Source: Acidobacteriota bacterium
GTDB lineage: Bacteria > Acidobacteriota > UBA890 > WLXD01
Length of the DNA stretch: 64,000 nt
NCBI GenBank assembly: GCA_963666055.2
Contig: CAXWPH010000002.1
Location: forward strand, 160,001-224,000
Reading direction: 5' to 3'
In this document: positions 1-64,000 of the stretch, in pieces
How positions within the stretch are numbered: position 1 is the first letter of the stretch
How the letters are laid out: each line of letters begins with the position of its first letter
The notes under the pieces: generated by a model
Told to the model about the DNA's origin: nothing
Database searches by the model: none
What the model saw: only the letters and a program-made list of their open reading frames with translations
Translations under genes and position numbers: made by a program

Positions 1-1678
1 GTACCGATTCGAACCGGCGGATGCTGGCCTCGCTCTCGGCGCGCCGACGTAGCGCGCGGAGCTGTTCCAGATCGTCGGCAACGACGAGGTTGAAGTCGTG
101 GCTGAGCGCCGACTCGTCGTTGATGATCTGCAGATAGCGGATTGACTCGGAGCCTGCCGGGAGAAGCTCTAACAGGCTCGATTCCAGCTTCACGCGGCTC
201 GCTGCGAGCCCGGCGATCGCGGTCAGGCCGATCGCCAGCGCGACGACTAGGCTCGGTGACGCGCAAACCCAACGGGCTGCCCGATCGTCCCAGATCTGGT
301 CGACGGCGGCAGGTGCGGCGGCGTTGTCGTCTTCGCGGCTGCCGCGCAACAACAGCAGCGCCGGTAGCACCAGCAGGGCGGCAAGCAGGCAGAGCAGCAC
401 GCCGACGCTGGTGACCAGGCCCAGCTGGGAAAAACCACGGAAGTCCATGAGCAGCAGACAGGCAAAGACCGCCGAGGTGGTGAACGCCGACGCGACGACT
501 GCGGCACTTGTCTTTCGAAGCGCGGCGCGCACCGCCTCCCGTCGCCCTTTGTGCTGCCGTTCGAGCTCGTACTGCGATAGGGGGTGCACTGCGTAGTCGA
601 TACCCATGCCGACGAGAATGGGGATCAGGGCCGCGGTGATGATGTTGAGCGACCCAATCTCGAGCTGCACCGCGCCGATCGACCAAATCACTCCGGCCGC
701 CCGGGTCGCCAAACCGAGCAGAGCGTGGCGCCGCCGGCGGAACACCAGCAACGAGATTCCGAGTACGCCGACGATAGCGATCAACGAAGTGCGGCGGGTG
801 TCTCGTCCTATGGCGTTCATTTCTTCCACGGCCATGGCGACAGGACCGGTGAGTCCGTAGCGAACGCCTGGATGCTCCGACAATACGGAGGTGACGGCCA
901 CGCGGACGCTATCCACCAGCGTTCGCTGCGCTTCCAGGCTGCTATCCAGGTTCGCGGGGCTGACCAGTACGAACAAAACGCGCTCATCACTGGTCGACAG
1001 GTAGCCATCAGCGGTCAGCGATCCGCGCCGCCCGCTGTCGATCAGCCTCAGCGGCGCCTGCTTCAGCCGATCGACGAACCCATGAGGGTCGCTGAGGAAG
1101 TCGCGCTCGGCGTCGACGAGCGCGAGGAGCCGGGTGGCTGCTACGGCAGCATCGTCCGACCGCAAGACGCTGCCGGATTCGAGTGAATCCTCGACGCCAG
1201 TGGCAATGCGTACGTTCAGGTTGGCCCAGCTAGTCAGGGTCAGCGTGCCATCGACAGCAAGCAGCCCCTGCAACATCTCGAACGCCTGCTCGACCATGTC
1301 CGCCGGCGCCAAGGCAAGCGCATGATCGGCAAGCCATTCCAAGTCGATGCGGTAGAACACGCTACGTACCTGCGAGTCTGCCTGTAGGCGCTCGGCGATC
1401 TCTCGCGCCGTGGTCTCCAGCTCTTCAACCGATGCGCCGCTCGCGCTTGCCTCGAGCGCGACAATGAGCGGCTCAGCGCTGGCGAACTGGGAGCGCAGCG
1501 AGTTCCATCGCGCCTGGTCCACGTCGTCTTGTGGCACCAGCTCCTGTCGCGAGGTCAGGAACTCGATTCCCGTTCCCAGCCAAATGGAGATAGCGCACAG
1601 TGCCACAGCGATGGTCAGCACGGCGCGTGGATGGTCCAGAACCAACGATTCGGCGCGCTTGAGCACAGGGCGTATCAT
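1..1678 (-). CDS. MMPL/RND-family transporter (HpnN-like), C-terminal part runs off window start
   Basis: Absent from the ORF track because no stop falls in the window. My minus-strand translation from ATG 1678 reads MIRPVLKRAESLVLDHPRAVLTIAVALCAISIWLG..., and later SLNIITAALIPILVGMGIDYAVH, the MMPL TM4 GxGIDY motif. Confidence 0.85.
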   Translation of the reverse strand, partial: MIRPVLKRAESLVLDHPRAVLTIAVALCAISIWLGTGIEFLTSRQELVPQDDVDQARWNSLRSQFASAEPLIVALEASASGASVEELETTAREIAERLQADSQVRSVFYRIDLEWLADHALALAPADMVEQAFEMLQGLLAVDGTLTLTSWANLNVRIATGVEDSLESGSVLRSDDAAVAATRLLALVDAERDFLSDPHGFVDRLKQAPLRLIDSGRRGSLTADGYLSTSDERVLFVLVSPANLDSSLEAQRTLVDSVRVAVTSVLSEHPGVRYGLTGPVAMAVEEMNAIGRDTRRTSLIAIVGVLGISLLVFRRRRHALLGLATRAAGVIWSIGAVQLEIGSLNIITAALIPILVGMGIDYAVHPLSQYELERQHKGRREAVRAALRKTSAAVVASAFTTSAVFACLLLMDFRGFSQLGLVTSVGVLLCLLAALLVLPALLLLRGSREDDNAAAPAAVDQIWDDRAARWVCASPSLVVALAIGLTAIAGLAASRVKLESSLLELLPAGSESIRYLQIINDESALSHDFNLVVADDLEQLRALRRRAESEASIRRFESV

Positions 1679-1810
1679 GCGCGGCAGTCTACCGAATGAG
1701 GCTGGCGGCGACTGGCGAGCCAGGAGCGCACAATGCGCACTATGCCGCGTCCACGAGCACCCTGTAGCATCGCGCTCACCTGACCAGCCCGCCCCCCTTG
1801 CGAGAATGCC

Positions 1811-2770
1811 GTGAAGTCGCTGATTCTCACCCAGTCTGATATTCGCTCCGTGGTGAAGATGAGCGCCGTGGTACCCGCGATCGAGACGGCGTTCGAGGCG
1901 CATGGGCGCGGCGACACACAGATGCCGGTGAAGGTCTACCTCGATCTGCCTGAGCACCATGGCGACTTCCGGGCCATGCCCGCCTACATGGATGGATCGG
2001 CGGGGGTGAAGTGGGTCAACTCGCACCCGCGGAACCCGGAGGACCACGGGTTGCCGTCGGTTCTCGGCATGTACATTCTCAGCGACCCGTCCACTGCTGT
2101 GCCGCTGGCGGTCATGGATGCAACGCTGCTGACTGCGCTGCGCACCGGCGCGGCGGCGGCTGTCGCTGCCAAGCACCTGGCGCGGCCGGATGCCCGCAGC
2201 GTCGGCTTCGTCGGTTGTGGCGTGCAGGCGCGTACCATGCTCGACGCGCTACGCGTTGTCTTGGACGGCCTGCAGGTCGTGGCTGCCGATCAGAACCCCG
2301 ACGCGGCGGCTACTTTCGCCACTGAGATTGGCGGAATTGTCGGCGACGTGGCGGCTGCAGCAGCCTGCGACATCGTTTGCACCGCAACGCCTTCGCGCAC
2401 CCCGATCGTGCGTCACGAGTGGGTGAAGCCGGGTACGCACATCAACGCCATGGGTGCCGATGCGCACGGCAAGCAGGAGCTCGAGTCCAGCCTGATGGCG
2501 GCTGCCAAGGTAGTCATTGACGACTGGCAGCAGGCCTGTGCGAGTGGCGAGGTGAACGTGCCCTTGCAGGAAGGCTCGCTCGCTCGAGACGACATTCACG
2601 CCGCCCTGGGGGAGATTGTGGCGAGGTTGGCGCCGGGTCGTGAGACCGATGCCGAGATTACCGTGTTCGATTCCACCGGGCTCGCCGTACAAGACGTCGC
2701 GTTGGCGCGCCTAATATACGAGCAGGCCCGCGCCGCCGGGGTCGGTCTGGAGGTCGATTTTCTCGCCTAG
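1811..2770 (+). CDS. ala: Ornithine cyclodeaminase/mu-crystallin family, archaeal-type alanine dehydrogenase
   Basis: Motifs RAMPA, KWVNSHP, LRTGAA, GCGVQA (NAD-binding), GADAHGKQE, FDSTGLAVQD. Confidence 0.85.
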   Translation: MKSLILTQSDIRSVVKMSAVVPAIETAFEAHGRGDTQMPVKVYLDLPEHHGDFRAMPAYMDGSAGVKWVNSHPRNPEDHGLPSVLGMYILSDPSTAVPLAVMDATLLTALRTGAAAAVAAKHLARPDARSVGFVGCGVQARTMLDALRVVLDGLQVVAADQNPDAAATFATEIGGIVGDVAAAAACDIVCTATPSRTPIVRHEWVKPGTHINAMGADAHGKQELESSLMAAAKVVIDDWQQACASGEVNVPLQEGSLARDDIHAALGEIVARLAPGRETDAEITVFDSTGLAVQDVALARLIYEQARAAGVGLEVDFLA

Positions 2771-2846
2771 TCGCCTGTGCCAGTGGTGGAGGCCGGCCGT
2801 ACGGGTGGACCCGGCGCGTACCCAAACGAGTGAAGGAGCGATGGCC

Positions 2847-3971
2847 ATGAAGACGCGCGGATTTCAACAGACCAGCTGGTGGTTTACCCTGTTGCTGGTC
2901 GTCGCCACGGCATGCGTGCCGACGACCGTCGCTGCTCCGGCAGCGATGCAGTACGCGCAGCTGCATCACTCCGAGTACGGAGCCGCGATCGAGGCTGCGC
3001 GCGCTGTTGTTCAGGAGCGCCTGCTCGAGTACCCCGGACTGTCGATCGCCGTTGGAATCGACGACCGGATCGTCTGGGCAGAGGGATTCGGCTGGGCCGA
3101 TATCGAGCAGTGTGTTCCGGTGCGACCCACGTCTCGGTTTCGCGTCGGCAGCGTCGCCAAGCCGATGACCGCGTCGCTTCTCGGCCTGCTCTACGAGGAA
3201 GGCAAGATCGACCTCGACGCGCCGGTGCAGACATACGTGCGGACGTTTCCAGAGAAGAGCCACCCGATCTCTACGCGCCTGCTCGCCGGGCACCTGGCCG
3301 GCATTCGCGACTACGAAGGCGACGAGTTCTTCAGCGCCGTTCGCTACGACACCGTGTCGGAAGGGCTGGAAATCTTCGCTGCCGACCCGTTGCGGTTCGA
3401 GCCGAGCAGCGAGTACTTGTACTCGAGCTACGGATGGAACCTGATCAGCGCCATCATCGAGGGTGCGAGCGGCGAGGAGTTTCTACCGCAAATGCAGAGC
3501 CGCGTATTCGAGCCGCTTGGCATGCTCGACACAACTTCGGATCAGAATGCCTTGATTGTCCGCGAGCGGGTCCGACCTTATGAGCGCGGGGATGACGGAC
3601 TCCTGTACAACGCCCCTCATGTCGACAACAGTTACAAGTGGGCCGGCGGGGGGTTTCTCTCTACTGCACAGGACCTCGTGCGCTTCGGCATGGCGCACAT
3701 GAAGCCCGGCTTCTTGCAGATGGCGACCCTGCAGGAGTGGCAGACGTCACAACGAACGAACGATGGCCTGGAGACCGGCTACGGAATGGGCTGGAGCGTT
3801 GGCACGGACGCGTCGGGCCGCCGAAGCGTCGGTCACGGCGGCGGCTCGGTGGGCGGAACCACCGGGCTCATGCTGCTGCCGGATGACGGCTTGGTGATTG
3901 CCGTCACCAGCAACATGAGCGGCGCGCCGGGTTTTCCCACTCAGGAAATTGTCGATCTGTTCCTGCAGTAG
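2847..3971 (+). CDS. Serine hydrolase, beta-lactamase class C/PBP-like family, probable lipoprotein
   Basis: SxxK (GSVAKP), LAGHLAG, YSS, GHGGG; N-terminal hydrophobic stretch ending ATAC; AAGGAG RBS before ATG 2847. Confidence 0.88.
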   Translation: MKTRGFQQTSWWFTLLLVVATACVPTTVAAPAAMQYAQLHHSEYGAAIEAARAVVQERLLEYPGLSIAVGIDDRIVWAEGFGWADIEQCVPVRPTSRFRVGSVAKPMTASLLGLLYEEGKIDLDAPVQTYVRTFPEKSHPISTRLLAGHLAGIRDYEGDEFFSAVRYDTVSEGLEIFAADPLRFEPSSEYLYSSYGWNLISAIIEGASGEEFLPQMQSRVFEPLGMLDTTSDQNALIVRERVRPYERGDDGLLYNAPHVDNSYKWAGGGFLSTAQDLVRFGMAHMKPGFLQMATLQEWQTSQRTNDGLETGYGMGWSVGTDASGRRSVGHGGGSVGGTTGLMLLPDDGLVIAVTSNMSGAPGFPTQEIVDLFLQ

Positions 3972-3990
3972 CCGCCGCGGTCATGGCATG

Positions 3991-4785
3991 TCAGGAAGCC
4001 CGGCGGAGTTTGATATCTCCGTTCATCGTGGATAACGAGATCGAGCGCCCTCCGGAGCCGATCGTGCCGCTCGCCTTGTTGCGGATCCAGCCTGACTTCT
4101 CCAACGGCCAGTCAGACTCGACGCTGCCGTTCATCGTCGAGGCGCTCACGTCGGCGTTCGCACCGACCGGCAGCACCACCTCGATGGCCACGTTCATCGA
4201 CTTCAGCTCGAGGTCTCCCGACCAGTCGGTCGAACCGATGCGTGTCCACACCTCGCCGTTCATCGTCGAGGCGCGCGCCCAGCCCGTCGTCCATACCTCG
4301 ATGGCACCGTTCATCGTCAGTAGCTCGACGTCACTGCGCAGGTTGTCGGCGCCGATGCGGCCATTCATCGTCTGGCCGACGAACCGTACTCCGGCCGGGA
4401 CGCGCACGGTGAAGGTCACCTTGGTCTTGTTCTTGTTGCTGCTCATGTGCCCCGAGTCGGGCTCGCAGTCGTTGCTCGACCACAGTCGCCCTGGATAGAT
4501 CGAGCAGATGGTCACGCCATCGTCGTGCTCGACGACCTCGAAGGTGACCTCGTCTCGGTCAACGGCGGGCCCCTCCTTGACGGCCTTTACCTCGACGCGG
4601 TCGCCGTCGCTGTATTCGGCTATCAACGGGCCGTTGGCGTTCTTGATCTGCAGCGTCTTGCCTGGGGCGACACTGCCCGACCAGCTGAATTCGTCATTGC
4701 TCTGCACGGCGGTCGGGCCCATGCCGGTCAACAGAATGGCGGCAAAGCCGGTTGCCAAAGCGAGTCGAAGGCGAGTGCTCATCAC
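3991..4785 (-). CDS. DUF4097 beta-strand-repeat (adhesin-like) secreted protein
   Basis: Signal peptide and repeated (S/T)MNG.(I/V) units, visible in DNA as recurring ccgttcatcgt. Confidence 0.85.
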   Translation of the reverse strand: MMSTRLRLALATGFAAILLTGMGPTAVQSNDEFSWSGSVAPGKTLQIKNANGPLIAEYSDGDRVEVKAVKEGPAVDRDEVTFEVVEHDDGVTICSIYPGRLWSSNDCEPDSGHMSSNKNKTKVTFTVRVPAGVRFVGQTMNGRIGADNLRSDVELLTMNGAIEVWTTGWARASTMNGEVWTRIGSTDWSGDLELKSMNVAIEVVLPVGANADVSASTMNGSVESDWPLEKSGWIRNKASGTIGSGGRSISLSTMNGDIKLRRAS

Positions 4786-4866
4786 GGGCGCTGCTCCTTA
4801 CGAGGGGATTGCCGATCGTAGGGCGTGGGGTCTCCACGGGTGGTCGGAGACTCTTGCTCTGCCCTT

Positions 4867-4895
4867 CTCTACGGTTGGACGCCACCCGAAGTTGC
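4867..4895 (-). promoter_or_regulatory. Putative ECF sigma promoter for the DUF4097 gene
   Basis: Minus strand GCAAC-N17-CGTAGA, resembling the SigW-type AAC...CGTA consensus. Confidence 0.45.
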
Positions 4896-4964
4896 GCGGT
4901 TGCCACATCAACGCGATAACGAGTGCGATGCCCGCGACCAAATCTGGGCTCGCGGGTTTGCGTC

Positions 4965-5384
4965 CTATGTCGCGCGAGCGCGGATCTGATCGACGAAGAG
5001 ATGGGCTTTCGGCGTTGAGAACCTGCATTCGACTTTTCCCGACGCGTCGTCGTCGAACGCCGCTGCTTCAAACGCCACGAGTAACCTGGCGTTGCCCTCG
5101 AGCTCGCAGCGGAGCTTCTCCAGCGCTTCGGCCTTCAGTGGGATGTTGACGATCGGCTTGGAGAACGTGAACGCCGCGAAACGCTCTTGCGTGACGACCA
5201 GGGAGCCGACGAACCAGCTAGCCCGATAGAGGGAGCGCTTGCCGGGTGCACGAAAGTTCCGATAGGTAACCCAGCCGCTGATGCCCTCCTCCATCAACAC
5301 CAGCCCCTCCTCACGCAGCACCGGCAGCAGGGCCGCGGGCACGCTGCCGATTCCGAACAGCCGGTGGAGGAAGCTCTTCGCCAC
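4965..5384 (-). CDS. Hypothetical protein
   Basis: 139-aa ORF with protein-like composition, co-oriented with its neighbours; no family recognised. Confidence 0.65.
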   Translation of the reverse strand: MAKSFLHRLFGIGSVPAALLPVLREEGLVLMEEGISGWVTYRNFRAPGKRSLYRASWFVGSLVVTQERFAAFTFSKPIVNIPLKAEALEKLRCELEGNARLLVAFEAAAFDDDASGKVECRFSTPKAHLFVDQIRARAT

Positions 5385-5433
5385 TGCTCTGATCGCCTCG
5401 AGCGGTCAGTCTGGCAGGCCGGCCGCGGTTGAT

Positions 5434-6381
5434 CTATCGAATCTCACTCAAGAAGCCTCTGACAGCTTCGTGAAACGCAACGGGCTGCTCGACGAACGGG
5501 AAGTGCCCGGCTTCCGGGATCAGCGTGAGCCGTGATCCCGGCATGCTGTCGTGCAGTGCCTTTCCACCGAGCTCCACCGCCGGTTCGTCGGCCCCGTACA
5601 GGATCAACGTCGGTACCGACACCTCTGCGAGGCGCTCATGAAGGTCGAAGCTCGTCAGGTCCACCATGATCGCACCGAACTGCTCGCTGCGCTGCGAGTA
5701 GTCGTCGGGAACGTACAGATCGAGATCGGCGAGTCGTTCCGGATCGTGGAACTGCGGCCTGAACGACAGGCGCAGGAGCTCCTCGATGGCGCTTGGCTCG
5801 CGGTTGGCGAAGGCATCGGTGCCCATGATCTCTTGACGGCGGACGCCATCCTCCGCGGTGATGCGCTCGGCCAGCAGCGCCTCCTCCTGTTGCCAAAACT
5901 CCGAGCTGGCGGGCATGGAGTCGAGCAGTATCAGCGATCGGAGGTTGCCGCCATGCTCCAGGGCATAGTTGATCGCCAACAGCCCGCCCCACGAATGCGC
6001 CATCAGGTGGATCCGACCGAGCTCCAACGACACGCGTAGGGACTCGATGTCGTCGACGAAAGCGGCGATCCGCACGGTGCTCGGGTCGACCGTCGGCGCC
6101 GAGCGCCCGCTCAGCCGCTGGTCGTAGAAGACCAGCTCGTAGGAGTCGGCGAGCGGTGCCAGGTGGGGAAGTAGATAGCCGTGCTCGAGAACTGGTCCGC
6201 CGTGAACGACGACGATCGGGTCTCCGGCACCCATCTGCTTCACGTACAGCTCGGTGCCGTTGATCTCCCGTCGACCCTTGTCGATCGGAAGCTCTGACGG
6301 TGCCCCCGAGCATGTGGCAGCGCTGAGGATGCCCAGCAGGACACACGACAGGTTCCTCAGGTCATGCATCATTCCGCGCAT
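5434..6381 (-). CDS. Alpha/beta hydrolase, proline iminopeptidase-like, possible lipoprotein
   Basis: HGGP oxyanion motif, YDQR, AHSWGG nucleophile, GHFPFVE; N-terminal hydrophobic stretch with Cys. Confidence 0.85.
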   Translation of the reverse strand: MRGMMHDLRNLSCVLLGILSAATCSGAPSELPIDKGRREINGTELYVKQMGAGDPIVVVHGGPVLEHGYLLPHLAPLADSYELVFYDQRLSGRSAPTVDPSTVRIAAFVDDIESLRVSLELGRIHLMAHSWGGLLAINYALEHGGNLRSLILLDSMPASSEFWQQEEALLAERITAEDGVRRQEIMGTDAFANREPSAIEELLRLSFRPQFHDPERLADLDLYVPDDYSQRSEQFGAIMVDLTSFDLHERLAEVSVPTLILYGADEPAVELGGKALHDSMPGSRLTLIPEAGHFPFVEQPVAFHEAVRGFLSEIR

Positions 6382-6407
6382 GAAGTAACGGCGACCATCG
6401 GCGAACG

Positions 6408-9400
6408 CTACTGCGACACGACCACGGCAGGTACGTTGGCGCCCTTGACCATGGTGTTAAACGCCGTCAGGTCCTTGTCGATGATCGCTTGTAGCTGACC
6501 CATGAGGTCGGTGAGCTGGGGCTTCAGGTCATCGAAGCGCTCGTAGGCTCCGTCGGTGGGACGGTTGTTGCCACCACCGAAGCCACCCAGGGCGTAGCCG
6601 TAGACGTTGACGATCTGGTTATCGAGCATCGGCGGGAAGTTGAGCGGGTCTTGGCTCGACCGGCTCTTGACTTGAGTGATCTTCTCCTCGATTACCGTCA
6701 GCTTGTCGGCCATGGTCTTTTGGGCGGTGGTGATCTGCTGGTTGTCGATACCGGCCCTACCCATCTGGGCAATGACCTCGGCGCTCTGCTTCTTGATGTC
6801 GCGGAGCCTCTGCAGTGCATCGTACATCTCACCGATGGCGTCGCCGACCTCGCCGAGAAACTCGTGCTGCAGGCGCAGATCCTCGGCGGTCACACCCGGC
6901 TTGGGATTGATGTCGACGACGATCTGTTGCTCCTGGCTCCAGTCGCCGCGTGTCAGGCGGACGGTGTACGTGCCGGGCAGAACCGGCCGGCCGGGTGCAG
7001 AGCCCCACAACGTCACGTCGTCGGGAATATCCGGCTCTTCCTCGCGTAGGCGCCAGGTGAACGTGTTCAGCCCCGGCTTCGCGGTGAGCGTGGCGGGGCC
7101 GTCGCCGAACTGGGCCGCGAACCCGCCACCGCCGGACCCCGGTGCAACATCGTCGTCAGGGTTGCCCGTGATCTCCTTTATGACCTCGCCGTCGCCGCCG
7201 ACGATGGATAGCTTGATCTCGTCTTGCGGCTCTTGGTCGAGGTAGTAGCGGATGCGGGTGGGGCCAAAGTTGCCCGCCCGGTAGGCGTGGCGCGGCGGGA
7301 ACAGGTAGTTGCCCGACGCTGCCATCGCCCCGTCCAAGTCGCGCAGCATGGTCATGTCGTCGAGGATCCAGAAGCCGCGACCCTGGGTCGACACCACCAA
7401 GTCTCCTCGATGGACTCGCAGGTCGGTGACCGGTGTCACCGGCAAGTTGAGCTGGAGCTCCTGCCAGTGGGTGCCGTCGTCGAACGAGGCGTACATGCCG
7501 TACTCGGTGCCGGCGAAAATCAGCCCTTGCTGCTCAGGGTCCTCGCGCACGGCGCGCACGAAGTTGGTGGCGGGAATGCCGTTGCTCCCATCGGTCAATA
7601 GCCGCCAACGGTCACCGTAGTTGCTGGTCTGGAAGATGTACGGTCGAAAGTCGCCCTCGCGGTATCGGTATACAGCGACGTGGGCGCGGCCGGGGTCGTG
7701 CGCCGACAGGTCGATGACGTTGACCGTCCCGCCGGCAGGCATGTCGCGGGGAGTGATGTCGGTCCAGCTGCCACCGTTGTTGCGCGACACGTGGATCTTG
7801 CCGTCGTCGGAGCCCGCCCACAAAAGCCCTTCAGTGTGGGGCGATTCCTCGAACGCGAAGATGGTGTTGTAAACCTCGACGCCGGTCGAGTCGTGGCTGA
7901 TCGGGCCGCCGGCGTAGTCCTGAGTCTCGGGGTTGTCGGTGGTCAGGTCGGGGCTGATCACCTCCCAGCTTTGGCCGCCGTCGCCGGTGCGGTGCACTAC
8001 CTGGGAGGTGTGGTAAACAACGTCGGGGTCGTGCGGCGAGATGCGGATGGGTGCGTTCCACTGGAAGCGATACTCGAGGTCGCGCGGTGCCTGGCCCAGC
8101 TGCAGTTGTGGGTAGGCGAGTATCTGACGCGAGGAACCGGCATCGCGATCGACGCGTGAGATCGCCCCACCGTAACAACCTGCGTAGACTACCGAGTTGT
8201 CGCGTGGGTCGATGGCGATATGGCCGGACTCACAGCCGCCCACCGCATACCAATCCGGGAATACGCGGTTACGGCCAGTGAAGCTCGGCACCGAGATCGT
8301 GCTGTTGTCCTGCTGCGGGCCGTAGATGCGGTACGGCCAGTCGTCGTCAACGAAAACGCGGTAGATCTCCGCGGTAGGCTGGTTCATCTGTGACGACCAT
8401 GATTCGCCGCCGTTGAACGATACGTTGGCGCCGCCGTCGTTGGCGTTGATCATGATCTGCGGCGAGCCCGGGTTGATCCAGAGGTCGTGGTTGTCGCCGT
8501 GCGGCACGTCGATCTGCTGGTCGAATTCGACCCCCCCGTCGATCGATCGGTATAGGCCGGTGTTGAGAGCGTAGACGGTGTTCTCGTCCTTGGGATCGGC
8601 GTAAATGTGAGTGTAGTACCAGGGCCGCTGGCGTAGGTTGGCGGCGCTGTTGATGCGGCTCCAGTTGGCGCCGGCGTCGTCGGAGCGATACACACCGCCG
8701 CGCTCCCCCTCGCCCTCGATCAGCGCCCAGAGCCGGTCGGAGTTGGCCGCCGAGACGGTCACGTCGATCTTGCCGAGCAGCCCGGTCGGGAGGCCGCCGG
8801 CGAGCGGGTTCCAGGTATCGCCACCATCGGTGCTCTTCCAGATCCCGCCCTTGTCGTTGCCCGAGATCAGCGTCCAGGGCTTGCGCTCTACGCGCCAGGC
8901 GGCGGCATACAGGATGCGCGGGTTGTTGACGTTCATGGCGACCTGGTTGAAGCCGGTGGCCTCGTCGATGTAGAGGACCTTCTCCCAGCTGTCGCCACCG
9001 TCGGTGGTGCGGAAGACGCCGCGGTCCTCGTTGGGTCCGAAGATGTGCCCGAGCGCCGCCACGTAGACGACGTCAGGGTTGTCCGGATGGACGCGGATCT
9101 TGGGGATCTGGCCGGCGTGGTCGAGACCGATGTGGGTCCAGGTCTTGCCGGCATCGGTCGATCGATAGATGCCGTCTCCGTTGGAGATGTTGCCGCGCGG
9201 ACACCCCGAGCCGGTGCCCGCGTAGAGGACGTTGGGATCGGAGGGCGCCACGGCGATCGCGCCGATGGCACCGACGCCGAAGAACCCGTCGCTGATGTTG
9301 TTCCAATTGTTGCCGGCATCGCTGGTCTTCCAAACGCCGCCGCCGGTGCTGCCGAAGTAGTAGGTCAGCGGGTCACCGATGACGCCGGTTACCGCCGTCG

Positions 9401-9599
9401 ATCGACCACCGCGCGAGAAACGCGACGAGCGGTATTCCAGGCCCTCGAAGTACAGCGGGTCGACCGTAACGTTGGTTGCATCCTCTTGCAGGTCACGGCG
9501 ACTCCCCTGGGCGAATGCGGCTGCGGTCGGCAGCGTGATGACTGCTACGAGCAAGAGGATCGCGAACGAGACACCGGTGATACGCCGATCAGGCTGCAT
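6408..9599 (-). CDS. VPS10/sortilin-like BNR (Asp-box) beta-propeller protein
   Basis: Many S/T-x-D-G-G-x-T/S-W Asp boxes, signal peptide after MQPDRR (ATG 9599, GAGGAG RBS), C-terminal helical region. Confidence 0.9.
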   Translation of the reverse strand: MQPDRRITGVSFAILLLVAVITLPTAAAFAQGSRRDLQEDATNVTVDPLYFEGLEYRSSRFSRGGRSTAVTGVIGDPLTYYFGSTGGGVWKTSDAGNNWNNISDGFFGVGAIGAIAVAPSDPNVLYAGTGSGCPRGNISNGDGIYRSTDAGKTWTHIGLDHAGQIPKIRVHPDNPDVVYVAALGHIFGPNEDRGVFRTTDGGDSWEKVLYIDEATGFNQVAMNVNNPRILYAAAWRVERKPWTLISGNDKGGIWKSTDGGDTWNPLAGGLPTGLLGKIDVTVSAANSDRLWALIEGEGERGGVYRSDDAGANWSRINSAANLRQRPWYYTHIYADPKDENTVYALNTGLYRSIDGGVEFDQQIDVPHGDNHDLWINPGSPQIMINANDGGANVSFNGGESWSSQMNQPTAEIYRVFVDDDWPYRIYGPQQDNSTISVPSFTGRNRVFPDWYAVGGCESGHIAIDPRDNSVVYAGCYGGAISRVDRDAGSSRQILAYPQLQLGQAPRDLEYRFQWNAPIRISPHDPDVVYHTSQVVHRTGDGGQSWEVISPDLTTDNPETQDYAGGPISHDSTGVEVYNTIFAFEESPHTEGLLWAGSDDGKIHVSRNNGGSWTDITPRDMPAGGTVNVIDLSAHDPGRAHVAVYRYREGDFRPYIFQTSNYGDRWRLLTDGSNGIPATNFVRAVREDPEQQGLIFAGTEYGMYASFDDGTHWQELQLNLPVTPVTDLRVHRGDLVVSTQGRGFWILDDMTMLRDLDGAMAASGNYLFPPRHAYRAGNFGPTRIRYYLDQEPQDEIKLSIVGGDGEVIKEITGNPDDDVAPGSGGGGFAAQFGDGPATLTAKPGLNTFTWRLREEEPDIPDDVTLWGSAPGRPVLPGTYTVRLTRGDWSQEQQIVVDINPKPGVTAEDLRLQHEFLGEVGDAIGEMYDALQRLRDIKKQSAEVIAQMGRAGIDNQQITTAQKTMADKLTVIEEKITQVKSRSSQDPLNFPPMLDNQIVNVYGYALGGFGGGNNRPTDGAYERFDDLKPQLTDLMGQLQAIIDKDLTAFNTMVKGANVPAVVVSQ

Positions 9600-9814
9600 G
9601 GCGGTTCTCCTCGGATGATGACGCCGGGTCCCGCTCCGAGTGCTCGCGCCGCGGCGGCGGAGCGGCCGCTCGGTGCCCACGCGCCGGTGCCAGGTGCTGG
9701 CCGCGCCAAGTGAACCGAGAAAGGCTCAGGTGGTCAAGCCCGCGGCGCTGAGCGGACCTGCGGCGTGTCGAATCAGTGCAGATCGCACCACTTCGGCAGA
9801 ATTGGCGGCGAGGC

Positions 9815-11179
9815 TCAGACGCTCCTGCGGCCGTAGCCCCCGAACACCGCCATCAGCACGATCGACAGCAGCAGCCACGAGTGCAGGTTGGCCATGCCGA
9901 CTTGCATGGCACCCAGTCGCGGCATCCCGGTTGCCGAACCGGAAGCGGTCAGCGAAGCGGCGAGAATGGTAGGGATGAACCATGGGAGCAGAAACGGGTA
10001 GGTGCATACGGTGGTGTCGAGCAGGTTGGCACGGCGCGTCGGTCCGACGCCGAGTTGCTCGCCGGTCTGGCGGGCGAACGCTCCCACCGCCAGAATCGCG
10101 ACGACGGAATGTGTGGTCAGCATGACGGCGCCGGACACCGCTGCGAAGATCCAGACCTCTGCGCCGCGCTCCGATCGCACCGATCGACGCGTTGTACGCA
10201 CCAGGCGATCGAGCAAACCGCTGGCCTCGATACCGGCTACCAGTCCCATCAACAGCAGCGTGAAGATCGAGATGCCGAGGGCTCGTTCGATGCCTTCTAC
10301 GACCAGCCCGCGTGCCGCGAAGGCTCCAGGCTCGATTCGAAGTACGTCGCTTGGCTGGATCAACCCTCCGATCCAGCCTACCGCCAACGCTACGGCGATC
10401 CCCGCCAGCAAGCCCTCCACCAGATGGTGCCGCCGTAGCAGCATGACGAACACGAGAGCCGGAGCGACGAGCAACGCCAGCGGCGCGGCACTGCCGGTGG
10501 CCTCCGACGTGATCGGGAGACTGTCGCCGCCGCCGAGTACCGTGTACCCGAGCAGCGCGATCCCGGCGGCGGGAAGGGCGTAGCGCAAGCGTGACCGCAC
10601 CACCTCGCCGATCGGCGCTCCCTGTGTGGTGGCCGAGGCGATGGTCGTATCGGAGACGGGAGAGATGTTGTCGCCGAATGTCGCACCGCCGATGATCGCG
10701 CCGGCGAGGATCACAGGGTCGGTTCCCAGCGCCGCTCCGGCCGGGTAGAGCACCGGAAGACACAAGATCAACGTCCCCAGGCTGGTACCCGTCGAGGCGG
10801 AGAACAGGCAGCAGACGAGAAACGCTGCCGCCGCATAGCCACCGCCGTGCAGCCCACTCGCCTGCGCTGCCCCAGCGAGCGCGTTTACCAAGCCGCCGCC
10901 GGTGAGCAGTGCGCCGAGGATTCCGGCGAGCATCCACGCCATCAGCATGAGCATGACGATCGGTTGGCTCATCCCGCGCAGCAACGTGTTGCAATACCGC
11001 TCGCGGTCGCGGGCCAGCAGCAGAGCCACCAGAATGGCGGCGATCAGCACTGGCCACAGGCCGCGCTCATCCGGTGCTCCGGAGAGCCCCAGCCAGGTGA
11101 CACCGGCGATGAACATTACGAACGGCGCCAGCGCTGCGGCACTGCCGCCGAAGAACCCGAGTGGACGCGCTTCTTGCAT
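9815..11179 (-). CDS. NhaC-family Na+/H+ antiporter / amino-acid transporter
   Basis: Polytopic membrane protein with STGTSLGT and GATFGDNISPVSDTTIASA NhaC signatures. Confidence 0.85.
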   Translation of the reverse strand: MQEARPLGFFGGSAAALAPFVMFIAGVTWLGLSGAPDERGLWPVLIAAILVALLLARDRERYCNTLLRGMSQPIVMLMLMAWMLAGILGALLTGGGLVNALAGAAQASGLHGGGYAAAAFLVCCLFSASTGTSLGTLILCLPVLYPAGAALGTDPVILAGAIIGGATFGDNISPVSDTTIASATTQGAPIGEVVRSRLRYALPAAGIALLGYTVLGGGDSLPITSEATGSAAPLALLVAPALVFVMLLRRHHLVEGLLAGIAVALAVGWIGGLIQPSDVLRIEPGAFAARGLVVEGIERALGISIFTLLLMGLVAGIEASGLLDRLVRTTRRSVRSERGAEVWIFAAVSGAVMLTTHSVVAILAVGAFARQTGEQLGVGPTRRANLLDTTVCTYPFLLPWFIPTILAASLTASGSATGMPRLGAMQVGMANLHSWLLLSIVLMAVFGGYGRRSV

Positions 11180-11265
11180 CTACGCTCCCGGCAGCGTAAC
11201 CAGACCCATCAGAATTCCCGGTGGCCTGCCAGGGACCAACCTTATCGGAAGCGGGAGAGGTCAGC

Positions 11266-11610
11266 ATGAATGAACACGACGACGAGTTCACCCTGTACGA
11301 CCTACGTGTCGAGGTGGTTGCAGGAGACCGCCCGATGGTCTGCGCTCATCGGGAAGGCGACTATTTCGAGCTGCGCGGCGAGAACCTGTCGTTTCCAGCG
11401 GGTCAGACGTTCCCGATATACCCGCTGGCCGCTTTGCTGCCGTTGCTGCCGGCCAAGCAGCGCGAAACGCATCCACACGACTGGATGACCACCGACATGG
11501 AGGTCGCCTGCCCGGATCCTCTTTGCGGCGGACGCTTCCGCATCACCCGCCGGGGTCGCACCACCTTCCGTCATCAGGACGTGACTGCGGTGCGGCTGCC
11601 TAAGGAGTGA
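11266..11610 (+). CDS. TIGR04076 family protein
   Basis: FTLYDLRVEV, C.H..GDYFEL.GE, LLPLLPAKQR, ACPDP.CG; lies just upstream of an aldo/keto reductase, the usual context. Confidence 0.8.
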   Translation: MNEHDDEFTLYDLRVEVVAGDRPMVCAHREGDYFELRGENLSFPAGQTFPIYPLAALLPLLPAKQRETHPHDWMTTDMEVACPDPLCGGRFRITRRGRTTFRHQDVTAVRLPKE

Positions 11611-11617
11611 CGCTGGC

Positions 11618-12667
11618 GTGAGGAGCCGACAAATGGAGATCACCCCCGGGTATACGGTGCCGCCGATCATTGTTGGGCTCTGGCAGCTTTCAGCCGGACA
11701 TGCTCGGGGCGGCGCCGAGGATCGATCCCGGGTGCTCGCTGGTCTGGAGCGGTTTGTCGAGGCCGGACTGTGCACGTTCGATTGCGCCGACATCTATACC
11801 GGTGTGGAGGAGTTGTTGGGGGACCTTCGCAGAAGGTTGTCGGGCGGTGCCGCGCGGCTTCGCGTGCATACGAAGTTCGTGCCCGATCGTGATGCCCTCG
11901 CAACGATCAACCGCGGCTACGTGGCGCATGTCATCGATCGTTCGCTCCGCCGGCTCGGAGTCGAGCGCCTCGATATGGTGCAGTTCTACTGGTGGGACGA
12001 CGACGTTTCGGGGTACCTCGATACGGCTGGTTGGTTGTGCGATTTTCAGCGCGCCGGAAAGATCCGCCTGATCGCGGCCACTAACCTGGATGTCGCCCAC
12101 TTGAGCGAGCTCGCCGACGCCGGCATCCACCTGGTGAGCAACCAGGTGCAGTACTCGCTGCTCGACCGCCGCCCAGAACACGCGTTGGCCGACTACTGCG
12201 CGACGAACGACGCGTATTTGCTTTGCTATGGCACCGTCGCAGGTGGTTTCCTGTCGAATCGCTGGCTGGGCAGTCCAGAGCCGCACGCCCCGTGGGCCAA
12301 TCGGTCGCTGCAGAAGTACCGGCTCATCGTCGACGAATTCGGCGGCTGGGACGCTTTGCAGAAGCTGTTGCGGGTGCTTGCCGATATCGGCGCGCGTCAC
12401 CAGGCAACGGTTGCCAACGTCGCGACACGATGGGTTCTAGGGCGCGCAGGAGTCGCGGCAGCGATCGTCGGTGCGCGTAACGCCGATTACCTGGACGAAA
12501 TGACGCGGACCCTTGAGCTCACGCTCGACGCTGAAGATTACTCGCGCATCGACGACGTACTGGTTCGGCAACCCGGTCCCGACGGCGATGTGTTCTCGCT
12601 CGAGCGCAACTCCGAGAGCCCGCACGCGGCCATCATGCGCACCAATCTGAGCCGCGAATCGGGTTGA
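11618..12667 (+). CDS. Aldo/keto reductase
   Basis: GLWQ, FDCADIY, HTKFVP, SLRRLG, NQVQYSLLD, AIVGAR. Confidence 0.9.
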   Translation: MRSRQMEITPGYTVPPIIVGLWQLSAGHARGGAEDRSRVLAGLERFVEAGLCTFDCADIYTGVEELLGDLRRRLSGGAARLRVHTKFVPDRDALATINRGYVAHVIDRSLRRLGVERLDMVQFYWWDDDVSGYLDTAGWLCDFQRAGKIRLIAATNLDVAHLSELADAGIHLVSNQVQYSLLDRRPEHALADYCATNDAYLLCYGTVAGGFLSNRWLGSPEPHAPWANRSLQKYRLIVDEFGGWDALQKLLRVLADIGARHQATVANVATRWVLGRAGVAAAIVGARNADYLDEMTRTLELTLDAEDYSRIDDVLVRQPGPDGDVFSLERNSESPHAAIMRTNLSRESG

Positions 12668-12764
12668 ACCCCGGCGTGAAGCGGCTACGATACGGAGCTG
12701 GGTGTGGAGACCGAGGGTGATATCCACACGGCACGCGCCGGTTTCCTCACATGAGGGCAGGTAC

Positions 12765-13520
12765 ATGAACGGCGACATCAGAGTGGTCACGTTCGACGCT
12801 CGCGGCACGCTCTTGAAGGTGCGATTCTCGGTCGGCGAGACGTACAGCGCTGTGGCCAGGCGGCACGGCGCTGACCTGTCGACCACTGCGATCGAGGCGG
12901 CGTTCTTTGCGGTGTTTCCCAGCATGCCGCCGCTGGCCTTCCCACCCATGCACGATGAGCAGCTGCGCGAGCGTGAGCATCAGTGGTGGCGGACTCTGGT
13001 GGAGCGGGTCGTCGAATCCGCCGATCAGCAGGTCGACGACTTCGACGAGTTCTTCGCCGAGCTGTATTCGCTATACCGTGGCGCCGAGGGTTGGAAGCCA
13101 TATCGTGAGGCGGCATCAGTGCTGTGCTTGCTGCGCTCGGCCGGCTACAAGCTGGGCGTCGTGTCCAACTTCGACTCGCGCATCGAGGATGTGTTGTTGG
13201 CGCTGAACATGAGCATCTGGTTCGACTCGGTGGTGTTCTCCTCGCGCGCCGGTGTCGCCAAGCCGGGTGTCGGGATCTTCCGGCGGGCTCTGGCCGAGCT
13301 CGATGTAAAGGCGGAGCACGCGTTGCATGTCGGCGACAGCCTCCGTAAGGACTGGGAAGGCGCCCGCAACGTCGGAATGAAGGCCATCCTGCTCGATCGC
13401 ACCGCTCGTTACGCCGCCAACACGCCCTCGGATTGCGATGTGGTCCCCAGCCTCGAGGCAGTGCTCGAACGCCTCGGCGTGGCTGGCTTTTCCGAGTTGG
13501 CGCGCGCCCACGCCAGCTAG
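12765..13520 (+). CDS. HAD-IA hydrolase (REG-2/HDHD3-like)
   Basis: TFDARGTL motif I, VVSNFD, KP..GIF, HVGDS...D..GA. Confidence 0.85.
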   Translation: MNGDIRVVTFDARGTLLKVRFSVGETYSAVARRHGADLSTTAIEAAFFAVFPSMPPLAFPPMHDEQLREREHQWWRTLVERVVESADQQVDDFDEFFAELYSLYRGAEGWKPYREAASVLCLLRSAGYKLGVVSNFDSRIEDVLLALNMSIWFDSVVFSSRAGVAKPGVGIFRRALAELDVKAEHALHVGDSLRKDWEGARNVGMKAILLDRTARYAANTPSDCDVVPSLEAVLERLGVAGFSELARAHAS

Positions 13521-13534
13521 CAGGCCGTGGTGGC
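13517..13534 (+). repeat. 18-bp dispersed repeat CTAGCAGGCCGTGGTGGC, copy 1
   Basis: Exact reverse-complement copy at 24930-24947; both overlap TAG stop codons. Confidence 0.6.
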
Positions 13535-13535
13535 T

Positions 13536-14456
13536 TCAGTCCCCGATGTCGTCTGACACGAGGGCGATCTGGTCACCCATCGGACTTACTGCCAGCCGCG
13601 TGATCGAGCTTATCCCCGCCGTCGATAGATCCGCCGCCAGCGTCCAGGTGTCGTCCCGGAACGGGTCGCGCACGAACACCCGCGAGTCGGTAGCCATCAG
13701 CATGCGGCCGTCCGGAGTCCACGCCAGGTCCTGGCTCCCCGGCAAGGCGTCGACGAGCTCGAACACCGCTCCGTTGATTGGGTTCACCAGTCGGATCGCC
13801 CAGTGGTCGCCATCACGCTGCAGGAAGCTGAAGAAGTCAGGGTCGTGGCGCGCCTGCAGCGATCGGCCGATGTCCTGCGCCACCGTCGTGGTGGTATCCG
13901 TGCGGAGGTCGGCCAGCTGCAACGTCGGCGGCTCGCCGAGGATGAACAGAATCAACGAACCGTACCGGTTCCAGGAGTGGTAGCCGACCGGGGCAACGTC
14001 GGGGAGCAGCAGTCGCGGCGAGGTGCCGTCGCGACGGAATGTCCACAGTCGTTGAGTCCCGTCCGACTCGACTCGTACAACCGACATGTCTTCGTTGGCC
14101 GGCCATACGACGCTGGGCGAGTATTCCGACTCGGGGGTGGCGGTGATTTGTGTGTGCTCTCCCGACGACAGATCCACCCGGAAGATGTCGGTCTGCTCGC
14201 CGCGTTGCGACGTGTACAACAGGCCGTCGCCCTCGGGCTCGAAGTGGGGTTGGTTGTCGTAGCCCGGGCGGTTGGTGAGGTTGCGCGGAGCACCCAAGGT
14301 TGGCGGGCTCGACGCAAGATCCAGATCGACGAGAAAGATATCGGTTCCCGGCGCCGCCTGCCTGGAACCCGGGACGGCTGCTGACAGCGTCGCGACACCC
14401 GCCAGCAGAATTATCAGCCTCGAGGCAACGGTCTGCAAAGCTTTCCTCCCGCGCAT
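13536..14456 (-). CDS. TolB-like/PD40 beta-propeller secreted protein
   Basis: Signal peptide, NLTNRPGYDNQPHF, TPESEYSP, PVGYHSW, RLAVSP. Start uncertain (14456 or 14534). Confidence 0.8.
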   Translation of the reverse strand: MRGRKALQTVASRLIILLAGVATLSAAVPGSRQAAPGTDIFLVDLDLASSPPTLGAPRNLTNRPGYDNQPHFEPEGDGLLYTSQRGEQTDIFRVDLSSGEHTQITATPESEYSPSVVWPANEDMSVVRVESDGTQRLWTFRRDGTSPRLLLPDVAPVGYHSWNRYGSLILFILGEPPTLQLADLRTDTTTTVAQDIGRSLQARHDPDFFSFLQRDGDHWAIRLVNPINGAVFELVDALPGSQDLAWTPDGRMLMATDSRVFVRDPFRDDTWTLAADLSTAGISSITRLAVSPMGDQIALVSDDIGD

Positions 14457-14569
14457 GCGATGGTGTGGCGCAGAGAATACCGTGCCTTGCGCCCGCCGCG
14501 TCGATCCGCTTCTCTGTGTGCTGCTCATAGTCATGTCCCCGCGGCAGCGGGCTGGATTGGAGAACCTCG

Positions 14570-15030
14570 ATGTCGTTGCTGGAGATGCTCGCGCAACAGG
14601 TGGGCGGAAACCTCGTAGCCGATCTTGCCCGTCAACTCGGATCGGACCAAGGCGCAACCGGAAACGCGGTGACCGCAGCTTTGCCGGCGCTGGCGGCGGC
14701 GATAGCATCCTCGGGCATGTGCTGGGAAGTCGGCGTGGCCCGATGGAGCAGAGTCTCAGTCGCTCCAGCGGCCTGGACGTGGGCACGATCACAAAGTTGT
14801 TGCCGTTGTTGGCGCCGATCGTGATGGGCATGCTGGGCAAGCAGCAACGTCAGCAAGGCCTGGACGCCGGCGGGCTGGCGGGAATGCTTTCCGGAGAGCA
14901 GGCACGTGTCGAGCGTCAAGCGCCCGGAATGCTGGGTAAGCTACTCGATGCCGACGGCGATGGCGACGCCACGGACGACGTCCTGCGGATGGGCGCCAGT
15001 CTGCTCGGAGGGCTCTTCGGCAAGAGGTGA
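14570..15030 (+). pseudogene. DUF937 family protein, frameshifted with probable internal deletion
   Basis: N-terminus MSLLEMLAQQVGG...AVTAALP lies in one frame. C-terminus ILGHVLG...LLPLLAPIVMG.LGK...LDADGDG..DD...LLGGLFGKR lies in another. Junction near 14690. Confidence 0.75.
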
Positions 15031-15097
15031 GCTCGCGGCTCCGCGACCGGCTCCGACAGGGCTGGTATCCCGGCAATCGGTCCCCGGGGTCGAGGTG

Positions 15098-15415
15098 CTA
15101 GGTCGTGCCGTCGCCACCCAGGCAAGGCGGCGACTCGATGCGTGCGGCTTCGGTTTCGGCGAACTCCTCGGGAGTCAGCGTCTGGATCCCGAGCGCGTGG
15201 ATGCCATCCTGCCGCTCGGCGTCAAGCAACTGGTAGATTCGCTGGTGACGTCGCACCCGCGTCTCGCCGTTGAACGCGGCCGACACTACGAAGACGCGAA
15301 AGTGGGTCTCCGATCCGGGTGCCACATTGTGCATGCCGCTCTCGTTCACAACCTCGAGACGCTCGGGGTGGAGCGCGTCTTGTAGCTTGCTTTCAATTCG
15401 ACTCTGCAATTGCAT
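15098..15415 (-). CDS. bolA: BolA family protein
   Basis: LEVVNESGMH, ETHF.V.VVS..F.G..RV.RH..IY, IHAL. Confidence 0.92.
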   Translation of the reverse strand: MQLQSRIESKLQDALHPERLEVVNESGMHNVAPGSETHFRVFVVSAAFNGETRVRRHQRIYQLLDAERQDGIHALGIQTLTPEEFAETEAARIESPPCLGGDGTT

Positions 15416-15468
15416 CAGGAGCACCTGCTTCACAGGGAGTGACTATTGTAGAGGCTCGGAGGTGGCGG

Positions 15469-15825
15469 ATGGGACGATCGATGCTGCGACGGGCGCTCCT
15501 GTCGATCTTGTTTGTCGCGGTCGGCTACGCGGGCTTGTCGGGAGCCTCGTCGGCGGCGATCCAGGAACGTGTCGAGGGAGTGTGGGACGCACGAACCTAC
15601 GTGCTTGCCGACGGCACCCTTCATTCGGTTGAGCTCAACCTGTCGGTTGGTGACGCCGTTCAGGGCCTGCCAGAGGCGCCGTTACGGATGATTGCCCGAC
15701 ACCCGGAGCAGGCGGTTCCCGAGACAGCTCGCGTGACGGTCGAAGGAGACGCTCTGACACTCCTGTTCCCGAGCGGCAACCGCCTCTACTTCGAGCCTGT
15801 GAAGCCGCCGTCGGGTCAACCATGA
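15469..15825 (+). CDS. Small secreted hypothetical protein (lipocalin-like start EGVW)
   Basis: Signal peptide; GGAGG RBS; stop overlaps the next ATG (ATGA). Confidence 0.55.
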   Translation: MGRSMLRRALLSILFVAVGYAGLSGASSAAIQERVEGVWDARTYVLADGTLHSVELNLSVGDAVQGLPEAPLRMIARHPEQAVPETARVTVEGDALTLLFPSGNRLYFEPVKPPSGQP

Positions 15826-16382
15826 AAGTTCTCGTCGGCTCGACAAACCCGGTGAAGCGTGCCTCGGTAGAGGAGGCGTTCGGACTCTTCTTCGATACTC
15901 CTCATGTGCGGGGCGTGGCGGTTCCCTCGGGGGTGCCCGACCAGCCGGTCAACGACGAGACGTTGATCGGTGCACGCAATCGGGCGACGGCGCTGCGCGC
16001 CCTTCGCGAAGACCGTGAAGTCGACTATTTCGTCGGTATCGAGGGTGGAATCGTCGAGCAAGCCGAGCGGGTGTTCGCGTTCGGCGGCATGTGCGTGGTC
16101 GATCGACAGGGTCGTGAGGCTCTGGGCAGCTCGCCTCACTTCGAGCTGCCACCTAACGTCGCCCGCCAGGTGCTGGCGGGACGCGAGCTGGGCATGGTGA
16201 TCGATGAAATCACCGGCCAGCAGAACAGCAAGCACAAGGGCGGAGCGATCGGATACTTCACGCGCGGTGTGATGGACCGTCGCGCACTGTACGTAGCCGG
16301 CCTCGTGGTCACGCTGGTGCCGTTCTTGAATCATGCCTTGTACTTCAACGACGGCTCGGTGCAATCGGTAGGCGGGGCGTGA
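15822..16382 (+). CDS. yjjX: Inosine/xanthosine triphosphatase (NTPase I-T)
   Basis: VGSTNPVK, SGVPDQP, GARNRA, GIEGG, ELG, GAIG.FT.G..DR. Confidence 0.92.
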   Translation: MKVLVGSTNPVKRASVEEAFGLFFDTPHVRGVAVPSGVPDQPVNDETLIGARNRATALRALREDREVDYFVGIEGGIVEQAERVFAFGGMCVVDRQGREALGSSPHFELPPNVARQVLAGRELGMVIDEITGQQNSKHKGGAIGYFTRGVMDRRALYVAGLVVTLVPFLNHALYFNDGSVQSVGGA

Positions 16383-16807
16383 GCGCCGTGCCGGGCCCGC
16401 GCGTCGGCGGCATCGTAGAGACCTCGCTCTACGTGTCAGATCTCGATCGCGCCGAGCGCTTCTATCGACGTCTGTTTGGCTTCGAACGGCTTGTCGGGGA
16501 CGATCGTATGCGGGCGCTGGCTGTCTGCGAGCGGCAGGTGCTGCTGCTGTTTCGTCGCGGCGGCTCTCTGCAGTCCATAGAAACGTCTGAGGGCACGATC
16601 CCGCCTCACGACGGCGTCGGGCAGCTGCACGTGGCGTTTGCCTCTCGAGCCGATGAGCTCGACGATTGGGGGCGCCGCCTGGCGGCCGCGGGCATCGAGG
16701 TCGAGAGTCGGATGCGATGGCCGGCCGGGGGAGAGAGCGTGTTCTTCCGCGACCCCGATGGCCATCTGGTCGAGCTGGTCACTCCGGGCTTGTGGGCAGT
16801 GTACTGA
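16379..16807 (+). CDS. VOC/glyoxalase family protein
   Basis: ETSLYVSDLDRAERFY, HVAF, FFRDPDGHLVEL. Confidence 0.9.
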   Translation: MSAVPGPRVGGIVETSLYVSDLDRAERFYRRLFGFERLVGDDRMRALAVCERQVLLLFRRGGSLQSIETSEGTIPPHDGVGQLHVAFASRADELDDWGRRLAAAGIEVESRMRWPAGGESVFFRDPDGHLVELVTPGLWAVY

Positions 16808-16823
16808 GGCTGATAGCGCATCG

Positions 16824-17759
16824 ATGCTTGGCGAACGGAGCTTGGGCTGGCTGGCGATTGCGGTGTGCTCGATCGCCGCCTGTGGCCCCGCAGATGGCGA
16901 CCCCGAACCGCTCGTTCCTGGCGCTGTGCATCGCTTCGAGACGGTTGGCGAAGAGCGCTGGCACTGGGTGGAGTCGGGTTCTGGTCCGCCGCTCGTCGTC
17001 CTGCACGGCTTCCCCGAGAGCTGGTACGCCTGGAGCGAGCTTGTCGAGACGATGGCCTCTGATTTCCGCGTGCTGGCTGTCGATCTCAAGGGCGCGGGGC
17101 TGTCTAGCACTAGCGACGGCGACTATAGCGTCGCGGCGATGGCCGACGAGCTGGCCGCGCTGCTCGAGCAGATCGGCGTCGATCGGTTCTACCTCGCAGG
17201 CCACGACTGGGGCGGGCTGGTCGGAGCGCGGCTGGCTGGCGAGCATCCGCAGCGAGTTATCGCCTACGCACACGTCAGCGCGCCGGTCGAACGCTACGAC
17301 CTGAGCCGCATGGCCGATCTGCGCGACTTGTACAACGATCCCGAATCGGCGACCGCCCTGATGTTGAACGCCGAGCTGTTCGTAAAGCGGATGCTGGGCC
17401 TCACCGTGGCGGGGGGAGTCGAGGCGCTCTCAGCACAGCGCGTACAGCACCATATCGACTCCTTCGGTCGGGGCGATGTCCGCGCCGCAATGGCGCGCTA
17501 TTTCCGTGATCTGGACCTTGACGAGGGCTGGCGCCTCGGCGGACGCGCGCGAGCCGACTGGTCGCGCATGAGCTTTCCCGTCCTGGTGCTGGCCGGCGGC
17601 CGCGACCTGATGGTGCCGCTGGAGGAATACCTCGGTGTGCACGGACGCGCCCCCGGCCTCGAACGTGTGGTGGTGATCGACGGGGCAGGGCACTATCCGC
17701 ACGAGGAACGGCCCCTCGAGGTGATCGACATCCTGCAGGAGTTCTTCGAGCGAACATGA
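16824..17759 (+). CDS. Epoxide-hydrolase-like alpha/beta hydrolase, lipoprotein
   Basis: HGFP, DLKGAG, GHDWGG (Asp nucleophile), GHYPHEE; lipobox SIAAC. Confidence 0.85.
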   Translation: MLGERSLGWLAIAVCSIAACGPADGDPEPLVPGAVHRFETVGEERWHWVESGSGPPLVVLHGFPESWYAWSELVETMASDFRVLAVDLKGAGLSSTSDGDYSVAAMADELAALLEQIGVDRFYLAGHDWGGLVGARLAGEHPQRVIAYAHVSAPVERYDLSRMADLRDLYNDPESATALMLNAELFVKRMLGLTVAGGVEALSAQRVQHHIDSFGRGDVRAAMARYFRDLDLDEGWRLGGRARADWSRMSFPVLVLAGGRDLMVPLEEYLGVHGRAPGLERVVVIDGAGHYPHEERPLEVIDILQEFFERT

Positions 17760-18736
17760 GCGAGTTTCCCGTCGTCCGCGCCGCCGTTGTGCAGGCTGCC
17801 CCGGTGCTGTTCGAGCGTGACGCCACCATCGACAAGCTTGCCGATCTGGTTGCCGACGCCAGCGCAGCGGGAGCGCGTCTCGTGGTGCTGCCAGAGGCGT
17901 TCATCCCCGCCTATCCTCGAGGTCTCTCGTTTGGCGCTGTGGTCGGCAGCCGCAGCGAGGAAGGACGCGACCTATGGGCTCGCTACTGGGCTAACTCGGT
18001 CGACCTGGACGGGCCGGAAGGGCAGCGAGTCGCCGATATCGCCGCCCGTAACGACGTCTATCTGGCGGTCGGAGTGATCGAGAAGGACTCCGAGTTCGGT
18101 GCCGGGACGCTTTATTGCACGCTGGCCTACTTCGGCCCCGTTGGCACACTGCTCGGCAAGCATCGGAAGCTGAAACCGACCGGGTCAGAGCGCCTGATCT
18201 GGGGTGAGGGTGACGGCAGCACGCTGAGCACAGTGCACACCGAGTGGGCAACTCTTGGCGGCCTTATCTGCTGGGAGAACTACATGCCGCTCGCTCGGGC
18301 GACGATGTACGCCAAAGGTGTGGAGATCTACATTGCGCCGACCGCCGACTGCCGAGATACATGGCAGGCGACGATGCGACACATCGCTGTAGAAGGTCGC
18401 TGCTTCGTGCTGGGCTGCAATCAGTTCGTTACGCGCGCCATGTATCCGGCCGACCTGCGCGCCAGCGCGGAGATTCAAGACCTTCCGGAAGAAGTGTGCC
18501 GCGGCGGCAGCGTCGTGTACTCGCCGCAGGGAGAGCTTCTTGCTGGACCGTTGTACGGTGCTGAAGGAATGCTGGTCGTCGAGCTGGACATGCGTGAGAT
18601 AACCCGCGGCAAGTACGATTTCGACCCGGTGGGGCACTACGGTCGTCACGACGTGTTCCGTTTGAGCGTCGACGAACGACCCCAGCGCCCGTTGTACGGC
18701 GGCGGTCCCGAAAACCGTCGCCACGGCGATTCATGA
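17756..18736 (+). CDS. Nitrilase (carbon-nitrogen hydrolase)
   Basis: PEAFIPAYP, HRKLKPT..ER..WG.GDG, ICWENYMP catalytic E-K-C, FDPVGHY. Confidence 0.92.
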   Translation: MSEFPVVRAAVVQAAPVLFERDATIDKLADLVADASAAGARLVVLPEAFIPAYPRGLSFGAVVGSRSEEGRDLWARYWANSVDLDGPEGQRVADIAARNDVYLAVGVIEKDSEFGAGTLYCTLAYFGPVGTLLGKHRKLKPTGSERLIWGEGDGSTLSTVHTEWATLGGLICWENYMPLARATMYAKGVEIYIAPTADCRDTWQATMRHIAVEGRCFVLGCNQFVTRAMYPADLRASAEIQDLPEEVCRGGSVVYSPQGELLAGPLYGAEGMLVVELDMREITRGKYDFDPVGHYGRHDVFRLSVDERPQRPLYGGGPENRRHGDS

Positions 18737-19698
18737 GCGAGCTAGCCGTCAGCTACGACGACGTGGTGGCCGCTGCCCGGCGTCTGCGCGGTGTCGCGCA
18801 TCGGACGCCCGTGTTGAGCTCGCGCAGTTTCAACGAGCGCTGCGGCGGCACCGTGTTTTTCAAGTGCGAGAGCTTGCAGCGCAGCGGGGCATTCAAGTTC
18901 CGTGGCGCCTACAACGCGCTGTCCAAGCTGTCTCCAGACGAGGCTGCCCGCGGGGTGGTCGCCTACTCGAGTGGCAACCACGCGCAGGCGATGGCGCTTG
19001 CCGGCAAGCTTCTCGAAATCCCGGTCACGATCGTCATGCCCGACGATGCGGCGCAGGTAAAGGTCGACGCGACGCGCGGCTACGGGGCAGGGATCGTCAC
19101 CTACGACCCGCACACCGAGCGACGCGAGGAGCTCGGGGCGGCGATCCGCGACGAGCGTGGCCTGGTGCTGGTGCCGCCCTTCGACCACCCCGACATCGTC
19201 GCGGGGCAGGGGACGGCTGCGCTCGAGCTGCTTCGAGAGACGGGAGAGCTCGACATGCTCCTGACGCCGTGTGGCGGCGCTGGTCTGCTGTCGGGGTGTG
19301 CTATCGCCACTGCTGCGATGGCGCCGGGCTGCCGGGTGATCGGGGTTGAGCCCGAAGCCGGGGACGACGCCAATCGCTCGTTTCGTAGCGGCAAGCTCGA
19401 GAGCGTCGAGTATCCTGACACCATCGCTGACGGTGCCCGAACGCTGTCGCTCGGGGAGATCACCTTCCCGATTGTTTGCTCCAAGGTGGCTGACATGGCG
19501 ACGGTATCGGATGAAGCGTTGCTGCGAACGATGCGGTTCCTGTTCGAACGTCTCAAGATCGTCATCGAGCCCACCGGCGCGCTGGCGGCGGCGGCCGTCC
19601 TCGAGCACGTTGTCGATGTGCACGACCTTCGCGTCGGCGTCGTGCTCAGTGGCGGCAACGTCGATCCGACAAGCATCGGTGCATGGTTCAGCGACTGA
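18733..19698 (+). CDS. PLP-dependent Ser/Thr dehydratase family (threo-3-hydroxyaspartate ammonia-lyase-like)
   Basis: KCESLQRSGAFKFRGA, SSGNHAQ, GQGT, PCGGAGL, SGGNVD. Confidence 0.92.
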   Translation: MSELAVSYDDVVAAARRLRGVAHRTPVLSSRSFNERCGGTVFFKCESLQRSGAFKFRGAYNALSKLSPDEAARGVVAYSSGNHAQAMALAGKLLEIPVTIVMPDDAAQVKVDATRGYGAGIVTYDPHTERREELGAAIRDERGLVLVPPFDHPDIVAGQGTAALELLRETGELDMLLTPCGGAGLLSGCAIATAAMAPGCRVIGVEPEAGDDANRSFRSGKLESVEYPDTIADGARTLSLGEITFPIVCSKVADMATVSDEALLRTMRFLFERLKIVIEPTGALAAAAVLEHVVDVHDLRVGVVLSGGNVDPTSIGAWFSD

Positions 19699-20636
19699 AC
19701 CGCGAAGGCACAACCGGCGGGCCCCTCGCGTACCTCGCCGTGGCCAGCGGCGCGACCCTGTTTTCTGGGCTCATCGTCGCCAGCCGGGCGTTGTCACAGC
19801 GCGGCTTTTCGCTCTACGAGATCTCGCTGAGCGGGATTCTCTTCAGCGGCCTGATTTTCGGTGTCGTGCTTGCTCTACGACCGGATCTGCGTCCCCGACG
19901 CCGCGATTGGGTTCTGTTCTTCGCTTACGGTCTGGTCGGTGCGGTGCTGCAGTTGAGCCAGTTCGCGGGCGTCGTGCTGGGTGTTCCGATCGCGCTCATC
20001 GGTTTGTTGCTCTATACGCAACCGATCTGGACGCTCTTGTTTGGTCGCATCCTGTTGGCCGAAGCTGTGACGCGCCGCAAAGTGGGTGCGCTGTGCCTGG
20101 CGACGGCCGGTACGCTGGTGCTGTTTCAGCCCGGCACCTCAAGCCTCGACCATTCCTGGGTTGGTATGCTGACGGCGTTGATCGCCGGCGTGATGCTATC
20201 GCTGTGGCTGATCTTGGGGCGCATGAGTGGGCTGCGCGGCAACGCGCCGATTACCACCGCGTTTGCCTACATGGCGTCATCGTCACTGATTCTGCTTCTG
20301 GTCTGGCCGCTGCTGCGCTTGACCGTCGGACCTGTCGAGTGGCTGAGGCTTTCGCCGGCCCCGTTCCTGGTGCACTGGCGCTTGGTGGCCCTGTACACTC
20401 TGTTCGCTAATCTGGTACCGGCAATACTGGTGAACTGGGGCGTGCGCCGCATCGACACGATGGCAGCGGGGATGCTGCTGTTGTTGGAGCCGGTGGTGGC
20501 GGCGTGGGCAGCATATCTGGCGTTCGGCGAAGCGTTCGGCAAGTCCGTTTGGCTCGGCGGCGCCTTGATATTGGTCGGGAACTTCGTGCTGCTGGGTGCG
20601 CCTAAGGGGGTTGCGCGTGAGTCAAGCGCAGGATGA
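19683..20636 (+). CDS. EamA/DMT family transporter
   Basis: About 10 TM helices in two repeats; LLYTQPIW, LLEPVVA. Confidence 0.85.
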   Translation: MVQRLNREGTTGGPLAYLAVASGATLFSGLIVASRALSQRGFSLYEISLSGILFSGLIFGVVLALRPDLRPRRRDWVLFFAYGLVGAVLQLSQFAGVVLGVPIALIGLLLYTQPIWTLLFGRILLAEAVTRRKVGALCLATAGTLVLFQPGTSSLDHSWVGMLTALIAGVMLSLWLILGRMSGLRGNAPITTAFAYMASSSLILLLVWPLLRLTVGPVEWLRLSPAPFLVHWRLVALYTLFANLVPAILVNWGVRRIDTMAAGMLLLLEPVVAAWAAYLAFGEAFGKSVWLGGALILVGNFVLLGAPKGVARESSAG

Positions 20637-20964
20637 TCGCCGAACGCATGATCGGCAGTCGCTGGCGCTGCCGATTGTTCTCGACGTCGAGATACATGGC
20701 TACGATGACGCGAAAAAGCCCTTTCGCGCTATTGGCGAGACCGTCAACGTGGGCCGCGGCGGGCTGATGGCGCAACTCGATCGGGCCGTGTCGCCGGGGG
20801 TGCGCTGCTTGACACATTTTCCGCGCGGGACTGGCAAGATCGGCCGCACGATGATCTACGGCACGGTGAGTCGGTCGGAGCTCAGCGGCTCGGGTCACGA
20901 GGTCGCCGTCGTGTTCGATACGGCGCTGCGGCGGGTGGAGATGCCAGCAACGCCGAAGCCCTGA
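20617..20964 (+). CDS. Stand-alone PilZ-domain protein
   Basis: RxxxR (RRTHDR) and N-x-G-x-G-G (NVGRGG), a variant of the D/NxSxxG c-di-GMP motif; beta-barrel-like C-terminus (VAVVF). Confidence 0.75.
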   Translation: MSQAQDDRRTHDRQSLALPIVLDVEIHGYDDAKKPFRAIGETVNVGRGGLMAQLDRAVSPGVRCLTHFPRGTGKIGRTMIYGTVSRSELSGSGHEVAVVFDTALRRVEMPATPKP

Positions 20965-21017
20965 TCGCTCCGGCCGACCAAGGTGGTTGCTGGTCGCGAC
21001 GCAGGTTCTCGGTGGCG

Positions 21018-21914
21018 TTAGTTTGTCACCGGGGACTGCGTGAAGGCTCCGTTCCATAGCACCAAGTCGCACTCGTACGGGTCGCCGTTCCATCCGGCCG
21101 GCGCGGCCGGCCCCGATGCGCCGTCGGATCCCAGCGACGTCAGCGTGTAGGACTCGACCGTGTGCTCGTAGCTCCAGGCGAAGCCCCAGCGGTCGATCGG
21201 AGGCACTGCGCCTAGGTATTTCGGCGTCAGGTCGGCGAAGCTGTCGGCATAGTCGCCTTGGTCGACTGCGTACGTGCCGTTGGCGACGGCGATGGTGCGC
21301 ATGTCGGCCAGCGTACCCCGCTGGCGGGCACGATCGTAGGCGGTAATGAACTGCGCTACGCCGATCATCGATAGGACCATCACGACCGCCAGGATGACAA
21401 GCAACTCGATGAGCGAGAATCCGTCCGTACCGGTTGCTTTTCGTGGTGCTTCCCGTGAGGCGCTTCCGTGGCGGGCCTTCAGAGTCTCCGAAAGCTTGTT
21501 CAGGCGGTCGGCGACCTCCACGAACTCGTCCTTGGCGCGCAGCTGCGAATGCGCGTCGTAGTCACCTTCGGCGAGCCTGCGGATGTGTCGGCTGATGGGC
21601 ACCAGCGGTCCGACAAATCGGTGCAAAACGATCACCGTAAGCACCAGGGCGACGATGCCGAGGATCGGTAGTATCCAGACCGCGCGCAAGAGCTCAGTGC
21701 GGATGGCGACGTCGATCACCGGCGCGAGCGCTGCCGCACTGGTGCCCGCTTCGGTGAGGATACGTTCAAGGACACGGCGAACAGCCAGATAGGAGACTAG
21801 CTGCGCGAGTCCGGCGCCGATCGAGGCGAGGAAGAAGAACACCAGCGCGTAACGGAACTGCAGGCGCGGTCGGAGCAGGTAGTTGCGCAGTCGTCGTCTG
21901 CTGTTTCTGGCCAT
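21018..21914 (-). CDS. Fusion: 2TM + HAMP domain joined to a type IV pilin/GspG-like pseudopilin
   Basis: HRFVGPL...LAEGDY...LRAKDEFVEVADRLNKL (HAMP), then DG|FSLIELLVILAVV prepilin motif with E5, then DRWG..SY...YTLTSLGSDG (GspG-like C-terminus). Confidence 0.85.
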   Translation of the reverse strand: MARNSRRRLRNYLLRPRLQFRYALVFFFLASIGAGLAQLVSYLAVRRVLERILTEAGTSAAALAPVIDVAIRTELLRAVWILPILGIVALVLTVIVLHRFVGPLVPISRHIRRLAEGDYDAHSQLRAKDEFVEVADRLNKLSETLKARHGSASREAPRKATGTDGFSLIELLVILAVVMVLSMIGVAQFITAYDRARQRGTLADMRTIAVANGTYAVDQGDYADSFADLTPKYLGAVPPIDRWGFAWSYEHTVESYTLTSLGSDGASGPAAPAGWNGDPYECDLVLWNGAFTQSPVTN

Positions 21915-22104
21915 CGGACCCTCGTAGGTATCAGTTCCGACCAGTATTGACCCTTTGATGGCCCAATCAGAAGACGAAAATCGCCCCAGGCTGTTTTTGT
22001 CCATTCCTGGTCGTCAGACGTGCACCGTGATCGGGCGCGTCCGTTCCGGGGCGGGTGCACCGGCGCCGGGCTCTCTGCTCGTCGACGTCCTTGGCGGCGC
22101 TACG

Positions 22105-22995
22105 TCACTCCTGAGCCGGACGCTTTACGACGCGTTCGAGTGGCTGCAGGGTCGCTTGTGGTCGAAACGCTTCCCGTGCCGCCAAGTCGTAGCGATCTCC
22201 AGGGGCGAGGAAGTAGAAGTCGCCGCCGCTGTCGATGCGGCGCTGCGCATCGTAGATTGCCACGTAGCTACGACCGATCACCTCGAACCGGTCGCCGCGC
22301 ACGACGATGGCAGTGTCCTCGTCGATGCCGATACCGAGCAGGTCAGGGTGTGCTGCGACGATTTCGAGTAGGTCGAACTGGCGGTTGCGTTGCAGCAGAT
22401 GCTGATCGATTGCAACTCCCGTGACGAACGCGAAGCCCTCCTCATGATCGCCCATCATGACGGTGTTTCCGTTTGTATCGCCGCGCGCCAGGTACTCACC
22501 CTGGATCGTCGCTCCGGCCGACGAGCCGCCGATCACGCCGCCCCGACCAAGCAACGCGCGTAGCTCGGCCTCGACCCGTGTTCCCAGGTACGCATCGGCG
22601 AGCCGCCATTGCCGGCCACCGGTGAACCAAACGCCCCGTGCCTTTCGGATGGGTGCCGCGAAACCATCGCGGTTGGCGACGTCGGGGTCATAGGTGTGCA
22701 GCAGGGTCAGCCGAGACGCCCCGGCGTCGCGAAAGGCGGCCATGCCACCCCAGCCGGGGTCATAGTCGGGGGCGCCCCCGGCGGTGGGGATCACCACGAT
22801 CGGGGCGTCGTTGCCGCCCGCCAGCTGCATGAAACGCTCCAGGATCTGGGGATCGTGCATGCCGCCGCCGACGATAACCAGTGCGCCGCGCTCGGGGCCC
22901 CGTTGGGCGGCCGCCGGCGTCGCCAGCGACCCCAAAGCACCCGACATGGCGGCAATGAGCGCAACGGTACGTATCTGGTTTGTGGCTCGCAACAT
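22105..22995 (-). CDS. Cyanophycinase / peptidase S51, secreted
   Basis: LVIVGGG, IPTA, FTGGRQ, GSSAGA nucleophile, IDQH...RNR, GIGIDE; signal peptide. Confidence 0.88.
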   Translation of the reverse strand: MLRATNQIRTVALIAAMSGALGSLATPAAAQRGPERGALVIVGGGMHDPQILERFMQLAGGNDAPIVVIPTAGGAPDYDPGWGGMAAFRDAGASRLTLLHTYDPDVANRDGFAAPIRKARGVWFTGGRQWRLADAYLGTRVEAELRALLGRGGVIGGSSAGATIQGEYLARGDTNGNTVMMGDHEEGFAFVTGVAIDQHLLQRNRQFDLLEIVAAHPDLLGIGIDEDTAIVVRGDRFEVIGRSYVAIYDAQRRIDSGGDFYFLAPGDRYDLAAREAFRPQATLQPLERVVKRPAQE

Positions 22996-23116
22996 GGGCT
23001 GCTCCTTGCTCGATGACAGGGGTGAGCCCACAATGCTAACGCGCCGTCGCGGTGGCGGTCAGATGGTGATTCGCGTCGGCGCCCGGCTCACGATGTCGTG
23101 CTTCGAGAGCCGTGTG

Positions 23117-24775
23117 CTAGGTGTGTACAGCGGCTACGGGGCCGGATCGCGTACGGCCGGCGAAGAAGCCCACCACTCCCGGCACCAGCGCCAGCCCGAT
23201 GATGGCCAGCCCACTTACCAGGTAGGTGGAGTTACCGCTGGTGACCAACGGAAGCCCGAGCGCCACCGCGTCGATCACATAGTGGGCCACTATGCATGTC
23301 ACCAGGCCGTAGTGCAGGAAGGCGATCCCGAAGAGGACGCCCGCGATGGTCAGCTCGATGCCGCGGATGTACACCGGAAACACCGGGTAATTCGAATGGC
23401 CGAACGCCCAGATCGCAGCAGGGACGATCAACGCCACCGTCGTCGACCCCGACAGCTTCTTGAAAAGTGAGATCCCGAACAGGCGGTAGATGGTCTCCTC
23501 GGAGATCGCAGCAACGAGAGAGATGGTGAGCGGCGTGAGAAACGGGAACAGGTTATTAAAGATCTCCGAGTAGGGGCCCTCGGCGGGTAGCCAAGCGCCC
23601 ATGTAGCGTTGCGCAAACCAGTAGAAGCCGGTGAGGAAGCCGAGCAGCGTGGCCGCCAACGCGTAGCCGCGCAGCGCCGCGGCGCCGAACTGGCGGTTGA
23701 ATATCTTGCCGCGCACGGCGTCGGCGAACCCATGGATGCTGGCGGGGAAGTGGTCGCGCGCCATCGATTCGCCGGCGGCCGTCGGGAACATGACGAACAC
23801 GGTGTAGAACACGGCTCCGAGGGTCAGCGCGAGCACCGACACTCCGATGAATACCGGCCACCCGACCTGGGTCTGATACGAGAACAGCACGTTGGGCCAG
23901 CTCGTCGCGGTATATACGGCGAACATGGTTCCCACGATCACGCCGCAGGTGATCGCCACACGCCATTCGATGTTGCCGGTGCGGTAGCGGGCGATCGCGA
24001 TACCCATACCGGCGAGTGCTAACAGCACCGTCAACACGATGCTACCCACTGCGAGCAGGCTTCCGACGCTAAGCTCGCCCTGGAGCTCGCGCGAGAACTC
24101 CTCGGGTACCCGCATCGAGCGCACGTACCCGCCCACCTCGTCGCCCAGCACGCGCACCGACACTCGCGCGTAGCCGGTGCCAGCTTGCGCGTCGTCCGGG
24201 CGCCAAGCGATGTCGGTTCCGCGGACCTTCCATACGAACAGATGGTCTGTCCGATTGTCTTTCCGGTCGGCCGACGCCGAAACCGCTTCCAGTTGCGACA
24301 GGTCCCAACCCCTGCCGCGAACGAAGGCCTCGGCTCTGGCCCGCGCCGCAGGTTCATCGAGGTCGGCTCCGTCCGCGGCTTCCTCGACAACGTGTCGGAA
24401 GGCCACGACTTCACCATCGACGCCTACCTCGGCCAACCACTCCTCGGCGTCGAGTGGCCTGAACCAGCGAATGTCCCATCGCCAGACCGGCACCTCTTCG
24501 CGTGCCCAGCGCCCCGCTTCCTCGTCGCCGACGTTACGCTGCAGAAAGATCAGGGCCTCGCTGTCGCCGGAAAAGATCGCCGCCCGCCGGAAATCGCCCA
24601 GCTCGGCCCCCAGCCCCTCGATGAACTCAGTGGCGTTCGCGACGGCTTCTTCGCGGGTGACGTCCATCTCCACCAGGGCCAGCGGGACCGCCGACTGATA
24701 GAGCAGTACGACAACCGCCAGACCGACCGCGCCGAGGGCGGTCAGCACGAGATCGGAGCGGCTGAGCTTCAGCAT
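23117..24775 (-). CDS. CPBP (Abi/CAAX-type) intramembrane glutamic protease with large N-terminal extracytoplasmic domain
   Basis: EETIYR, WAFGH and HYVID motifs in the C-terminal TM region. Confidence 0.85.
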   Translation of the reverse strand: MLKLSRSDLVLTALGAVGLAVVVLLYQSAVPLALVEMDVTREEAVANATEFIEGLGAELGDFRRAAIFSGDSEALIFLQRNVGDEEAGRWAREEVPVWRWDIRWFRPLDAEEWLAEVGVDGEVVAFRHVVEEAADGADLDEPAARARAEAFVRGRGWDLSQLEAVSASADRKDNRTDHLFVWKVRGTDIAWRPDDAQAGTGYARVSVRVLGDEVGGYVRSMRVPEEFSRELQGELSVGSLLAVGSIVLTVLLALAGMGIAIARYRTGNIEWRVAITCGVIVGTMFAVYTATSWPNVLFSYQTQVGWPVFIGVSVLALTLGAVFYTVFVMFPTAAGESMARDHFPASIHGFADAVRGKIFNRQFGAAALRGYALAATLLGFLTGFYWFAQRYMGAWLPAEGPYSEIFNNLFPFLTPLTISLVAAISEETIYRLFGISLFKKLSGSTTVALIVPAAIWAFGHSNYPVFPVYIRGIELTIAGVLFGIAFLHYGLVTCIVAHYVIDAVALGLPLVTSGNSTYLVSGLAIIGLALVPGVVGFFAGRTRSGPVAAVHT

Positions 24776-24869
24776 TACGTACTCCGGCGGGAAAACGAGA
24801 ACGCTCGCCACGGGGTTTGACTACCGACAGAGAATAGCCTGGTCGCCCTTCGGGCCGAAGCCCTTACCA

Positions 24870-24947
24870 GAGTTCCTCAGCACCCTGCTAGTGGCGTGTG
24901 CGGGCGCCGCAGACCCCGCCTCCGCGGCCGCCACCACGGCCTGCTAG
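24870..24947 (-). repeat. 18-bp repeat copy 2 (24930-24947) plus related CTAGCAGGGTGCTGAGGAACTC (24870-24891)
   Basis: Read directly; resembles IS5/IS1182-type CTAG target plus CAGG.TG.TGA terminal sequence. Confidence 0.5.
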
Positions 24948-25798
24948 GTGCCACCGGGGGCGCGGGTCATCTGGAACGCCGGCGCTATCAAGGCCGCCAC
25001 CAGGTAGACGGCCGCGATCACCGCTACGGTCACCAGCAGGTTGCGTCGGTCGATGGGCTCGCTGCTCTCCCATCGGAACAGACGGCTATTGGCCCAGATG
25101 CCGACGCCCATGGTGGCGAAAAGCACGGCGATGGGGCCTGCCAGCTCGGCTAGTCCATACCCTCTGATCATTACTCCGTGGAGCGACTCGACGAGGTAGC
25201 TCGAGGGGATAAGCCGCGATGCTGTTTTCGCCCACTCGGGAAGCATGAAGGCTGGTAATGCGGCACCCGACCCGAAAATCAGGGGAAAGAACAGCAGGTT
25301 GGTGATGGCGGGAGCGCTGCGCATGTCCTGCGCCACGCTGCCTATGAATAGCCCTAGCGGCACGAAGGCCGCGGCGCCGATCAATAGCACCAACACGGTG
25401 AGCAGCAGCGAGCCGTCGACCTGATAGCGGAACACCAGCCAGCCCACGGCCGCCTGCGTGGTGATCGCCAACGACATGGTGACGATGGCCCGAATGCCGT
25501 TCGCTAGCACGATCGTCGTAGGCGTTATCGGCGTGGCGCGATAGCGCCGTAGGATGCCGGACTCGCGTTCCTTCACCATCAAATACGAGACGCCGAAAAA
25601 CGCTCCCGACATGATAGTGATGGTGAACAGACCCGGCATCATCAGCACCTTGTTTTCGACGCTGCGAAAGAAGATGAAGCCGAAGAGGAAGAGCCAAGTG
25701 AGCGGGAACAGGAGGGTCCAGAACAGCGAAGTCGGTGAACGGAAGGCCTGCAGCAGCCCGGCGTGCGTAAGCGGGCCCAATCCGCGCAGGTAGCTCAC
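24944..25798 (-). CDS. ABC-2 type exporter permease
   Basis: FWTLLFP, ERESGILRRYRATP, FGSG.....LP.W, FRWE. Confidence 0.9.
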   Translation of the reverse strand: MSYLRGLGPLTHAGLLQAFRSPTSLFWTLLFPLTWLFLFGFIFFRSVENKVLMMPGLFTITIMSGAFFGVSYLMVKERESGILRRYRATPITPTTIVLANGIRAIVTMSLAITTQAAVGWLVFRYQVDGSLLLTVLVLLIGAAAFVPLGLFIGSVAQDMRSAPAITNLLFFPLIFGSGAALPAFMLPEWAKTASRLIPSSYLVESLHGVMIRGYGLAELAGPIAVLFATMGVGIWANSRLFRWESSEPIDRRNLLVTVAVIAAVYLVAALIAPAFQMTRAPGGT

Positions 25799-26730
25799 GG
25801 CGAACTCTCCTCGCCGCTCTCTTCTTCGTCGAGGTCGTCTCCCATGAGCTCCAGATAGACGTCCTCCAGCGTTGGACGCTTGAGCCGGAGGTCGATTAAT
25901 CGCAGGTGCTGCGATCGCAGCATGTCGCCGAGGGCCAGAATCGTGGCGGTGGGATCACTGGTCGAGAACTTGTGATGAACGCCCTGTTGACCCAGTGCCT
26001 CCACGCCCACCGCCACCATCGGTGCAGGGTCCATGGTGCCGTCTACCTGGATCCAGATAGTGGAGGACTCCTTGGACTGGCCGACCAGATCAAAGGGCGT
26101 GCCGTCGGCTACGATCTCGCCTCGTCGCAGCATGATGACGCGATCGCACAGGTGCTCGGCCTCCTCGATGTAATGTGTGGTCAGCAAGGTGGTGCGCCCC
26201 TGGTCGCGCAGCTCCCGAACGATCTGGTGCAGGTCTCGGCGCGCCTTCGGATCGAGACCTGTCGTGGGCTCGTCGAGCATCACCAGCTCGGGGTCATGAA
26301 TGAGCGCGATGCCGATCACCAGCCGTTGCTTTTCGCCGCCCGACAGGGTGTCGGCCTTCCGGCCGGCCAGCCCCTCGAGGTCGACTCGCTCGAGGATGGC
26401 GTCCGCAGATTGCGCCGACTCGTAGAACGACGCGAACAGCTGGAGCAGCTCGCGCACCGTGAGCTCCGTAGGCAGCGGCGTAGTTTGCAGCTGCACCCCA
26501 AGTCGCTCCTTCAGCTTGCGGCTTTGTGTCGCGGGATCCAGTCCGAGCACCGAGACGGTGCCCGATGTCGGCTGCCGGAGCCCCTCGAAGATCTCCACGA
26601 GCGTCGTTTTGCCGGCGCCATTGGGGCCCAGGATCCCCACCACCCCGCCGCTGTCGATGTCGAGATCGATGCCACGGAGCGCGACTGTCGAGCCGTATTC
26701 TTTTCGCAGCCCCGCTGCCTGGATCACCAT
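25795..26730 (-). CDS. ABC exporter ATP-binding protein
   Basis: GPNGAGKTT, LSGGEKQR, LDEPTTGLD, TTH, PTLEDVYL. Confidence 0.95.
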   Translation of the reverse strand: MVIQAAGLRKEYGSTVALRGIDLDIDSGGVVGILGPNGAGKTTLVEIFEGLRQPTSGTVSVLGLDPATQSRKLKERLGVQLQTTPLPTELTVRELLQLFASFYESAQSADAILERVDLEGLAGRKADTLSGGEKQRLVIGIALIHDPELVMLDEPTTGLDPKARRDLHQIVRELRDQGRTTLLTTHYIEEAEHLCDRVIMLRRGEIVADGTPFDLVGQSKESSTIWIQVDGTMDPAPMVAVGVEALGQQGVHHKFSTSDPTATILALGDMLRSQHLRLIDLRLKRPTLEDVYLELMGDDLDEEESGEESSP

Positions 26731-26737
26731 GCGCGAG

Positions 26738-28006
26738 TCAGCGTGTCGCCGCGCTCGGTGTTGACCGTGGCGCCGCCAACGCCGGGAAGCCGGCGGCTCT
26801 GAGTGCCAGATAAATACCGCCGATTCCGAGAATGATCGCCACCATCCGGATCAAGAAACCGACGTAAGGGATCGCCGCCACGAGGAAGAGCAGCAGCAAG
26901 CCCACGGCGAGCGAAAGGTACTCTGATGAGCTCCGTCGGCCCAGACGGCGCAGCAACCAGTCGCCGATGAACTGCGCCGTCACCAGTCGCGCGATGAACG
27001 CGCCGAGCCCGAATAGCAGTAGCCCGACCACACCCAAGGGCAGGGTGACGATCAAGGCGATAGCGACAAGACACGCTACCGGGAACACCACCGCCACCAC
27101 GAATCCGAAACCGAGCCCTGGCGCCGGGTTGTTGCGTAAGCTCGCCGCCGGCGCACGCGCCGCGGGGCCGCCCAATAGCAGAAATACTGCGCCGACGATC
27201 AGGTTGCTCAGATACGCCCAGACCTTCCAGGCGATGCCCCAGAAGCTGAAGCGCGCCGTTTCGTTGGCCTCTTCGTCATTGGAGTCCACCTCGCGGTTCC
27301 AGCTCAGCGCGCCGCCGATCTGTGCCGTGTCGGCGATCTCGGCCTCCTCGTTCGACTCGTAGGTGACGTCGCCGTGGACGACGGCGGATTCCGCCAGCGC
27401 CAGCTTGCCGACCTCCATGTCGATGGCGTACACGGTTCCGCCGATGTTGGCGTGCCCGGCACTGCCGAGGATTGCTCCGTCCACCGTTCCGTCCATGTTG
27501 ATCGAGCCACAGAAACACATCACGTTGCCGTGGATGATCGCGCCCTCGAGGATCGTGGCGCCGGCAGTGCCCACGTACAGGTCGCCGTCGATCTCGCCCG
27601 ACACCGTGATGCCTGCTACCCAGGCGAAGACGTCGCCCTCGACGTGTCCGGCGACGGTGGCAGTTTGCGCGAAGAAGAAGGCATTGTGCCCGACGTCTCC
27701 GGCCAAGGTGACACTCTGGCCCCACAGAAAGATGTCGCCGCCGACGTCGCCGACGCGCTCGCTCAGCACGCTCATGAACCGCGGTCGTTCCGGGGGCTCG
27801 ACGGCTGCTGTCGCAGGCGCTTGCTCTACGGAGGTTGCAGCCGGCGGCTCCGTGGGGTCCTGTGCCGGCACCGGAGCGGTTGTCGCGGCGGCAACCTCCT
27901 CGACCCCGGCCGCCATCGGTGCCGCCAACAGGAAAATGCCGCCGCACACGAGGCACGTGCTGGTCGTAACAGCGGTGATAATCGTTAGCTGAGTGGCAAC
28001 TCTCAT
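26738..28006 (-). CDS. Bactofilin-like (polymer-forming) beta-helix protein with C-terminal 4-TM region
   Basis: Repeated V.GD/I.GN strands (GDVGGDIF, GHVEGDV, GEIDGDL, IHGNV, VHGDV) after a signal and Pro/Ala linker, followed by TM helices. Confidence 0.75.
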   Translation of the reverse strand: MRVATQLTIITAVTTSTCLVCGGIFLLAAPMAAGVEEVAAATTAPVPAQDPTEPPAATSVEQAPATAAVEPPERPRFMSVLSERVGDVGGDIFLWGQSVTLAGDVGHNAFFFAQTATVAGHVEGDVFAWVAGITVSGEIDGDLYVGTAGATILEGAIIHGNVMCFCGSINMDGTVDGAILGSAGHANIGGTVYAIDMEVGKLALAESAVVHGDVTYESNEEAEIADTAQIGGALSWNREVDSNDEEANETARFSFWGIAWKVWAYLSNLIVGAVFLLLGGPAARAPAASLRNNPAPGLGFGFVVAVVFPVACLVAIALIVTLPLGVVGLLLFGLGAFIARLVTAQFIGDWLLRRLGRRSSSEYLSLAVGLLLLFLVAAIPYVGFLIRMVAIILGIGGIYLALRAAGFPALAAPRSTPSAATR

Positions 28007-28080
28007 GCGTGGTTTCCGCGGCTCTGCGGGCAACGCAGCAGGACAGTCTCCAGTATCGCAGCCTCGCAGGGGCACGCCCA

Positions 28081-28154
28081 CGGAATGAAGCGGAATGGCC
28101 GGGTGGTCGTGCCACTGGTCGATAGCATCGTCCGAGTGGCCGCCCCGGTGGCCG
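28081..28154 (-). promoter_or_regulatory. Putative LytTR operator direct repeats
   Basis: Five CG(G/A)CCA-core repeats at 28147-54, 28135-42, 28114-21, 28102-09 and 28094-101, just downstream of the LytTR gene and upstream of its likely target operon. Confidence 0.45.
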
Positions 28155-28169
28155 ATGCTGCGGTTATGG

Positions 28170-28943
28170 CTACCATCCGAGCAACTCGCGCAGCTGGCGC
28201 GCGCGCCGCCGGGAGACGTGCACCTGGATGCCGACCGCCGGCCGCAACACGGCCGTGTAGGTGCCCGAGAACATGGGTGCCAGGTGGTCGACCCACTCCA
28301 GGTTGACGATCGCAGCGCGAGAGACGCGAACGAAGGGCGGCGAGGGCAGACGCTCCTCGACCTCGTGGAGCGCTTGCTTGAGGCGGTAGCGTCCCTTCGG
28401 CGTGGCGGCCCAGGTGATGGTGTCCTCCACGCTCACGCAAGCAATGTCCTCGAGCTGGAGGTTGACGATCTTGCCGGCTCGATGACCTGCCAGATGGCCA
28501 CTGACACGCCGGGTGTTTCCTGGTGTTGCGGTTGGCGTTGTCGGCTGATCTTGCTGCGGGTGCCGCTGCCACAGCCCCTGTCGGACGCGCCTCAATGCTC
28601 GCGACAGCTGCTCGCGATCGATTGGCTTGACAAGATAGTCGGTACCTTCGAGGGCGAAGGCGTCGACGGCGTGTTCTTCGTAGGCGGTCGTAAAGACAGC
28701 CAGCGGTCGCACGCTCTCGGGAAGATGTTCGTGCAATGCGCGTAGGGTCTCCAGACCGTCCTTGTCGGGCATGCGGACGTCGAGAAAGACCACGTCGGGA
28801 CGTTCCTCGAGCACCACCTTGATCGCTTCGGTACCGCTTGCGGCCACCCCGACGAGCTCGACGTCGCTGTGCTCCGCAAGCAGGCGTTTCAGGCGGCGGC
28901 GAGCGAGCGGCTCATCGTCGACAGTTACGGCGCGGATGTTCAT
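28170..28943 (-). CDS. LytTR-family response regulator
   Basis: REC domain VDDEP, FLDVRMP, TTAY, YLVKP; LytTR domain FVRVSRAAIVN, VSRRRA. Confidence 0.95.
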   Translation of the reverse strand: MNIRAVTVDDEPLARRRLKRLLAEHSDVELVGVAASGTEAIKVVLEERPDVVFLDVRMPDKDGLETLRALHEHLPESVRPLAVFTTAYEEHAVDAFALEGTDYLVKPIDREQLSRALRRVRQGLWQRHPQQDQPTTPTATPGNTRRVSGHLAGHRAGKIVNLQLEDIACVSVEDTITWAATPKGRYRLKQALHEVEERLPSPPFVRVSRAAIVNLEWVDHLAPMFSGTYTAVLRPAVGIQVHVSRRRARQLRELLGW

Positions 28944-30040
28944 GACGGTATCCTCATCTCGATTCGAGTGCCGGGGTCGAGCTTGGCGGCGACCAGCGTG
29001 GCAGCGCCGCGATAACGTAGCGCGAGGCGTTGCAGGACGTTGGCCAGGCCGCCGCCCGCGCCACCCGTTCCGGGGCTCAGCTCGACGGCCGCTAGCGAAG
29101 AGTCGCCGGCGCTGTTCGCCAGACGGCGTTGCAGCTCATCGGGCAGTCCAGGTCCGTCGTCCTCGACGCACACAACCAGTGTGTCGGTGGTGCACTCCAC
29201 CCTGATGCGGACGGTGCCCCCCTCGGCGCGTGTTGCCACGGCGTGCTGCACGGCGTTCTCCACCAGCGGTTGCAGCACCAATCCCGGAATGCTGCGCTGC
29301 AAAGCAGCCGGGTCGACTTCCTGCTCGAATCGCAGGCGCTCTCCGAGGCGCGCTTTCTCGACTCGAATGTAGTGGCCCACGGCTTCGAGCTCGCGAAATA
29401 GCGGCACGGTGCCCTCGGCGGACGAACGCAGCGTATAGCGCAGCAGATGTGCCAAGTCGCCAACCAGCTGCTCGGCAACGGCAGGGTCATCGTGGGTCAG
29501 CTCGGCGAGCGCATTGAAAGCGTTGAACAGGAAATGCGGGTTGATCTGCGCCTGCAGCGCTTTGAGGCGTGCTTGCAGCGCCGCCTCTCGCATCGCTGCC
29601 TCGCGTGAGCGGGCGGCCTCGATCTCTCGCCGCATGCGCGCGTGAGAGTAGATCACGCCCGCCAATCCCAGGCCGAGGACCACGGCCAGTGCCGGCAAGG
29701 TCACGGCTTCCCGCCAGCGAAGCAGCCAGTATGAGGGCGGTTCGCGTACCAGCGTCGCCCAGCTGGTAACGATGGTCCCAAGTAGGATGAGCGCCTTGTC
29801 CAGAGGGTTGCGAAGGTAGGCGGGAAAGCTCGCGTAGCTCGGCTCGACGAGGCGACGGAAGACGATACCGCTGAGTCCACCGCAAAGCAGGGCCCATCTG
29901 GGCTCCCAGGCGCTGTGCAGGTACCAGAGCAGCAGCAGCGACACCAGCGCTCCGCCGAGAGCAGCGCCGAGGTCCGAGACCACACCGCGGACGCCGCGTC
30001 GGTGCGCCGGTCGCCCTGGCACGGTTGTCTCGGTAGTCAT
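28940..30040 (-). CDS. LytS/YehU-type sensor histidine kinase
   Basis: LQAQINPHFLFNAFN H-box, LQPLVENAVQH N-box, VEDDGPG, GGGLANV; 4-TM N-terminus. Confidence 0.95.
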   Translation of the reverse strand: MTTETTVPGRPAHRRGVRGVVSDLGAALGGALVSLLLLWYLHSAWEPRWALLCGGLSGIVFRRLVEPSYASFPAYLRNPLDKALILLGTIVTSWATLVREPPSYWLLRWREAVTLPALAVVLGLGLAGVIYSHARMRREIEAARSREAAMREAALQARLKALQAQINPHFLFNAFNALAELTHDDPAVAEQLVGDLAHLLRYTLRSSAEGTVPLFRELEAVGHYIRVEKARLGERLRFEQEVDPAALQRSIPGLVLQPLVENAVQHAVATRAEGGTVRIRVECTTDTLVVCVEDDGPGLPDELQRRLANSAGDSSLAAVELSPGTGGAGGGLANVLQRLALRYRGAATLVAAKLDPGTRIEMRIPS

Positions 30041-31212
30041 GTGGTGAGCTCGCGTGGTCGTAGGACGAGCAGCGTTATGTCGTCGGCCCGCTCGGCATCG
30101 GGTCCGGTGTGGCGATGGAGCGCGGCGAGCACCGCAGCGCTGATGTCAGCTGCGGTGCCATGACGGTGGGCTTGTGTCACCTGCTCCAGGCGCCCCTCGC
30201 CGAACTCCTCGGCGTGGCCATCTACAGCCTCGGTGACGCCGTCGGTATAGATCAACAGGATCTCGTCGAGCTCCATGGTGCGCTCTTGCAGCTCGTACTC
30301 GCTGTCGGCGAACAGCCCCAGCGGTCGCCCACCGCCGAACAACCGGTGCACTGCATCTGGGCCGATGATCAGCGGGGGGTTGTGGCCGGCGTTCACGTAG
30401 CGCAAGTATCCAGCCAGTGTCAGATGCCCGACGAAGAACGTCGCGTAGCGTTCGGGTGCGGTGCGCTCGACCAGGAAACGGTTCACCAGGCGGCAGATTT
30501 CGGCGAGGTCGTCATGTACCGAGTGGGCTGCAAGAAACGCGGATTGTAGCGACGACATGAGGAACGCGGCAGGCACACCCTTGCCGGATACGTCACCCAC
30601 GGCGAAACAAATGCCGTGCTCGCCGCGGTCGAGAACCTCGTAGTAGTCGCCACCCACCTGCCGTGAGGCGATGTTGACCGCATGTGTCTCTACCCACGAC
30701 CGGGTCGGCGCTCGTCCGCGCAGCAAGCTTTGCTGGATTCGACCGGCGATCTGAAGGTCGTCCTCCATCCGCTGCTTGGCCTCGATCTCCCGCTCCAGGC
30801 GCCGGTACGTATAGATCAGCGACGCCAAGCCGAGGCCCAGGATTACACCCAATACAGGCAGGGTGATCGCCTCGCGCCAGCGCAGCAGCCAATAGGATGC
30901 CGGCTCGCGAGCGAGCGTGCCCCAGGTGGCGAACACCGTCCCCAGTGCGATCACCCCGACGCTCAACGGATGTCGCAGATATGGAGGGAACGCCGAGTAG
31001 CTGGGGCGCACGAACCCTCGCGTCGTCACGCCGCCCAGGCCGCCGCAGACAAGCGCCCAGATCCAACCCGGATGTCGCTCGCCGTGCAGATAGAGCAGGA
31101 GGACGTATGCCAGCAGCGTGCCGATGGTGGCTGCCAGCAGGTCGGCAGCGAGACGCTGCCCGATGCCCGGGTCGGGCGCTGATTCGCCGATTGACGCCGA
31201 TGCAGTCGTCAT
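30037..31212 (-). CDS. Membrane-bound PP2C/SpoIIE (RsbU-like) phosphatase
   Basis: IQQSLL, GGDYY, GDVSGKGVPAA, NAGHNPP, YTDGVTEA, DDITLL; 4-TM N-terminus. Confidence 0.95.
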   Translation of the reverse strand: MTTASASIGESAPDPGIGQRLAADLLAATIGTLLAYVLLLYLHGERHPGWIWALVCGGLGGVTTRGFVRPSYSAFPPYLRHPLSVGVIALGTVFATWGTLAREPASYWLLRWREAITLPVLGVILGLGLASLIYTYRRLEREIEAKQRMEDDLQIAGRIQQSLLRGRAPTRSWVETHAVNIASRQVGGDYYEVLDRGEHGICFAVGDVSGKGVPAAFLMSSLQSAFLAAHSVHDDLAEICRLVNRFLVERTAPERYATFFVGHLTLAGYLRYVNAGHNPPLIIGPDAVHRLFGGGRPLGLFADSEYELQERTMELDEILLIYTDGVTEAVDGHAEEFGEGRLEQVTQAHRHGTAADISAAVLAALHRHTGPDAERADDITLLVLRPRELTT

Positions 31213-31243
31213 TCGGCGGCGACCCCGGATCCTGCGGCGCGGC

Positions 31244-31807
31244 TCAATTCGCCCGCGTCAAGTACTCGCCGGTGCTCGTATCGACCCGAACGCGGTCGCC
31301 CTGGTTGATGAACGGAGGAACCTGGATCACCAGACCAGTCTCCAGCGTAGCCGGCTTGGTCTGCGCCGCTGCGGTGGCGCCTTTGATGGCCGGATCCGTC
31401 TGCGTGACCACCATCTCGACGGCGCCGGGAAGCTCGACCCCGAGGGCCTCCGTACCCACGAAGGTGACTTTGACCTCGGTGTTCGCCAGCAGGTAGGGCA
31501 GCTCTGCCTGGAGCTTGTCAGCGGTCATCCCGGACTGCTCGTAGGTCTCGAGGTCCATGAAAGTGTAGAGATCGCCGTCCAGAAAAAGGTATTGCATGGT
31601 GCGTCGGTCAACGTGTGCCGTTTCCAACGTTTCGGCAGAGCGGAAGCGCTTGTCGATCAGCGTCCCAGTGCGCAAGTTGCGCAGCTTCGTCTGCATCACC
31701 GCTTGACCTTTCCCCGGTGTGACGTGGGTGAACTCCTGGACACGTAACAGCTCACCGTCGACTTGCAGGACCATGCCCCGCTTCAACTTCGTAGCCGGAA
31801 TGCCCAC
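31244..31807 (-). CDS. efp: Elongation factor P
   Basis: HVTPGKGQA loop, FMDLETYEQ, KPATLETG..IQVPPFI..GD; GTG start at 31807 after AGGAG. Confidence 0.97.
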   Translation of the reverse strand: MGIPATKLKRGMVLQVDGELLRVQEFTHVTPGKGQAVMQTKLRNLRTGTLIDKRFRSAETLETAHVDRRTMQYLFLDGDLYTFMDLETYEQSGMTADKLQAELPYLLANTEVKVTFVGTEALGVELPGAVEMVVTQTDPAIKGATAAAQTKPATLETGLVIQVPPFINQGDRVRVDTSTGEYLTRAN

Positions 31808-31939
31808 CGATGGCTCTCCTGGTGAGGTGACTTGCTGTCTGGCGCCCACTGTCGGCTCGACGCCCTCTGCGGCCACCCGGATTCCCCAGAGCGTACCGTG
31901 CGTCCGAGGGGATTTCGACCACCGGGCTGTGCTGCGGTT

Positions 31940-32863
31940 TCAGCCAAACAGGTGGCGCAAGAAGAAACCGATGTTGGCGGGACGCTCCGCCAACCGCCGC
32001 ATGAACCACGGATACCAGCTCGGGCCATAGCTCACATAGATGCGCACCGAGTAGCCGTCGTCAACGAGCTGGCGCTGTAGCGGACGCCCGATGCCATACA
32101 GCATCTGGAATTCCCAGCCGTCGAGCTTCAGCTGGTCGATGAGCTCGCGGGCATAGGCCACGAGCGTGCCGTCGTGCGAGGCGACCGCCACGCGTACGCC
32201 GTTGCTGCGTGCGTCATCCTGCGCCAGTCGATCGAGGATGCGAGCGTAGTTGCGGTCGACGTCGCGCTTGGAGGCAAACGCTATGTGCTCGGGCTCGTCG
32301 TATGCACCCTTGACGATTCGCAGCGGAGTGCCGGTTTGCACCAACGCCTCGACGTCGTCCTCGGTGCGCAGCAAGTAGCTTTGCAGTACGAGTCCGAAGT
32401 TGTCGAAGCGCCGCCGCAGGATCTGATAGATGGACAGCGTAGCCTCGACGTACTCCGATGCTTCCATGTCGATACGCACGAAGTTGCCGTGCTCGGCTGC
32501 CTTCGACAGCACGTGCTCCAGATTGGCAGTCGCCAGCTCCGTGTCCAGGTCGAGGCCCAGGAGCGTGAGCTTGACGGAGATATTGCAGTCTAGCTTCTCG
32601 CTGGCGACCCGCTCCAGGATCTCGATGTACGCATCGGTCGCAGCGGTTGTTTCCTTGGGGCCGCTGACGGTCTCTCCGAGCGGGTTCAGCGTTGCCATCA
32701 TGCCGTCGTCGTTGAGTTGCCGAGCTGCCGCGAGCGCCTCTTCGAGAGTCTCGCCGGGTATGAAGCGGGCGACGACGCGGTGGGTGACCGACCATCCGGT
32801 CAGCAGCCGTTTCCAGGTCGGGGAGTCGGCCATCCCAAGCAGGAGCGGGCGAAAGGGGTTCAT
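31940..32863 (-). CDS. Monofunctional proline dehydrogenase
   Basis: RFIPGE, ISVKLT.LG, RIDME, QSYL.R, RIVKGAY, ASHD, EFQMLYG, YFMRRLAERP-like WYPWFMRRLAERPAN. Confidence 0.95.
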   Translation of the reverse strand: MNPFRPLLLGMADSPTWKRLLTGWSVTHRVVARFIPGETLEEALAAARQLNDDGMMATLNPLGETVSGPKETTAATDAYIEILERVASEKLDCNISVKLTLLGLDLDTELATANLEHVLSKAAEHGNFVRIDMEASEYVEATLSIYQILRRRFDNFGLVLQSYLLRTEDDVEALVQTGTPLRIVKGAYDEPEHIAFASKRDVDRNYARILDRLAQDDARSNGVRVAVASHDGTLVAYARELIDQLKLDGWEFQMLYGIGRPLQRQLVDDGYSVRIYVSYGPSWYPWFMRRLAERPANIGFFLRHLFG

Positions 32864-32901
32864 GTGCTGATCATACCTCTGTCATGGCGACCGCTTGATC
32901 G

Positions 32902-34158
32902 GTGCTGACAACCCCGGGGGCATGGTTAAATGGTCCACTGCTCAACCCCAGGTGGCCTGGTTCGAGGCCGTGCCCATCCCCGGACATCTCGGTGCAGAAA
33001 CTCTGTCTTGGTCGCGCCGTTCTGATTCTCCTGATGGTGGGCTCGGCGTGCGCTCAGGAGGAGATCGTTCCCGAGCCGTACCGACCGAGTAGCGCCTGGG
33101 ATGCGTACCGGCAGGGTCTCTACGAGGCGGGACTAGCATCGACGGCTCTGGCGCGCGACTGGGTCGCGGTCGCCGCGAGCGTCGCCAAAGACCCGGTTCG
33201 ACTGCAACTACCGTACCGCGAGCGAGGAGCCTTCGATGCTCGTGCCGCGCATGCCTCCGGCTATCGCTTCGCGGCGCTCCGCGGCCAGCGTATCGAGGTG
33301 ATGGTCGGTCTCGAGGTCGATACCTCAGTTCGTGTCTTCCTCGATTTGTTTCGCATCGAGGACGACGCCGAGCCACTGCACGTGGCCAGCGCGCCGGCCA
33401 CCGAAACTCGCCTGGTGTTCGAGCCGCGCCGGGACGCTGAGTATCTGGTCAGATTGCAGCCTGAGCTACTGAGGGGCGGCGAGTTTGAGCTCGAGATGCG
33501 CTTGGTCGCCTCGCTCGAGTTCCCGGTACAGGAACACGACGTCACCGACATAAAGAGCGCCTTCGGTGCACAGCGCGACGCCGGTCGTCGTAGCCATCAC
33601 GGGGTCGACATCTTTGCCGCGCGTGGCACTCCGGCACTGGCGACCTCGCGTGCGTATGTGCGGCGTGTCGGCGAGCAGCGCCTTGGGGGCAACGTCGTAT
33701 GGCTGCACGACCGCGAGCGAGACCTGAACCTCTACTATGCCCATCTCGATTCGCAGGCGATCGAGGAGGGTAGCTGGGTAGAGACGGGCGACGTGGTCGG
33801 CTACGTCGGCAATAGCGGCAACGCGCGCACGACGCCACCGCACCTGCACTTCGCGATCTACTCCAACGGCCCGATCGATCCGATGAACTTCCTTCGTCAG
33901 CCGCGAAGCGACCCGACAGTAGTGAGCGCCGACGCCAGCAGGCTCGGTAGCTGGGGTATCACCAAGCCCGAGGAGACGTCGCTTCACGAGCGTCCCAGCC
34001 GCCGATCCGACACCCTGCGCCGGCTCGATGCGGGAACGCCGCTACGCATTTGGGCTGCGACCGGAAGCTACTATCGAGTGGCCCTCGCGGATGGGACCCT
34101 CGGCTTCCTGCGTGACTCGCTGATCGGTGAGAGCCTGCCCATGCCCGACGCGCAATAA
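32902..34158 (+). CDS. M23 family peptidoglycan peptidase with C-terminal SH3-like domain
   Basis: HHGVDIFA (HxxxD), YYAHL, GNSGNA..TPPHLHF (HxH). Start uncertain. Confidence 0.88.
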   Translation: MLTTPGAWLNGPLLNPRWPGSRPCPSPDISVQKLCLGRAVLILLMVGSACAQEEIVPEPYRPSSAWDAYRQGLYEAGLASTALARDWVAVAASVAKDPVRLQLPYRERGAFDARAAHASGYRFAALRGQRIEVMVGLEVDTSVRVFLDLFRIEDDAEPLHVASAPATETRLVFEPRRDAEYLVRLQPELLRGGEFELEMRLVASLEFPVQEHDVTDIKSAFGAQRDAGRRSHHGVDIFAARGTPALATSRAYVRRVGEQRLGGNVVWLHDRERDLNLYYAHLDSQAIEEGSWVETGDVVGYVGNSGNARTTPPHLHFAIYSNGPIDPMNFLRQPRSDPTVVSADASRLGSWGITKPEETSLHERPSRRSDTLRRLDAGTPLRIWAATGSYYRVALADGTLGFLRDSLIGESLPMPDAQ

Positions 34159-34200
34159 CAGTCAACCGCTGACTCATCCCGGCGCCGCGCGCACGGCCGG

Positions 34201-36657
34201 CTAGCCGAGCTCGAACAGCCGACCGAGCAGCATCTGGAGCGGAAAGCGACCGAGTGCGCCCGCCGCTGCCGCCAGCTCGTCGAAGCGTTTCGTGCTGTCG
34301 GCCTCGAAGCCGGTGCCCCACAGCAATACCGGCAGTGGATCGGCGGCGTGCTGGCCGCTCTCGGACAACGTTGCATGGTCCGACGCCACGCCTACCCGCA
34401 GTGGCTTGCCGGCGTTGGCGTCGAGAAGAACGCCGAGCTCCCGGTCGAGTCTCTCCAGAAACTGCACCTTAAGGTCGGGTCGGCGGTCGTGGCTGGCGAT
34501 GTCTGCACCCTTGACGTGCAGGATGGTCAGGTCGCCCTGCTCGAGGGCGCTCATCGCTGCAGCCATTTTTGCGGGCAGGTCGGTGTCGAGATTGGCGGTC
34601 ATCTGCGGCTCGTTGACGGTCTCCGCACCCAACCAGCGCGCCAGGCCGATGACCGTCCGATCCCCGCTGATGCACGAGACGTGCAGCGGTATCCCAGCCT
34701 CTTCGAGGGTCACCAGCCGGTGCAGTCGTCCAGCGCCGCGGCTCAGCACTGCGTTTGCCGGCGGTTGTCCGTGCTGTCGGCGACTCTCGTTGATCGGGTG
34801 AACCTTCAGTACCGCACGTGCCTCGGCTTCGAACGCCGAGAGTATGCGCGCGGTATGAGTGGCGGCCTCGTTGGCGCCGTCGATAGGCTCCACGGTCAGC
34901 GGCGGTCCGGTCGGTGCTCCGTCGCCCGGGTCGCTGCCGGTGATTGCGGGCGACAGGTTGGGTCCCTGGGCGACAATCGCCAAGCGGTGCTCGGTCGCCG
35001 CTTTGACGCGCAGCCGCACGCCGCGAGTGACGCTCTCCGGTAACCGAATCGCGTCCAGGGCGTCAGCTAGCGCCACTGCCCCGTCGCGTATTCGTCCCGC
35101 CCGTCGATCGACCACGTTGCCGTCGTCGTCGACTGTCGACAGGTTGGCGCGCCACGCGATGTCCCCGGGCAACATCTCGAGGCCAGCGCCGAGCGCCTCG
35201 ACGGGCCCTCGCTTCAGTGCTCGGGGCGACTGCCCGAATAGGGCCAGGGTTCCGGCCGCGGTGTCCGGTACCACGCCCGGTGCTACCGGATCTGCCAGGC
35301 CGAGCGTTCCCTCCTGGGCCAACCGGTCGAGGTTCGGCGTGTTGGCCGCCTGCAGCGGCGTGCGACCCCCGAGCGCACGCACGGCGCGGTCAGCAACACC
35401 ATCGATGATCAGCAGCAACGTCGCGGTGTCGCCGTGCGACTCAACCCAGTCGGCATGCGCCAGGGCCGGCACCTGTCGTTCGAGCTCGGCGGTCACCAAC
35501 TGCACCGCGTGGACCTCCGGATTGCCATCACGGGAGGTGTCGAGAAACGGAATGTCGTGTGCCTCGGCCATTTGCATCAAGTGATCATTGATGGCGCGAA
35601 TGCCGTCGAACGCGTCGAGGTAACGATCGGCGCGGCGCGAACCCGTCGGTGCGCGGGTGAGGATACGAGCGCGGAGTGACTCCTCGTCGGGGGTGCCGAG
35701 CATGATGGCGACCTGGTACGCCTCGCCGGCGAGGTCCGCGAACGGCACGATGCCTGGCAACAGGTGTACGCCCTCTACGATGATGCTGACGTTCTCCTGA
35801 ATGGCGCGCTCGATGACCGCGCGCGTGCCAACACAGACTCGCCTTGCCTGCTCCTGGTAGCTCTCGAGCAGCGTGTCGGGGCTGTCGGCGACAGCGTGGT
35901 CGGCGGGTACGTTTGCCTCGTGCGTAAACTCGAAGCTCGAGCGGTGTAGCGCCGGCAAGATCTCGGGTGTGAACACCATACGCATTACCTGCCGGATCGT
36001 GTCGGTGGAGGAGACGCGGTAGATACGAAGAAGCGGGGCGAGCTGCAGCGCCAGGCTCGATTTGCCAGTGCCGCTGGTGCCGCCGATGTAGACGATTACC
36101 GGGCGAGGGAGCCGGTTGATGCGTCGGATCGTCCGGTAGCGCAGCTTGGCCTTGACGCCGGTGTGTTGCTCGAGCAGCACATCGACCCGGCGGGCGACCT
36201 CGGTGCTCGGCAAGCTGGCAACGGACTCCTCGCGTAGCTGGGATTCGACTTCGGCGGCGAGGCGATAGGCGCGCTCGGCAGGCACACCGCTTGCGTAGAT
36301 CGTTTCGGCCAGGAGCCCCTTCGAGAAGGGATGAGCCTGCCCCTTGCTGATGACCTCCATGCGCGGCTCTGCTTCGTCCGGTTCCGCCAGCTTGAAAGTC
36401 ACCTCAGGCCCCAACCGCTTCGCCAGCGCGGATGCGATCAACTTGCGCAGCTCGTCCTTGTCGACCTCTTCCCGACCCTTGAGCGTGTCGCGGACGTCGC
36501 GCGCCGTTGCGTAGGCCTCCTCGAACTCGACGCCCCGGCGCACCAGGTCGTGGGTCACCATGCCGCGCAGGAAACGAGTGCGCGCGCCGGATGCCGACAC
36601 CACGTGCAGCGATCCGCCTTGTTTCGCTGGTGGTTTTTTACGGGGCGGCTTGGCCAT
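34201..36657 (-). CDS. Fusion: 2x ATP-cone + 2-phosphoglycerate kinase + ApgM-type cofactor-independent phosphoglycerate mutase
   Basis: RFLRG and PFSKGLL cones; IGGTSGTGKS, STDTIRQVMR, LHRSSF, IVEGVHL (2PGK); IIDGVADR, TPLQAANTPNLD, HVKGADIASHD, SDHAT, HAADP (ApgM). Confidence 0.88.
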   Translation of the reverse strand: MAKPPRKKPPAKQGGSLHVVSASGARTRFLRGMVTHDLVRRGVEFEEAYATARDVRDTLKGREEVDKDELRKLIASALAKRLGPEVTFKLAEPDEAEPRMEVISKGQAHPFSKGLLAETIYASGVPAERAYRLAAEVESQLREESVASLPSTEVARRVDVLLEQHTGVKAKLRYRTIRRINRLPRPVIVYIGGTSGTGKSSLALQLAPLLRIYRVSSTDTIRQVMRMVFTPEILPALHRSSFEFTHEANVPADHAVADSPDTLLESYQEQARRVCVGTRAVIERAIQENVSIIVEGVHLLPGIVPFADLAGEAYQVAIMLGTPDEESLRARILTRAPTGSRRADRYLDAFDGIRAINDHLMQMAEAHDIPFLDTSRDGNPEVHAVQLVTAELERQVPALAHADWVESHGDTATLLLIIDGVADRAVRALGGRTPLQAANTPNLDRLAQEGTLGLADPVAPGVVPDTAAGTLALFGQSPRALKRGPVEALGAGLEMLPGDIAWRANLSTVDDDGNVVDRRAGRIRDGAVALADALDAIRLPESVTRGVRLRVKAATEHRLAIVAQGPNLSPAITGSDPGDGAPTGPPLTVEPIDGANEAATHTARILSAFEAEARAVLKVHPINESRRQHGQPPANAVLSRGAGRLHRLVTLEEAGIPLHVSCISGDRTVIGLARWLGAETVNEPQMTANLDTDLPAKMAAAMSALEQGDLTILHVKGADIASHDRRPDLKVQFLERLDRELGVLLDANAGKPLRVGVASDHATLSESGQHAADPLPVLLWGTGFEADSTKRFDELAAAAGALGRFPLQMLLGRLFELG

Positions 36658-36797
36658 GGACGCGAGTGGGAGGGGGCCGAGGATCAACCGTAGCGGCCCT
36701 CGACAGAGTCGGCGTCTCGCTGTGTTTGCGAGCCGCGAACATGCGCCCGGTGAGCGTACGTTCGATCACTCCACTGAGCAACACGAGAACGCGCGCC

Positions 36798-37166
36798 TCA
36801 GATCGTTGGCGAGGCTCCACTGCGCCCGATCGACCGGAATGCCATCGCAGCGACAATCAGGCTCCCGAGGATCGCCGTGCCGGCAAGGCCTATGGCGTGT
36901 CCTAGATTCGTGTCGGCGGCGTCGATCCAACTTTGGGTGTCGATGTTCATTCCCGCCCCTCCGGTCCAGCCGAGGATCATGAAGGTGGCGAATATCAGGC
37001 TGAGGCAGGTGACGAAGCCCGGCAGGAAACGAGCCCACGGGAACTCGATCGGCGGCGGCATTTCGGCTTCCTCGCGTACCCTCTCCATCACTCGAGCGGT
37101 GAACCCGTTGGTAGGGCGCACCACCGGTTCGTTCGTGAGGATGCGGTCCAAGTCGTCCATGTTCAT
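36798..37166 (-). CDS. Putative membrane anti-sigma factor
   Basis: Translationally coupled to the ECF gene; P..GFTARVMERV motif followed by two TM helices. Confidence 0.7.
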   Translation of the reverse strand: MNMDDLDRILTNEPVVRPTNGFTARVMERVREEAEMPPPIEFPWARFLPGFVTCLSLIFATFMILGWTGGAGMNIDTQSWIDAADTNLGHAIGLAGTAILGSLIVAAMAFRSIGRSGASPTI

Positions 37167-37786
37167 GCCTCCTCGGTTGCCAGCGACGGCCGGCACATCA
37201 TGCCGGCGAGCTTGTCTTGCAACAACTTGCGGCCGCGAAACAGCCGCGCCTTCACCGTGCCCTCGCGCAGACGGGAAGTGCGTGCTGTCTCGGCCAGATC
37301 CATCTCATGAAAGTAGTAGAGGACGATCACGTCGCGATACTTCGGGGGCAAGGTCGCCACGGCGCGCCGCACTACGTCGGCGCGCAGGTCACTGTCCAAC
37401 TCGACGCTGCGATCCCCAGCGATCAACAAGTCGAGCCCGTCGAGCTCCACGGCCGGCGGCAACCGCCGACGCATCGCGCTACGGTACTGATTGAGCGCTA
37501 CCGAGAACATCCAGGTCGAGAACCGTCCTTCTCGCCGCCACTGTGGCAGGCCTCCGAAGATCTTTAGAAACGCCTCCTGCGCCAGCTCCTCTGCCTCTCC
37601 CTGATCCCGGCAGAAGCGATACGCCATGTTGACAAGAGGCTCCTGCCAACGCGTGACGATACCCTCGAAAGCATCGGTGTCGCCGGCGAGTACCCGTCGT
37701 ACGGCGCTTGCGTCGTCGTCGTATCGTTCTGCGCTGCCCGCCATGTGTCTATCCCAGTGGACTGCCGTCGCGCTCGCCAGACCCAT
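37163..37786 (-). CDS. ECF (SigW/RpoE-like) sigma-70 factor
   Basis: GDTDAF, AEELAQEAFLK, FSTW, LPPKYR, GTVKARLFRGR. Confidence 0.95.
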   Translation of the reverse strand: MGLASATAVHWDRHMAGSAERYDDDASAVRRVLAGDTDAFEGIVTRWQEPLVNMAYRFCRDQGEAEELAQEAFLKIFGGLPQWRREGRFSTWMFSVALNQYRSAMRRRLPPAVELDGLDLLIAGDRSVELDSDLRADVVRRAVATLPPKYRDVIVLYYFHEMDLAETARTSRLREGTVKARLFRGRKLLQDKLAGMMCRPSLATEEA

Positions 37787-37821
37787 GGTGGTGACCTCTC
37801 CTCGCCGGATACCGGATCGAT

Positions 37822-38262
37822 CTATTCGTCACCGGGTCGGGGGAAGGCACCTACCCGCGGCGCCGGCAGCGCCAGCTTCGGTGCGGGCAGTAGCGCGTAC
37901 GCCAGCATCGCCAGTCCGATAAACAGCGGAATGCTGCCGACCATCCACAGGTCTGGGTCGTCGATGAACCGCAGCCCGAAGATAAGCCCCACGCCGGCGC
38001 CCGAGAGGATGAAGCCTGTCGCCATCATGCCCTGACGGCGTCGATGTTGTTCGGCCTCGTACTCGTATCGCACCAGATCTTGAACCTGCTGGGCGTTCAT
38101 TTCGCCAGCGTCGACAAGCTTCTTGCGAAACTCGTAGCGATAGTACGCCTCGCGCTCCTTGCGGCGCTGCTCGGCCCAGCCAACGACCGCCAGGAAACTG
38201 AATAGGGAGATCGCGCCGACGATCGGGATCATGAAGATCAGAGCTTGTGGGAACCAATTCAT
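37822..38262 (-). CDS. DUF6249-like membrane protein
   Basis: TM, then RRKEREAYYR, then two TMs (GVGL, IPLFIGLA); first gene of the ECF operon. Confidence 0.65.
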   Translation of the reverse strand: MNWFPQALIFMIPIVGAISLFSFLAVVGWAEQRRKEREAYYRYEFRKKLVDAGEMNAQQVQDLVRYEYEAEQHRRRQGMMATGFILSGAGVGLIFGLRFIDDPDLWMVGSIPLFIGLAMLAYALLPAPKLALPAPRVGAFPRPGDE

Positions 38263-38325
38263 CGTTCATTTCTCCTGTGCGGCGTCGCCATATGGTGCGT
38301 CGGAAACTCTCGTAATCTCATACTG

Positions 38326-38356
38326 TTTGACGACGCTGCGGCCGCGATTGGTTGCA
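38326..38356 (-). promoter_or_regulatory. Putative autoregulatory ECF promoter
   Basis: Minus strand TGCAACC-N17-CGTCAAA upstream of the DUF6249-ECF-antisigma operon. Confidence 0.5.
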
Positions 38357-38457
38357 TTATCTGACTCGTCCGTTCACCCTCGCGGCGCGGCGCCAACGGT
38401 ATGCGGGTGGCGGTGAACCCACCCCCGACGGCGCCCGACCCAATCTCGAGGTGGACG

Positions 38458-39762
38458 ATGAGCGCGGAGCCCAACGACGCTGAACATGGTCTGGTTCGTG
38501 CGATGGGCCGCTGGGACCTCACCGCGATGGGCGTCAACCAGGTCATCGGTAGCGGCATCTTCGTGCTTCCGGCGTCGATCGCGCTGCTCATGGGCGTGCC
38601 CTCGAGCCCGTGGCCGTTTGTGCTTGCCGGGGTTGCCAACACGCTGATCGTGCTGTGCTTCGCAGAAGCATCGACGCGATTTCGCAGTGCCGGCGGACCC
38701 TACCTGTACGCGCGCGAGGCGTTTGGTTCGTTCGCCGGTTTCGAGGTTGCCTGGATGCTCTGGCTTACGCGGCTGGCCTCGCTGGCGGCGCTCGCCAACG
38801 CGCTGGCTCTCTATTTGGCCTACTTTTTCCCTGGCGCCTCGAGCGGCGGCGGCCGGATCGCGGTGGTCACGGTGACCATCGGCGGGCTGGCGCTGATCAA
38901 TTTCTTCGGGGTGCGCTACGGGTCATGGGCGGTGAATCTCTTCACCGTGAGCAAGCTCGTACCGCTGCTGGGCTTCGTGCTCGTCGGCGCGTTTTTCGTC
39001 GACCCCAGCCGGTTCTCCGGTTTCTCGGTGGCGATCACGCCGGGCACAGGCGAAGCAGTCTTGCTGCTGATGTTCGCCTTTGGAGGCTACGAGTTATCGA
39101 CCTTGCCGGCTGGCGAAGCGCGAAAACCGAGGCGTGATGTGCCGTTCGCAATGCTCACCACGATTACAGTCGTTTTCGCCATCTTCCTGGCCGTGCAACT
39201 GGTTACCGTGGGAACGCTTGCCGACGTTGCTACATCGGGGACACCGCTGGCGGATGCTGCTGCCAGTTTTCTCGGGCCCGCTGCCGGGGTGCTGCTGGCG
39301 ATCGGCGGGGTGATCTCGATCGCCGGGTCGAACGCCGGCACGATGTTGGCGGGGCCACGGGTAACGTATGCGATGGCCGACCGCGGCCAGCTCCCACGGT
39401 TCCTGGCCCATATTCATGCGCGTTACCGGACGCCCGATGCCTCCATATGGCTGTATGCCGGGGTTGCCTGGGCACTGGCCGCGTCCGGGTCGTTCGAGCA
39501 GATGGCCAAGGTCAGCGCCGTAGCGCGCCTGATCTTTTACGTGGCCACTTGCGCCTCGGTACCGGTTCTGCGCCGCCAGGGCGGCGATGTCGACGGTTTC
39601 CGTCTTCCGGGTGGTGCGCTGGTGCCGGTGCTGGCGGTGTTGACGTCGATCGCCATCATCTTCGGCGCGGATCGCATCTCGCTGGCTGCGGGAGCTGGCG
39701 CGTTGGTGGTGGGCGCGCTGCTGTATGCAGCGTATGGCCGCGCAGGGTCGCCAGGCGTGTAG
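38458..39762 (+). CDS. APC family amino-acid permease
   Basis: IGSGIF.LP, GGPYLY, FAFGGYE, GPRVTYAMA..G.LP, TP..SI. Confidence 0.92.
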   Translation: MSAEPNDAEHGLVRAMGRWDLTAMGVNQVIGSGIFVLPASIALLMGVPSSPWPFVLAGVANTLIVLCFAEASTRFRSAGGPYLYAREAFGSFAGFEVAWMLWLTRLASLAALANALALYLAYFFPGASSGGGRIAVVTVTIGGLALINFFGVRYGSWAVNLFTVSKLVPLLGFVLVGAFFVDPSRFSGFSVAITPGTGEAVLLLMFAFGGYELSTLPAGEARKPRRDVPFAMLTTITVVFAIFLAVQLVTVGTLADVATSGTPLADAAASFLGPAAGVLLAIGGVISIAGSNAGTMLAGPRVTYAMADRGQLPRFLAHIHARYRTPDASIWLYAGVAWALAASGSFEQMAKVSAVARLIFYVATCASVPVLRRQGGDVDGFRLPGGALVPVLAVLTSIAIIFGADRISLAAGAGALVVGALLYAAYGRAGSPGV

Positions 39763-39794
39763 CGCGAGTGTCACCTAATCTTCCGGCAAGGACG

Positions 39795-41456
39795 CTAGAG
39801 ATCAACGCGTCGCCGGTGCCGTAGCACTGTGCCGGGCCGGCCCGGAAGGCGCGTTCCGTCGCGGACGACCAGCGTCCCGTTAACCAGCACCGCGTGAATA
39901 CCTGCCGGCTTGCGGTCTGGCTCCATCCAGGTGCCGCGCTCGCCGATCTGTGCGGGCTCGAACAACACGATGTCCGCCGCGTAGCCCGGCGCCAACCGGC
40001 CACGATCGGTCAGTCGCAAGCGCTCAGCAGGCAGCGAAGTTGCCTTTCTGATGCCTTCCGACAGATCGAACCAACCTTCATCACGGGAGTAGTGCCCCAG
40101 CACCCGAGGGATGGCGCCATAACCACCGGGGTGCACCACACCCTCCCCCTTGAGGATCACGTCCACTCCCACGGCGTGATGCGGGTGGGCCAAGAGCTGA
40201 CGCAGCACATCGTCATCGTCGGGGGTGCCGCTGATTCCATGGTAGCGGGCCATCACATCGCCGCCGGAGGCAGCGGTGATCTCGGCAGCGCAATCAAACG
40301 GCGTCGACTGCCTGCGTCGGGCGATGTCGCTCAAGCTGCGTCCGAGCCAGTTCCTATGGGAGTCGGACGAGGCCTGCAAGAGCACGATATTGTCCCAGCC
40401 TGCGGCGCCCACCAGGTTGTGCGCCCAGCCATCGTCCCAGGGCGGCCAGCTGGGCACACGCGTATCGATGTCGTGGGCGACGCGGCGGCGGTACGCACCG
40501 CTGCTCAGCCTCTCGCATAGCTTCGGAACACCGTCGGCCAGCGCCCAAGGCGGATAGATCGCCATCAACGTAGTGTTGATGGCGTGGTAGGGGATCACAT
40601 CAGAGGCCACGTCGATGCCGTCTCGTCGCGCCGCATCTTCGAGCCGTATGGTCTCGCGGGTCAGATGCCAGTGGTCTGGTCCGAACGTCTCATGGTGAGA
40701 GTGCTGCAGCCGCACTCCAGTGCGTCGGCCGATCTCCAGAAGCTCGCGCTCGGCCTCGACTGCGAGCTCGCTGGAGCCGCGCACATGACAGCCGAACAGG
40801 CCGTCGACGGCAGCCACCGGTGCGCACAGCGCCACGATCTCGTCGGTGTCCGCCCACATGCCGGGAGGGTAGATGAGGCCGGCGCTCAGCCCGAAGGCAC
40901 CCGCATCGAGGGCTTCCTGAACCAGAGCCGACATTGCTGCGAGCTCGTTGTCGCGCGCCACCCCCGACTCGCCGCCCTTCACCGCACAGCGGATGGCGCC
41001 GTGGGCCGCCAGCGCCGCGACGTTCAGTGGGGGGCCAACGGTCTCGAGGCAATGTAGATACTCGGCGAAGCTCTCCCAGGCGAGCTCGGTTCCGCGTGGA
41101 ACGATGAGCGTCATGAACGCCGCTAGGGCATCACGGTGGGCCGCGGTTACCGGCGCCACGCCGAGCCCGCAGTTGCCGATTACCTGGGTGGTGATTCCCT
41201 GCTGGAGGAACGGACCGAGTAGGTCCGGCGCTTCCGGGTGAGTCAGGGCTGCGTCGGAATGGCCGTGGATGTCGACAAATCCTGGGCACGCGGCCAGGCC
41301 ATCGGCGTCGAGCGCCGCCGCCGCCGGAGCGCTACCCGGTGGGCGGAGCGCAGCGATGCGTCCTGATTCGATGACGATGTCGCCACGGCGAGGCGGACCA
41401 CCCGACCCATCGTAGATGACCGCGTTGCGGATCGCTCGAACGTCGGTCGACGTCAT
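39795..41456 (-). CDS. N-acyl-D-amino-acid deacylase (amidohydrolase)
   Basis: PGFVDIHGHSD, QGITT..GNCG, GLIYPPG, HPGGYG..PR.LG, RGRL..G..ADIV.F. Confidence 0.92.
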   Translation of the reverse strand: MTSTDVRAIRNAVIYDGSGGPPRRGDIVIESGRIAALRPPGSAPAAAALDADGLAACPGFVDIHGHSDAALTHPEAPDLLGPFLQQGITTQVIGNCGLGVAPVTAAHRDALAAFMTLIVPRGTELAWESFAEYLHCLETVGPPLNVAALAAHGAIRCAVKGGESGVARDNELAAMSALVQEALDAGAFGLSAGLIYPPGMWADTDEIVALCAPVAAVDGLFGCHVRGSSELAVEAERELLEIGRRTGVRLQHSHHETFGPDHWHLTRETIRLEDAARRDGIDVASDVIPYHAINTTLMAIYPPWALADGVPKLCERLSSGAYRRRVAHDIDTRVPSWPPWDDGWAHNLVGAAGWDNIVLLQASSDSHRNWLGRSLSDIARRRQSTPFDCAAEITAASGGDVMARYHGISGTPDDDDVLRQLLAHPHHAVGVDVILKGEGVVHPGGYGAIPRVLGHYSRDEGWFDLSEGIRKATSLPAERLRLTDRGRLAPGYAADIVLFEPAQIGERGTWMEPDRKPAGIHAVLVNGTLVVRDGTRLPGRPGTVLRHRRRVDL

Positions 41457-41539
41457 CGCCTACTCCAGGGCGCTTGCCGGGCGCCGCACGGGCGCGTTTC
41501 TCCCACTCCGGACACAACTAACCTGCCCATGGTATAAGC

Positions 41540-41714
41540 GTAGACAGTTCGACCTTGTGTCGGGAAGCGGGTGCGAATCCCGCGCTGCCGCGCAACTGTG
41601 ATCGGGGACGAAAGCCGCCCGAGGAGCGGCCGCATCGTGCGGTCGGCTCCGGAATGCCACTGGTAGCACCGGGAAGGTGGCGGCGAGTAGGACGATCCGA
41701 GAGCCAGGAAACCG
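41540..41714 (+). ncRNA. Cobalamin (AdoCbl) riboswitch
   Basis: GGGAAGCGGGTGCGAATCCCGCGCTGCCGCGCAACTGTGA ... GCCACTG..CCGGGAAGG ... GAGCCAGGA (B12 box), directly upstream of a FecCD/Btu-type ABC operon. Confidence 0.93.
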
Positions 41715-41754
41715 AACCGGCCACCGGCCGGCCCTCGCGGGAAGGGATGCCACG

Positions 41755-42549
41755 ATGGCGCAGGCACGTCCGTCTAGACCGGCAGCGGACCTCGCCGCGA
41801 GCCGACCCGGCGTATCGCTGCGTGCCGACGGTATCGTCTTCGGCTTCGACGGCCCGCTACTGCGCGGCGTCGATCTCCGGGTCTCCGGCGGCGAGTGCAT
41901 CGCACTGCTCGGCGCCAACGGTGCCGGAAAGACTACCTTACTGCGGCTTCTGGGCGGGCTGATCGAGCCACACGCTGGCCAGGTCGAGGTCGACGGCATC
42001 GCGTCTCCGCGTCTGTCGCACGAGCAACGCGCCCAGCGCATCGGCTACTTGCCGCAGCGTATCCCGGTGGCGACCGGATTCGCTGTCTACGAGATGGTGC
42101 TGATGGGGATGTACGCTCTGCTGCCAGCGCGCGGCTGGGAGAGCCAGCGCGAGTGGCTGTCGGTGGGACGTGCGCTGCATCGCGTGGGGGCGCGACGCCT
42201 GATGCGGCGTCCGTTCGACGAGCTTAGCGGCGGCGAGCAACGCCGCGTGCTGCTTGCCCGCGCCCTGGTGGCGCGACCGGGCCTGTTGCTGCTCGACGAG
42301 CCGCTCGCTGCCCTCGATCCGGGATTCGTCCTCGAGCTGACTGCGACGCTCGCTACCCTGAAGTCGTCGGGCGTGGGCATGGTGATCTCCACTCATCGGC
42401 TCTCGCTGGTGCGTCAGCTCGCCGACCGGGTGGTTGTGCTTCGTCGCGGTGAGGTCTTGGCGGCGGGGACGCCGAGTGCGACTCTGAGCCCCGTCTTGCT
42501 CGACGAAGCGTATTGCACGGATGCGTTTTCCCGTGCCGATGCCGGATGA
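41755..42549 (+). CDS. btuD: Cobalamin ABC importer ATPase
   Basis: GANGAGKTT, LSGGEQRR, LLDEP; downstream of the B12 riboswitch. Confidence 0.85.
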   Translation: MAQARPSRPAADLAASRPGVSLRADGIVFGFDGPLLRGVDLRVSGGECIALLGANGAGKTTLLRLLGGLIEPHAGQVEVDGIASPRLSHEQRAQRIGYLPQRIPVATGFAVYEMVLMGMYALLPARGWESQREWLSVGRALHRVGARRLMRRPFDELSGGEQRRVLLARALVARPGLLLLDEPLAALDPGFVLELTATLATLKSSGVGMVISTHRLSLVRQLADRVVVLRRGEVLAAGTPSATLSPVLLDEAYCTDAFSRADAG

Positions 42550-43568
42550 GTCGTCGCGCATTGTTGCCACGACGTCGACGCTCGATGCTATTGGTGGGCA
42601 GTGGAGCGGCGTTGGCGATTGCCCTGTTGCTCGCCCCGACGGTGGGTTCCACGTCGGTGAGCATGCAGCGCGTATGGGCCGATCCGTTCAGCTGGGCCGA
42701 CAACCCCGATGCGGCGGTGTTCTTCGTGGCACGACTGCCACGAGTACTACTGGCGTGCATGGTTGGAGGAACGCTGGCTCTCGCTGGAGCAACGTTCCAG
42801 TCGCTGCTACGCAACCCGCTTGCCAGCCCCTACACACTCGGTGTTACTGCCGGCGCGACGCTGGCGGCATTCCTGGCCATCCGCTTTTCTCCAAGGCCCT
42901 CGTTGGCGGAGTTCTCAGTGCCGCTGCTGGCGCTGGCGGGCGCCCTGGCAACCACCGGACTGTTGCTGTTGCTGACGTCGCGCCGTAGCGATCTGCCGCC
43001 GACCGTGCTGTTGCTCGCCGGTGTGACGCTCAACTTTACGATCAGCGCCGGTGTTCTGTTGTTGCAGTACTTCTCGGATCACGCCGAGACGGCGCGCATG
43101 ATCCGCTACCTGATGGGAGATCTGGACGCTGCCACGTACCGCATGCTGTTGCTGCTGGCGGTGGTGAGCCTGCCGGGTTGGTTAGCGTTGCTACGTGCCG
43201 GTCGCACGCTGAATCTTCTGAGCCTCGGTCCCGACGAGGCGCGTGCGCAGGGAATCAATGCCGCGGCGGCGACGCGCAAGGGCTTGCTGTGGGCATCTTG
43301 GGTCACCGGTTTGGCGGTGGCCGTGGCGGGGCCGGTGGGCTTCGTCGGGATCCTCGTGCCGCACGCCGTGAGGCTGCTCGGAGGGTACGACTATCGCATT
43401 GTGTTGCCGGCATCGATGCTCGGCGGCGCGGCGTTTCTGATCGCCTGCGACACTGCCGCACGCCTGCTACTGGCGCCGGTGGAGCTGCCCGTGGGCATTC
43501 TCACTGCGTCCCTCGGTGGCCCCTTCTTTCTCATGCTGCTGCTGAGCCGGCGGATTCGCCATGCGTAG
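42546..43568 (+). CDS. btuC: Cobalamin ABC importer permease (FecCD family)
   Basis: RLPR, QSLLRNPLASP..LGV..GA, LG.DEA, GFVG..VPH, ELPVG. Confidence 0.9.
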   Translation: MSRRALLPRRRRSMLLVGSGAALAIALLLAPTVGSTSVSMQRVWADPFSWADNPDAAVFFVARLPRVLLACMVGGTLALAGATFQSLLRNPLASPYTLGVTAGATLAAFLAIRFSPRPSLAEFSVPLLALAGALATTGLLLLLTSRRSDLPPTVLLLAGVTLNFTISAGVLLLQYFSDHAETARMIRYLMGDLDAATYRMLLLLAVVSLPGWLALLRAGRTLNLLSLGPDEARAQGINAAAATRKGLLWASWVTGLAVAVAGPVGFVGILVPHAVRLLGGYDYRIVLPASMLGGAAFLIACDTAARLLLAPVELPVGILTASLGGPFFLMLLLSRRIRHA

Positions 43569-44415
43569 GGGCGGTGCCTTCCGGTGCATGGGGCTGCTCG
43601 GTGTCATCCTGCCACTGTACGTAGTGCCTTTGGAGTTGCAGGCGCCACCTCAGCGGGTCGTCTCTCTGGTACCGGGTGCCACCGAGGTACTGTTCGCGAT
43701 CGGCGCGGGCGAGCGCGTCGCCGGCGTGAGCAGCTTCGATCACTGGCCACCCGAGGTCGAGCGGCTTCCCCGCCTAGGGGGTCTGATCGACCCGGATCTG
43801 GAGGCGATTCTGACGCTGCGGCCCGATCTGGCGATCATCGACCCGTCGCAGAGCTCGCTGCGGCGTCAGCTGGCACTGAGTGGGATCGCTACGTACGAGT
43901 ATGCCACCGCCGATGTGGCTGATCTGTTGCGCAACATGCGGGCGTTCGGAGAGTTGCTCGGCCTATCAGACGGCGCCGCCCGGTCTGCAGACGAGCTGAG
44001 CGCCGACCTCGACGCCGTTCGCGCTCGCTACGCTTCCGACGATCCGCCGAACGTCCTGATGGTATTCGGCCGGCGCGATGGTAGCTTCGCCGAGCTTTGG
44101 GTAAACGGCGGCGTCGGCTTTCTCGAAGAGCTTACCGCCATCGCCGGTGGCCGCAACGTCTTTGGCGATGTGGAGCGTCCAGGGTTCAAGGCAGGGCTCG
44201 AGGCGGTCATCGCGCGTGTTCCCGACGTCGTCGTGGAGCTTCGCACCGACGGTCAGGATGCCGTGCCGACGGCGACGCTCGAGATGGAATGGCGAACCTT
44301 GCCGGGGTTCGCGAATGTCCGGGTGGTGACGCTCGCCGCGGGCTGGATGCTGGTGCCGGGTCCGCGCGTCGCCGAAGCCGCACAGGTGCTGGGCGAGCGG
44401 CTGCACGGGCGTTGA
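43561..44415 (+). CDS. btuF: Cobalamin-binding periplasmic protein
   Basis: PQRVVSLVPGATE.LFAIG, PDLEAIL.L.PD, AGGRNVF, PGPR. Confidence 0.88.
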   Translation: MRRGGAFRCMGLLGVILPLYVVPLELQAPPQRVVSLVPGATEVLFAIGAGERVAGVSSFDHWPPEVERLPRLGGLIDPDLEAILTLRPDLAIIDPSQSSLRRQLALSGIATYEYATADVADLLRNMRAFGELLGLSDGAARSADELSADLDAVRARYASDDPPNVLMVFGRRDGSFAELWVNGGVGFLEELTAIAGGRNVFGDVERPGFKAGLEAVIARVPDVVVELRTDGQDAVPTATLEMEWRTLPGFANVRVVTLAAGWMLVPGPRVAEAAQVLGERLHGR

Positions 44416-44450
44416 CGGACGTCAGCCACCAGATACGCGAGAGCGGCCGG

Positions 44451-45479
44451 CTACCGCGCCGCCGCAATACGCTGACCAGCCCTGCGCTCCGCCAGACGGG
44501 TCGTTGACTCACCGCTGGCAAGCGATTCCTGCAACAGTTCGCGCGCCGTGTCCGCCAGTCCCTCGAGCAGCGCTTCTTGGTCGCTGCGCCCGTGGAAATC
44601 GCAGACTCCCAAGATCACCGCTCCCGATGAGGAAACGACGTCTGGCACGAACAGGATGTCGCGCTCTTTGAGCACCGCCTCCACCTCTGGCGCCGCGAGG
44701 ATGTTGTTGGCAGCGCCGCACACGGCCCAGGCGCGCAGCTCACGCGCCGCCGCGCTCGTCAGCAGGCCGCCGTCGGCGCAAGGGGCGAGAAGATCGATGT
44801 CGGCGCGCAAGAGCTCAGCCGCCGGTACGACGGTTCCTCCCACGGCCTCGGCGGTTCTCCTCGCGGCGTCCTCGTCGAGGTCGGCGACGACTGGCTGCGC
44901 TCCGGCAGCAGCGAATGCCCGTGCCACCGCGTCGCCGATGCTGCCGCACCCCTGAACGCCGATGCGCAGTCCCGCCAGACCTGGTCGTCCGGCGATCCCC
45001 ACGCAGGCGCGTGCGCAGCCCTCGACTCCTCGGGCAACCATGACCGCCATATCGGTCTCGTCGGTGCGCACCCAACGGCTCCGGGAGGCCATGATCTCCA
45101 GGTCGGCGCGTGATGTACCGAGGTCGCCGGCGGTCATGAACCTGCCGCCCATCTCTTCAACCCGCTGACCCAGTATCGAGAAGGCTGCTGTTCGATCGAG
45201 CTCGGGACGGTCCATTACCACCATCTTGGCGCCGCCGGCGTCGACCCCCGCGAGGGCGCACTTCAGGGTCATGGCGCGCGCCAGGCGTCGGGCATCGTCG
45301 GCCGCGTCCGCTGCCGATTCGTAGCTCCAGGTTCGCGTGCCGCCGGCGGCGGGGCCGAGCGTGGTGTCGTCGATTACCAGAAAAGCGCGCAGTCCCGAAG
45401 CCGCGTCGGTAAAGACCGTCAGCTGTTGCGCTCCGCTGCTTTCGAGTTGTGTCAGCAGCGATTCCATTTCTGCGCTCAT
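44451..45479 (-). CDS. Glu/Leu/Phe/Val dehydrogenase (Leu/Val/Phe DH-like)
   Basis: DTTLGPAAGGTR, MTLKCALAG..GGAK, AGDLGT, QGCGSIG, PCA, GAANN. Confidence 0.88.
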   Translation of the reverse strand: MSAEMESLLTQLESSGAQQLTVFTDAASGLRAFLVIDDTTLGPAAGGTRTWSYESAADAADDARRLARAMTLKCALAGVDAGGAKMVVMDRPELDRTAAFSILGQRVEEMGGRFMTAGDLGTSRADLEIMASRSRWVRTDETDMAVMVARGVEGCARACVGIAGRPGLAGLRIGVQGCGSIGDAVARAFAAAGAQPVVADLDEDAARRTAEAVGGTVVPAAELLRADIDLLAPCADGGLLTSAAARELRAWAVCGAANNILAAPEVEAVLKERDILFVPDVVSSSGAVILGVCDFHGRSDQEALLEGLADTARELLQESLASGESTTRLAERRAGQRIAAAR

Positions 45480-45603
45480 AGTCGATGCATCCGGCGACAC
45501 CCGAGACCCGGGCCTGCCCCACCCACACTGCTGCGCTGTATGCTACCGTGCGCCGTCGTTCGAGAGAGATTCCGATGTTCGCGGTGGATAGGGAGGACGT
45601 GCC

Positions 45604-46707
45604 ATGAAGATGCGCGCCGCGCTACTGCAAGAATTCGGTAAGCCGCTGGAAATCCATGAAGTCGACCTCGCCCCGCCAAAGGCAGGCGAGGCGCTGGTCA
45701 AGGTGCACGCCTGCGGTGTCTGCCACACCGATATGTACACCTGGAGCGGTGCCGACCCGAGCGGGTTTGTACCCACGGTGCTCGGTCACGAGGGTGCTGG
45801 TGTGGTCGAAGAAGTCGGTGAGGGGGTGACGTCGCTAAAGCCCGGCGATCACGTTGTGTGCCTGTTTTCGCCCGAGTGCAGTGAGTGCAGCCACTGCACC
45901 AGCGGCAAGACCAACATCTGCATGGCCATCCGTGACACCCAGGGGCAGGGTTACCTGCCCGATGGAACGCCGCGTCTTTCTGTCGACGGCACGCCGATCC
46001 GGCACTTCATGGGTACCAGCACGTTCGCCGAGTATACCGTCATGCCCGAGATTGCCCTGGCGAAGGTCAATCGCGATGCGGCGCTCGACAAGATCTGCAC
46101 GCTGGCCTGCGGTGCAACCACGGGCCTTGCGGCGGCCCTGTACAAGGCGGAGGTGGAACCGGGATCGACCTGCGCCGTCTTCGGCTGTGGTCTCGTCGGG
46201 CTAGGCGCCGTAGCGGGCTGCCAGCTGGCCGACGCCGGGCGCATCATCGCCGTGGACATGTCCGAGGACCGGCTGGCATCCGCGCGCCACTATGGTGCCA
46301 CCGATACGATGCTCGGCGGCCCCGACACCGTCGACAAGATCGTCGAGATGACCGGGGGCATGGGCGCTGACTACACCTTCGAGGCTACCGGAAACGTCGG
46401 CGTGATGGCGCAGGCAGTCGAGTCGGCACGCATGGGTTGGGGTCTGTGCACAGTGCTGGGTGTAGCCGGCAAGGGTGAGACTTTGGATATCATTCCACGG
46501 TTCCTCATCACTGGCCGTCGGGTGCAGGGCGGCAGTTTCGGTGGTGCCAAGGGGCGCACCCATGTGCCGAAGTTCGTCGACATGTACATGGAGGGAAAGC
46601 TCGACCTGGACAGTCTGGTGTCGCATCACCTGACCCTCGACGAGGTCATGAAGGGCTTCGACCTCATGGAGGCACAGGACGGGATCCGCTCGGTCATTAT
46701 GTTCTGA
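45604..46707 (+). CDS. Zn-dependent class III alcohol dehydrogenase / thiol-dependent formaldehyde dehydrogenase
   Basis: CHTD, GHEGAG, CSECSHC...TNIC, HFMGTSTFAEYTV, LACG, GCGLVG, GSFGG.KGR. Confidence 0.92.
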   Translation: MKMRAALLQEFGKPLEIHEVDLAPPKAGEALVKVHACGVCHTDMYTWSGADPSGFVPTVLGHEGAGVVEEVGEGVTSLKPGDHVVCLFSPECSECSHCTSGKTNICMAIRDTQGQGYLPDGTPRLSVDGTPIRHFMGTSTFAEYTVMPEIALAKVNRDAALDKICTLACGATTGLAAALYKAEVEPGSTCAVFGCGLVGLGAVAGCQLADAGRIIAVDMSEDRLASARHYGATDTMLGGPDTVDKIVEMTGGMGADYTFEATGNVGVMAQAVESARMGWGLCTVLGVAGKGETLDIIPRFLITGRRVQGGSFGGAKGRTHVPKFVDMYMEGKLDLDSLVSHHLTLDEVMKGFDLMEAQDGIRSVIMF

Positions 46708-46763
46708 GCGCGGCGTCCAGACTGCGGACGTCGCCAGAGCAAGCAACCCGGTAGGGGAGAGAA

Positions 46764-47507
46764 ATGATCATCCAGCGCAGCATGAGCGACGGCTACCTGT
46801 CGAACAGCTTTGTCGTCGCGGACAAGCCTGGTGGGCACGGGGTCCTCATTGACTCTGGTGGTCCGGTGGAACCGATTCTCGCCGCCATCGAAGACAACGA
46901 CGTGACCATCACCCACCTACTGCTGACCCACCACCACATCGATCACGTGATCAACAACGCAGTGTATGTCGACCGCTTCGGCGTCGACATCTGGGGTCAC
47001 CCCACAGAGCGTGAGTTTTGCGCTGCTATACAGCACGATCTCAACGACGGCGACGAAATCGTCTCGGGCGACCTGCGAATACGGGCTCTGCTGACGCCGG
47101 GGCATACGGTTGGCATGTTGGCACTAGTGGTCAACGACGAGGTTGTTTTCACCGGTGACACCCTTTTCAAGGGAACGATCGGTGGCACGCTGGCTCCGGG
47201 TCACGCGACCTACGCCGACATCAGGCACTCCATCATGGAGGTGCTGATGAAGCTGCCGCCGGAGACTCGTGTGTGTCCCGGGCACACCGACGACACTACG
47301 ATCGGCGCGGAGTGGGATAACAACGCGTTCATTCGCATCTGGCGTGGCCTGGACCCGGAGGGCTCGGCCCCCTGCACCGCGTTCGACAAGCCGGCCACAC
47401 TGGTGTTGCGTGCCCTCGACTACGACGGTGGCACGAAGTGCTGGGTGCGCTTCGACGAAGGCAACCACGACGAGATCGTTCCAGGCTCGAAGGTGGTCGG
47501 CGACTGA
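46764..47507 (+). CDS. MBL-fold hydrolase (glyoxalase II-like)
   Basis: THHHIDH, TPGHT, FTGDTLF, PGH. Confidence 0.9.
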   Translation: MIIQRSMSDGYLSNSFVVADKPGGHGVLIDSGGPVEPILAAIEDNDVTITHLLLTHHHIDHVINNAVYVDRFGVDIWGHPTEREFCAAIQHDLNDGDEIVSGDLRIRALLTPGHTVGMLALVVNDEVVFTGDTLFKGTIGGTLAPGHATYADIRHSIMEVLMKLPPETRVCPGHTDDTTIGAEWDNNAFIRIWRGLDPEGSAPCTAFDKPATLVLRALDYDGGTKCWVRFDEGNHDEIVPGSKVVGD

Positions 47508-47520
47508 CAAGCTACCCGCG

Positions 47521-48063
47521 ATGACGGTCGCCCGCGAGATGGTGGCTCTCGCCAATCGCGACGGCGGACGCATCGTCGTCGTCGTGGATCGCGTGGGGGT
47601 ATTCGAGGCCGCGCTGGCGGTCGATTTCGCGACGATGACCGACGTGGTGACGGAGATCGGCCGAGCCCGCGTCGTGCCATCGATGGTCGCCGACGTAGAG
47701 CTTCTCGGCGGCGCGGAGGGCGAGGTGCTGGTCGATCACTTGGCTCGGCAAGGAAAAACGCGCGTCATGATCAACCATCGGTCGTTCGTCATCACGTTCT
47801 CCGCCCTGCCTGGTGGTGCCGGCGCGGGGCTCGGCTGGCCCGAGCTCGAGGGCGCGCGCTCCAGCCAGACGGTCTGGTCCCGCCTGCACCTGGCGTTCAA
47901 CTGCTTGCTGCCGTTTCCCGAGCAGGACCGGGGTGCGGACCGCGCCGTGGAGCAGTTCCTGGAAGCGCTGGTGGAACGGCTGCGAACGCGCTGGGACGGT
48001 ACGCGCTGGCTGCAGTCGATCTCGCCCGCTTACCTGTCCGACTTCGCCCACGAGGTGGGCTGA
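47521..48063 (+). CDS. Hypothetical protein
   Basis: ATG 47521 opens a protein-like frame filling the gap; no family recognised. Confidence 0.55.
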   Translation: MTVAREMVALANRDGGRIVVVVDRVGVFEAALAVDFATMTDVVTEIGRARVVPSMVADVELLGGAEGEVLVDHLARQGKTRVMINHRSFVITFSALPGGAGAGLGWPELEGARSSQTVWSRLHLAFNCLLPFPEQDRGADRAVEQFLEALVERLRTRWDGTRWLQSISPAYLSDFAHEVG

Positions 48064-48094
48064 TCTTGTTGTCGATTAGCTGGTCGTTCGGCGG

Positions 48095-48775
48095 TTAGCG
48101 GAGGAGCCGATTCAGAACCGGCTCCAGAACGGCCCAGACATTGCCGGCGACGATGCGGTGTCCCTCGGCGTTCGGGTGGATCCCGTCGGCGCGATTGTAT
48201 TCAGGCCGACCGGCGACACCGTCGAGCAGAAACGGGATGAGCTCTACAGCGTTGGCGGCCGCGAGTGCCGGGAACATCTGGCGAAACTCGTTGGTATAGG
48301 GCTCGCCCAAGTTGGGGGGGACCATCATGCCGGCGACGACGATCTCGATGTTCGGATAGGTTTGGCGAGCCTTGTCGATAATTGCCTGGAGATTGGCGCG
48401 GGTGCTCTTGACCGGGGTGCCGCGCAGCCCGTCGTTGGCGCCGAGCTCGAGCACCAGCACACGGACAGGGTCACGCAGCAGCCAATCGACCCGTCGCAAG
48501 CCGCCAGCGCTGGTCTCACCGCTTCTTCCAGCGTTGACCACGCGGAACGGCCAGCCACGCTCGTCGACGCGTTCTTGGATCAGCGCCGGAAACGCCTCCT
48601 GTGGACTAAGCCCCAGTCCTGCCGTCAGGCTGTTGCCGAGGAACAGGACGGTGTCACCCTGTAGCGCTGTGCCGTCGTAGGTGCACAGCAGTGCCGCCAG
48701 CGCAGCGGCGAGACCAACGAAACGCTTGGGCGACACGGCGCACTCTCCAGCAGTGCAGGTACGGACACTGTCCAT
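48095..48775 (-). CDS. tesA: Arylesterase/acyl-CoA thioesterase I (SGNH)
   Basis: LGNSLTAG, NAG.SGET, ELGANDGLRG, DGIHPN; divergent from ybbA-ybbP. Confidence 0.9.
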   Translation of the reverse strand: MDSVRTCTAGECAVSPKRFVGLAAALAALLCTYDGTALQGDTVLFLGNSLTAGLGLSPQEAFPALIQERVDERGWPFRVVNAGRSGETSAGGLRRVDWLLRDPVRVLVLELGANDGLRGTPVKSTRANLQAIIDKARQTYPNIEIVVAGMMVPPNLGEPYTNEFRQMFPALAAANAVELIPFLLDGVAGRPEYNRADGIHPNAEGHRIVAGNVWAVLEPVLNRLLR

Positions 48776-48817
48776 TGTAGATACTAGAGAACTGCTCCCG
48801 CCGCCCCGGTACTGGTC

Positions 48818-49528
48818 ATGCTCGCAGCCCCGATACTGGAAGCCCGTCGCCTCACCAAGACTTTCACCGCATCTCACGGCAAGCTCACCGTGCTACGCGA
48901 CGTCGACTTCGCCATCGCCGCCGGGTCGACGTGTGCCGTAGTCGGCCCGTCGGGAAGCGGCAAGACGACGCTGCTGGGGCTATGCGCCGGACTCGATCGT
49001 CCGACCTCCGGCGAGGTGTTGGTCGACGGTCAGCCGTTGAGCGAGCTTGACGAGGACGAGTTGTCGGCCCTACGCAACCGCAAGGTCGGATTCGTGTTCC
49101 AGAACTTCCAGCTGCTGGAAACCCTGACAGCGCTCGAAAACGTCATGGTGCCGTTGGAGTTGCGCGGCGACGCTAATGCCGCGTCGCGTGCCAAAGAGCT
49201 TCTCGACCAGGTCGGGCTCGATGACCGCCTCGATCACTACCCCGTACAGCTTTCGGGTGGCGAGCAGCAGCGCGTGTCGCTGGCGCGCGCCTTCATGAAC
49301 GAGCCGTCGCTGCTGTTCGCCGACGAGCCCACCGGGAACCTCGACGGCGAGACCGGTGATCGCGTGCAGGATCTGCTCTTCGACTTGAACGCCGCGCGCG
49401 GCACGGCGCTGATCGTAGTAACCCACGACGAGCGCCTGGCGCGACGTACCGAACGCATCATTCGATTGCGCAACGGGGCGGTCGTTGCCGATAAAAAGAC
49501 CGCCACTGCCGGGGCATCGGTAGCGTGA
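48818..49528 (+). CDS. ybbA: ABC ATP-binding protein (YbbA/LolD-like)
   Basis: GPSGSGKTT, FVFQNFQL, LSGGEQQR, ADEPTGNLD. Confidence 0.9.
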   Translation: MLAAPILEARRLTKTFTASHGKLTVLRDVDFAIAAGSTCAVVGPSGSGKTTLLGLCAGLDRPTSGEVLVDGQPLSELDEDELSALRNRKVGFVFQNFQLLETLTALENVMVPLELRGDANAASRAKELLDQVGLDDRLDHYPVQLSGGEQQRVSLARAFMNEPSLLFADEPTGNLDGETGDRVQDLLFDLNAARGTALIVVTHDERLARRTERIIRLRNGAVVADKKTATAGASVA

Positions 49529-52068
49529 CACGGCGCACGCGATGGATCGCACGCCTGGCATGGCGCGATGCGCGGGCGACACCTCAGCGGTTGTTGCTGT
49601 TCATGCTCACGATCGTCACCGGTGTCGCCTCTCTAGTGGCCGTGCGGTCGTTTGCCGACAACCTCGCCAGCTCCGTCGACGACGAGGCCAAGGTGTTGCT
49701 CGGGGCGGATTTGGAGCTGTACGGCCGCAGCCCATTCGGGGCCGAGGCGGAAGCGCTGGTAGCCAGAATTGGCGGCGATCAGGCGCGGCAGGTAGCGCTC
49801 GGATCAATGGCCTACTTTCCAGGAAGCGGTGCCTCTCGCCTGGTTCGGGTCCGTGCTGTCGATAGTGGCTATCCCTTCTATGGCGCGCTCGAGACGGAGC
49901 CGGCGGCGGCGGCACACGACTTCCGCTCCGAGCAGTCGGCGTTGGTGGATCACACACTCATGCTGCAGTTCGGCGTTGAAGTTGGGGATCCGATCCGTAT
50001 CGGTGAGGCGACGTTCCGCGTGGCGGGGCGGCTCATGCGGATCCCTGGGGAGGTGCCGACTGCTTCGCTGGTGGGCCCGCGCGTCTTCATCCCGCGACGG
50101 TTTCTCGAAGAGACGCAACGCATTCGCGGCGGTAGCCGCGCCACCTACAGCACCTTCTTCCGGCTCGATCGGACTCCCGAGCAGGTCGCCGACCTCGTCG
50201 ACGAGATCGGGCCGGAGCTTCGCGAGCTGCGGCTCGAGGTGGAGTCGGTGCAGCATCGACGCGAGGCCATCGGCGAAGCACTGGACAATCTCTACTCGTT
50301 CCTTTACCTGGCCGGCTTTGCCGCGTTGCTGCTCGGGGGCATCGGAGTAGCCAGCGCCACCCATCTGCACGTCAAGAGCAAGGTGCGTGCGGTCGCCGTG
50401 CTGCGTTGTTTGGGGGCTTCTTCCGGCGGACCGCTGGCGGTGTTCGTGTTGCAGGCGGCCGGCATGGGGCTTGTCGGTGCCTTCGGCGGCACGGTTGCCG
50501 GGGTCGGTCTGCAGGCGCTGCTGCCGCGTGTGCTGGCGGCGCTCCTTCCGGTGCCGGTGCAATTTCGGTTGCACGTCTCGGCGCTCGTCGAGGGCCTCGT
50601 TGTCGGCGTTGTCGTGGCCATGTTGTTCGCGGCACTGCCGCTGCTCGCCCTGCGGCGGGTGAGTCCGTTACTGGCGCTAAGGTTGTTTGCAGTCGATGGT
50701 CCGAAGCTGGCTCGCGATCCGGCGCAATGGATCGGCGTCGCGGCCGTTGCCGCAGGTGTTTGCACAGTGGCCGTGTCGCAAACCGCCAGCTGGCGCGTCG
50801 GGTTAGCCATCAGTGGGTCGTTGGCCGGCGTGCTCTTGGCGTTGATCCTCGTGGCGGTTCTCCTCAGGCTCGCGGCGCGACGCGCCCTACCAGTCGGGTG
50901 GCCTTATGCGTGGCGGCAGGGCGTAGCCAATATGCATCGCCCCAACAACCAGACTGCTGTGGTAATGCTGACGCTGGGGTTCGGAGTCTTCCTCATCGCG
51001 ACGCTCCACCTCACCCAGGTAGCGCTGTTGGAGTCGGTGGCGAGTCTCGAGATGGGTGGAAATCCCAACCTGGTGCTGTTCGACATCCAGCCCGATCAGG
51101 TTGACGGTGTGCGCAAGATTCTCGCCGATGAGGGGCTGGAGGTGATTCAGGAGACGCCGGTGGTCCCAATGCGCCTGGCGTCGGTCAAAGGGCGTCCGGT
51201 CACCGAGATCGACGAGTCAGAGATCAGGCCCTGGGTCTTGCGGCGCGAGTACAACTCGACCTACCGGTCGGAGATCACAGCGACAGAAGAGATTGTTGCC
51301 GGCGAGTGGGTCGAGATCGCGCCGCCGGGGCAGGGGGTTGAAGGCGACCCAGTGCCGGTCTCGCTGGAGGAAGGAATTGCGGAGCGACTGAAGATCGATG
51401 TTGGCGACCTCCTCGAGTTCGACGTTCAGGGGGTTGCAGTGATGGCGCGGGTCGCTAGCCTACGCACGGTGGATTGGGAACAGGTGAGGCCGAACTTCTT
51501 CGTGGTGTTTCCGACCGGCGTGCTGGAGGCGGCGCCGCAGCAGATCGTCGTGGTTTCGCGGGCCTCGGGGCCGGAACAATCTGCGGCTGTCCAGCGTCGC
51601 ATCGTCGAGCGGTATACGAACGTGGCGTTGATGGACCTCGGATTGATCTTGGCGTCGATTGACGCGGTGCTAGCACAGGTGAGCTTGGCGTTGCGCTTCA
51701 TGGCCGGCCTCAGCGTCGTCAGCGGGCTGGTCGTACTGGTCGCGGCGGTGCTTTCGAGCCGCTACCAGCGACTGAGGGAGAGTGTGCTGTTGCGCACGCT
51801 GGGTGCGTCACGATCACAGATCTTGCAGATTCTCACCGTCGAGTACGTCGCCCTGGGGCTGCTGGCCGCGCTTACCGGTCTGGTCTTGGCCCTGGGAGCA
51901 ACGTGGGCGCTGTCGCGCTGGCTGTTCGAGGTGCCGTTCGAGCCCGGTGTCCTACCGTTGCTCGTTCTTCTGGTCGTCGTGGTGTCTCTCACGCTGGTCG
52001 TCGGTCTGCTGGGCAGCCGAGGCGCCACGCGGCGGCCTCCGCTCGAGGTCCTGCGGGCGGAGCTCTGA
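49525..52068 (+). CDS. ybbP: ABC permease, FtsX-like duplicated (YbbP)
   Basis: LAWRDAR, LLGADL, YPFYG, LRCLGA, PN..LFDIQPDQ, RTVDW..PNFFVVF, LRTLGA. Confidence 0.9.
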   Translation: MTRRTRWIARLAWRDARATPQRLLLFMLTIVTGVASLVAVRSFADNLASSVDDEAKVLLGADLELYGRSPFGAEAEALVARIGGDQARQVALGSMAYFPGSGASRLVRVRAVDSGYPFYGALETEPAAAAHDFRSEQSALVDHTLMLQFGVEVGDPIRIGEATFRVAGRLMRIPGEVPTASLVGPRVFIPRRFLEETQRIRGGSRATYSTFFRLDRTPEQVADLVDEIGPELRELRLEVESVQHRREAIGEALDNLYSFLYLAGFAALLLGGIGVASATHLHVKSKVRAVAVLRCLGASSGGPLAVFVLQAAGMGLVGAFGGTVAGVGLQALLPRVLAALLPVPVQFRLHVSALVEGLVVGVVVAMLFAALPLLALRRVSPLLALRLFAVDGPKLARDPAQWIGVAAVAAGVCTVAVSQTASWRVGLAISGSLAGVLLALILVAVLLRLAARRALPVGWPYAWRQGVANMHRPNNQTAVVMLTLGFGVFLIATLHLTQVALLESVASLEMGGNPNLVLFDIQPDQVDGVRKILADEGLEVIQETPVVPMRLASVKGRPVTEIDESEIRPWVLRREYNSTYRSEITATEEIVAGEWVEIAPPGQGVEGDPVPVSLEEGIAERLKIDVGDLLEFDVQGVAVMARVASLRTVDWEQVRPNFFVVFPTGVLEAAPQQIVVVSRASGPEQSAAVQRRIVERYTNVALMDLGLILASIDAVLAQVSLALRFMAGLSVVSGLVVLVAAVLSSRYQRLRESVLLRTLGASRSQILQILTVEYVALGLLAALTGLVLALGATWALSRWLFEVPFEPGVLPLLVLLVVVVSLTLVVGLLGSRGATRRPPLEVLRAEL

Positions 52069-52088
52069 CGTCGGGGTTCCCGCCCATC

Positions 52089-52710
52089 GTGCATGCCTTT
52101 GCGGCCTCCTGGCGATCTGAGGCCGCTGCTGACCGAAGATGCCGGCTCGGCGGTGGCCGCCTCTGGCCGCTCCTGGCCGCATCTTTCCTCCATGCAGGTG
52201 CAGCCGATGCCGGCGGGGAATCTGTCGGTCGCTGGCCGCGCGATGGGGCGGTTTGGATTTACGACGTCGACGGCAGCATCAGCCGTGCCGGAGGTCGCCA
52301 CGCGTGGGTCAACCCGTCGCTTCTGGACATGGACGAATGGGGAACGCTCTACGTCGTCGACAAGGGTGCCGGACGGCCGATGCCCGGCACCAACAACCAG
52401 TGGCACTTCGATGCCATATACAAGACCGGCATGCCGGTCTACCGGTTTCCCAAGGCCCTGTACGCCACAGCTCCTCTGGCTGGCGAACAAGCAGCTCTAT
52501 AGCCTCTGCGAGGGGCGGCTGTTCAAGCGCATCAACGGCCTCGACATCGGCCCAAACCTGGGGATCTACCTGGTCGACGGCTTCGATGTCTTCGGCGAGT
52601 CGGAGATCTATCGGCTTGATAATGTCGCCACGTGCAAGCTACGCTTGCTCGCCGATGGGGCCATGGTGAACGGTGTGCAAGGGCTGGCGATCGGGCTTCC
52701 GGCGCGCTGA
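52089..52710 (+). pseudogene. Frameshifted secreted beta-propeller-like (NHL-type) gene
   Basis: One frame has a signal-like stretch and DEWGTLYVVDKG, ending at 52502. Another frame continues GLDIGPNLGIYLVDG...GLAIG to 52710. Junction near 52460. Confidence 0.45.
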
Positions 52711-52716
52711 TCGCGG

Positions 52717-53472
52717 CTACTCGAGCGTGTAGTCCGGATCGCCATACAGCGCTTCGGGAAGCTCGTCGTAGACGTGGATGTCCCAGTCCTCGCCACGGCC
52801 GCGGCCGGTCGAGAGCAGGATGCTACCGAAGCTCGTCCAGTTCTCCCACGGCAACGTGAAGCCTGGCTCGGTCTGGTCGCGACTGGCGAAGTAGCTCCAC
52901 TGTTCCACCAACCCCGAGTCTCGGGCGACGTATACGAGATACCTGTTGTCCGGCGTCACGCCGACGCTCTCGAAGGTCATCTCGAGAACATCCGCCTCGC
53001 GATCGTCGGCCATGATGTCTTCGCCGACATGGCGAAGGTTGACGCCGGGATCCAGCAGCTTGTAAGGCATGAACATCCAGTAGGAGTCGTTTACCCAGGA
53101 CCGCCAACCACGCTCGAGACCCTCCTGCAACGGGGTACCGATGAGCTCCTCTCCGCTTGTCCAGACCCGGCCACTGCGGCTGTTGAGGCTCATCAGGATG
53201 AGCATTTCGGGTCCGCGGTCGCTGGCAGGAATCTCGATGCGAATGTTGCCCGTGTGCTTGTCCCAGTAGTGTTGGCGGCCGCCGAAGAACTTCCAGGCAA
53301 TGTGCCGCGTGCTATCCCAGCCGTCCCGTCCGCCCATGGCATCCATGACGGATTCGGCGATCGCCCGAGCCTCCGGATCGACCTGTATGGGAACGGCCCC
53401 GCCGCCGTCCGACGCAACCGGCGTGGCGATGAGCAACAGCAGCACGGCAGCACTGACAAAGCGCTTCGTCAT
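52717..53472 (-). CDS. Secreted hypothetical protein (DUF6503-like)
   Basis: Signal peptide; AMGG..GW, WVNDSYW.FMPYKL.DPGV.L, GVTPDNRY. Confidence 0.75.
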   Translation of the reverse strand: MTKRFVSAAVLLLLIATPVASDGGGAVPIQVDPEARAIAESVMDAMGGRDGWDSTRHIAWKFFGGRQHYWDKHTGNIRIEIPASDRGPEMLILMSLNSRSGRVWTSGEELIGTPLQEGLERGWRSWVNDSYWMFMPYKLLDPGVNLRHVGEDIMADDREADVLEMTFESVGVTPDNRYLVYVARDSGLVEQWSYFASRDQTEPGFTLPWENWTSFGSILLSTGRGRGEDWDIHVYDELPEALYGDPDYTLE

Positions 53473-54724
53473 GGCGAGCCTCCGGGGTTCAGCTCTGTTT
53501 CGAGGGGGGTGCCAAGGGCCTCCCTGACCAAAGGGAGCATCTCTTCCGCGATCAGGGTGTGCCCGACCCAGTTCGGATGGCACCCATCGTTGGTGACATA
53601 GTACTGGGGTTGCCGCCGCAGCACCTGGCGACCGTAGATCGAGCGGTAATGATCGACTTTCTCCGGGTGCAGCGTACCGTCGACCAATGCTTCTCGACGT
53701 TCCTTGAACAACGGACCGACGTTGAGGATCGGGCTGTTGGTCCAATCCGACACCTTGTTGATGGTGGCGACGTAGAAATCGAATCTGGTGCACACCGACA
53801 TGAGGATCGTCCGCACTCCTGCCGCTTGGGCGGTCAGCACGGTATCGATCAGGTTCTGTCGATAGTCGTCGACCGGTACAGCCCGTACCGTCAGCCGCTC
53901 CGCTGTCGCGTCGTCAGGGTCCACCGCCAGCGGGTTCCTGAGGGTGAAGACCAGCCGTCGCAACAGGCGATAGGTGCGGAACTCGAGCATCTCGAACCGC
54001 AGGGCGCCCACCCAGGTATCGTCGACAGCGAGCAACTCGTCCGTGGCCACCGGGACCACGCGAGGGTCGTTGGACCCATAGCTGATCACCATCAGGTCGG
54101 GTTCGAGCGGTAGCGCGTAGTGGCGCACCATTCCCAGGCCGTGACGGCTGTTTTGGCCCGGGATCCCCAGGTTGATGATCTCGTACCGACCCGGTAGCTG
54201 CTCGTTGAGCTTGGCCTCCAGGATGTGCTGGAAGGTCTGCTCCGGCTCGACACCCCAACCGAAAGGTGCTGGAGTCGCCGATCGTCACGATGCGAGTCAC
54301 TCCGGGGCGCTTGTGCCCGATCTGGTCCCCTCGGAACCCGTAGCTGTTCGAGTGCAGACGGAAGGTGATGTTTTTCTCGACCTCGATCGCGTTGAATGGA
54401 TTCACCGCCCGCGTGTCGACGTTCGGCTTCATGCGGTACTGAATCCAGCGCGCTTCCTCGAAGTGATACATGCCCGCGAGGACTTCAGCCGACACCGGCT
54501 TGCTGGCGTCGGCGAGCACGTCGGCCTGTCGATCCATCACCCAGGCCTCGTCCGCCAACAGCCAAACGGGAACGGCAATCTGAGCGTTCTCGTTGCGCGC
54601 CAAGTCGGTCTCGATGTCGAGCGCCCAGATCGTCAATTCGGCGATGACGACGAACAACAGCGGTTGCGCCAACCAGCAGCAGCAGACGCTCGCACCAGAC
54701 AGGGACTCGACGATCGGTCGACAA
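53469..54724 (-). pseudogene. Membrane-anchored SGNH/GDSL hydrolase with two single-base frameshifts
   Basis: Block I GDSSTF is broken at 54262-54264 (ACC TTT CGG vs expected ACC TTC GGT TGG). Block II NLGIPG, block III GSND and DGCHPN follow in another frame. A second shift lies near 54662 in the TM anchor. Confidence 0.8.
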
Positions 54725-54946
54725 TGTTCGGTGTTCCGGGTCGCGAGGGTTGATACCTGTAGACAGTGTCCGTGGGCAGAAATCAGCGTTCAACAGGGGA
54801 GCTGGATAAGGGTTCGAGTTTACCACACGCTCGCTGCCATCGCCTTTCGATGTAGGCGCTTGCGCGTCCGACGCTTCGGCTACACTGAGACGTACCAGCC
54901 CCCGCCGATCCCCCCCGGGCTTCTCGAGCGAGTGACATCCTCCGCC

Positions 54947-56371
54947 ATGTCGCAGCGCGAACCGACCTTGTTCCAGATGTCGGCGCCGCTCGTCGTTTCG
55001 TTCGTCATGCGAGCGGCGTTCACCTTCGTCGACACGATCTACGCCGCCACCATCGGTGACTCCGCGGTCGCGGCGATCGGCCTGACGGTGCCGTTCGAGT
55101 TCCTCATGATCGCCATCTGGGTCGGCATGTCCACGGGACTCACGGCGGCGCTGTCGAAAAGCATGGCGGCGGGCGAGGGAGGCAAGATCGAACAGTACCT
55201 GCACGCCGCCTGGCGGATGGCGTGGATCGTGTCGCCGGTGTTCATAGCCCTGGGCGCGTTCATTTGGTTCGCGGCGCCGCAATACGGCCTCTCGGACGAG
55301 GTCTTCGGGAGCTTTCGCGTCTACGCCGCGGTGATGTTGGGTGGGTCGGCGTTCACTGCCTTCTGGTCAGTTGTGCCCGACTCCATCGTCAAGGCGCACC
55401 AGGACACGCGTTCCACGATGTGGGCGGGAATCGCCTCCAACATCATCAATCTGGTGCTGAACACGATCTTCCTGTTCGTATTCCACTGGGGCATTTTCGG
55501 CATCGCGTTTTCCACCGTGCTGGGCCGTGTCGGTGGCCTGGTCTATGCGCTCAAAAAGGCGAAGGAGCACGAGGATAGGCGCCGCGATGCCGGTACCCAC
55601 ACCGTGCCCGGGATCGACGCGACGCCTTACTGGAGACAGCTTTCGCTGGCGCTCCCGGCGGGGCTCACCTTCGTTCTTACAGCGGTGGAGATGGCGATCA
55701 TCAACGGCATGTTGGCGGGCTTCGGAGCCGCCACCGCGGCGATTGCGGCGTACTCGATCTATCACCGCGTGCTGCTGTTCGCCATGAACCCGCTGATCGC
55801 GATGTCGGTGGCGATGCTGCCTTTCGCCAGCCGGCTGGTTGGCAAGCAGGATTGGGACGGTCTGCGCCAGGGAATCCGACAGTCGCTGCTTGCATCGGCG
55901 GCTTACTCGGTGGTCGTGGTCGGTCCGCTGATGGTGCTCATCGGCCCCTGGCTAGCGAGCGCGCTGGCAGAGTCCGCGGAAACCGTCGCCTACGCGCGCT
56001 TCGCCCTGTTTCTGGTGCCCGCCGCGTGCCTCCTGAGCACTCCGTTTTTTCTTATGCGCCCGGTCTTCGAGGCCATGGGACGCGGCCAACCCGGACTGAT
56101 CATGGCGCTGGTGCGAACCGCCATCCTCACCGTGCCGCTGGCGATACTCGGCATCCGGCTGGCGTCGTGGCTCGGTTACCCGCAGATCTACGGCATGCTG
56201 GTCGGACTCCTCCTGGTCGCGCTGCTCTCGTCGGTCGCTTTCGTCCTCTGGTTGCGACGTGCTCTCGGTGATTTCATTGATAGCCACTTGCTCTTGGAGC
56301 CAGCGCCGGCGCAACCGGGCGCCTCGGCGCTCCTGCCGGACACCGGCCTGCAGCCGGAACCGCCCGAATAG
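54947..56371 (+). CDS. MATE family efflux transporter
   Basis: FVDTIY..IGDSAVAAIG, NLVLNTIFLF..WGIFG.A.ST, AIAAYSI; about 12 TM. Confidence 0.9.
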   Translation: MSQREPTLFQMSAPLVVSFVMRAAFTFVDTIYAATIGDSAVAAIGLTVPFEFLMIAIWVGMSTGLTAALSKSMAAGEGGKIEQYLHAAWRMAWIVSPVFIALGAFIWFAAPQYGLSDEVFGSFRVYAAVMLGGSAFTAFWSVVPDSIVKAHQDTRSTMWAGIASNIINLVLNTIFLFVFHWGIFGIAFSTVLGRVGGLVYALKKAKEHEDRRRDAGTHTVPGIDATPYWRQLSLALPAGLTFVLTAVEMAIINGMLAGFGAATAAIAAYSIYHRVLLFAMNPLIAMSVAMLPFASRLVGKQDWDGLRQGIRQSLLASAAYSVVVVGPLMVLIGPWLASALAESAETVAYARFALFLVPAACLLSTPFFLMRPVFEAMGRGQPGLIMALVRTAILTVPLAILGIRLASWLGYPQIYGMLVGLLLVALLSSVAFVLWLRRALGDFIDSHLLLEPAPAQPGASALLPDTGLQPEPPE

Positions 56372-56457
56372 CCGCGCCGTTTGCCGCAAGCCGCCATCGG
56401 AGCACTCGCCGCCGCAAGCAATCCGACAACCTCGTGCCAACCGGGGAGCAAGCCCGC

Positions 56458-58173
56458 GTGACCGATCTTCGCAACCAAGAATTTCCGCGCACCTTCGTAC
56501 CGGACAACATCGATCTCGGCAACTGGGAGGCGGTGCAGCCGTGGGTCGAAAAGCTGCTCGAGCGGCAACTGACGTCGGCCGCCGACCTGGAGCAGTGGTT
56601 GCTGGACCTTTCCGAGCTGCAGTCGTGTGTCTCCGAGGAGAGGGCTCGCCGCTATATCGCCATGACCTGCGATACCGAGGACGAGGCCGCCGAGCGTCGC
56701 TACCTGGAGCTCATCGAGCACTTCATGCCGGCCGCCAAACCGTGGTTTCACAAGCTCAACGAGTACTACGTCGCCAGCCCACACCGGGTCGAGCTCGATG
56801 AGAGCCGCTATGCGGTTCTGGATCGAGGTACGGCCACGGACATCGAGCTATATCGCGAGCAAAACATCGAGCTACAGACCCAAGCGAGTGTCCTCAGCCA
56901 GCGTTACCAGAAGATCAGCGGTGCCATGACCGTGGAGTTTCGCGGCGAGGAGCGCACTTTGCCGCAGATGGGGAAGTTCCTCGAGGAGACCGATCGCGAC
57001 CTGCGCCAGGAGGTCTGGGAGGCTATCTGGGATCGCCGCCTGCAGGATCGCGACGCCTGTGACGAGATCTTCGATGAGCTGGTCGAGCTACGGCATCAGA
57101 TCGCGCTGAATGCCGACTGCTCCGACTATCGTGAATACACCTTCAAGTCGTACCACCGCTTCGACTACACGCCGGAGTCCTGCGAGCGATTCCACGAGGC
57201 CGTCGAAAGGGACGTCATGCCGCTCGTGCTGACCTTGGCTGATCAGCGTCGCTCGGCACTCGGCGTCGATTACCTGCGACCATGGGATTTCGGCGTCGAC
57301 CCCCTCGGTCGGCCACCGTTACGCCCGTTCGAAGACGTCAACGAGCTCGGGCAAGGGGTGCGCCGTATCTTCGCGCGCCTCGATCCCGAGCTCGAGGCCC
57401 AGTTCGTCAGCATGCTCGAGGGCGGCGAGCTCGACCTGGAATCGCGTAAGGGCAAGGCGCCAGGAGGCTATCAGTCGTCGTTGGAGGAAGTCCGGCGCCC
57501 GTTTATCTTCATGAATGCGGCGGGGTTGCATCGCGACGTCGAGACGTTGCTACACGAATCGGGCCACGCCTTCCACGCTCTTGCCGCTCGCTACGAGCCG
57601 CTGGTGGAGTACCGCCACGCCCCGATCGAGTTTGCCGAGGTAGCCTCGATGACCATGGAGCTGTTCGGCGATGACCACCTTGACGAGTTCTACAGCGCCG
57701 CCGACGCGGCGCGTGCCAAGCGCAAGCACCTCGAAGGCATTATCGAGCTGCTCCCCTGGATCGCTCGTGTCGATGCCTTCCAGCACTGGATCTACACGAA
57801 TCCGCAGCACACGCGGGAGGACCGTACGGCAGCCTGGCTACAACTGGGTGAGCGTTTCGAGGTACCGATCGAATGGACCGGGCACGAGGACCAACGCGAC
57901 GCAGGCTGGCAGCGACAACTGCACATCTTCTGCTACCCGTTCTACTACATCGAATACGGCATCGCCCAACTTGGCGCATTACAGATCTGGAACACGTTCA
58001 AGCGCGATTCGGCTCGCGGCCTGTCCGACTATCGAGCTGCGCTGGCTCTTGGTGGCTCGCTTCCGCTACCGAAGTTGTTCGAGGCTGCCGGTGCGAAGCT
58101 CGCCTTTGATGAGCGCACCATCGCGCCGCTGATGGACCGAGTTGGGGAGGAACTGGCGACGTTGCCTGCCTAG
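56458..58173 (+). CDS. pepF: M3B oligoendopeptidase F
   Basis: RFDYTP, RPWD, GKAPGGY, LLHESGHAFH (HExxH), AEVASMTME, PFYYIEYG. Confidence 0.93.
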   Translation: MTDLRNQEFPRTFVPDNIDLGNWEAVQPWVEKLLERQLTSAADLEQWLLDLSELQSCVSEERARRYIAMTCDTEDEAAERRYLELIEHFMPAAKPWFHKLNEYYVASPHRVELDESRYAVLDRGTATDIELYREQNIELQTQASVLSQRYQKISGAMTVEFRGEERTLPQMGKFLEETDRDLRQEVWEAIWDRRLQDRDACDEIFDELVELRHQIALNADCSDYREYTFKSYHRFDYTPESCERFHEAVERDVMPLVLTLADQRRSALGVDYLRPWDFGVDPLGRPPLRPFEDVNELGQGVRRIFARLDPELEAQFVSMLEGGELDLESRKGKAPGGYQSSLEEVRRPFIFMNAAGLHRDVETLLHESGHAFHALAARYEPLVEYRHAPIEFAEVASMTMELFGDDHLDEFYSAADAARAKRKHLEGIIELLPWIARVDAFQHWIYTNPQHTREDRTAAWLQLGERFEVPIEWTGHEDQRDAGWQRQLHIFCYPFYYIEYGIAQLGALQIWNTFKRDSARGLSDYRAALALGGSLPLPKLFEAAGAKLAFDERTIAPLMDRVGEELATLPA

Positions 58174-58227
58174 CAGACCACTGTGAAAGTGTAGCGGGCC
58201 TGGCGATGGGGTCCGTTCTGGACTGGC

Positions 58228-58893
58228 TCAACGTTGGCGCAGGAACTCCCGTATCATCGCCAGCACTGTACCCACCGCGCCGATGTTGTAGCCCTCCGGA
58301 ATCACCAGATCCGCGTATGCCCTGGAAGGCTCGACAAACTCGACGTGCATGGGCCGCACTGTCGCCCGGTACTGATCGAAGACCGACCCCACCGTGCGCT
58401 CGCGGTCGCGGATGTCGCGCTCGACGCGCCGCATGAGCCGCACGTCGGCGTCGGTGTCGACGAAGATCTTCAGGTCCATCAGCTGTCGTAACTGCGGCTC
58501 CGCCAGCACCAGCACTCCCTCGACCAGGATCACCGATCGCGGCTCGACCCGTTCGGTCTCGACGCGCCGCGTGTGGGTCGTAAAGTCATATAACGGCCTG
58601 TCTATGGCAGCACGATGCACCAGTACGTTGAGGTGCTCGACGAGCAACTCGGTCTCGAGTGAGTCGGGATGATCGTAGTTCTGCTGTTCGCGCTCTGCCG
58701 CCGGCAGGTGTCCGAGGTCGCGGTAGTAGGAGTCGTGCAGGATCAACGCGCAGTGATCCTTGCCGATCTCTTCGGCCATGGCGTTGGCGATCGTAGTCTT
58801 GCCGGAGCCGGAGCCGCCGGCGATGCCGATGATCAGCGGTTTGCCGTCGCCGGTCGACCAGCGCGGTTCGCGTTCGAGATCGAGGCGGGGCAT
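58228..58893 (-). CDS. udk: Uridine kinase
   Basis: GIAGGSGSGKTT, HDSYY, NYDHP, VEGVL, DTDADVRL.RR..RD, VRPMH..FVEPS. Confidence 0.95.
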   Translation of the reverse strand: MPRLDLEREPRWSTGDGKPLIIGIAGGSGSGKTTIANAMAEEIGKDHCALILHDSYYRDLGHLPAAEREQQNYDHPDSLETELLVEHLNVLVHRAAIDRPLYDFTTHTRRVETERVEPRSVILVEGVLVLAEPQLRQLMDLKIFVDTDADVRLMRRVERDIRDRERTVGSVFDQYRATVRPMHVEFVEPSRAYADLVIPEGYNIGAVGTVLAMIREFLRQR

Positions 58894-59087
58894 GGTGTAG
58901 TTGCCTTGCGTTGGCGAGACGTGGCGAGCGCCGACCGCAGTGAGCGCCGAGGGTGGACACGTCGCACGACCCCGACGGAGTTTCTGACAGATTAGCGACA
59001 GCGCGGCGATCCTTATAGGTTCCTGGCGACTGTCTTTCCAGGCTATCAGCGAACACGATCACCGCAAGATAACGGAAGGTAGCGGTA

Positions 59088-60164
59088 GTGCAACAGCGAA
59101 TACCAGCCACGTTCAAGGCTCATGAGGGCACCTATGACCTCGCCGATGACGCCGACTTCATCGAGCTGCTCTATCGCATCCTCCTGGAGCGCCCGGTCGA
59201 CGATCCCGGCAGGAAGTACTACCTCGAGGAACTAAGAACAGGCCGCCTGGATCGTCGAGAATTTCGCGACGAGCTGCTCGGGTCTGACGAGTACCGTTAT
59301 GGAAACAAATTCAACTACCCGTACCGTTACGCACTGGAGGACTTCATCGAGGTCTTCTCGGCCGCCGCGTTCGAGACCTATGTATCCGAGCAGCCTTTCA
59401 GCGACGTGCAGCTGATCGAGTGCGTGAACCCGCGTAAGTGGTTCGAGCCGGAATGGCGGACGATCCTGGGGGAGCTCGGGCTCGATCCGCTGCCACAACT
59501 GATGCACCGCAAGACCTTCGAGTGGGTGCAGACGCTCTACGGCATGCAGGTTCTGGGGCGGCTGCACGAGTCGACTCGATGTCTCGGAGTGGCCAGCGGG
59601 CACGAGGCCGTTCTTTACTGGTTGGCCAACCGCGTTGGCGAGATCGTCGGGACCGATCTGTTCGAGGGCGGCTGGTCAGTCCATATGGCGCGGGAAGGTG
59701 ATCCCGATGTCATCGTCAACGCGTCGAAGTACGCGCCGTTCGCCTACCGTGAGGATCACCTCCACTTCATGAAGATGGACGCGCGCCAGCTCGAGTTCGA
59801 CGACGATCGATTCGACGTGGTGATCTCGCTGTCGTCAATCGAGCACTTCGGGGGCAACGAGGCAGCGGCGCAATCGATGCGCGAAATGGCCCGGGTGTGT
59901 CGTCCGGGCGGGCTGGTTATCGTCGCCACCGAATTGATTCTCAACGATGTGTCGCATGCGGAGTTCTTCAGCATCGACGAGCTGCTGGTGCATCTGGTAG
60001 CGGCGTCGGGGATGAGGCTCATTCAGTTACCAGAGTTCATGCTCCCACGCTACGTTCTCCAGAACCCCTCGGCGATGCCACTCGATACGTACAGGTTCCC
60101 GCACCTGGTGCTCGACAGCGAAGGCTGCATACACACCTCGGTCATTCTGTTTTTCGAGGCGTGA
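59088..60164 (+). CDS. DUF4214 domain + class I SAM-dependent methyltransferase
   Basis: FIELLYRILLER..DDPG..YY...L...LLGSDEY (DUF4214); LGVASG, MDAR.L.F.D..FDVV.SLSSIEH, RVCRPGG. Confidence 0.82.
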   Translation: MQQRIPATFKAHEGTYDLADDADFIELLYRILLERPVDDPGRKYYLEELRTGRLDRREFRDELLGSDEYRYGNKFNYPYRYALEDFIEVFSAAAFETYVSEQPFSDVQLIECVNPRKWFEPEWRTILGELGLDPLPQLMHRKTFEWVQTLYGMQVLGRLHESTRCLGVASGHEAVLYWLANRVGEIVGTDLFEGGWSVHMAREGDPDVIVNASKYAPFAYREDHLHFMKMDARQLEFDDDRFDVVISLSSIEHFGGNEAAAQSMREMARVCRPGGLVIVATELILNDVSHAEFFSIDELLVHLVAASGMRLIQLPEFMLPRYVLQNPSAMPLDTYRFPHLVLDSEGCIHTSVILFFEA

Positions 60165-60336
60165 TGGCAGCCGGCCGGTGTCCGGCGCACCGGTGCACCG
60201 GAAGCGGCGGATAACGGGGGAACTCCGGTGCCGTGTCGGCTTTGGCGCAACGAAGGAACTCGGAGCCGCGGTCGGTGCGCAGGCGTCGCGCGTGAGCACA
60301 ATCGCCGCACAGTCCTGGCTTTATTCCCGAGATCAT
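60142..60336 (-). CDS. Small Cys-rich conserved hypothetical protein
   Basis: GLCGDCAHAR..TDRGS.F.RC....P.FPRYP.LPV..C; four Cys; fills the gap between convergent and divergent genes. Confidence 0.65.
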   Translation of the reverse strand: MISGIKPGLCGDCAHARRLRTDRGSEFLRCAKADTAPEFPRYPPLPVHRCAGHRPAAITPRKTE

Positions 60337-60466
60337 CGCCCCTGCTCCGATCGCCCGGCGAGTAGCGCCCAGGCGAGCTTATCTGCTCCGGGACGAGATT
60401 CGAACAGTGGTCTGTCCCTATAATGGACTGTAGAGCGAGTGCTCCTGACCCCGTGGAGGCGGGCGG

Positions 60467-61165
60467 ATGACCACCATGAGAACGTACATGTGGCGAGCGA
60501 CTTTGGCGGCACTGGTGCTGGCGCTGCTGCTGCCGGCGGCTGCTGAAGGGCAAAAGAAAAAGAAGAAGAAAAAAAAGAGCGCTGGCGCGGCCGTGCAGAA
60601 GACGGTGGCTGTCGAGGTGTTGCCGCTGTTCGACCGCGGTGCGTACTCTGCGGTCGTCGATGCGGTGGATAAGGCGGCTGGTCCGGAGGTTCGTGTTAGC
60701 CCTGACGCGCTGTTCGTCGCGGGTATGAGCCAGGAGGCGATGAGCGCCTTGGGCAGCGCCAGCAGGACATACGCCGGACTCGACAAGCTCGCCAGCAACG
60801 ACCCCTGGCATTACCTGGGGGGATCCGCGGCGGCGTTGGTCGCCGGGGATCTCGATCATGCGTTGAACGCCGCGGTACGTGGCGTCGAGCTAGCCAACGG
60901 TGACAAGGTGGCGCACAAGTACGCGCATTTCCAGCACGGCCGGGTATTGATGGCGCGCCAGGATTTCGCTGCATCGAGCGACGCCTTCATTCGCACGCTG
61001 CAGATCGACGGTCGGTTCGCCTATGCGCATTACTGGGCCGGATTCAGCTACAACAAAACCGGCAACCTGGTGTCGATGACCAATCACTTCGAGCGTTTCC
61101 TGGAGCTGGCACCGGAGGCTCCGGAGCGCCAACAGGTCATGGCGATCCTGGCGGCGATGCGCTGA
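60467..61165 (+). CDS. Secreted TPR protein with N-terminal poly-Lys tract
   Basis: Signal peptide, K8, TPR-like helices (YAHFQHG, FAYAHYWAG, FLELAPEAPE); GGAGG RBS. Confidence 0.8.
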   Translation: MTTMRTYMWRATLAALVLALLLPAAAEGQKKKKKKKKSAGAAVQKTVAVEVLPLFDRGAYSAVVDAVDKAAGPEVRVSPDALFVAGMSQEAMSALGSASRTYAGLDKLASNDPWHYLGGSAAALVAGDLDHALNAAVRGVELANGDKVAHKYAHFQHGRVLMARQDFAASSDAFIRTLQIDGRFAYAHYWAGFSYNKTGNLVSMTNHFERFLELAPEAPERQQVMAILAAMR

Positions 61166-61174
61166 CGACGCCGG

Positions 61175-64000
61175 TCAGAAGATGTGGCCGATGCCGAAAT
61201 GGAAGCGCCCGCCAGGGGCGTCGGGCAGATGTGAAAGGTCGCTGAGGCGCACGCCGTAGTCGAGCCGCAGCGTCAGGTATGGGGTTACCAGCCGTATCCC
61301 CAGCCCGGTCGAGAGCTTCAGTCGTCCCAGGCGTATGTCAGAGGCCGTCGCGAAGGCACTGCCTGCGTCCAGGAAGGCGACGCCGCGAATCCAGCGCCAG
61401 ATCGGAAACCGCGCCTCTTGATTGAGCACCAGAACGGCGTTGCCGCCGGGGACGAAGGTGCCAAAGAAATCTGTGCCGCCAACGGTGCCATCCGGGTAGC
61501 CGCGGAGAGAGGTCGAACCACCGGCTACGAAGCGCTCGCTGCGTGGTAGCTGCGTCGATGTGGGATCGAGACTGATGCCGCTGCCGAAGCGAATCGCGCT
61601 GGCGAAGGTCAGTCGGCCAAGGCTGAAGAACGCATATTGTTTCAAGTGCAGCTTGCGGAACAGTAGCTCCGACCCGAGCCGGGCCGGCGCCCATTCGAGG
61701 CTGGCGCTCTGGAACAGTCCGCGGCTGGGTTCGAGCCGATCGTCGCGGGTATCGTGGATGATCGTCGGCACCAGACGGGCCGAGGTTACCGGCTCGAGTT
61801 GAAAGTCCTGGCCGACCAAGGTCGAACGAGCGCGCTTCAGGCTGTAGCTGTACCCGACCGTCAGCGACGACGACAGGCTGAGGCGTTGCTCCAGGGCGAA
61901 CTCGGTGTTGTCGACGCGGGTGGTGAAGAAGCCCTCGGTCTCGCTGCCTGAGCGCTCGCCGATCAGCGCGGTGCGTACCGGTGCTCCGAAAAGCCCGTGG
62001 AAGCCGAGCACACCGCGAATCAGTCTGTCCTTGCCGCGATAGCGGGCCGTCACACTGAGCTCGGCGGGCAGGCCGAGCAGGGCGCTGTGGCTCACCGTGG
62101 CGGCAACGCCCGCTTGTGTCTCGCGTTGATCCTCTAGGGTTTCGTCGCTCAACAGCTGAACTCCGTAACGTATCCGCAGGCGCGGCTGCTCCTCGACCTC
62201 CACACGCAGGACGACCGGTTGGCGCCCGTTGCTGGCCGGGCCACTATGTTGGACTTCCAGCTTGATGCGCTCGAACACGCCCGTAGCATAGAGGCGCCGC
62301 CTCGCCGCCTGGAGATCGCGCAAGACAAGAGGCGAGCCGCGTCGAGCCCTGACCGCGCCGGCGACGACCGAGCGGCGCACGCGTTCGAGGCCATCGATGC
62401 GCACATCCGTGAGGATCTGCTGCGGCGCTTCGTCGATATGCATCACGACGTCGACGCGGGAAGCTTCCGCGCTAGCCTCAATGGTTGCTCTTACGGTGGT
62501 GCCGTTGTGGCCCCGTTGGAGGTAGGCCTCGAGTACGGCGTCGACAGCCATGGCCAACTCGCCGCGGTCGTAGGCATCGCCGGGCCGCGTTGCCAACACT
62601 TCGCGCAACGCCGCCTCGCCGACTGCCGCATTGCCGGCGAAGCTCACTTGGCCGAGCCGATAGCGATGCCCTTCGTCAATTTCGATGCGCATGCGTGCCT
62701 CGTCGCCGTCGATCTCGGGCCCAGAGGCCTGCACGACGGTGTCAAGCCAACCGCGCTCGACGTAGAGGTCGCGCACGGCGGACGCCAGCGCGTCCTGTTG
62801 TGTCCAATCGGTTGCCGCGAGCCCTTGCTCACGCAAGCGGCGGCGAATGGTGTCCGGGTCCAGGCCGGCGTTGCCGACTATGGCGGATTCACCTCGACGG
62901 TATCGCTCGCCTGGGTCGAAGCGCAGGAGGATCTCCTTGCGGGCTCCATCGGCGATTAGCTCGACAGCCACCGCGGGGCGCACGTGACCGCGCCCAGCCA
63001 GGTAGGCACGCACGATCTGCCGCATGTCTTCGAGAAGGAACTCGGTCAGGACGCTGTCTCCCCACGTCTCGAGCAACTCCTGACGCACGCCGTTCGGCAG
63101 GTTGCCCTCCACCGTGAGCACGGTTTCAGGGCCACGATCGATGGCGTACGTCAGGTCGATGCCGGTGAACGAGCGCGGGTCCGTGCCTGCTGGCGGCGAG
63201 CGGCGGGCTCTGATGTCGACCTCCAGATATCCCCGCCGGTGGTATAGGCGCAACAAGCGGTCGCGGTCCTCCTGCCAGCGGAGGAAGTCGAAGCGATCGC
63301 CTGAGCCGACTCGCAACTCCCGCCGCAGGACATCCGCCGTGTAGCCCGAGCTTCCTTCGAATTGCACCGAGCGTACTCGCGGAGCGGTGCGGCCGGCACT
63401 GGCGCCACGTGTGTCGCCGCCCAGCACCAACTGATGCTGGAGCTCGACTGAGCGCGTGCCGTCGTCGAATGTGCCGCCGCGCAGCGCCAGACCGAAGGGA
63501 AGGCGCAGGGTTCCGATCCAGCTGCGCTCGTCGGTGTTGGTGAGGTTTTGCGAGAACACCAGGTCGAACGTAGTCCCAATGCTCCTGGTAAGCGTGAGAC
63601 GCGAGGTCAGGTCGGTATCGCGCGGAAACAATTCGCTCTGGGCTGCCGCGGCTACGCCGCCGCGCTCGAACCGCACCGACTCGAACCCCAGCTGGCGAAC
63701 CGCACCGGCCAGATACTGGCCGGTGAGTAGGTCGAACGCTTGCTCCGCCAGTACCTCGCGGCCGGCGTTGCCGGCCGCCGCCACAGTGCGTCCGGTGGCC
63801 ATGAGCGACAGCACGTCGCCGGAATCCAGACCGGATTCGGCGCTGGCTTCAACGATGGGGTTGAAGGCGCTGCCGGTGAGCAGAACGCTGATCTGCTCGC
63901 CACCGATCTCGGCACGCGCGGCGATGTTGAGCGTCGGTGCGACGCGGTTGGTCTCGGCGAACTCGATGATTCCTAGATCGACACTGTAGGCGTTGCCGGC
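61175..64000 (-). CDS. TamB(DUF490)-POTRA-Omp85 (TamA/BamA) fusion, N-terminal part outside the window
   Basis: Frame is open from 64000: GIIEF....PTLNI.A.....ISVLLTG....P......L...DVLSL (TamB C-terminus), then about 5 POTRA, GGSTSLRGY and terminal FHFGIGHIF. Confidence 0.88.
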   Translation of the reverse strand, partial: AGNAYSVDLGIIEFAETNRVAPTLNIAARAEIGGEQISVLLTGSAFNPIVEASAESGLDSGDVLSLMATGRTVAAAGNAGREVLAEQAFDLLTGQYLAGAVRQLGFESVRFERGGVAAAAQSELFPRDTDLTSRLTLTRSIGTTFDLVFSQNLTNTDERSWIGTLRLPFGLALRGGTFDDGTRSVELQHQLVLGGDTRGASAGRTAPRVRSVQFEGSSGYTADVLRRELRVGSGDRFDFLRWQEDRDRLLRLYHRRGYLEVDIRARRSPPAGTDPRSFTGIDLTYAIDRGPETVLTVEGNLPNGVRQELLETWGDSVLTEFLLEDMRQIVRAYLAGRGHVRPAVAVELIADGARKEILLRFDPGERYRRGESAIVGNAGLDPDTIRRRLREQGLAATDWTQQDALASAVRDLYVERGWLDTVVQASGPEIDGDEARMRIEIDEGHRYRLGQVSFAGNAAVGEAALREVLATRPGDAYDRGELAMAVDAVLEAYLQRGHNGTTVRATIEASAEASRVDVVMHIDEAPQQILTDVRIDGLERVRRSVVAGAVRARRGSPLVLRDLQAARRRLYATGVFERIKLEVQHSGPASNGRQPVVLRVEVEEQPRLRIRYGVQLLSDETLEDQRETQAGVAATVSHSALLGLPAELSVTARYRGKDRLIRGVLGFHGLFGAPVRTALIGERSGSETEGFFTTRVDNTEFALEQRLSLSSSLTVGYSYSLKRARSTLVGQDFQLEPVTSARLVPTIIHDTRDDRLEPSRGLFQSASLEWAPARLGSELLFRKLHLKQYAFFSLGRLTFASAIRFGSGISLDPTSTQLPRSERFVAGGSTSLRGYPDGTVGGTDFFGTFVPGGNAVLVLNQEARFPIWRWIRGVAFLDAGSAFATASDIRLGRLKLSTGLGIRLVTPYLTLRLDYGVRLSDLSHLPDAPGGRFHFGIGHIF

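Follow-up and report, generated by a model that had tools for sequence, protein, structure and literature searches.

A membrane-bound HAMP module fused ahead of a PilA-derived pilin in Acidobacteriota, a probable substrate of the prepilin peptidase PilD

A prepilin leader is commonly regarded as a short peptide to be discarded; signal relay is the established role of HAMP domains. A single gene in a 64,000-nucleotide stretch of Acidobacteriota DNA (the window) brings the two together, since a membrane module with a HAMP domain occupies the place of the leader, and it raises the question of whether the product is cut like a prepilin and what each of its halves would then do. For comparison, prepilin leaders in S. 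sanguinis are 8–18 aa long according to the available part of the source (PMC6497953).

The fused ORF (P0001; 21018..21914, minus strand, as are all the parts given here) encodes 298 aa without a stop and has known homologs. Pfam, NCBIfam, and hydropathy agree on the order originally predicted for it, that is, TM1, loop, TM2, HAMP, linker, G165|F166-SLIE, and pilin in one reading frame. A basic cytoplasmic N-terminal motif shared with a family of stand-alone modules (aa 1–22; 21849..21914) is followed by TM1 (aa 23–41; 21792..21848; hydropathy 1.99, helical in the model), a periplasmic helical hairpin located by hydropathy and the model (aa 42–78; 21681..21791), and TM2 (aa 79–97; 21624..21680; hydropathy 2.96). 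The loop had been described as short and the front half as a ligand sensor; the loop is in fact 37 aa long, helical, and free of any sensor domain, and a role as ligand sensor is unsupported. The HAMP domain (aa 97–146; 21477..21626) has a conserved H-R-x-x-G-P entry, scores above the Pfam cut-off (PF00672; 28.9 bits versus 25), and is modeled with pLDDT 87–97. It leads into a variable linker (aa 147–164; 21423..21476) ending in a basic stretch that resembles a prepilin leader. The predicted PilD cut lies in the class III site G165|F166-S-L-I-E170 (21405..21422), in which the Gly codon is 21422–21420 and E170 is Glu+5. The hydrophobic helix of the pilin, a third TM, comes next (21348..21419), with M179 and A187 in place of Gly14 and Pro22, and a head paralogous to that of PilA completes the protein (21021..21347). 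Matches to N_methyl (165–184) and T2SSG (232–268) both stay below the Pfam cut-off, and the NCBIfam pilin and pseudopilin models start at 159–165 in every case.

Hydropathic segments are found at 23–41, 79–97, and 168–186, and the stretch ahead of the first contains eight K/R and no D/E, which argues for an N-in orientation with HAMP, linker, and G|F bond on the cytoplasmic side, where the bond had originally been placed. We infer a protein with three TM segments, its N-terminus inside, HAMP and linker in the cytoplasm, and the pilin head in the periplasm. AlphaFold2, run on 28 sequences, returned HAMP helices at 104–115 and 132–149, a long helix at 168–219, and a beta head (pTM 0.39), with pLDDT below 50 over residues 151–168 of the linker region; modeled alone, the module forms a long helical hairpin plus HAMP (mean pLDDT 87.5). 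Foldseek searches with the models of the fused protein and of the module gave no match at E ≤ 0.001, the module matching HAMP structures of Af1503 weakly (E about 1), and a search of the ESM Atlas with the whole protein gave no usable match. The TM-HAMP unit typical of HAMP sensors (kinases, chemoreceptors, cyclases) is present, but the output domain that is continuous with HAMP helix 2 in such proteins is replaced by a variable, disordered linker, and no longer homolog was found among 4754 candidates of 523–2000 aa, which is weak evidence.

The window is a metagenome-type assembly, and an unusual fusion in such DNA could arise from misassembly or faulty gene calling. A homolog search returned 37 matches, 28 of which (the query included) are near-full-length fusions with 42–76% identity; the remaining nine are five partial proteins that include the junction, two module-only pieces, and two stand-alone pilins. 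Two further fusions (P0038 and P0039) from a profile search bring the total to 30, so that the two parts are by no means always separate genes, and the named records among the fusion homologs are Acidobacteriota. The junction is also crossed by contigs of runs X3 and X4, which stem from two samples in two studies and either of which may be the source of the window; over 20500–22300 they show zero differences. Because of this set of divergent full-length homologs, which includes fusions in eight genomes of two genera, we regard the artefact explanation as refuted, with virtually no chance of being correct. A separate prepilin made from an internal start was considered as well. There is no in-frame ATG or GTG in the linker, as the original prediction had it, and TTG is absent too; the nearest upstream in-frame start, a GTG at V132 in HAMP helix 2, lies 33 codons upstream with a weak SD (-5.1 kcal), and three of eight other loci have no in-frame start within 45 codons of the site. 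The internal start was rejected because the V132 GTG, though present, is unconserved.

If the protein is made in one piece, the cut site becomes the critical element. Gly-1 is found in 29/30 fusions, Phe+1 in 29/30 (Tyr in one), Ser+2 in 30/30, and Glu+5 in 29/30; positions farther upstream of Gly-1 reach just 0.20–0.53. The motif search, which all 30 proteins satisfied, asked for residues +1, +2, and +5 and left Gly-1 free, and alignment A1, in which F166 and S167 are invariant, agrees. Column conservation, 0.40 in the linker and 0.59–0.81 elsewhere (HAMP 0.70; aa 5–22 0.81), rises to 0.91 at the site, and the cut site is under selection. K/R residues occur within -2 to -9 of the site in 29/30 fusions. 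The class III site with its Glu at +5 is thus verified in position and conserved in the family, and with a hydrophobic run of ∼21 residues the full prepilin signal is present; what is missing is the short hydrophilic N-terminal leader, since the prefix is 165 aa long, contains two TM helices, and has no conserved internal start.

The host genome encodes an intact PilD (G000:C15:2200449-2201237) with both aspartate motifs and a Cys-rich methylase domain, located within a pilB-pilT-pilC-pilS-pilR-pilA cluster that includes a PilS-like kinase and a sigma-54 activator. Gly-1 is the residue required for PilD processing, as stated in the accessible parts of two sources (PMC6497953; bioRxiv 2022.05.13.491915). 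A GXGD protease related to PilD cleaves MBP-fused substrates (PMC2947513, available portion), and cleavage-deficient alleles have been used in Caulobacter to block processing of T18-PilA fusions (PMC7196804); by analogy, both suggest that a large N-terminal part is tolerated by the peptidase. As far as cleavage alone is concerned, it is quite probable that PilD cuts after G165 and yields a 165-aa module and a methylated pilin.

Might the HAMP domain control this cut? According to the original prediction, the TM-HAMP unit senses a stimulus and its conformation determines whether PilD gains access to G165, giving a signal-controlled supply of pilin. The HAMP domain is well conserved and the site is tethered to it, but the distance from HAMP to Gly varies from 17 to 44 aa in the 30 proteins (66 in the separate pair P0142/P0183 described below), there is no helical register, and the linker is predicted to be disordered, which makes gating unlikely; the absence of a sensor domain from the loop and the usual occurrence of the module without an attached pilin also count against it. 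We consider gating improbable, and this part of the original prediction is unsupported.

The pilin half, whose head had been described as resembling GspG, the major pseudopilin of type II secretion (T2SS), is closer to PilA. Identity of the head is 54% and 49% with the genome's two PilA-type pilins and 32% with its GspG-like protein, and a quick tree of 108 heads places 29/30 fused heads together (SH-aLRT 98) in the vicinity of PilA types. The fold is that of a pilin, with the long helix followed by beta strands; in Foldseek, EpsG/PulG/XcpT and Neisseria pilin rank first for the head, though E exceeds 0.001 in every row. The likeness to T2SS GspG consists of this head fold and a TIGR01710 match of 38.8 bits, far below the cut-off of 88.85 and similar to the match given by the genome's own pilA, and the gene stands alone rather than in a gsp cluster. 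Identification as GspG was ruled out by the TIGR01710 score, the identities, and the head tree. Members of the same head family without a class III signal also exist (G000:C15:1637374-1638486, P0044, P0045, P0052, and P0061), some of which carry two heads or follow other membrane segments, and the pilin head appears to be reused as a module.

Nor does the pilin half have the N-terminal helix of a type IVa major pilin. Gly14 and Pro22 are each present in 1/30 fusions, as against 63/72 and 61/72 stand-alone pilins, respectively, and the nearest stand-alone relatives of the fused pilins retain both; other glycines are found in fused members, for example at +17 in 22/30. The two residues lie on either side of the segment that melts during assembly (PMC5059446, available part). 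In P. aeruginosa, pili of the P22A mutant still form, although twitching is reduced and binding to PilS is reportedly disrupted (bioRxiv 2022.05.13.491915, in the part available). Because P22A pili assemble and other glycines are present, loss of Gly14/Pro22 is no bar to assembly, and it marks a specialization rather than an inability to assemble.

The altered helix would also fit a pilin that never leaves the membrane, and hence a three-TM receptor or decoy that is not cut at all, in which the pilin part samples PilS, PilC, or minor pilins and HAMP relays the result to a partner. Pilins in the membrane are known inputs to PleC and PilS (PMC7196804), and one family member seen on ten contigs (P0002) has Arg at -1, which makes it uncuttable by the usual rule, and is otherwise intact. 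On the other hand, Gly-1, whose known role is in processing, is kept in 29/30 proteins of the main family and in both P0142 and P0183, and a disordered linker is poorly suited to conformational relay; we therefore judge an uncleaved receptor to be distinctly unlikely, if somewhat less so than gating.

The module half has relatives of its own. Stand-alone modules of 150–170 aa have the same N-terminal motif and the same H-R-x-x-G-P HAMP entry, and the predicted released piece of 165 aa matches this natural family in size and type. R7 and Q19 are kept at ≥90% in 46 modules, and searches of stand-alone modules against Pfam gave HAMP at E ≤ 0.01 in 22/30 and nothing else consistently. ESM Atlas clusters of the module bear the name "hypothetical" and are commonest in Bdellovibrionota and Omnitrophota. 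One 307-aa protein (P0144) contains the 2TM-HAMP module duplicated in tandem.

In the host family, seven of nine stand-alone genes lie directly after pilX/V/W-like genes and one lies before a PilX-like start, the ninth having no pilin neighbor; because these loci are related, they are not independent. The modules they encode lie in the sister group of the fused modules in a quick tree (SH-aLRT 95) that used 20/30 fusions and skipped three distant rows. The window genome's own stand-alone copy (L074; G000:C3:55934-56416), also located after pilX/V/W-like genes, has an early TAA, confirmed in three runs, so that no intact module other than the fusion was found in that genome. Beyond the host family, by motif scan and by eye, an adjacent pilin gene was seen in 0/26 distant Acidobacteriota loci (28 loci less two PhoR-like kinases that were dropped) and in 0/8 stand-alone metagenome loci, six of which are under 2.5 kb; a general pilus link of the module outside the host family is unsupported in these 26 and 8 loci. 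Six distant modules (L025, L029, L030, L038, L049, and L050) are divergent from a conserved DUF6982 - HU - PBP1A block, and in at least four of the 26 distant loci a pilin-like gene is found 3–4 kb off, past the DUF6982, HU, and PBP1A genes. Elsewhere in the host genome (G000:C15:801108-803791), a pilin-motif gene is followed directly by that of a 702-aa membrane signaling protein with a HAMP-like stretch.

A predicted complex of a module dimer with the pilin scored 0.36, compared with 0.00 for the best control (runs 0.40/0.36/0.00), a range in which the tool is more often wrong than right. Scoring covered the pilin partner only, with contact agreement ≥10% and partner pLDDT ≥68; the mark was reached by 116/157 solved and 2/215 mismatched pairs in a benchmark, in which 18/157 solved pairs and both passing mismatches reached it at scores ≤0.60. 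The model thus lends weak support to a module dimer-pilin complex.

Among the order's 26 genomes, 5/5 of genus g1 and 3/3 of genus g5 have the fused form, which was not found in the three genomes of g2–g4. None of the 15 genomes of family f2 shows it, a pilin half belonging to the fused clade being truncated by a contig end in G010, and G016, a 97% complete genome of the host family, has neither the fused nor the stand-alone form. dN is lower than dS in both module and pilin in 7/7 gene pairs, and both halves are, by this sequence measure, under purifying selection. Nevertheless, in the syntenic copy of the same-genus genome G019 the Gly codon is replaced by TGA and the pilin part is frameshifted, and the copy in G020, also of that genus, has a TAG at codon 38, which means that the gene is dispensable in some lineages. 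New combinations occur as well. P0142 and P0183, which are 78% identical and known from one contig each, couple a module of a distant subfamily to a different pilin, with Gly|Phe once more between the two; their modules nest among stand-alone forms such as P0184 in a quick tree, and these two sequences probably represent a second, independent fusion. No additional fusion of the P0142 type was found in 401 genomes of the phylum, where module and pilin matches are always on separate contigs. P0020 and its three cluster mates carry a g1-type module with a third head, in which Gly14/Pro22 are kept and position +5 is Asp. G019 has a second fusion (L010:5017-5943), 8 kb from a PilA paralog, whose different pilin head includes a poly-lysine run that varies in length among four cluster members (306–310 aa).

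Such losses bring up the possibility that the link means nothing: neighboring genes fused by accident, PilD re-separates the products at no cost, and the fusion stays in place because the pilin no longer has a start of its own. The linker does look like a module tail joined to a pilin leader, the module stands alone in other lineages, one Gly has changed to Arg, two genomes have broken copies, and in one of these the gene has split at the Gly codon and its pilin part is decaying. However, the module type has been fused to three different pilin heads, its nearest stand-alone relatives adjoin minor pilins, and the membrane helix of the fused pilin clade is systematically altered, while the closest stand-alone pilins keep Gly14/Pro22. 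A neutral fusion is in our view unlikely, but it comes second among the readings compared here, ahead of the uncleaved receptor and of gating.

First in that order, at about even chances, is that the fusion joins a 2TM-HAMP module to a PilA-derived pilin as escort or adaptor, and that PilD splits the precursor into a pilus-accessory module and a specialized pilin. PilD would cut the conserved Gly|Phe bond and Phe166 would be N-methylated, turning one precursor into two inner-membrane proteins. The flexible linker would let the chain loop back from the HAMP tip to the membrane surface, which fits with a linker that is never shorter than 17 aa. More tentatively, the module may be a pilus accessory, dimerized through HAMP, that retains pilin helices in the membrane or acts as their escort there, and the fusion may secure 1:1 synthesis of module and client. 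Having lost Gly14 and Pro22, the client is likely a low-abundance or membrane-resident pilin rather than a bulk filament subunit. A bolder and rather unlikely reading is that PilD acts as a signaling protease: the tethered pilin would be a test substrate, and the freed HAMP module would inform the pilus machine or PilS-PilR of how much prepilin can be processed or how much pilin the membrane contains, making the "leader" an active product of a design that arose at least twice.

The fused gene stands by itself in a conserved neighborhood of non-pilus genes, apart from the pil cluster, and its upstream region does not have the sigma-54-type motif present before pilA; no sigma-70 promoter or terminator was found for it. 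An imperfect inverted repeat (21973..22001; no strand assigned) lies 60–90 nt upstream, and a similar block precedes the gene in the same-genus loci L001, L002, L009, L010, and L011, including a non-syntenic copy; it is possible that it is a shared regulator site. The convergent PilZ neighbor of the original prediction exists as an ORF (20596..20964, plus strand) that is probably outside the system, with an RxxxR motif that is kept and a second motif that is changed. It has no Pfam match in the window and sub-cut-off matches in three orthologs, adjoins the gene in the window and in L001, L002, L009, and L011 but not in L003–L005 or L010, and is absent next to it in three of five related loci. 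A link to the fused gene was rejected since the neighbor is limited to one genus, and any role for it is unsupported. Farther along the window (28170–31212), genes for a LytTR-type regulator, a membrane kinase-like protein, and a PP2C-like phosphatase stand in a row that is syntenic in L001–L003 and L005, and the kinase-like and PP2C-like proteins share a similar N-terminal membrane domain.

How does the fusion relate to known systems? Like type IVa PilA prepilins, it has a basic stretch, Gly-1, Phe+1, Glu+5, a hydrophobic helix, and a pilin head; it differs in its 165-aa "leader" with two TM and HAMP, in the loss of Gly14/Pro22, and in its location and upstream region. In common with Af1503 of Archaeoglobus, which is not known to have an output domain, the module has TM helices followed by HAMP without an output. 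Compared with receptors of this type, the module lacks an extracellular sensor, has a conserved N-terminal motif of its own, and is fused to or located beside pilins in the host family. PilS of Pseudomonas and PleC of Caulobacter likewise tie two-component-type membrane helices functionally to pilin helices (PMC7196804), but each is a complete kinase binding its pilin in trans, whereas the fusion has no kinase domain and its pilin is covalently attached until the predicted cut. Modular pilins, such as S. sanguinis PilB (Raynaud et al., 2021; PMC8179133, available part), similarly have a functional module grafted on a pilin via a linker. There, the pilin comes first and the C-terminal module is displayed on the fiber; here, the order is reversed, and the N-terminal, membrane-bound module is predicted to be cut off. 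According to the accessible text, the survey of modular pilins demanded an N-terminal motif, and its three supplements contain no HAMP entry (PMC8179133). Full-text literature searches, in which subscription journals are mostly uncovered, turned up among the papers listed no pilin described as having a membrane domain at its N-terminus. The parts are known; what appears to be new is how they are arranged and the use of PilD that this implies.

To our knowledge, pilin finders inspect N-termini only. If PilD cuts the fusion, then the peptidase can handle a site that lies within the protein, after a folded membrane domain, and can act as a polyprotein splitter, and further hidden PilD substrates would have been missed by present annotation. 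For the widespread, unnamed family of output-less 2TM-HAMP proteins, the fusion provides a first functional lead.

What the first reader, a model, noticed from the sequence alone, without database searches (positions are those of the whole stretch)
28170..31212. Twin-sensor system: a PP2C phosphatase and a LytS kinase share a duplicated membrane input domain
Seen: the N-terminal ~125 aa of the overlapping PP2C (about 30770-31150) and His kinase (about 29610-29980) are clear paralogues. Shared blocks are YLH, WAL(V/L)CGGL.G, PSY..FP.YLR.PL, W.TL.REP.SYWLLRWREA(I/V)TLP, LGLGLA..IY and REIEA. Both catalytic domains keep their motifs. Known: LytS kinases phosphorylate LytTR regulators on Asp, while SpoIIE/RsbU PP2Cs dephosphorylate Ser/Thr on STAS partners; no STAS or anti-sigma kinase gene is in the window. 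Inference: one stimulus feeds two different phospho-chemistries, or the two proteins heterodimerise through the shared 4-TM domain. I do not recognise this sensor domain as a named family.
Basis: partly seen in the sequence, partly recalled or inferred. Interest (0 to 1): 0.72.

Follow-up and report, generated by a model that had tools for sequence, protein, structure and literature searches.

The report
Kinase and phosphatase with matched sensors
In uncultured Acidobacteriota, a histidine kinase and the Ser/Thr-type phosphatase gene in front of it carry two copies of one unnamed membrane domain that stay matched to each other lineage by lineage, likely so that one cell-envelope cue drives both a gene-regulating switch and a separate phosphatase branch.

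Summary
Observation confirmed. The PP2C and the LytS-type kinase share an N-terminal four-helix domain (78 of 150 positions identical) with no Pfam, NCBIfam or PDB match; it is not 5TM-5TMR_LYT and not detectably AlgZ/FimS. The pairing is not unique: PP2C–kinase–LytTR–beta-helix membrane protein is a conserved cassette in 19 of 26 genomes of this order and in a distant acidobacterial clade. A third lineage keeps the cassette without the PP2C. New here: the two sensor copies evolve in concert. TM1 to mid-TM4 group by family, not by enzyme (AU p=0.006 and 0.015), while the end of TM4 and the coiled coil group by enzyme. A conserved LytTR-type repeat sits before the beta-helix gene (rank 3 of 11.45 million positions), marking it as the likely target. 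Best reading (0.5): one membrane cue, probably tied to that protein, feeds both His-Asp and Ser/Thr chemistry. The scan noted this system twice before on other genomes. Verdict: new variant of known parts, interest 0.55.

The parts
30037..31212 (-). Membrane-anchored SpoIIE/RsbU-type PP2C phosphatase, 391 aa (P0001)
   Evidence: Pfam SpoIIE E=3e-43; metal-binding Asp motifs present
30778..31155 (-). Copy 1 of the unnamed four-helix membrane domain (PP2C residues about 20-145)
   Evidence: Alignment with copy 2; no family match
28940..30040 (-). LytS-type histidine kinase, 366 aa (P0002); start overlaps the PP2C stop (ATGA)
   Evidence: PF06580 E=3e-23, HATPase_c E=5e-13; H, N, G1, G2 boxes
29603..29986 (-). 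Copy 2 of the four-helix membrane domain (kinase residues about 19-146)
   Evidence: AlphaFold2 model
29687..29746 (-). TM3-TM4 loop and start of TM4 of the kinase copy, predicted to face outward; the segment that tracks lineage most strongly. Matching segment of the PP2C is about 30850-30909
   Evidence: Kinase-vs-PP2C identity 0.60 within family, 0.28 across families; segment trees; sidedness inferred from charged residues
28170..28943 (-). LytTR response regulator, 257 aa (P0003)
   Evidence: Response_reg and LytTR domains
28052..28141 (-). Three LytTR-type direct-repeat boxes (28141-28133, 28120-28112, 28100-28092; period 21 and 20 bp) followed by a conserved -10-like GATACT (28057-28052)
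   Evidence: Motif information 25 bits vs 11-12 in shuffles; matrix trained without this genus ranks this site 3rd of 11,453,700 positions; sequence
26738..28006 (-). Membrane protein with a bactofilin-like beta-helix and a C-terminal helical membrane bundle (P0004; likely start ATG 28006, 422 aa); likely target and possible co-sensor
   Evidence: Bactofilin E=1e-5, just under cut-off; AlphaFold2 pLDDT 92; start inferred from aligned relatives
25795..26730 (-). ABC-2 exporter ATPase, likely co-transcribed with the beta-helix gene; constant in this order, sporadic elsewhere
24944..25798 (-). ABC-2 exporter permease
31244..31876 (-). efp, the constant upstream neighbour in this order (synteny marker, probably not part of the system)

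Best explanation
This is a conserved four-gene cassette in which a histidine kinase and a PP2C phosphatase carry matched copies of one four-helix membrane domain, likely so that both read the same cue in the membrane: the kinase would phosphorylate the LytTR regulator, which is predicted to switch on the neighbouring beta-helix membrane protein and ABC exporter, while the phosphatase would pass the same cue to a Ser/Thr target encoded elsewhere. Shown: shared domain, gene order, intact catalytic motifs, conserved repeat before the beta-helix gene, lineage-wise matching of the sensor part with a break inside TM4, and loss of the PP2C in some lineages. Inferred from family knowledge: His-to-Asp transfer to the adjacent LytTR protein, and dephosphorylation of an RsbV-like STAS protein by the RsbU-type PP2C. 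Inferred by analogy with FimS-AlgR: the domain has no soluble outer sensor and likely monitors the beta-helix membrane protein that its own regulator induces (feedback or inventory control, probably under envelope stress). The matching of the two copies likely comes from repeated copying (gene conversion or re-duplication) followed by purifying selection.
For: Conservation: the domain is in 22 of 26 genomes of the order; PP2C precedes the kinase in 19 of these 22 (15 whole on one contig, 1 with the PP2C cut by a contig end, 3 split at contig ends), 1 is undecidable, 2 have lost it. In a distant clade PP2C precedes the kinase in 28 of 31 fetched loci and the beta-helix gene follows LytTR in 27 of 31 (two loci are one genome). 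Profile comparison links the two clades (probability 93 and 89%, reversed controls at most 6%) and the distant clade's own pair (99.65%). Only LytS kinases and SpoIIE phosphatases carry the domain in three searches (with 35, 97). Concerted evolution: kinase monophyly rejected for the whole domain (p=0.013), for TM1-TM3 (p=0.006) and for the loop (p=0.015), while the TM4 end plus coiled coil forms a kinase clade (support 97) and rejects grouping by family (p=0.027). Both copies in family f2 share a 2-3 residue insertion; both copies in genus g3 share a Tyr-to-Val change needing two base changes. Four-fold sites are no more alike within a genome (0.42) than between genomes of a family (0.43), so the present match is held at protein level. 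Target: repeat motif, also in 6 of 6 testable loci of the PP2C-free lineage, where the beta-helix gene heads the operon; its core resembles the AlgR site CCGTTCGTC (PMC4064291, passages). Substrate candidates: two STAS proteins with the conserved Ser and one RsbW-like protein in the genome. Analogy: FimS has four helices, no periplasmic domain, and binds the pilins AlgR induces (PMC5979040, passages).
Against: No stimulus, substrate, expression or binding data. No STAS or anti-sigma gene is linked to the cassette, and the genome has four other SpoIIE-type PP2Cs over cut-off that could serve the two STAS proteins. The PP2C is absent in G012, collapsed in G022, absent in one distant-clade locus (G099) and in all 8 loci of the third lineage, so it is not needed for the core. 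In the distant clade the two copies have drifted to about 21% profile identity, so matching is not constant. The promoter matrix scores the distant clade poorly (8 of 29 loci above the 95% null, 6 of them from the PP2C-free lineage). Segment borders for the tree tests were chosen after seeing the alignment and the segments are short (23-82 columns). Tandem neighbours can be homogenised by conversion without selection for it. The link to the beta-helix protein as co-sensor rests on gene order and analogy only.
Confidence: 0.5

Rival explanations
1. The PP2C works mainly as a partner subunit: its membrane domain pairs with the kinase's to form mixed dimers or oligomers that tune kinase output, and the copies stay matched because they touch each other.
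For: Translational coupling (ATGA overlap) suits equal amounts; co-variation covers TM1-TM3 as well as the loop; LytS-type kinases and RsbU-type PP2Cs are dimers (recalled).
Against: The end of TM4 and the coiled coil, which would drive dimer choice, follow the enzyme and not the lineage, which favours homodimers; the PP2C keeps its catalytic Asp motifs in 16 of 16 and 28 of 28 sequences for motifs 1, 2 and 8; the kinase works without it in several lineages.
Confidence: 0.22
2. Ordinary domain shuffling: a PP2C picked up the neighbouring kinase's membrane anchor, tandem position lets gene conversion re-copy it now and then, and the two proteins act independently.
For: Sensor domains are commonly shared between kinases and serine phosphatases (Cache domains, PMC4822843, one figure legend). 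The catalytic domain of this order's PP2C groups with an unlinked PP2C of the same genomes (support 100). Several losses of the PP2C.
Against: Near-identical loops persist although silent sites are saturated; the break sits at a functionally sensible place inside TM4; the same gene order holds in two deeply separated clades; among 80 general LytS loci only 3 had a PP2C nearby and only 1 was of this twin kind.
Confidence: 0.18
3. The PP2C acts inside the cassette, removing Ser/Thr phosphate from the regulator, the kinase or the beta-helix protein's cytoplasmic loops, so both enzymes converge on one output.
For: No STAS partner is linked to the cassette; the genes are coupled in one operon.
Against: No Ser/Thr kinase gene was seen among the neighbours matched (not searched for by family); RsbU-type enzymes usually act on STAS proteins (recalled), and two are in the genome.
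Confidence: 0.1

Closest known systems
FimS(AlgZ)-AlgR of Pseudomonas aeruginosa
   Same: PF06580 kinase with four membrane helices and no periplasmic domain, LytTR partner, similar DNA box; FimS is proposed to monitor membrane proteins that AlgR induces (PMC4064291 and PMC5979040, passages).
   Different: Input domain not detectably homologous (probability at most 6% against 88 AlgZ-family N-termini); catalytic domains do not group with AlgZ; this kinase keeps its ATP-binding boxes whereas FimS lacks the canonical motif; no PP2C twin described for FimS in the passages read.
BtsS/BtsR (YehU/YehT) and LytS/LytR
   Same: His_kinase PF06580 plus LytTR regulator; best NCBIfam hits of the regulator are BtsR and LytR, both below cut-off; regulated membrane protein gene with direct repeats (recalled for these systems).
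   Different: No 5TM-5TMR_LYT or GAF input; target is a beta-helix membrane protein plus ABC exporter; PP2C twin.
RsbU/SpoIIE-type PP2C partner-switching phosphatases (including membrane-bound SiaA)
   Same: SpoIIE domain behind a coiled-coil linker with all metal-binding motifs; STAS and RsbW-like proteins exist in the genome.
   Different: No STAS or kinase partner in the locus; SiaA model scores 53 bits against a cut-off of 700; input domain copied from a histidine kinase next door.
Shared sensor superfamilies such as Cache (and CHASE, MASE, recalled)
   Same: One input domain found in front of both histidine kinases and serine phosphatases (PMC4822843, figure legend).
   Different: Here the domain was found with only two outputs, in tandem in one operon, and re-matched within lineages.

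Membership tests
LytS-type (PF06580) two-component system | His_kinase domain with conserved His, GHKL ATPase boxes | tested here: met
   H box in 20 of 20, G1 in 19 of 20, N box pattern in 16 of 20 kinases of this order
LytS-type (PF06580) two-component system | Adjacent receiver-LytTR regulator with direct-repeat target sites | tested here: met
   (binding itself not testable)
BtsS/LytS subfamily | 5TM-5TMR_LYT (PF07694) input domain | tested here: not met
   No hit at E<=0.1 for any of 46 members or 32 members, nor for P0002
AlgZ/FimS | Four membrane helices, no soluble periplasmic domain | tested here: met
AlgZ/FimS | Homologous N-terminal domain | tested here: not met
   hhalign probability 6.0, 0.8 and 1.1% against a profile of 88 AlgZ-family N-termini; very remote kinship is not excluded
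AlgZ/FimS | Degenerate ATP-binding motif and membership of the AlgZ clade | tested here: not met
   HATPase_c and G boxes present; six AlgZ rows form their own clade (97) without cassette kinases
RsbU/SpoIIE PP2C | SpoIIE domain with metal-binding Asp motifs | tested here: met
   motif 11 seen by eye in 12 of the 16 rows that the pattern missed
RsbU/SpoIIE partner-switching module | Linked STAS and RsbW-like kinase genes | tested here: not met
   Both lie on other contigs of G000
RsbU/SpoIIE partner-switching module | Dephosphorylation of a phospho-Ser STAS protein | not testable with these tools
   Needs biochemistry
SiaA-type biofilm phosphatase | Full-length NCBIfam model over cut-off | tested here: not met
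   53 bits vs 700
Any solved membrane sensor fold | Structural match standing above helical background | tested here: inconclusive
   Foldseek no E<=0.001; best Z 8.3, within the range usual for helical bundles
Bactofilins (for P0004) | PF04519 over cut-off and beta-helix fold | tested here: inconclusive
   26.2 bits vs 27.9; beta-helix predicted; bactofilin 6rib at E=0.24; polymer formation not testable

The most novel reading that the evidence does not exclude
The kinase and the phosphatase both dock on the same beta-helix membrane protein, whose gene the kinase pathway itself controls; the outward face of the sensor is re-copied between the two enzymes again and again, with the break inside TM4 so that each keeps its own signalling helix. 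That would be a co-receptor-based junction of His-Asp and Ser/Thr partner-switch signalling maintained by concerted evolution.
Probability: 0.3. Interest if true: 0.75.

Novelty: new variant of a known kind. Interest (0 to 1): 0.55.

Why it matters
All catalytic parts are textbook, and sharing of sensor families between enzyme classes is known. What is unusual is a tandem kinase-phosphatase pair whose input domains are kept matched within lineages, with a visible break between sensing and signalling halves. It gives a natural swap series for asking how one membrane input couples to two enzyme types, names a likely target for an uncharacterised family of beta-helix membrane proteins, and defines an unnamed membrane sensor domain. 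The hosts are uncultured, so tests need a heterologous host.

Tried and rejected
Named family for the domain: Pfam, NCBIfam, ESM Atlas (unnamed clusters, best named leads PF06580 proteins at 0.82), PDB folds: nothing. AlgZ/FimS homology tested and not found. Recent DNA-level conversion: not seen, silent sites saturated, so only events younger than about genus level would show. Single vs separate origin of the twin in the two acidobacterial clades: unresolved; one origin is not rejected if three nested non-twin PP2Cs are included (p=0.47) and is rejected without them (p=1e-5); kinase trees disagree on whether the clades are sisters. Two of the 29 representative hits (P0044, P0063) are repeat-rich false positives. 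Plasmid search matched only the catalytic part. Sigma-70 consensus scan found no promoter. A wider regulon was not established: other top matrix hits were not followed up. Expression: no RNA holder listed. Literature: searches for LytTR+PP2C+histidine kinase+SpoIIE+Acidobacteria, LytTR+bactofilin+histidine kinase, conversion or shuffling terms, Polarisedimenticolia terms, LytS+LytTR+RsbU terms, polymer-forming cytoskeletal+LytTR (123) listed no paper on this cassette; the library lacks most subscription papers and no supplements were read.
Full report
Observation. Three minus-strand genes overlap by ATGA: PP2C 30037-31212, kinase 28940-30040, LytTR regulator 28170-28943. Pfam gives SpoIIE, His_kinase plus HATPase_c, and Response_reg plus LytTR, and nothing over cut-off for the N-termini. 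The N-termini share 78 of 150 aligned positions (score 387; 2000 shuffles mean 34, maximum 61) and occur twice in the genome. AlphaFold2 on a 46-row alignment gives four helices running into a long C-terminal helix (pLDDT 84). Charge distribution puts both termini and loop 2 inside and the short loops 1 and 3 outside (inference).

What carries the domain. A search of 5.8 billion proteins with the kinase domain gave 30 hits, 27 LytS-type kinases and 3 SpoIIE proteins; one is named Acidobacteria bacterium. A profile search of 1.84 billion representatives gave 29 hits; of 20 scanned, 13 were kinases, 4 SpoIIE, 1 a fragment without family and 2 repeat-rich false positives; the 9 not scanned were short fragments. 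A wider alignment gave 59 hits: 52 SpoIIE, 6 kinases, 1 without family; one is named Candidatus Polarisedimenticolia. No member hits 5TM-5TMR_LYT. No fold match stands above background. One general acidobacterial LytS kinase (L060, Pyrinomonadaceae) matches weakly (E=3.5e-9 among 71 N-termini with the distant-clade profile; probability 63%), so the domain may be a branch of a wider unnamed family.

Distribution. Of 61 genomes searched, the domain is in 11 of 11 of this family and 11 of 15 of the sister family; the four without it are one genus of small, incomplete genomes. Gene order efp, PP2C, kinase, LytTR, beta-helix membrane protein, ABC ATPase, ABC permease recurs wherever contigs allow. 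PP2C precedes the kinase in 19 of the 22; G014 is cut; G012 has efp directly before the kinase; G022 holds a collapsed PP2C remnant. A phylum search of 401 genomes found weaker hits that are PP2Cs followed by kinases, and a named Acidobacteria locus (L062) shows the same four genes. I fetched 20 of the 27 genomes matched and 11 weak-hit genomes: PP2C precedes the kinase in 28 of 31 loci and the beta-helix gene follows LytTR in 27 of 31 (G098 and G163 are the same genome). Profile comparison ties this clade's domain to ours (93% and 89% for its PP2C copy, 54% and 17% for its kinase copy; reversed controls at most 6%). A third, unnamed lineage (8 of 61 genomes around G062) has one copy only, in the order beta-helix gene, kinase, LytTR, with no PP2C in any of the 8 stretches. 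As a control, 3 of 80 general LytS loci had a PP2C within 6 kb, and only L062 was of this kind. The core is therefore kinase, regulator and beta-helix protein; the PP2C is an add-on.

Concerted evolution. In a tree of 38 domains from this order, family f1 kinase and PP2C copies group together (95/94) apart from f2 copies, and kinase monophyly is rejected (p=0.013). In a 61-row tree the distant clade's kinase and PP2C copies form their own group (100/100). In 16 genomes with both copies, kinase-vs-PP2C identity in the TM3-TM4 loop is 0.60 within a family and 0.28 across, while orthologues across families keep only 0.25-0.31; in the TM4 end and coiled coil the pattern reverses (orthologues 0.52-0.55, paralogues 0.45). 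Segment trees of 30 rows agree: TM1-TM3 and the loop follow family and reject a kinase clade (p=0.006, 0.015); the last 28 columns give a kinase clade (97) and reject a family clade (p=0.027); with only the loop removed the test is not significant (p=0.26). Borders were set after seeing the alignment. Both f2 copies share an insertion and both g3 copies a two-base Tyr-to-Val change. Four-fold sites show no within-genome excess (0.42 vs 0.43), so any copying is old and today's match is held by selection on the protein. The PP2C catalytic domain of this order groups with an unlinked PP2C of the same genomes (100); one origin of the twin is neither shown nor excluded.

Target. Between LytTR and the beta-helix gene lies a repeat GACCGyTCA ... 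GGCCryT with 20 bp period (25 bits vs 11-12 shuffled). A matrix trained without this genus ranks the window's site 3rd of 11,453,700 positions, and beats every shuffle in 6 of 6 loci of the PP2C-free lineage, but scores the distant acidobacterial clade poorly. The core resembles the AlgR site CCGTTCGTC (PMC4064291, passages). P0004 is predicted as a beta-helix followed by a membrane helical bundle (pLDDT 92) without a clear structural match.

Phosphatase branch. Motifs 1, 2 and 8 are kept in 16 of 16 and 28 of 28 PP2Cs. The genome has two STAS proteins with the conserved Ser and one RsbW-like protein, all unlinked, and five SpoIIE proteins over cut-off. That RsbU-type enzymes act on such STAS proteins is recalled knowledge; which PP2C serves which STAS is open.

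Mechanism. Most likely (0.5) the two matched domains read one cue in the membrane and split it into a transcriptional branch and a Ser/Thr branch. The closest working model is FimS-AlgR, a four-helix kinase without periplasmic domain that binds the pilins its regulator induces (PMC5979040, passages); here the beta-helix protein would take that place. This is analogy: an AlgZ-family profile of 88 sequences shows no homology to the domain and the catalytic domains do not group with AlgZ. A heterodimer model (0.22) fits the coupling but not the enzyme-specific coiled coil. Independent function after ordinary shuffling (0.18) and action inside the cassette (0.10) remain. No complex could be folded and no RNA holder was listed.

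Novelty. Seven literature searches listed no paper on the cassette. Sharing of sensor families between kinases and serine phosphatases is known (PMC4822843, one figure legend). Two earlier notes of this scan describe the same system on other genomes; the few lines shown do not mention the segment-wise matching. I rate it a new variant of known kinds, interest 0.55.

Noticed in passing
window 23117-24811 (-): Rce1-like (CAAX/Abi) membrane protein follows the ABC genes in most f1 genomes; an Abi-domain protein is reported to control kinases in S. aureus (PMC5854430, search listing only).
   Followed up: no
G000:C2:263533-266136 (-), outside the window: Unlinked PP2C whose catalytic domain is the closest relative of the cassette PP2C; counterparts in G007 and G011. 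Donor or offspring unresolved.
   Followed up: partly
L035:8918-10791 (G012) and L045:9097-9316 (G022): PP2C gene missing (G012, where kinase and LytTR are also frameshifted) or collapsed to a short remnant (G022); G002's PP2C is frameshifted (L021:9022-10229). Could be real decay or assembly error.
   Followed up: partly
window 21018-22004 (-): One ORF joins a HAMP-containing membrane part to a pilin-like N-methyl/T2SSG part; split in G002, a single ORF of similar length in several relatives.
   Followed up: no
window 34201-36687 (-): 828 aa fusion of ATP-cone, P-loop kinase-like and phosphoglycerate mutase-like domains.
   Followed up: no
window 36798-38262 (-): DUF6249, ECF sigma factor and small membrane protein trio near the cassette in some f1 genomes only.
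   Followed up: no
L060:5515-7487: Pyrinomonadaceae LytS kinase with a remote copy of the domain, followed by LytTR, without PP2C in 5.5 kb upstream.
   Followed up: partly
G000 contigs C5, C6, C13, C14, C15: A multicopy element (6 near-identical hits) scores 16.8 with the promoter matrix; probably a repeat unrelated to the regulon.
   Followed up: no

Follow-up and report, generated by a model that had tools for sequence, protein, structure and literature searches.

The nearest characterised relative of the kinase described here, 2-phosphoglycerate kinase (2PGK), is an archaeal maker of 2,3-BPG and the first enzyme of the cDPG pathway of Methanothermus fervidus. In eukaryotes, PFK-2/FBPase-2 joins a P-loop kinase of NMP-kinase fold to a domain that descends from a mutase and takes away the bisphosphate which the kinase has made. 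Kinases of the 2PGK family are widespread where cDPG synthetase is lacking: they have been noted in mesophilic methanogens (PMC2686161) and in Thermus and Deinococcus (PMC1274311), and they also occur in plants (LPA1) and in the bacteria sampled for this study (29 of 251 genomes from the phylum of our locus, and 46 of a second set of 201). cDPG metabolism has been tied to carbon and phosphate storage in a review (PMC1224877), and in two plant studies loss or overexpression of the 2PGK homologue LPA1/OsPGK1 alters stored phosphorus (PMC6417671, PMC4844318), the rice homologue altering that of the seed (PMC4844318). A protein that unites such a kinase with a dedicated partner makes the role of these kinases testable, and we describe one from an Acidobacteriota bacterium.

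The fusion gene, its cones and its kinase

The window analysed is a stretch of 64,000 nucleotides, and the gene occupies 34201..36657 on its minus strand. A single reading frame runs from an ATG at 36657 to a stop at 34201, with many stops on the plus strand opposite, and encodes 818 aa arranged as cone, cone, 2PGK-family kinase and Thr-type ApgM domain. A TTG at 36687, upstream of the ATG, offers an alternative start that would give 828 aa. A scan for promoters and terminators at the gene found none, a plasmid search returned 20 records, all of which cover less than 80% of the protein, and literature searches found no account of the fusion. The fusion is real, because it is found at full length in 14 of 18 genomes of the class. 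A preliminary description of the locus had named an assembly artefact as a possible undoing; this is ruled out by contigs from three sequencing runs in two studies, in which the gene runs through with no joint or gap (one of the runs may be the source sample), together with numerous full-length relatives. The same description had read from the DNA an ORF of about 818 aa, two ATP-cones, a P-loop kinase with the motifs GGTSGTGKS, STD.IR and EGVH, and a full mutase domain with its metal ligands in which PDTA replaces PGSD and puts Thr at the nucleophile site, all of which our analysis confirms.

The two cones lie at 36382..36609 (residues 17-92, with a conserved FLRG..TH.L.R) and 36133..36363 (residues 99-175, with a conserved PFS(R/K)GLL), both on the minus strand. 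Pfam matches the second cone alone and under its cut-off (20.7 against 25.8 bits), and both are matched by the 2PGK model; hhalign pairs one with the other at a probability of 95.7, their strands and helices follow in the same sequence in the AlphaFold model, and both belong to an alignment in which 33 of 37 members match PF03477 at E <= 0.01. The N-terminal ATP-cone fold is thus that of the 2PGK family, and because an ATP-cone is normal in 2PGK family models, the novelty of the protein does not lie in its cones. Nucleotide-sensing cones of the NrdR/RNR type carry a K-[RK]-D-G hairpin and an F-D-x-x-K helix start, a motif present in one NrdR-like ORF of the same genome. In an alignment of the query and the 120 homologues listed, the sensing type is not recovered: cone 1 is without the canonical KRDG-type hairpin in the query, the hairpin occurs in 5 of 121 sequences for cone 1 and in 1 of 121 for cone 2, and Met or Leu replaces the Lys. 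The nucleotide control of the fusion that had been proposed earlier is accordingly unsupported, the canonical residues for binding nucleotides being absent from the cones.

The kinase domain (35458..36102, minus strand; residues 186-400) has an NMP-kinase-like fold and the P-loop, D..R and EG.H motifs of 2PGK, here GGTSGTGKS (192-200), STDTIR (217-222) and EGVH (295-298); K199, S200, D219, R222, E295, G296 and H298 are kept in all 121 aligned sequences. Its closest characterised family is 2PGK, at 250 bits, mevalonate-3-phosphate 5-kinase following at 44 bits. Both NCBIfam 2PGK cut-offs are missed (246.5 bits against 343, and 274.3 against 603, by models spanning residues 99-373 and 19-402), the kinase family also takes in a mevalonate kinase and a plant protein of disputed substrate, and a search for a close solved structure with which to compare the kinase pocket found none. 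The domain is predicted to phosphorylate 2PG to 2,3-BPG.

The threonine-type domain and its dependence on the kinase

The remainder of the protein (34204..35421, minus strand; residues 413-818) is an ApgM-fold domain of the alkaline-phosphatase superfamily. The six metal-ligand positions (D419, D719, H723, D760, H761 and H770) are kept in 121 of 121 sequences and K716 is intact; the model of the domain (pLDDT 95.3) has the ApgM fold and a binuclear metal site, and Foldseek matches it to Pyrococcus 2zkt with a TM of 0.80-0.86. The Arg-rich motifs DRRAGR, HR and RG are common to this domain and to true mutases. Retention of the full metal site and of these motifs suggests that the enzyme is active and that its substrate resembles glycerate.

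The motif P464-D465-T466-A467 (35257..35268, minus strand) aligns with A-G-S-D of 2zkt, and Thr466 therefore stands where conventional ApgM has its phospho-Ser; D465-T466-A467 is found in all 121 sequences (the query and the 120 homologues listed). The loop reads D-T-A-A-G-T in place of the G-S-x-x-x-H of Ser-nucleophile enzymes: G-S is present in 28 of 28 Ser forms and a His four residues past the nucleophile in 27 of 28, against 11 of 61 Thr forms, and a literature search on the role of that His found nothing relevant. In a quick tree one branch separates 61 Thr from 29 Ser rows (SH-aLRT 99), and position 668 is among several further diagnostic ones, with Thr in the Thr forms (98%) and Leu or Met in the Ser forms. 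The cut-off of the TIGR00306 subfamily (320) is reached by the domain alone (320.4) and missed by the whole protein (317.5); the ApgM equivalogs PRK04024 (355 of 489) and PRK04135 (204.5 of 468) are missed, as is the PhpG phosphonoformyl transferase (225.5 of 545 bits). Alkaline phosphatase carries a similar D-T-A motif, and a search of the genome for a PF00245 gene to compare gave none. We dropped D-T-A as a general mark of phosphatase activity, as neither position 465 nor position 467 is constant within the Thr clade.

Across the 251 genomes of the phylum, the Thr domain occurs in 22 of the 29 that carry the kinase, invariably fused or adjacent to it, and in 0 of the 222 that do not; in the second sample, 8 of 8 Thr matches are fused to a kinase. 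Of the kinases, 7 of the phylum's 29 and 37 of the second sample's 46 have no Thr partner (the nine partnered kinases of that sample are eight intact fusions and one split by a frame change). The dependence is one-way, of the Thr domain on the kinase, in both samples, and the kinase tree shows at least two, probably three, label changes, which amounts to repeated fusion. All 30 Thr-domain genomes checked have a separate ordinary mutase: GpmI over cut-off in 13, PRK04135 over cut-off in 6, and a second ApgM in 11 (with a Ser-type motif in 10; in G012 the motif was not read). The Thr domain is therefore dispensable for 3PG/2PG exchange and is probably not the glycolytic mutase. Our own genome yielded no GpmI over cut-off and no match to GpmA (TIGR01258), and for this genome 2,3-BPG as the cofactor of a GpmA mutase was discarded on the latter ground. 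The suggestion in the preliminary description of a changed enzyme, perhaps half of a kinase/phosphatase pair, best fits a Thr clade found solely with the kinase while an ordinary mutase is kept alongside.

Phosphate genes and candidate functions

A gene for PPK1, PPK2, Ppx, NptA, PhoU or PstS is present no further than about 6 kb away in 38 of 86 loci, in 21 of 44 clusters, and in 0 of 22 control loci, although p-values are overstated because kin among the loci and genomes are not independent. These neighbours are missing from 23 of the 44 clusters; in one relative the operon runs NptA-PhoU-Ppx-ApgM(Thr)-CBS-kinase. The link in relatives is absent from the preliminary description, and no phosphate gene was found near the fusion in the window itself. 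An accessory role for polyphosphate kinase is weakened by the lack of a PPK1 or PPK2 match in our genome (95.7% complete); PPK1 likewise has no match in 6 of the 14 fusion-bearing genomes of the class.

Our preferred reading, held tentatively, is that the conserved fusion both makes and removes 2,3-BPG in a cycle: from 2PG and ATP the kinase would produce 2,3-BPG, from which the Thr domain would accept a phosphate on Thr466 and then release it or pass it on. This reading builds on the architecture, catalytic residues that are intact, a Thr clade that depends on the kinase, the separate mutase and the phosphate neighbours in relatives; from these we infer both substrates and which way the second reaction runs, and suggest that the cycle likely serves phosphate housekeeping, perhaps as a small phosphate store or signal. 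A bolder form, possible but doubtful, takes the Thr-type ApgM clade for an undescribed phosphatase or phosphotransferase acting on 2,3-BPG that makes, with 2PGK, a switch like PFK-2/FBPase-2 for setting 2,3-BPG; it would have evolved independently from the alkaline-phosphatase superfamily, alongside polyphosphate kinases and, in some genomes, without them. If the Thr domain does act on 2,3-BPG, an enzyme would be named for the step back from that compound, a small-molecule branch would be added to bacterial phosphate homeostasis, and many database entries for a '2,3-BPG-independent phosphoglycerate mutase' would be mislabelled.

The Thr domain might instead still be a 3PG/2PG mutase that supplies the kinase, so that the protein turns 3PG into 2,3-BPG, or a mutase primed by the kinase's 2,3-BPG, much as phosphopentomutase is primed by a sugar bisphosphate; taken jointly, we consider these two forms rather unlikely. 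Every ApgM metal-ligand and Arg position is retained, the domain alone just reaches the TIGR00306 cut-off and matches the 2zkt fold, and the primed form would also account for the restriction of the Thr domain to kinase genomes. Thr alone is, moreover, no proof of a phosphatase, since phosphopentomutase, a true mutase of the superfamily, has an active-site Thr85 (PMC11641776). However, the G-S-x-x-x-H loop, near-invariant in Ser-type mutases, is gone, many kinases do without a partner, and the separate mutases of all 30 genomes, with two enolase genes in our own, make the supply of 2PG independent of the Thr domain. We hold as improbable that kinase and partner act, as a matching kinase and phosphotransferase or phosphatase, on a different acid, sugar or inositol phosphate in connection with phosphate metabolism. 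Such a substrate would suit the missed equivalog cut-offs of both halves and the presence of mevalonate-3-phosphate 5-kinase in the kinase family and of PhpG in the ApgM family; the 2PGK of mesophilic methanogens probably has another function (PMC2686161), and an inositol monophosphate kinase role has been put forward for the rice homologue (PMC4844318). Yet 2PGK outscores the other characterised kinases by a wide margin, the partner stems from a family that handles phosphoglycerates and retains its Arg motifs, and two independent ancestries of phosphoglycerate type would point to phosphoglycerate; the annotated neighbour clusters hold no recurrent conserved biosynthetic gene for another compound, and phosphonate genes are absent among the annotated neighbours.

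A thermoprotective cDPG route, proposed in the preliminary description, fares worse. As stated there, the window contains no cDPG synthetase, and a search for cpgS elsewhere in the genome was advised; whole-genome scans found one distant relative, on another contig (C15:639012-640388), whose PDB matches are cDPG synthetases only (E 1.5e-5 with the single sequence, 1.4e-8 with a profile) and whose type is present in 14 of the 18 class genomes. A relative thus exists, but this sole candidate aligns T-G with K145-R146, the residues by which cDPG synthetase binds 2,3-DPG (PMC10690619), and so lacks the Lys-Arg pair of a true synthetase; the one ORF in the genome with a KR-type P-loop pattern seems by its sequence to be an ABC ATPase. 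Genes of the C15 type occur in 155 of the 251 phylum genomes independently of the kinase (15 of 29 with it against 140 of 222 without, p = 0.31, under the same kinship), and three genomes with the fusion (G008, G009, G016) have no cDPG-synthetase-like match. Given the T-G and the failure to track the kinase, we rejected cyclisation by the C15 protein as the main reading; that it would cyclise 2,3-BPG made by the fusion is very improbable, and a cDPG route of any kind appears unlikely.

Comparison with known systems

The plant homologues LPA1 and OsPGK1 share the kinase family of the fusion, a likeness drawn from family membership; they are eukaryotic, and the available text on them does not mention an ApgM domain. 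Phosphopentomutase of Bacillus cereus has the same superfamily core as the Thr domain and its active-site Thr, with phosphorylated forms in the PDB, but is only about 11% identical and acts on a pentose, and we know of no kinase fused to it. ApgM (TIGR00306; PRK04024, PRK04135; 2zkt, 3idd, 3kd8) has the same fold, six metal ligands, Lys716 and DRRAGR; the Thr domain differs from it in having Thr for Ser, no G-S-x-x-x-H loop and a clade of its own, and in being found solely with the kinase, alongside an ordinary mutase. Known 2PGK (EC 2.7.2.16; NF003259 PRK04220, NF008994 PRK12337; COG2074) likewise combines an ATP-cone with a P-loop kinase, whereas the fusion scores under its cut-offs, bears an attached ApgM-fold domain, is accompanied by no true cDPG synthetase that we could find and has relatives whose neighbours are phosphate genes. 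PFK-2/FBPase-2 follows the same logic as the proposed cycle, by analogy of design and not by homology: its phosphatase has the His-phosphatase (dPGM) fold and a fructose phosphate substrate, while the fusion's C-terminal domain belongs to the other mutase superfamily, that of alkaline phosphatase.

Architecture of the fused gene and its cones

The fusion is an 818-aa open reading frame on the minus strand (34201-36657), with a G+C content of 67% against 65% for the window. In an NCBIfam search, residues 19-402 of its product matched 2PGK models and residues 413-811 matched ApgM mutase models, all under the respective curated cut-offs, and every motif named in the preliminary description was found in the protein. 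A homologue search yielded 452 matches among the 7992 candidates scored; in an alignment of the query with 120 of these, 121 of 121 sequences keep the kinase motifs, all six metal-ligand positions and the D465-T466-A467 triplet. Thr466 shares its alignment column with the Ser in the G-S-D motif of Pyrococcus 2zkt, confirming the proposed replacement of the phospho-Ser by Thr. The two tandem ATP-cones proposed at the same time are supported by a double match of the 2PGK model, a profile-profile match of cone 1 to cone 2, and two cone folds in an AlphaFold model of the full protein (pLDDT 76.1), with which Foldseek retrieved ApgM structures, NMP kinases and one ribonucleotide reductase. Modelled alone, the mutase half reached a pLDDT of 95.3 and matched 2zkt structurally. 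Databases name the protein only phosphoglycerate mutase or hypothetical. An assembly artefact was ruled out, as contigs of three runs (two studies; a two-base difference in one) span the gene without joints, and the fusion is present at full length in 14 of 18 genomes of its class.

Nucleotide control, also suggested earlier, is not supported by the cone sequences. An NrdR-like ORF of the same genome carries a K-K-D-G hairpin with F-D-x-x-K, which we take to be the canonical nucleotide-binding cone motif; a canonical-type hairpin occurs in 5 of 121 sequences for cone 1 and 1 of 121 for cone 2, and the Lys position is Met or Leu in the fusion's cones. Because they have conserved residues of their own (F-L-R-G..T-H; P-F-S-R/K-G), these cones may serve to hold a different ligand or to make contacts.

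The Thr-type domain and the spread of the fusion

The source genome encodes a separate ApgM (C6:29857-31260; motif G-S-G-P-A-H) scoring over the PRK04135 cut-off, while neither GpmI nor GpmA was found there. In a quick IQ-TREE search of 90 dereplicated ApgM domains, with sampling biased to the query's relatives and motif columns included, one branch (SH-aLRT 99) splits 61 Thr from 29 Ser forms. Among 251 Acidobacteriota genomes the Thr domain occurs in 22, in every one fused with or adjacent to the kinase. All 12 kinase-negative genomes of this phylum with an ApgM match at E <= 1e-100 have the Ser motif, at a threshold (~335-340 bits) that remoter Thr forms could escape, the Thr-clade proteins sampled outside the query alignment scoring at least 399 bits. 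A second phylum sample (201 genomes) gave 8 Thr matches, all fused, and 8 further ApgM matches, all Ser-type. Another mutase is present in 30 of 30 Thr-domain genomes: 13 GpmI and 6 PRK04135 over cut-off, complementary among the 19 genomes searched, and 11 via a second ApgM. In the Thr clade the metal site is intact, as are Lys716 and the Arg motifs; the fixed G-S-x-x-x-H loop is gone, and T668 and G578 are new. The second domain of the fusion is probably not the ordinary mutase; it looks both active and specialised, and was found only alongside the kinase. Most simply, it would act on what the kinase makes, or depend on it.

In 15 of 16 representatives of the bacterial PRK04135-type ApgMs (L025-L036, L255-L262, L271-L278), the metal-binding His (position 723 in the fusion) is replaced by Glu. 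The source genome also has two enolase genes (C14:258651-259919 and C15:426393-427655), each over the TIGR01060 cut-off.

Named relatives of the fusion are Acidobacteriota, Thermoanaerobaculia among them. The kinase occurs in 29 of the 251 genomes of this phylum (in 18 it is fused, in 4 it has an ApgM next to it, and in 7 it stands alone) and in 46 of the 201 in the second phylum, reached via locus L003 (8 intact fusions, 1 frame-split, the rest short); no ApgM lay within 1.5 kb of 30 short kinases inspected there, or within ~6 kb of a subset of 12. Since the fused state requires three changes on a FastTree of 71 kinases, two of them forced by starred branches, the fusion has probably arisen more than once. 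One fused gene (L216, genome G371) lies in two frames (611 + 183 aa), and a genome with 8% contamination (G012) holds two copies (L068, L069), one near a PstS-like gene. SAR324 bacteria (P0145, P0152, P0338, P0419, P0424) have a stand-alone Thr-type ApgM (407 aa) plus a stand-alone two-cone kinase (382-389 aa; clusters of 748 and 860 members).

Gene neighbourhood and phosphate

In the window the fusion is flanked on one side by an M23 peptidase gene and on the other by an ECF sigma-factor cluster; proline dehydrogenase and EF-P are encoded nearby, and no phosphate genes were found near it. The cluster (36798-38262, minus strand), 140 bases upstream on the fusion's strand, encodes a DUF6249 protein, an ECF sigma factor and a small membrane protein (possibly an anti-sigma factor). 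A STAS (anti-anti-sigma) gene precedes stand-alone kinases in several families (confirmed at L164 and L165, and accompanied at L164 by an anti-sigma-type kinase gene), with a similar ORF at L166, L169 and L171. At 41561-44415 (plus strand), a cobalamin riboswitch (RF00174, 60.4 bits) followed by an ABC ATPase, a FecCD permease and a periplasmic binding protein likely represents a B12 importer.

Clustering of neighbours at 78 relatives' loci brought out PPK1, a SixA-like His phosphatase, PhoU, a Na/Pi cotransporter and PPK2. Of 117 loci, 86 passed the filters (9 kb or longer, with a kinase match of 250 aa or more), and 38 of these have PPK1, PPK2, Ppx, NptA, PhoU or PstS within ~6 kb, as detected by blastp with nine reference proteins, which divergent members may escape. 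Clustered at 75% identity, 21 of 44 clusters have such neighbours (fused 16/25, adjacent 1/4, alone 4/15), whereas the 22 control loci, taken around ordinary ApgM and the cDPGS-like gene, have none; kin among the loci overstate the significance of this excess. The neighbours vary by lineage: NptA-PhoU-Ppx-ApgM-CBS-kinase at L167, Ppx-SixA-PPK1-kinase at L170, and at L180 a fusion oriented divergently from genes for a response regulator, a sensor kinase and a PstS-like protein. In family f2, PPK1 lies within ~3 kb of the fusion in all five PPK1-bearing genomes. A strict polyphosphate link is disfavoured, because neither PPK1 nor PPK2 was matched in the source genome, and PPK1 was likewise unmatched in 6 of the 14 genomes of the class that carry the fusion; NptA-PhoU and Ppx-SixA pairs are present in the source genome, away from the fusion.

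Candidate functions and known relatives

We tentatively favour, at somewhat under even probability, a reading in which the kinase would convert 2PG and ATP to 2,3-BPG and the Thr domain would accept phosphate on Thr466 and then release or transfer it, the two together setting the level of 2,3-BPG in line with phosphate status. That the Thr domain is instead a feeder mutase or a 2,3-BPG-primed mutase is less likely, and that the kinase-Thr pair works on another substrate is about as likely as that. Phosphopentomutase is primed by a bisphosphate. As it has an active-site Thr85 (PMC11641776), Thr466 fits both making and removing 2,3-BPG and a feeder or primed mutase, without deciding between them.

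The thermoprotectant route of the preliminary description, in which 2,3-BPG from the fusion is cyclised to cDPG, is highly improbable. A search of the genome for cpgS did find one distant relative (C15:639012-640388), whose only PDB matches are cDPG synthetases (E ~1e-5), but it has T-G at the positions of K145 and R146, which bind 2,3-DPG in cDPG synthetase (structure paper, PMC10690619). Nor is its gene coupled to the kinase: this P-loop protein (also L005:6013-7389, minus strand; no NCBIfam family assigned) is strongly conserved (~55-70% identity) and present in 155 of the phylum's 251 sampled genomes, 15 of 29 with the kinase versus 140 of 222 without.

The fusion is a real, widespread pairing of two known families. 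Its partner clade is apparently specialised, its association with phosphate genes is measurable, and its chemistry is predicted from sequence. Neither it nor the Thr-type ApgM clade is described in the literature searched (titles and abstract openings, with thin coverage of subscription journals and older primary papers; further related sources are PMC4302986 and bioRxiv 10.1101/2025.02.21.639460). In published accounts, cDPG is a carbon and phosphate store (PMC1224877), 2PGK occurs without cDPG synthetase in methanogens (PMC2686161), rice LPA1 is a 2PGK homologue (PMC6417671, PMC4844318), and both the 2PGK and ApgM COGs are present in Thermus and Deinococcus (PMC1274311).
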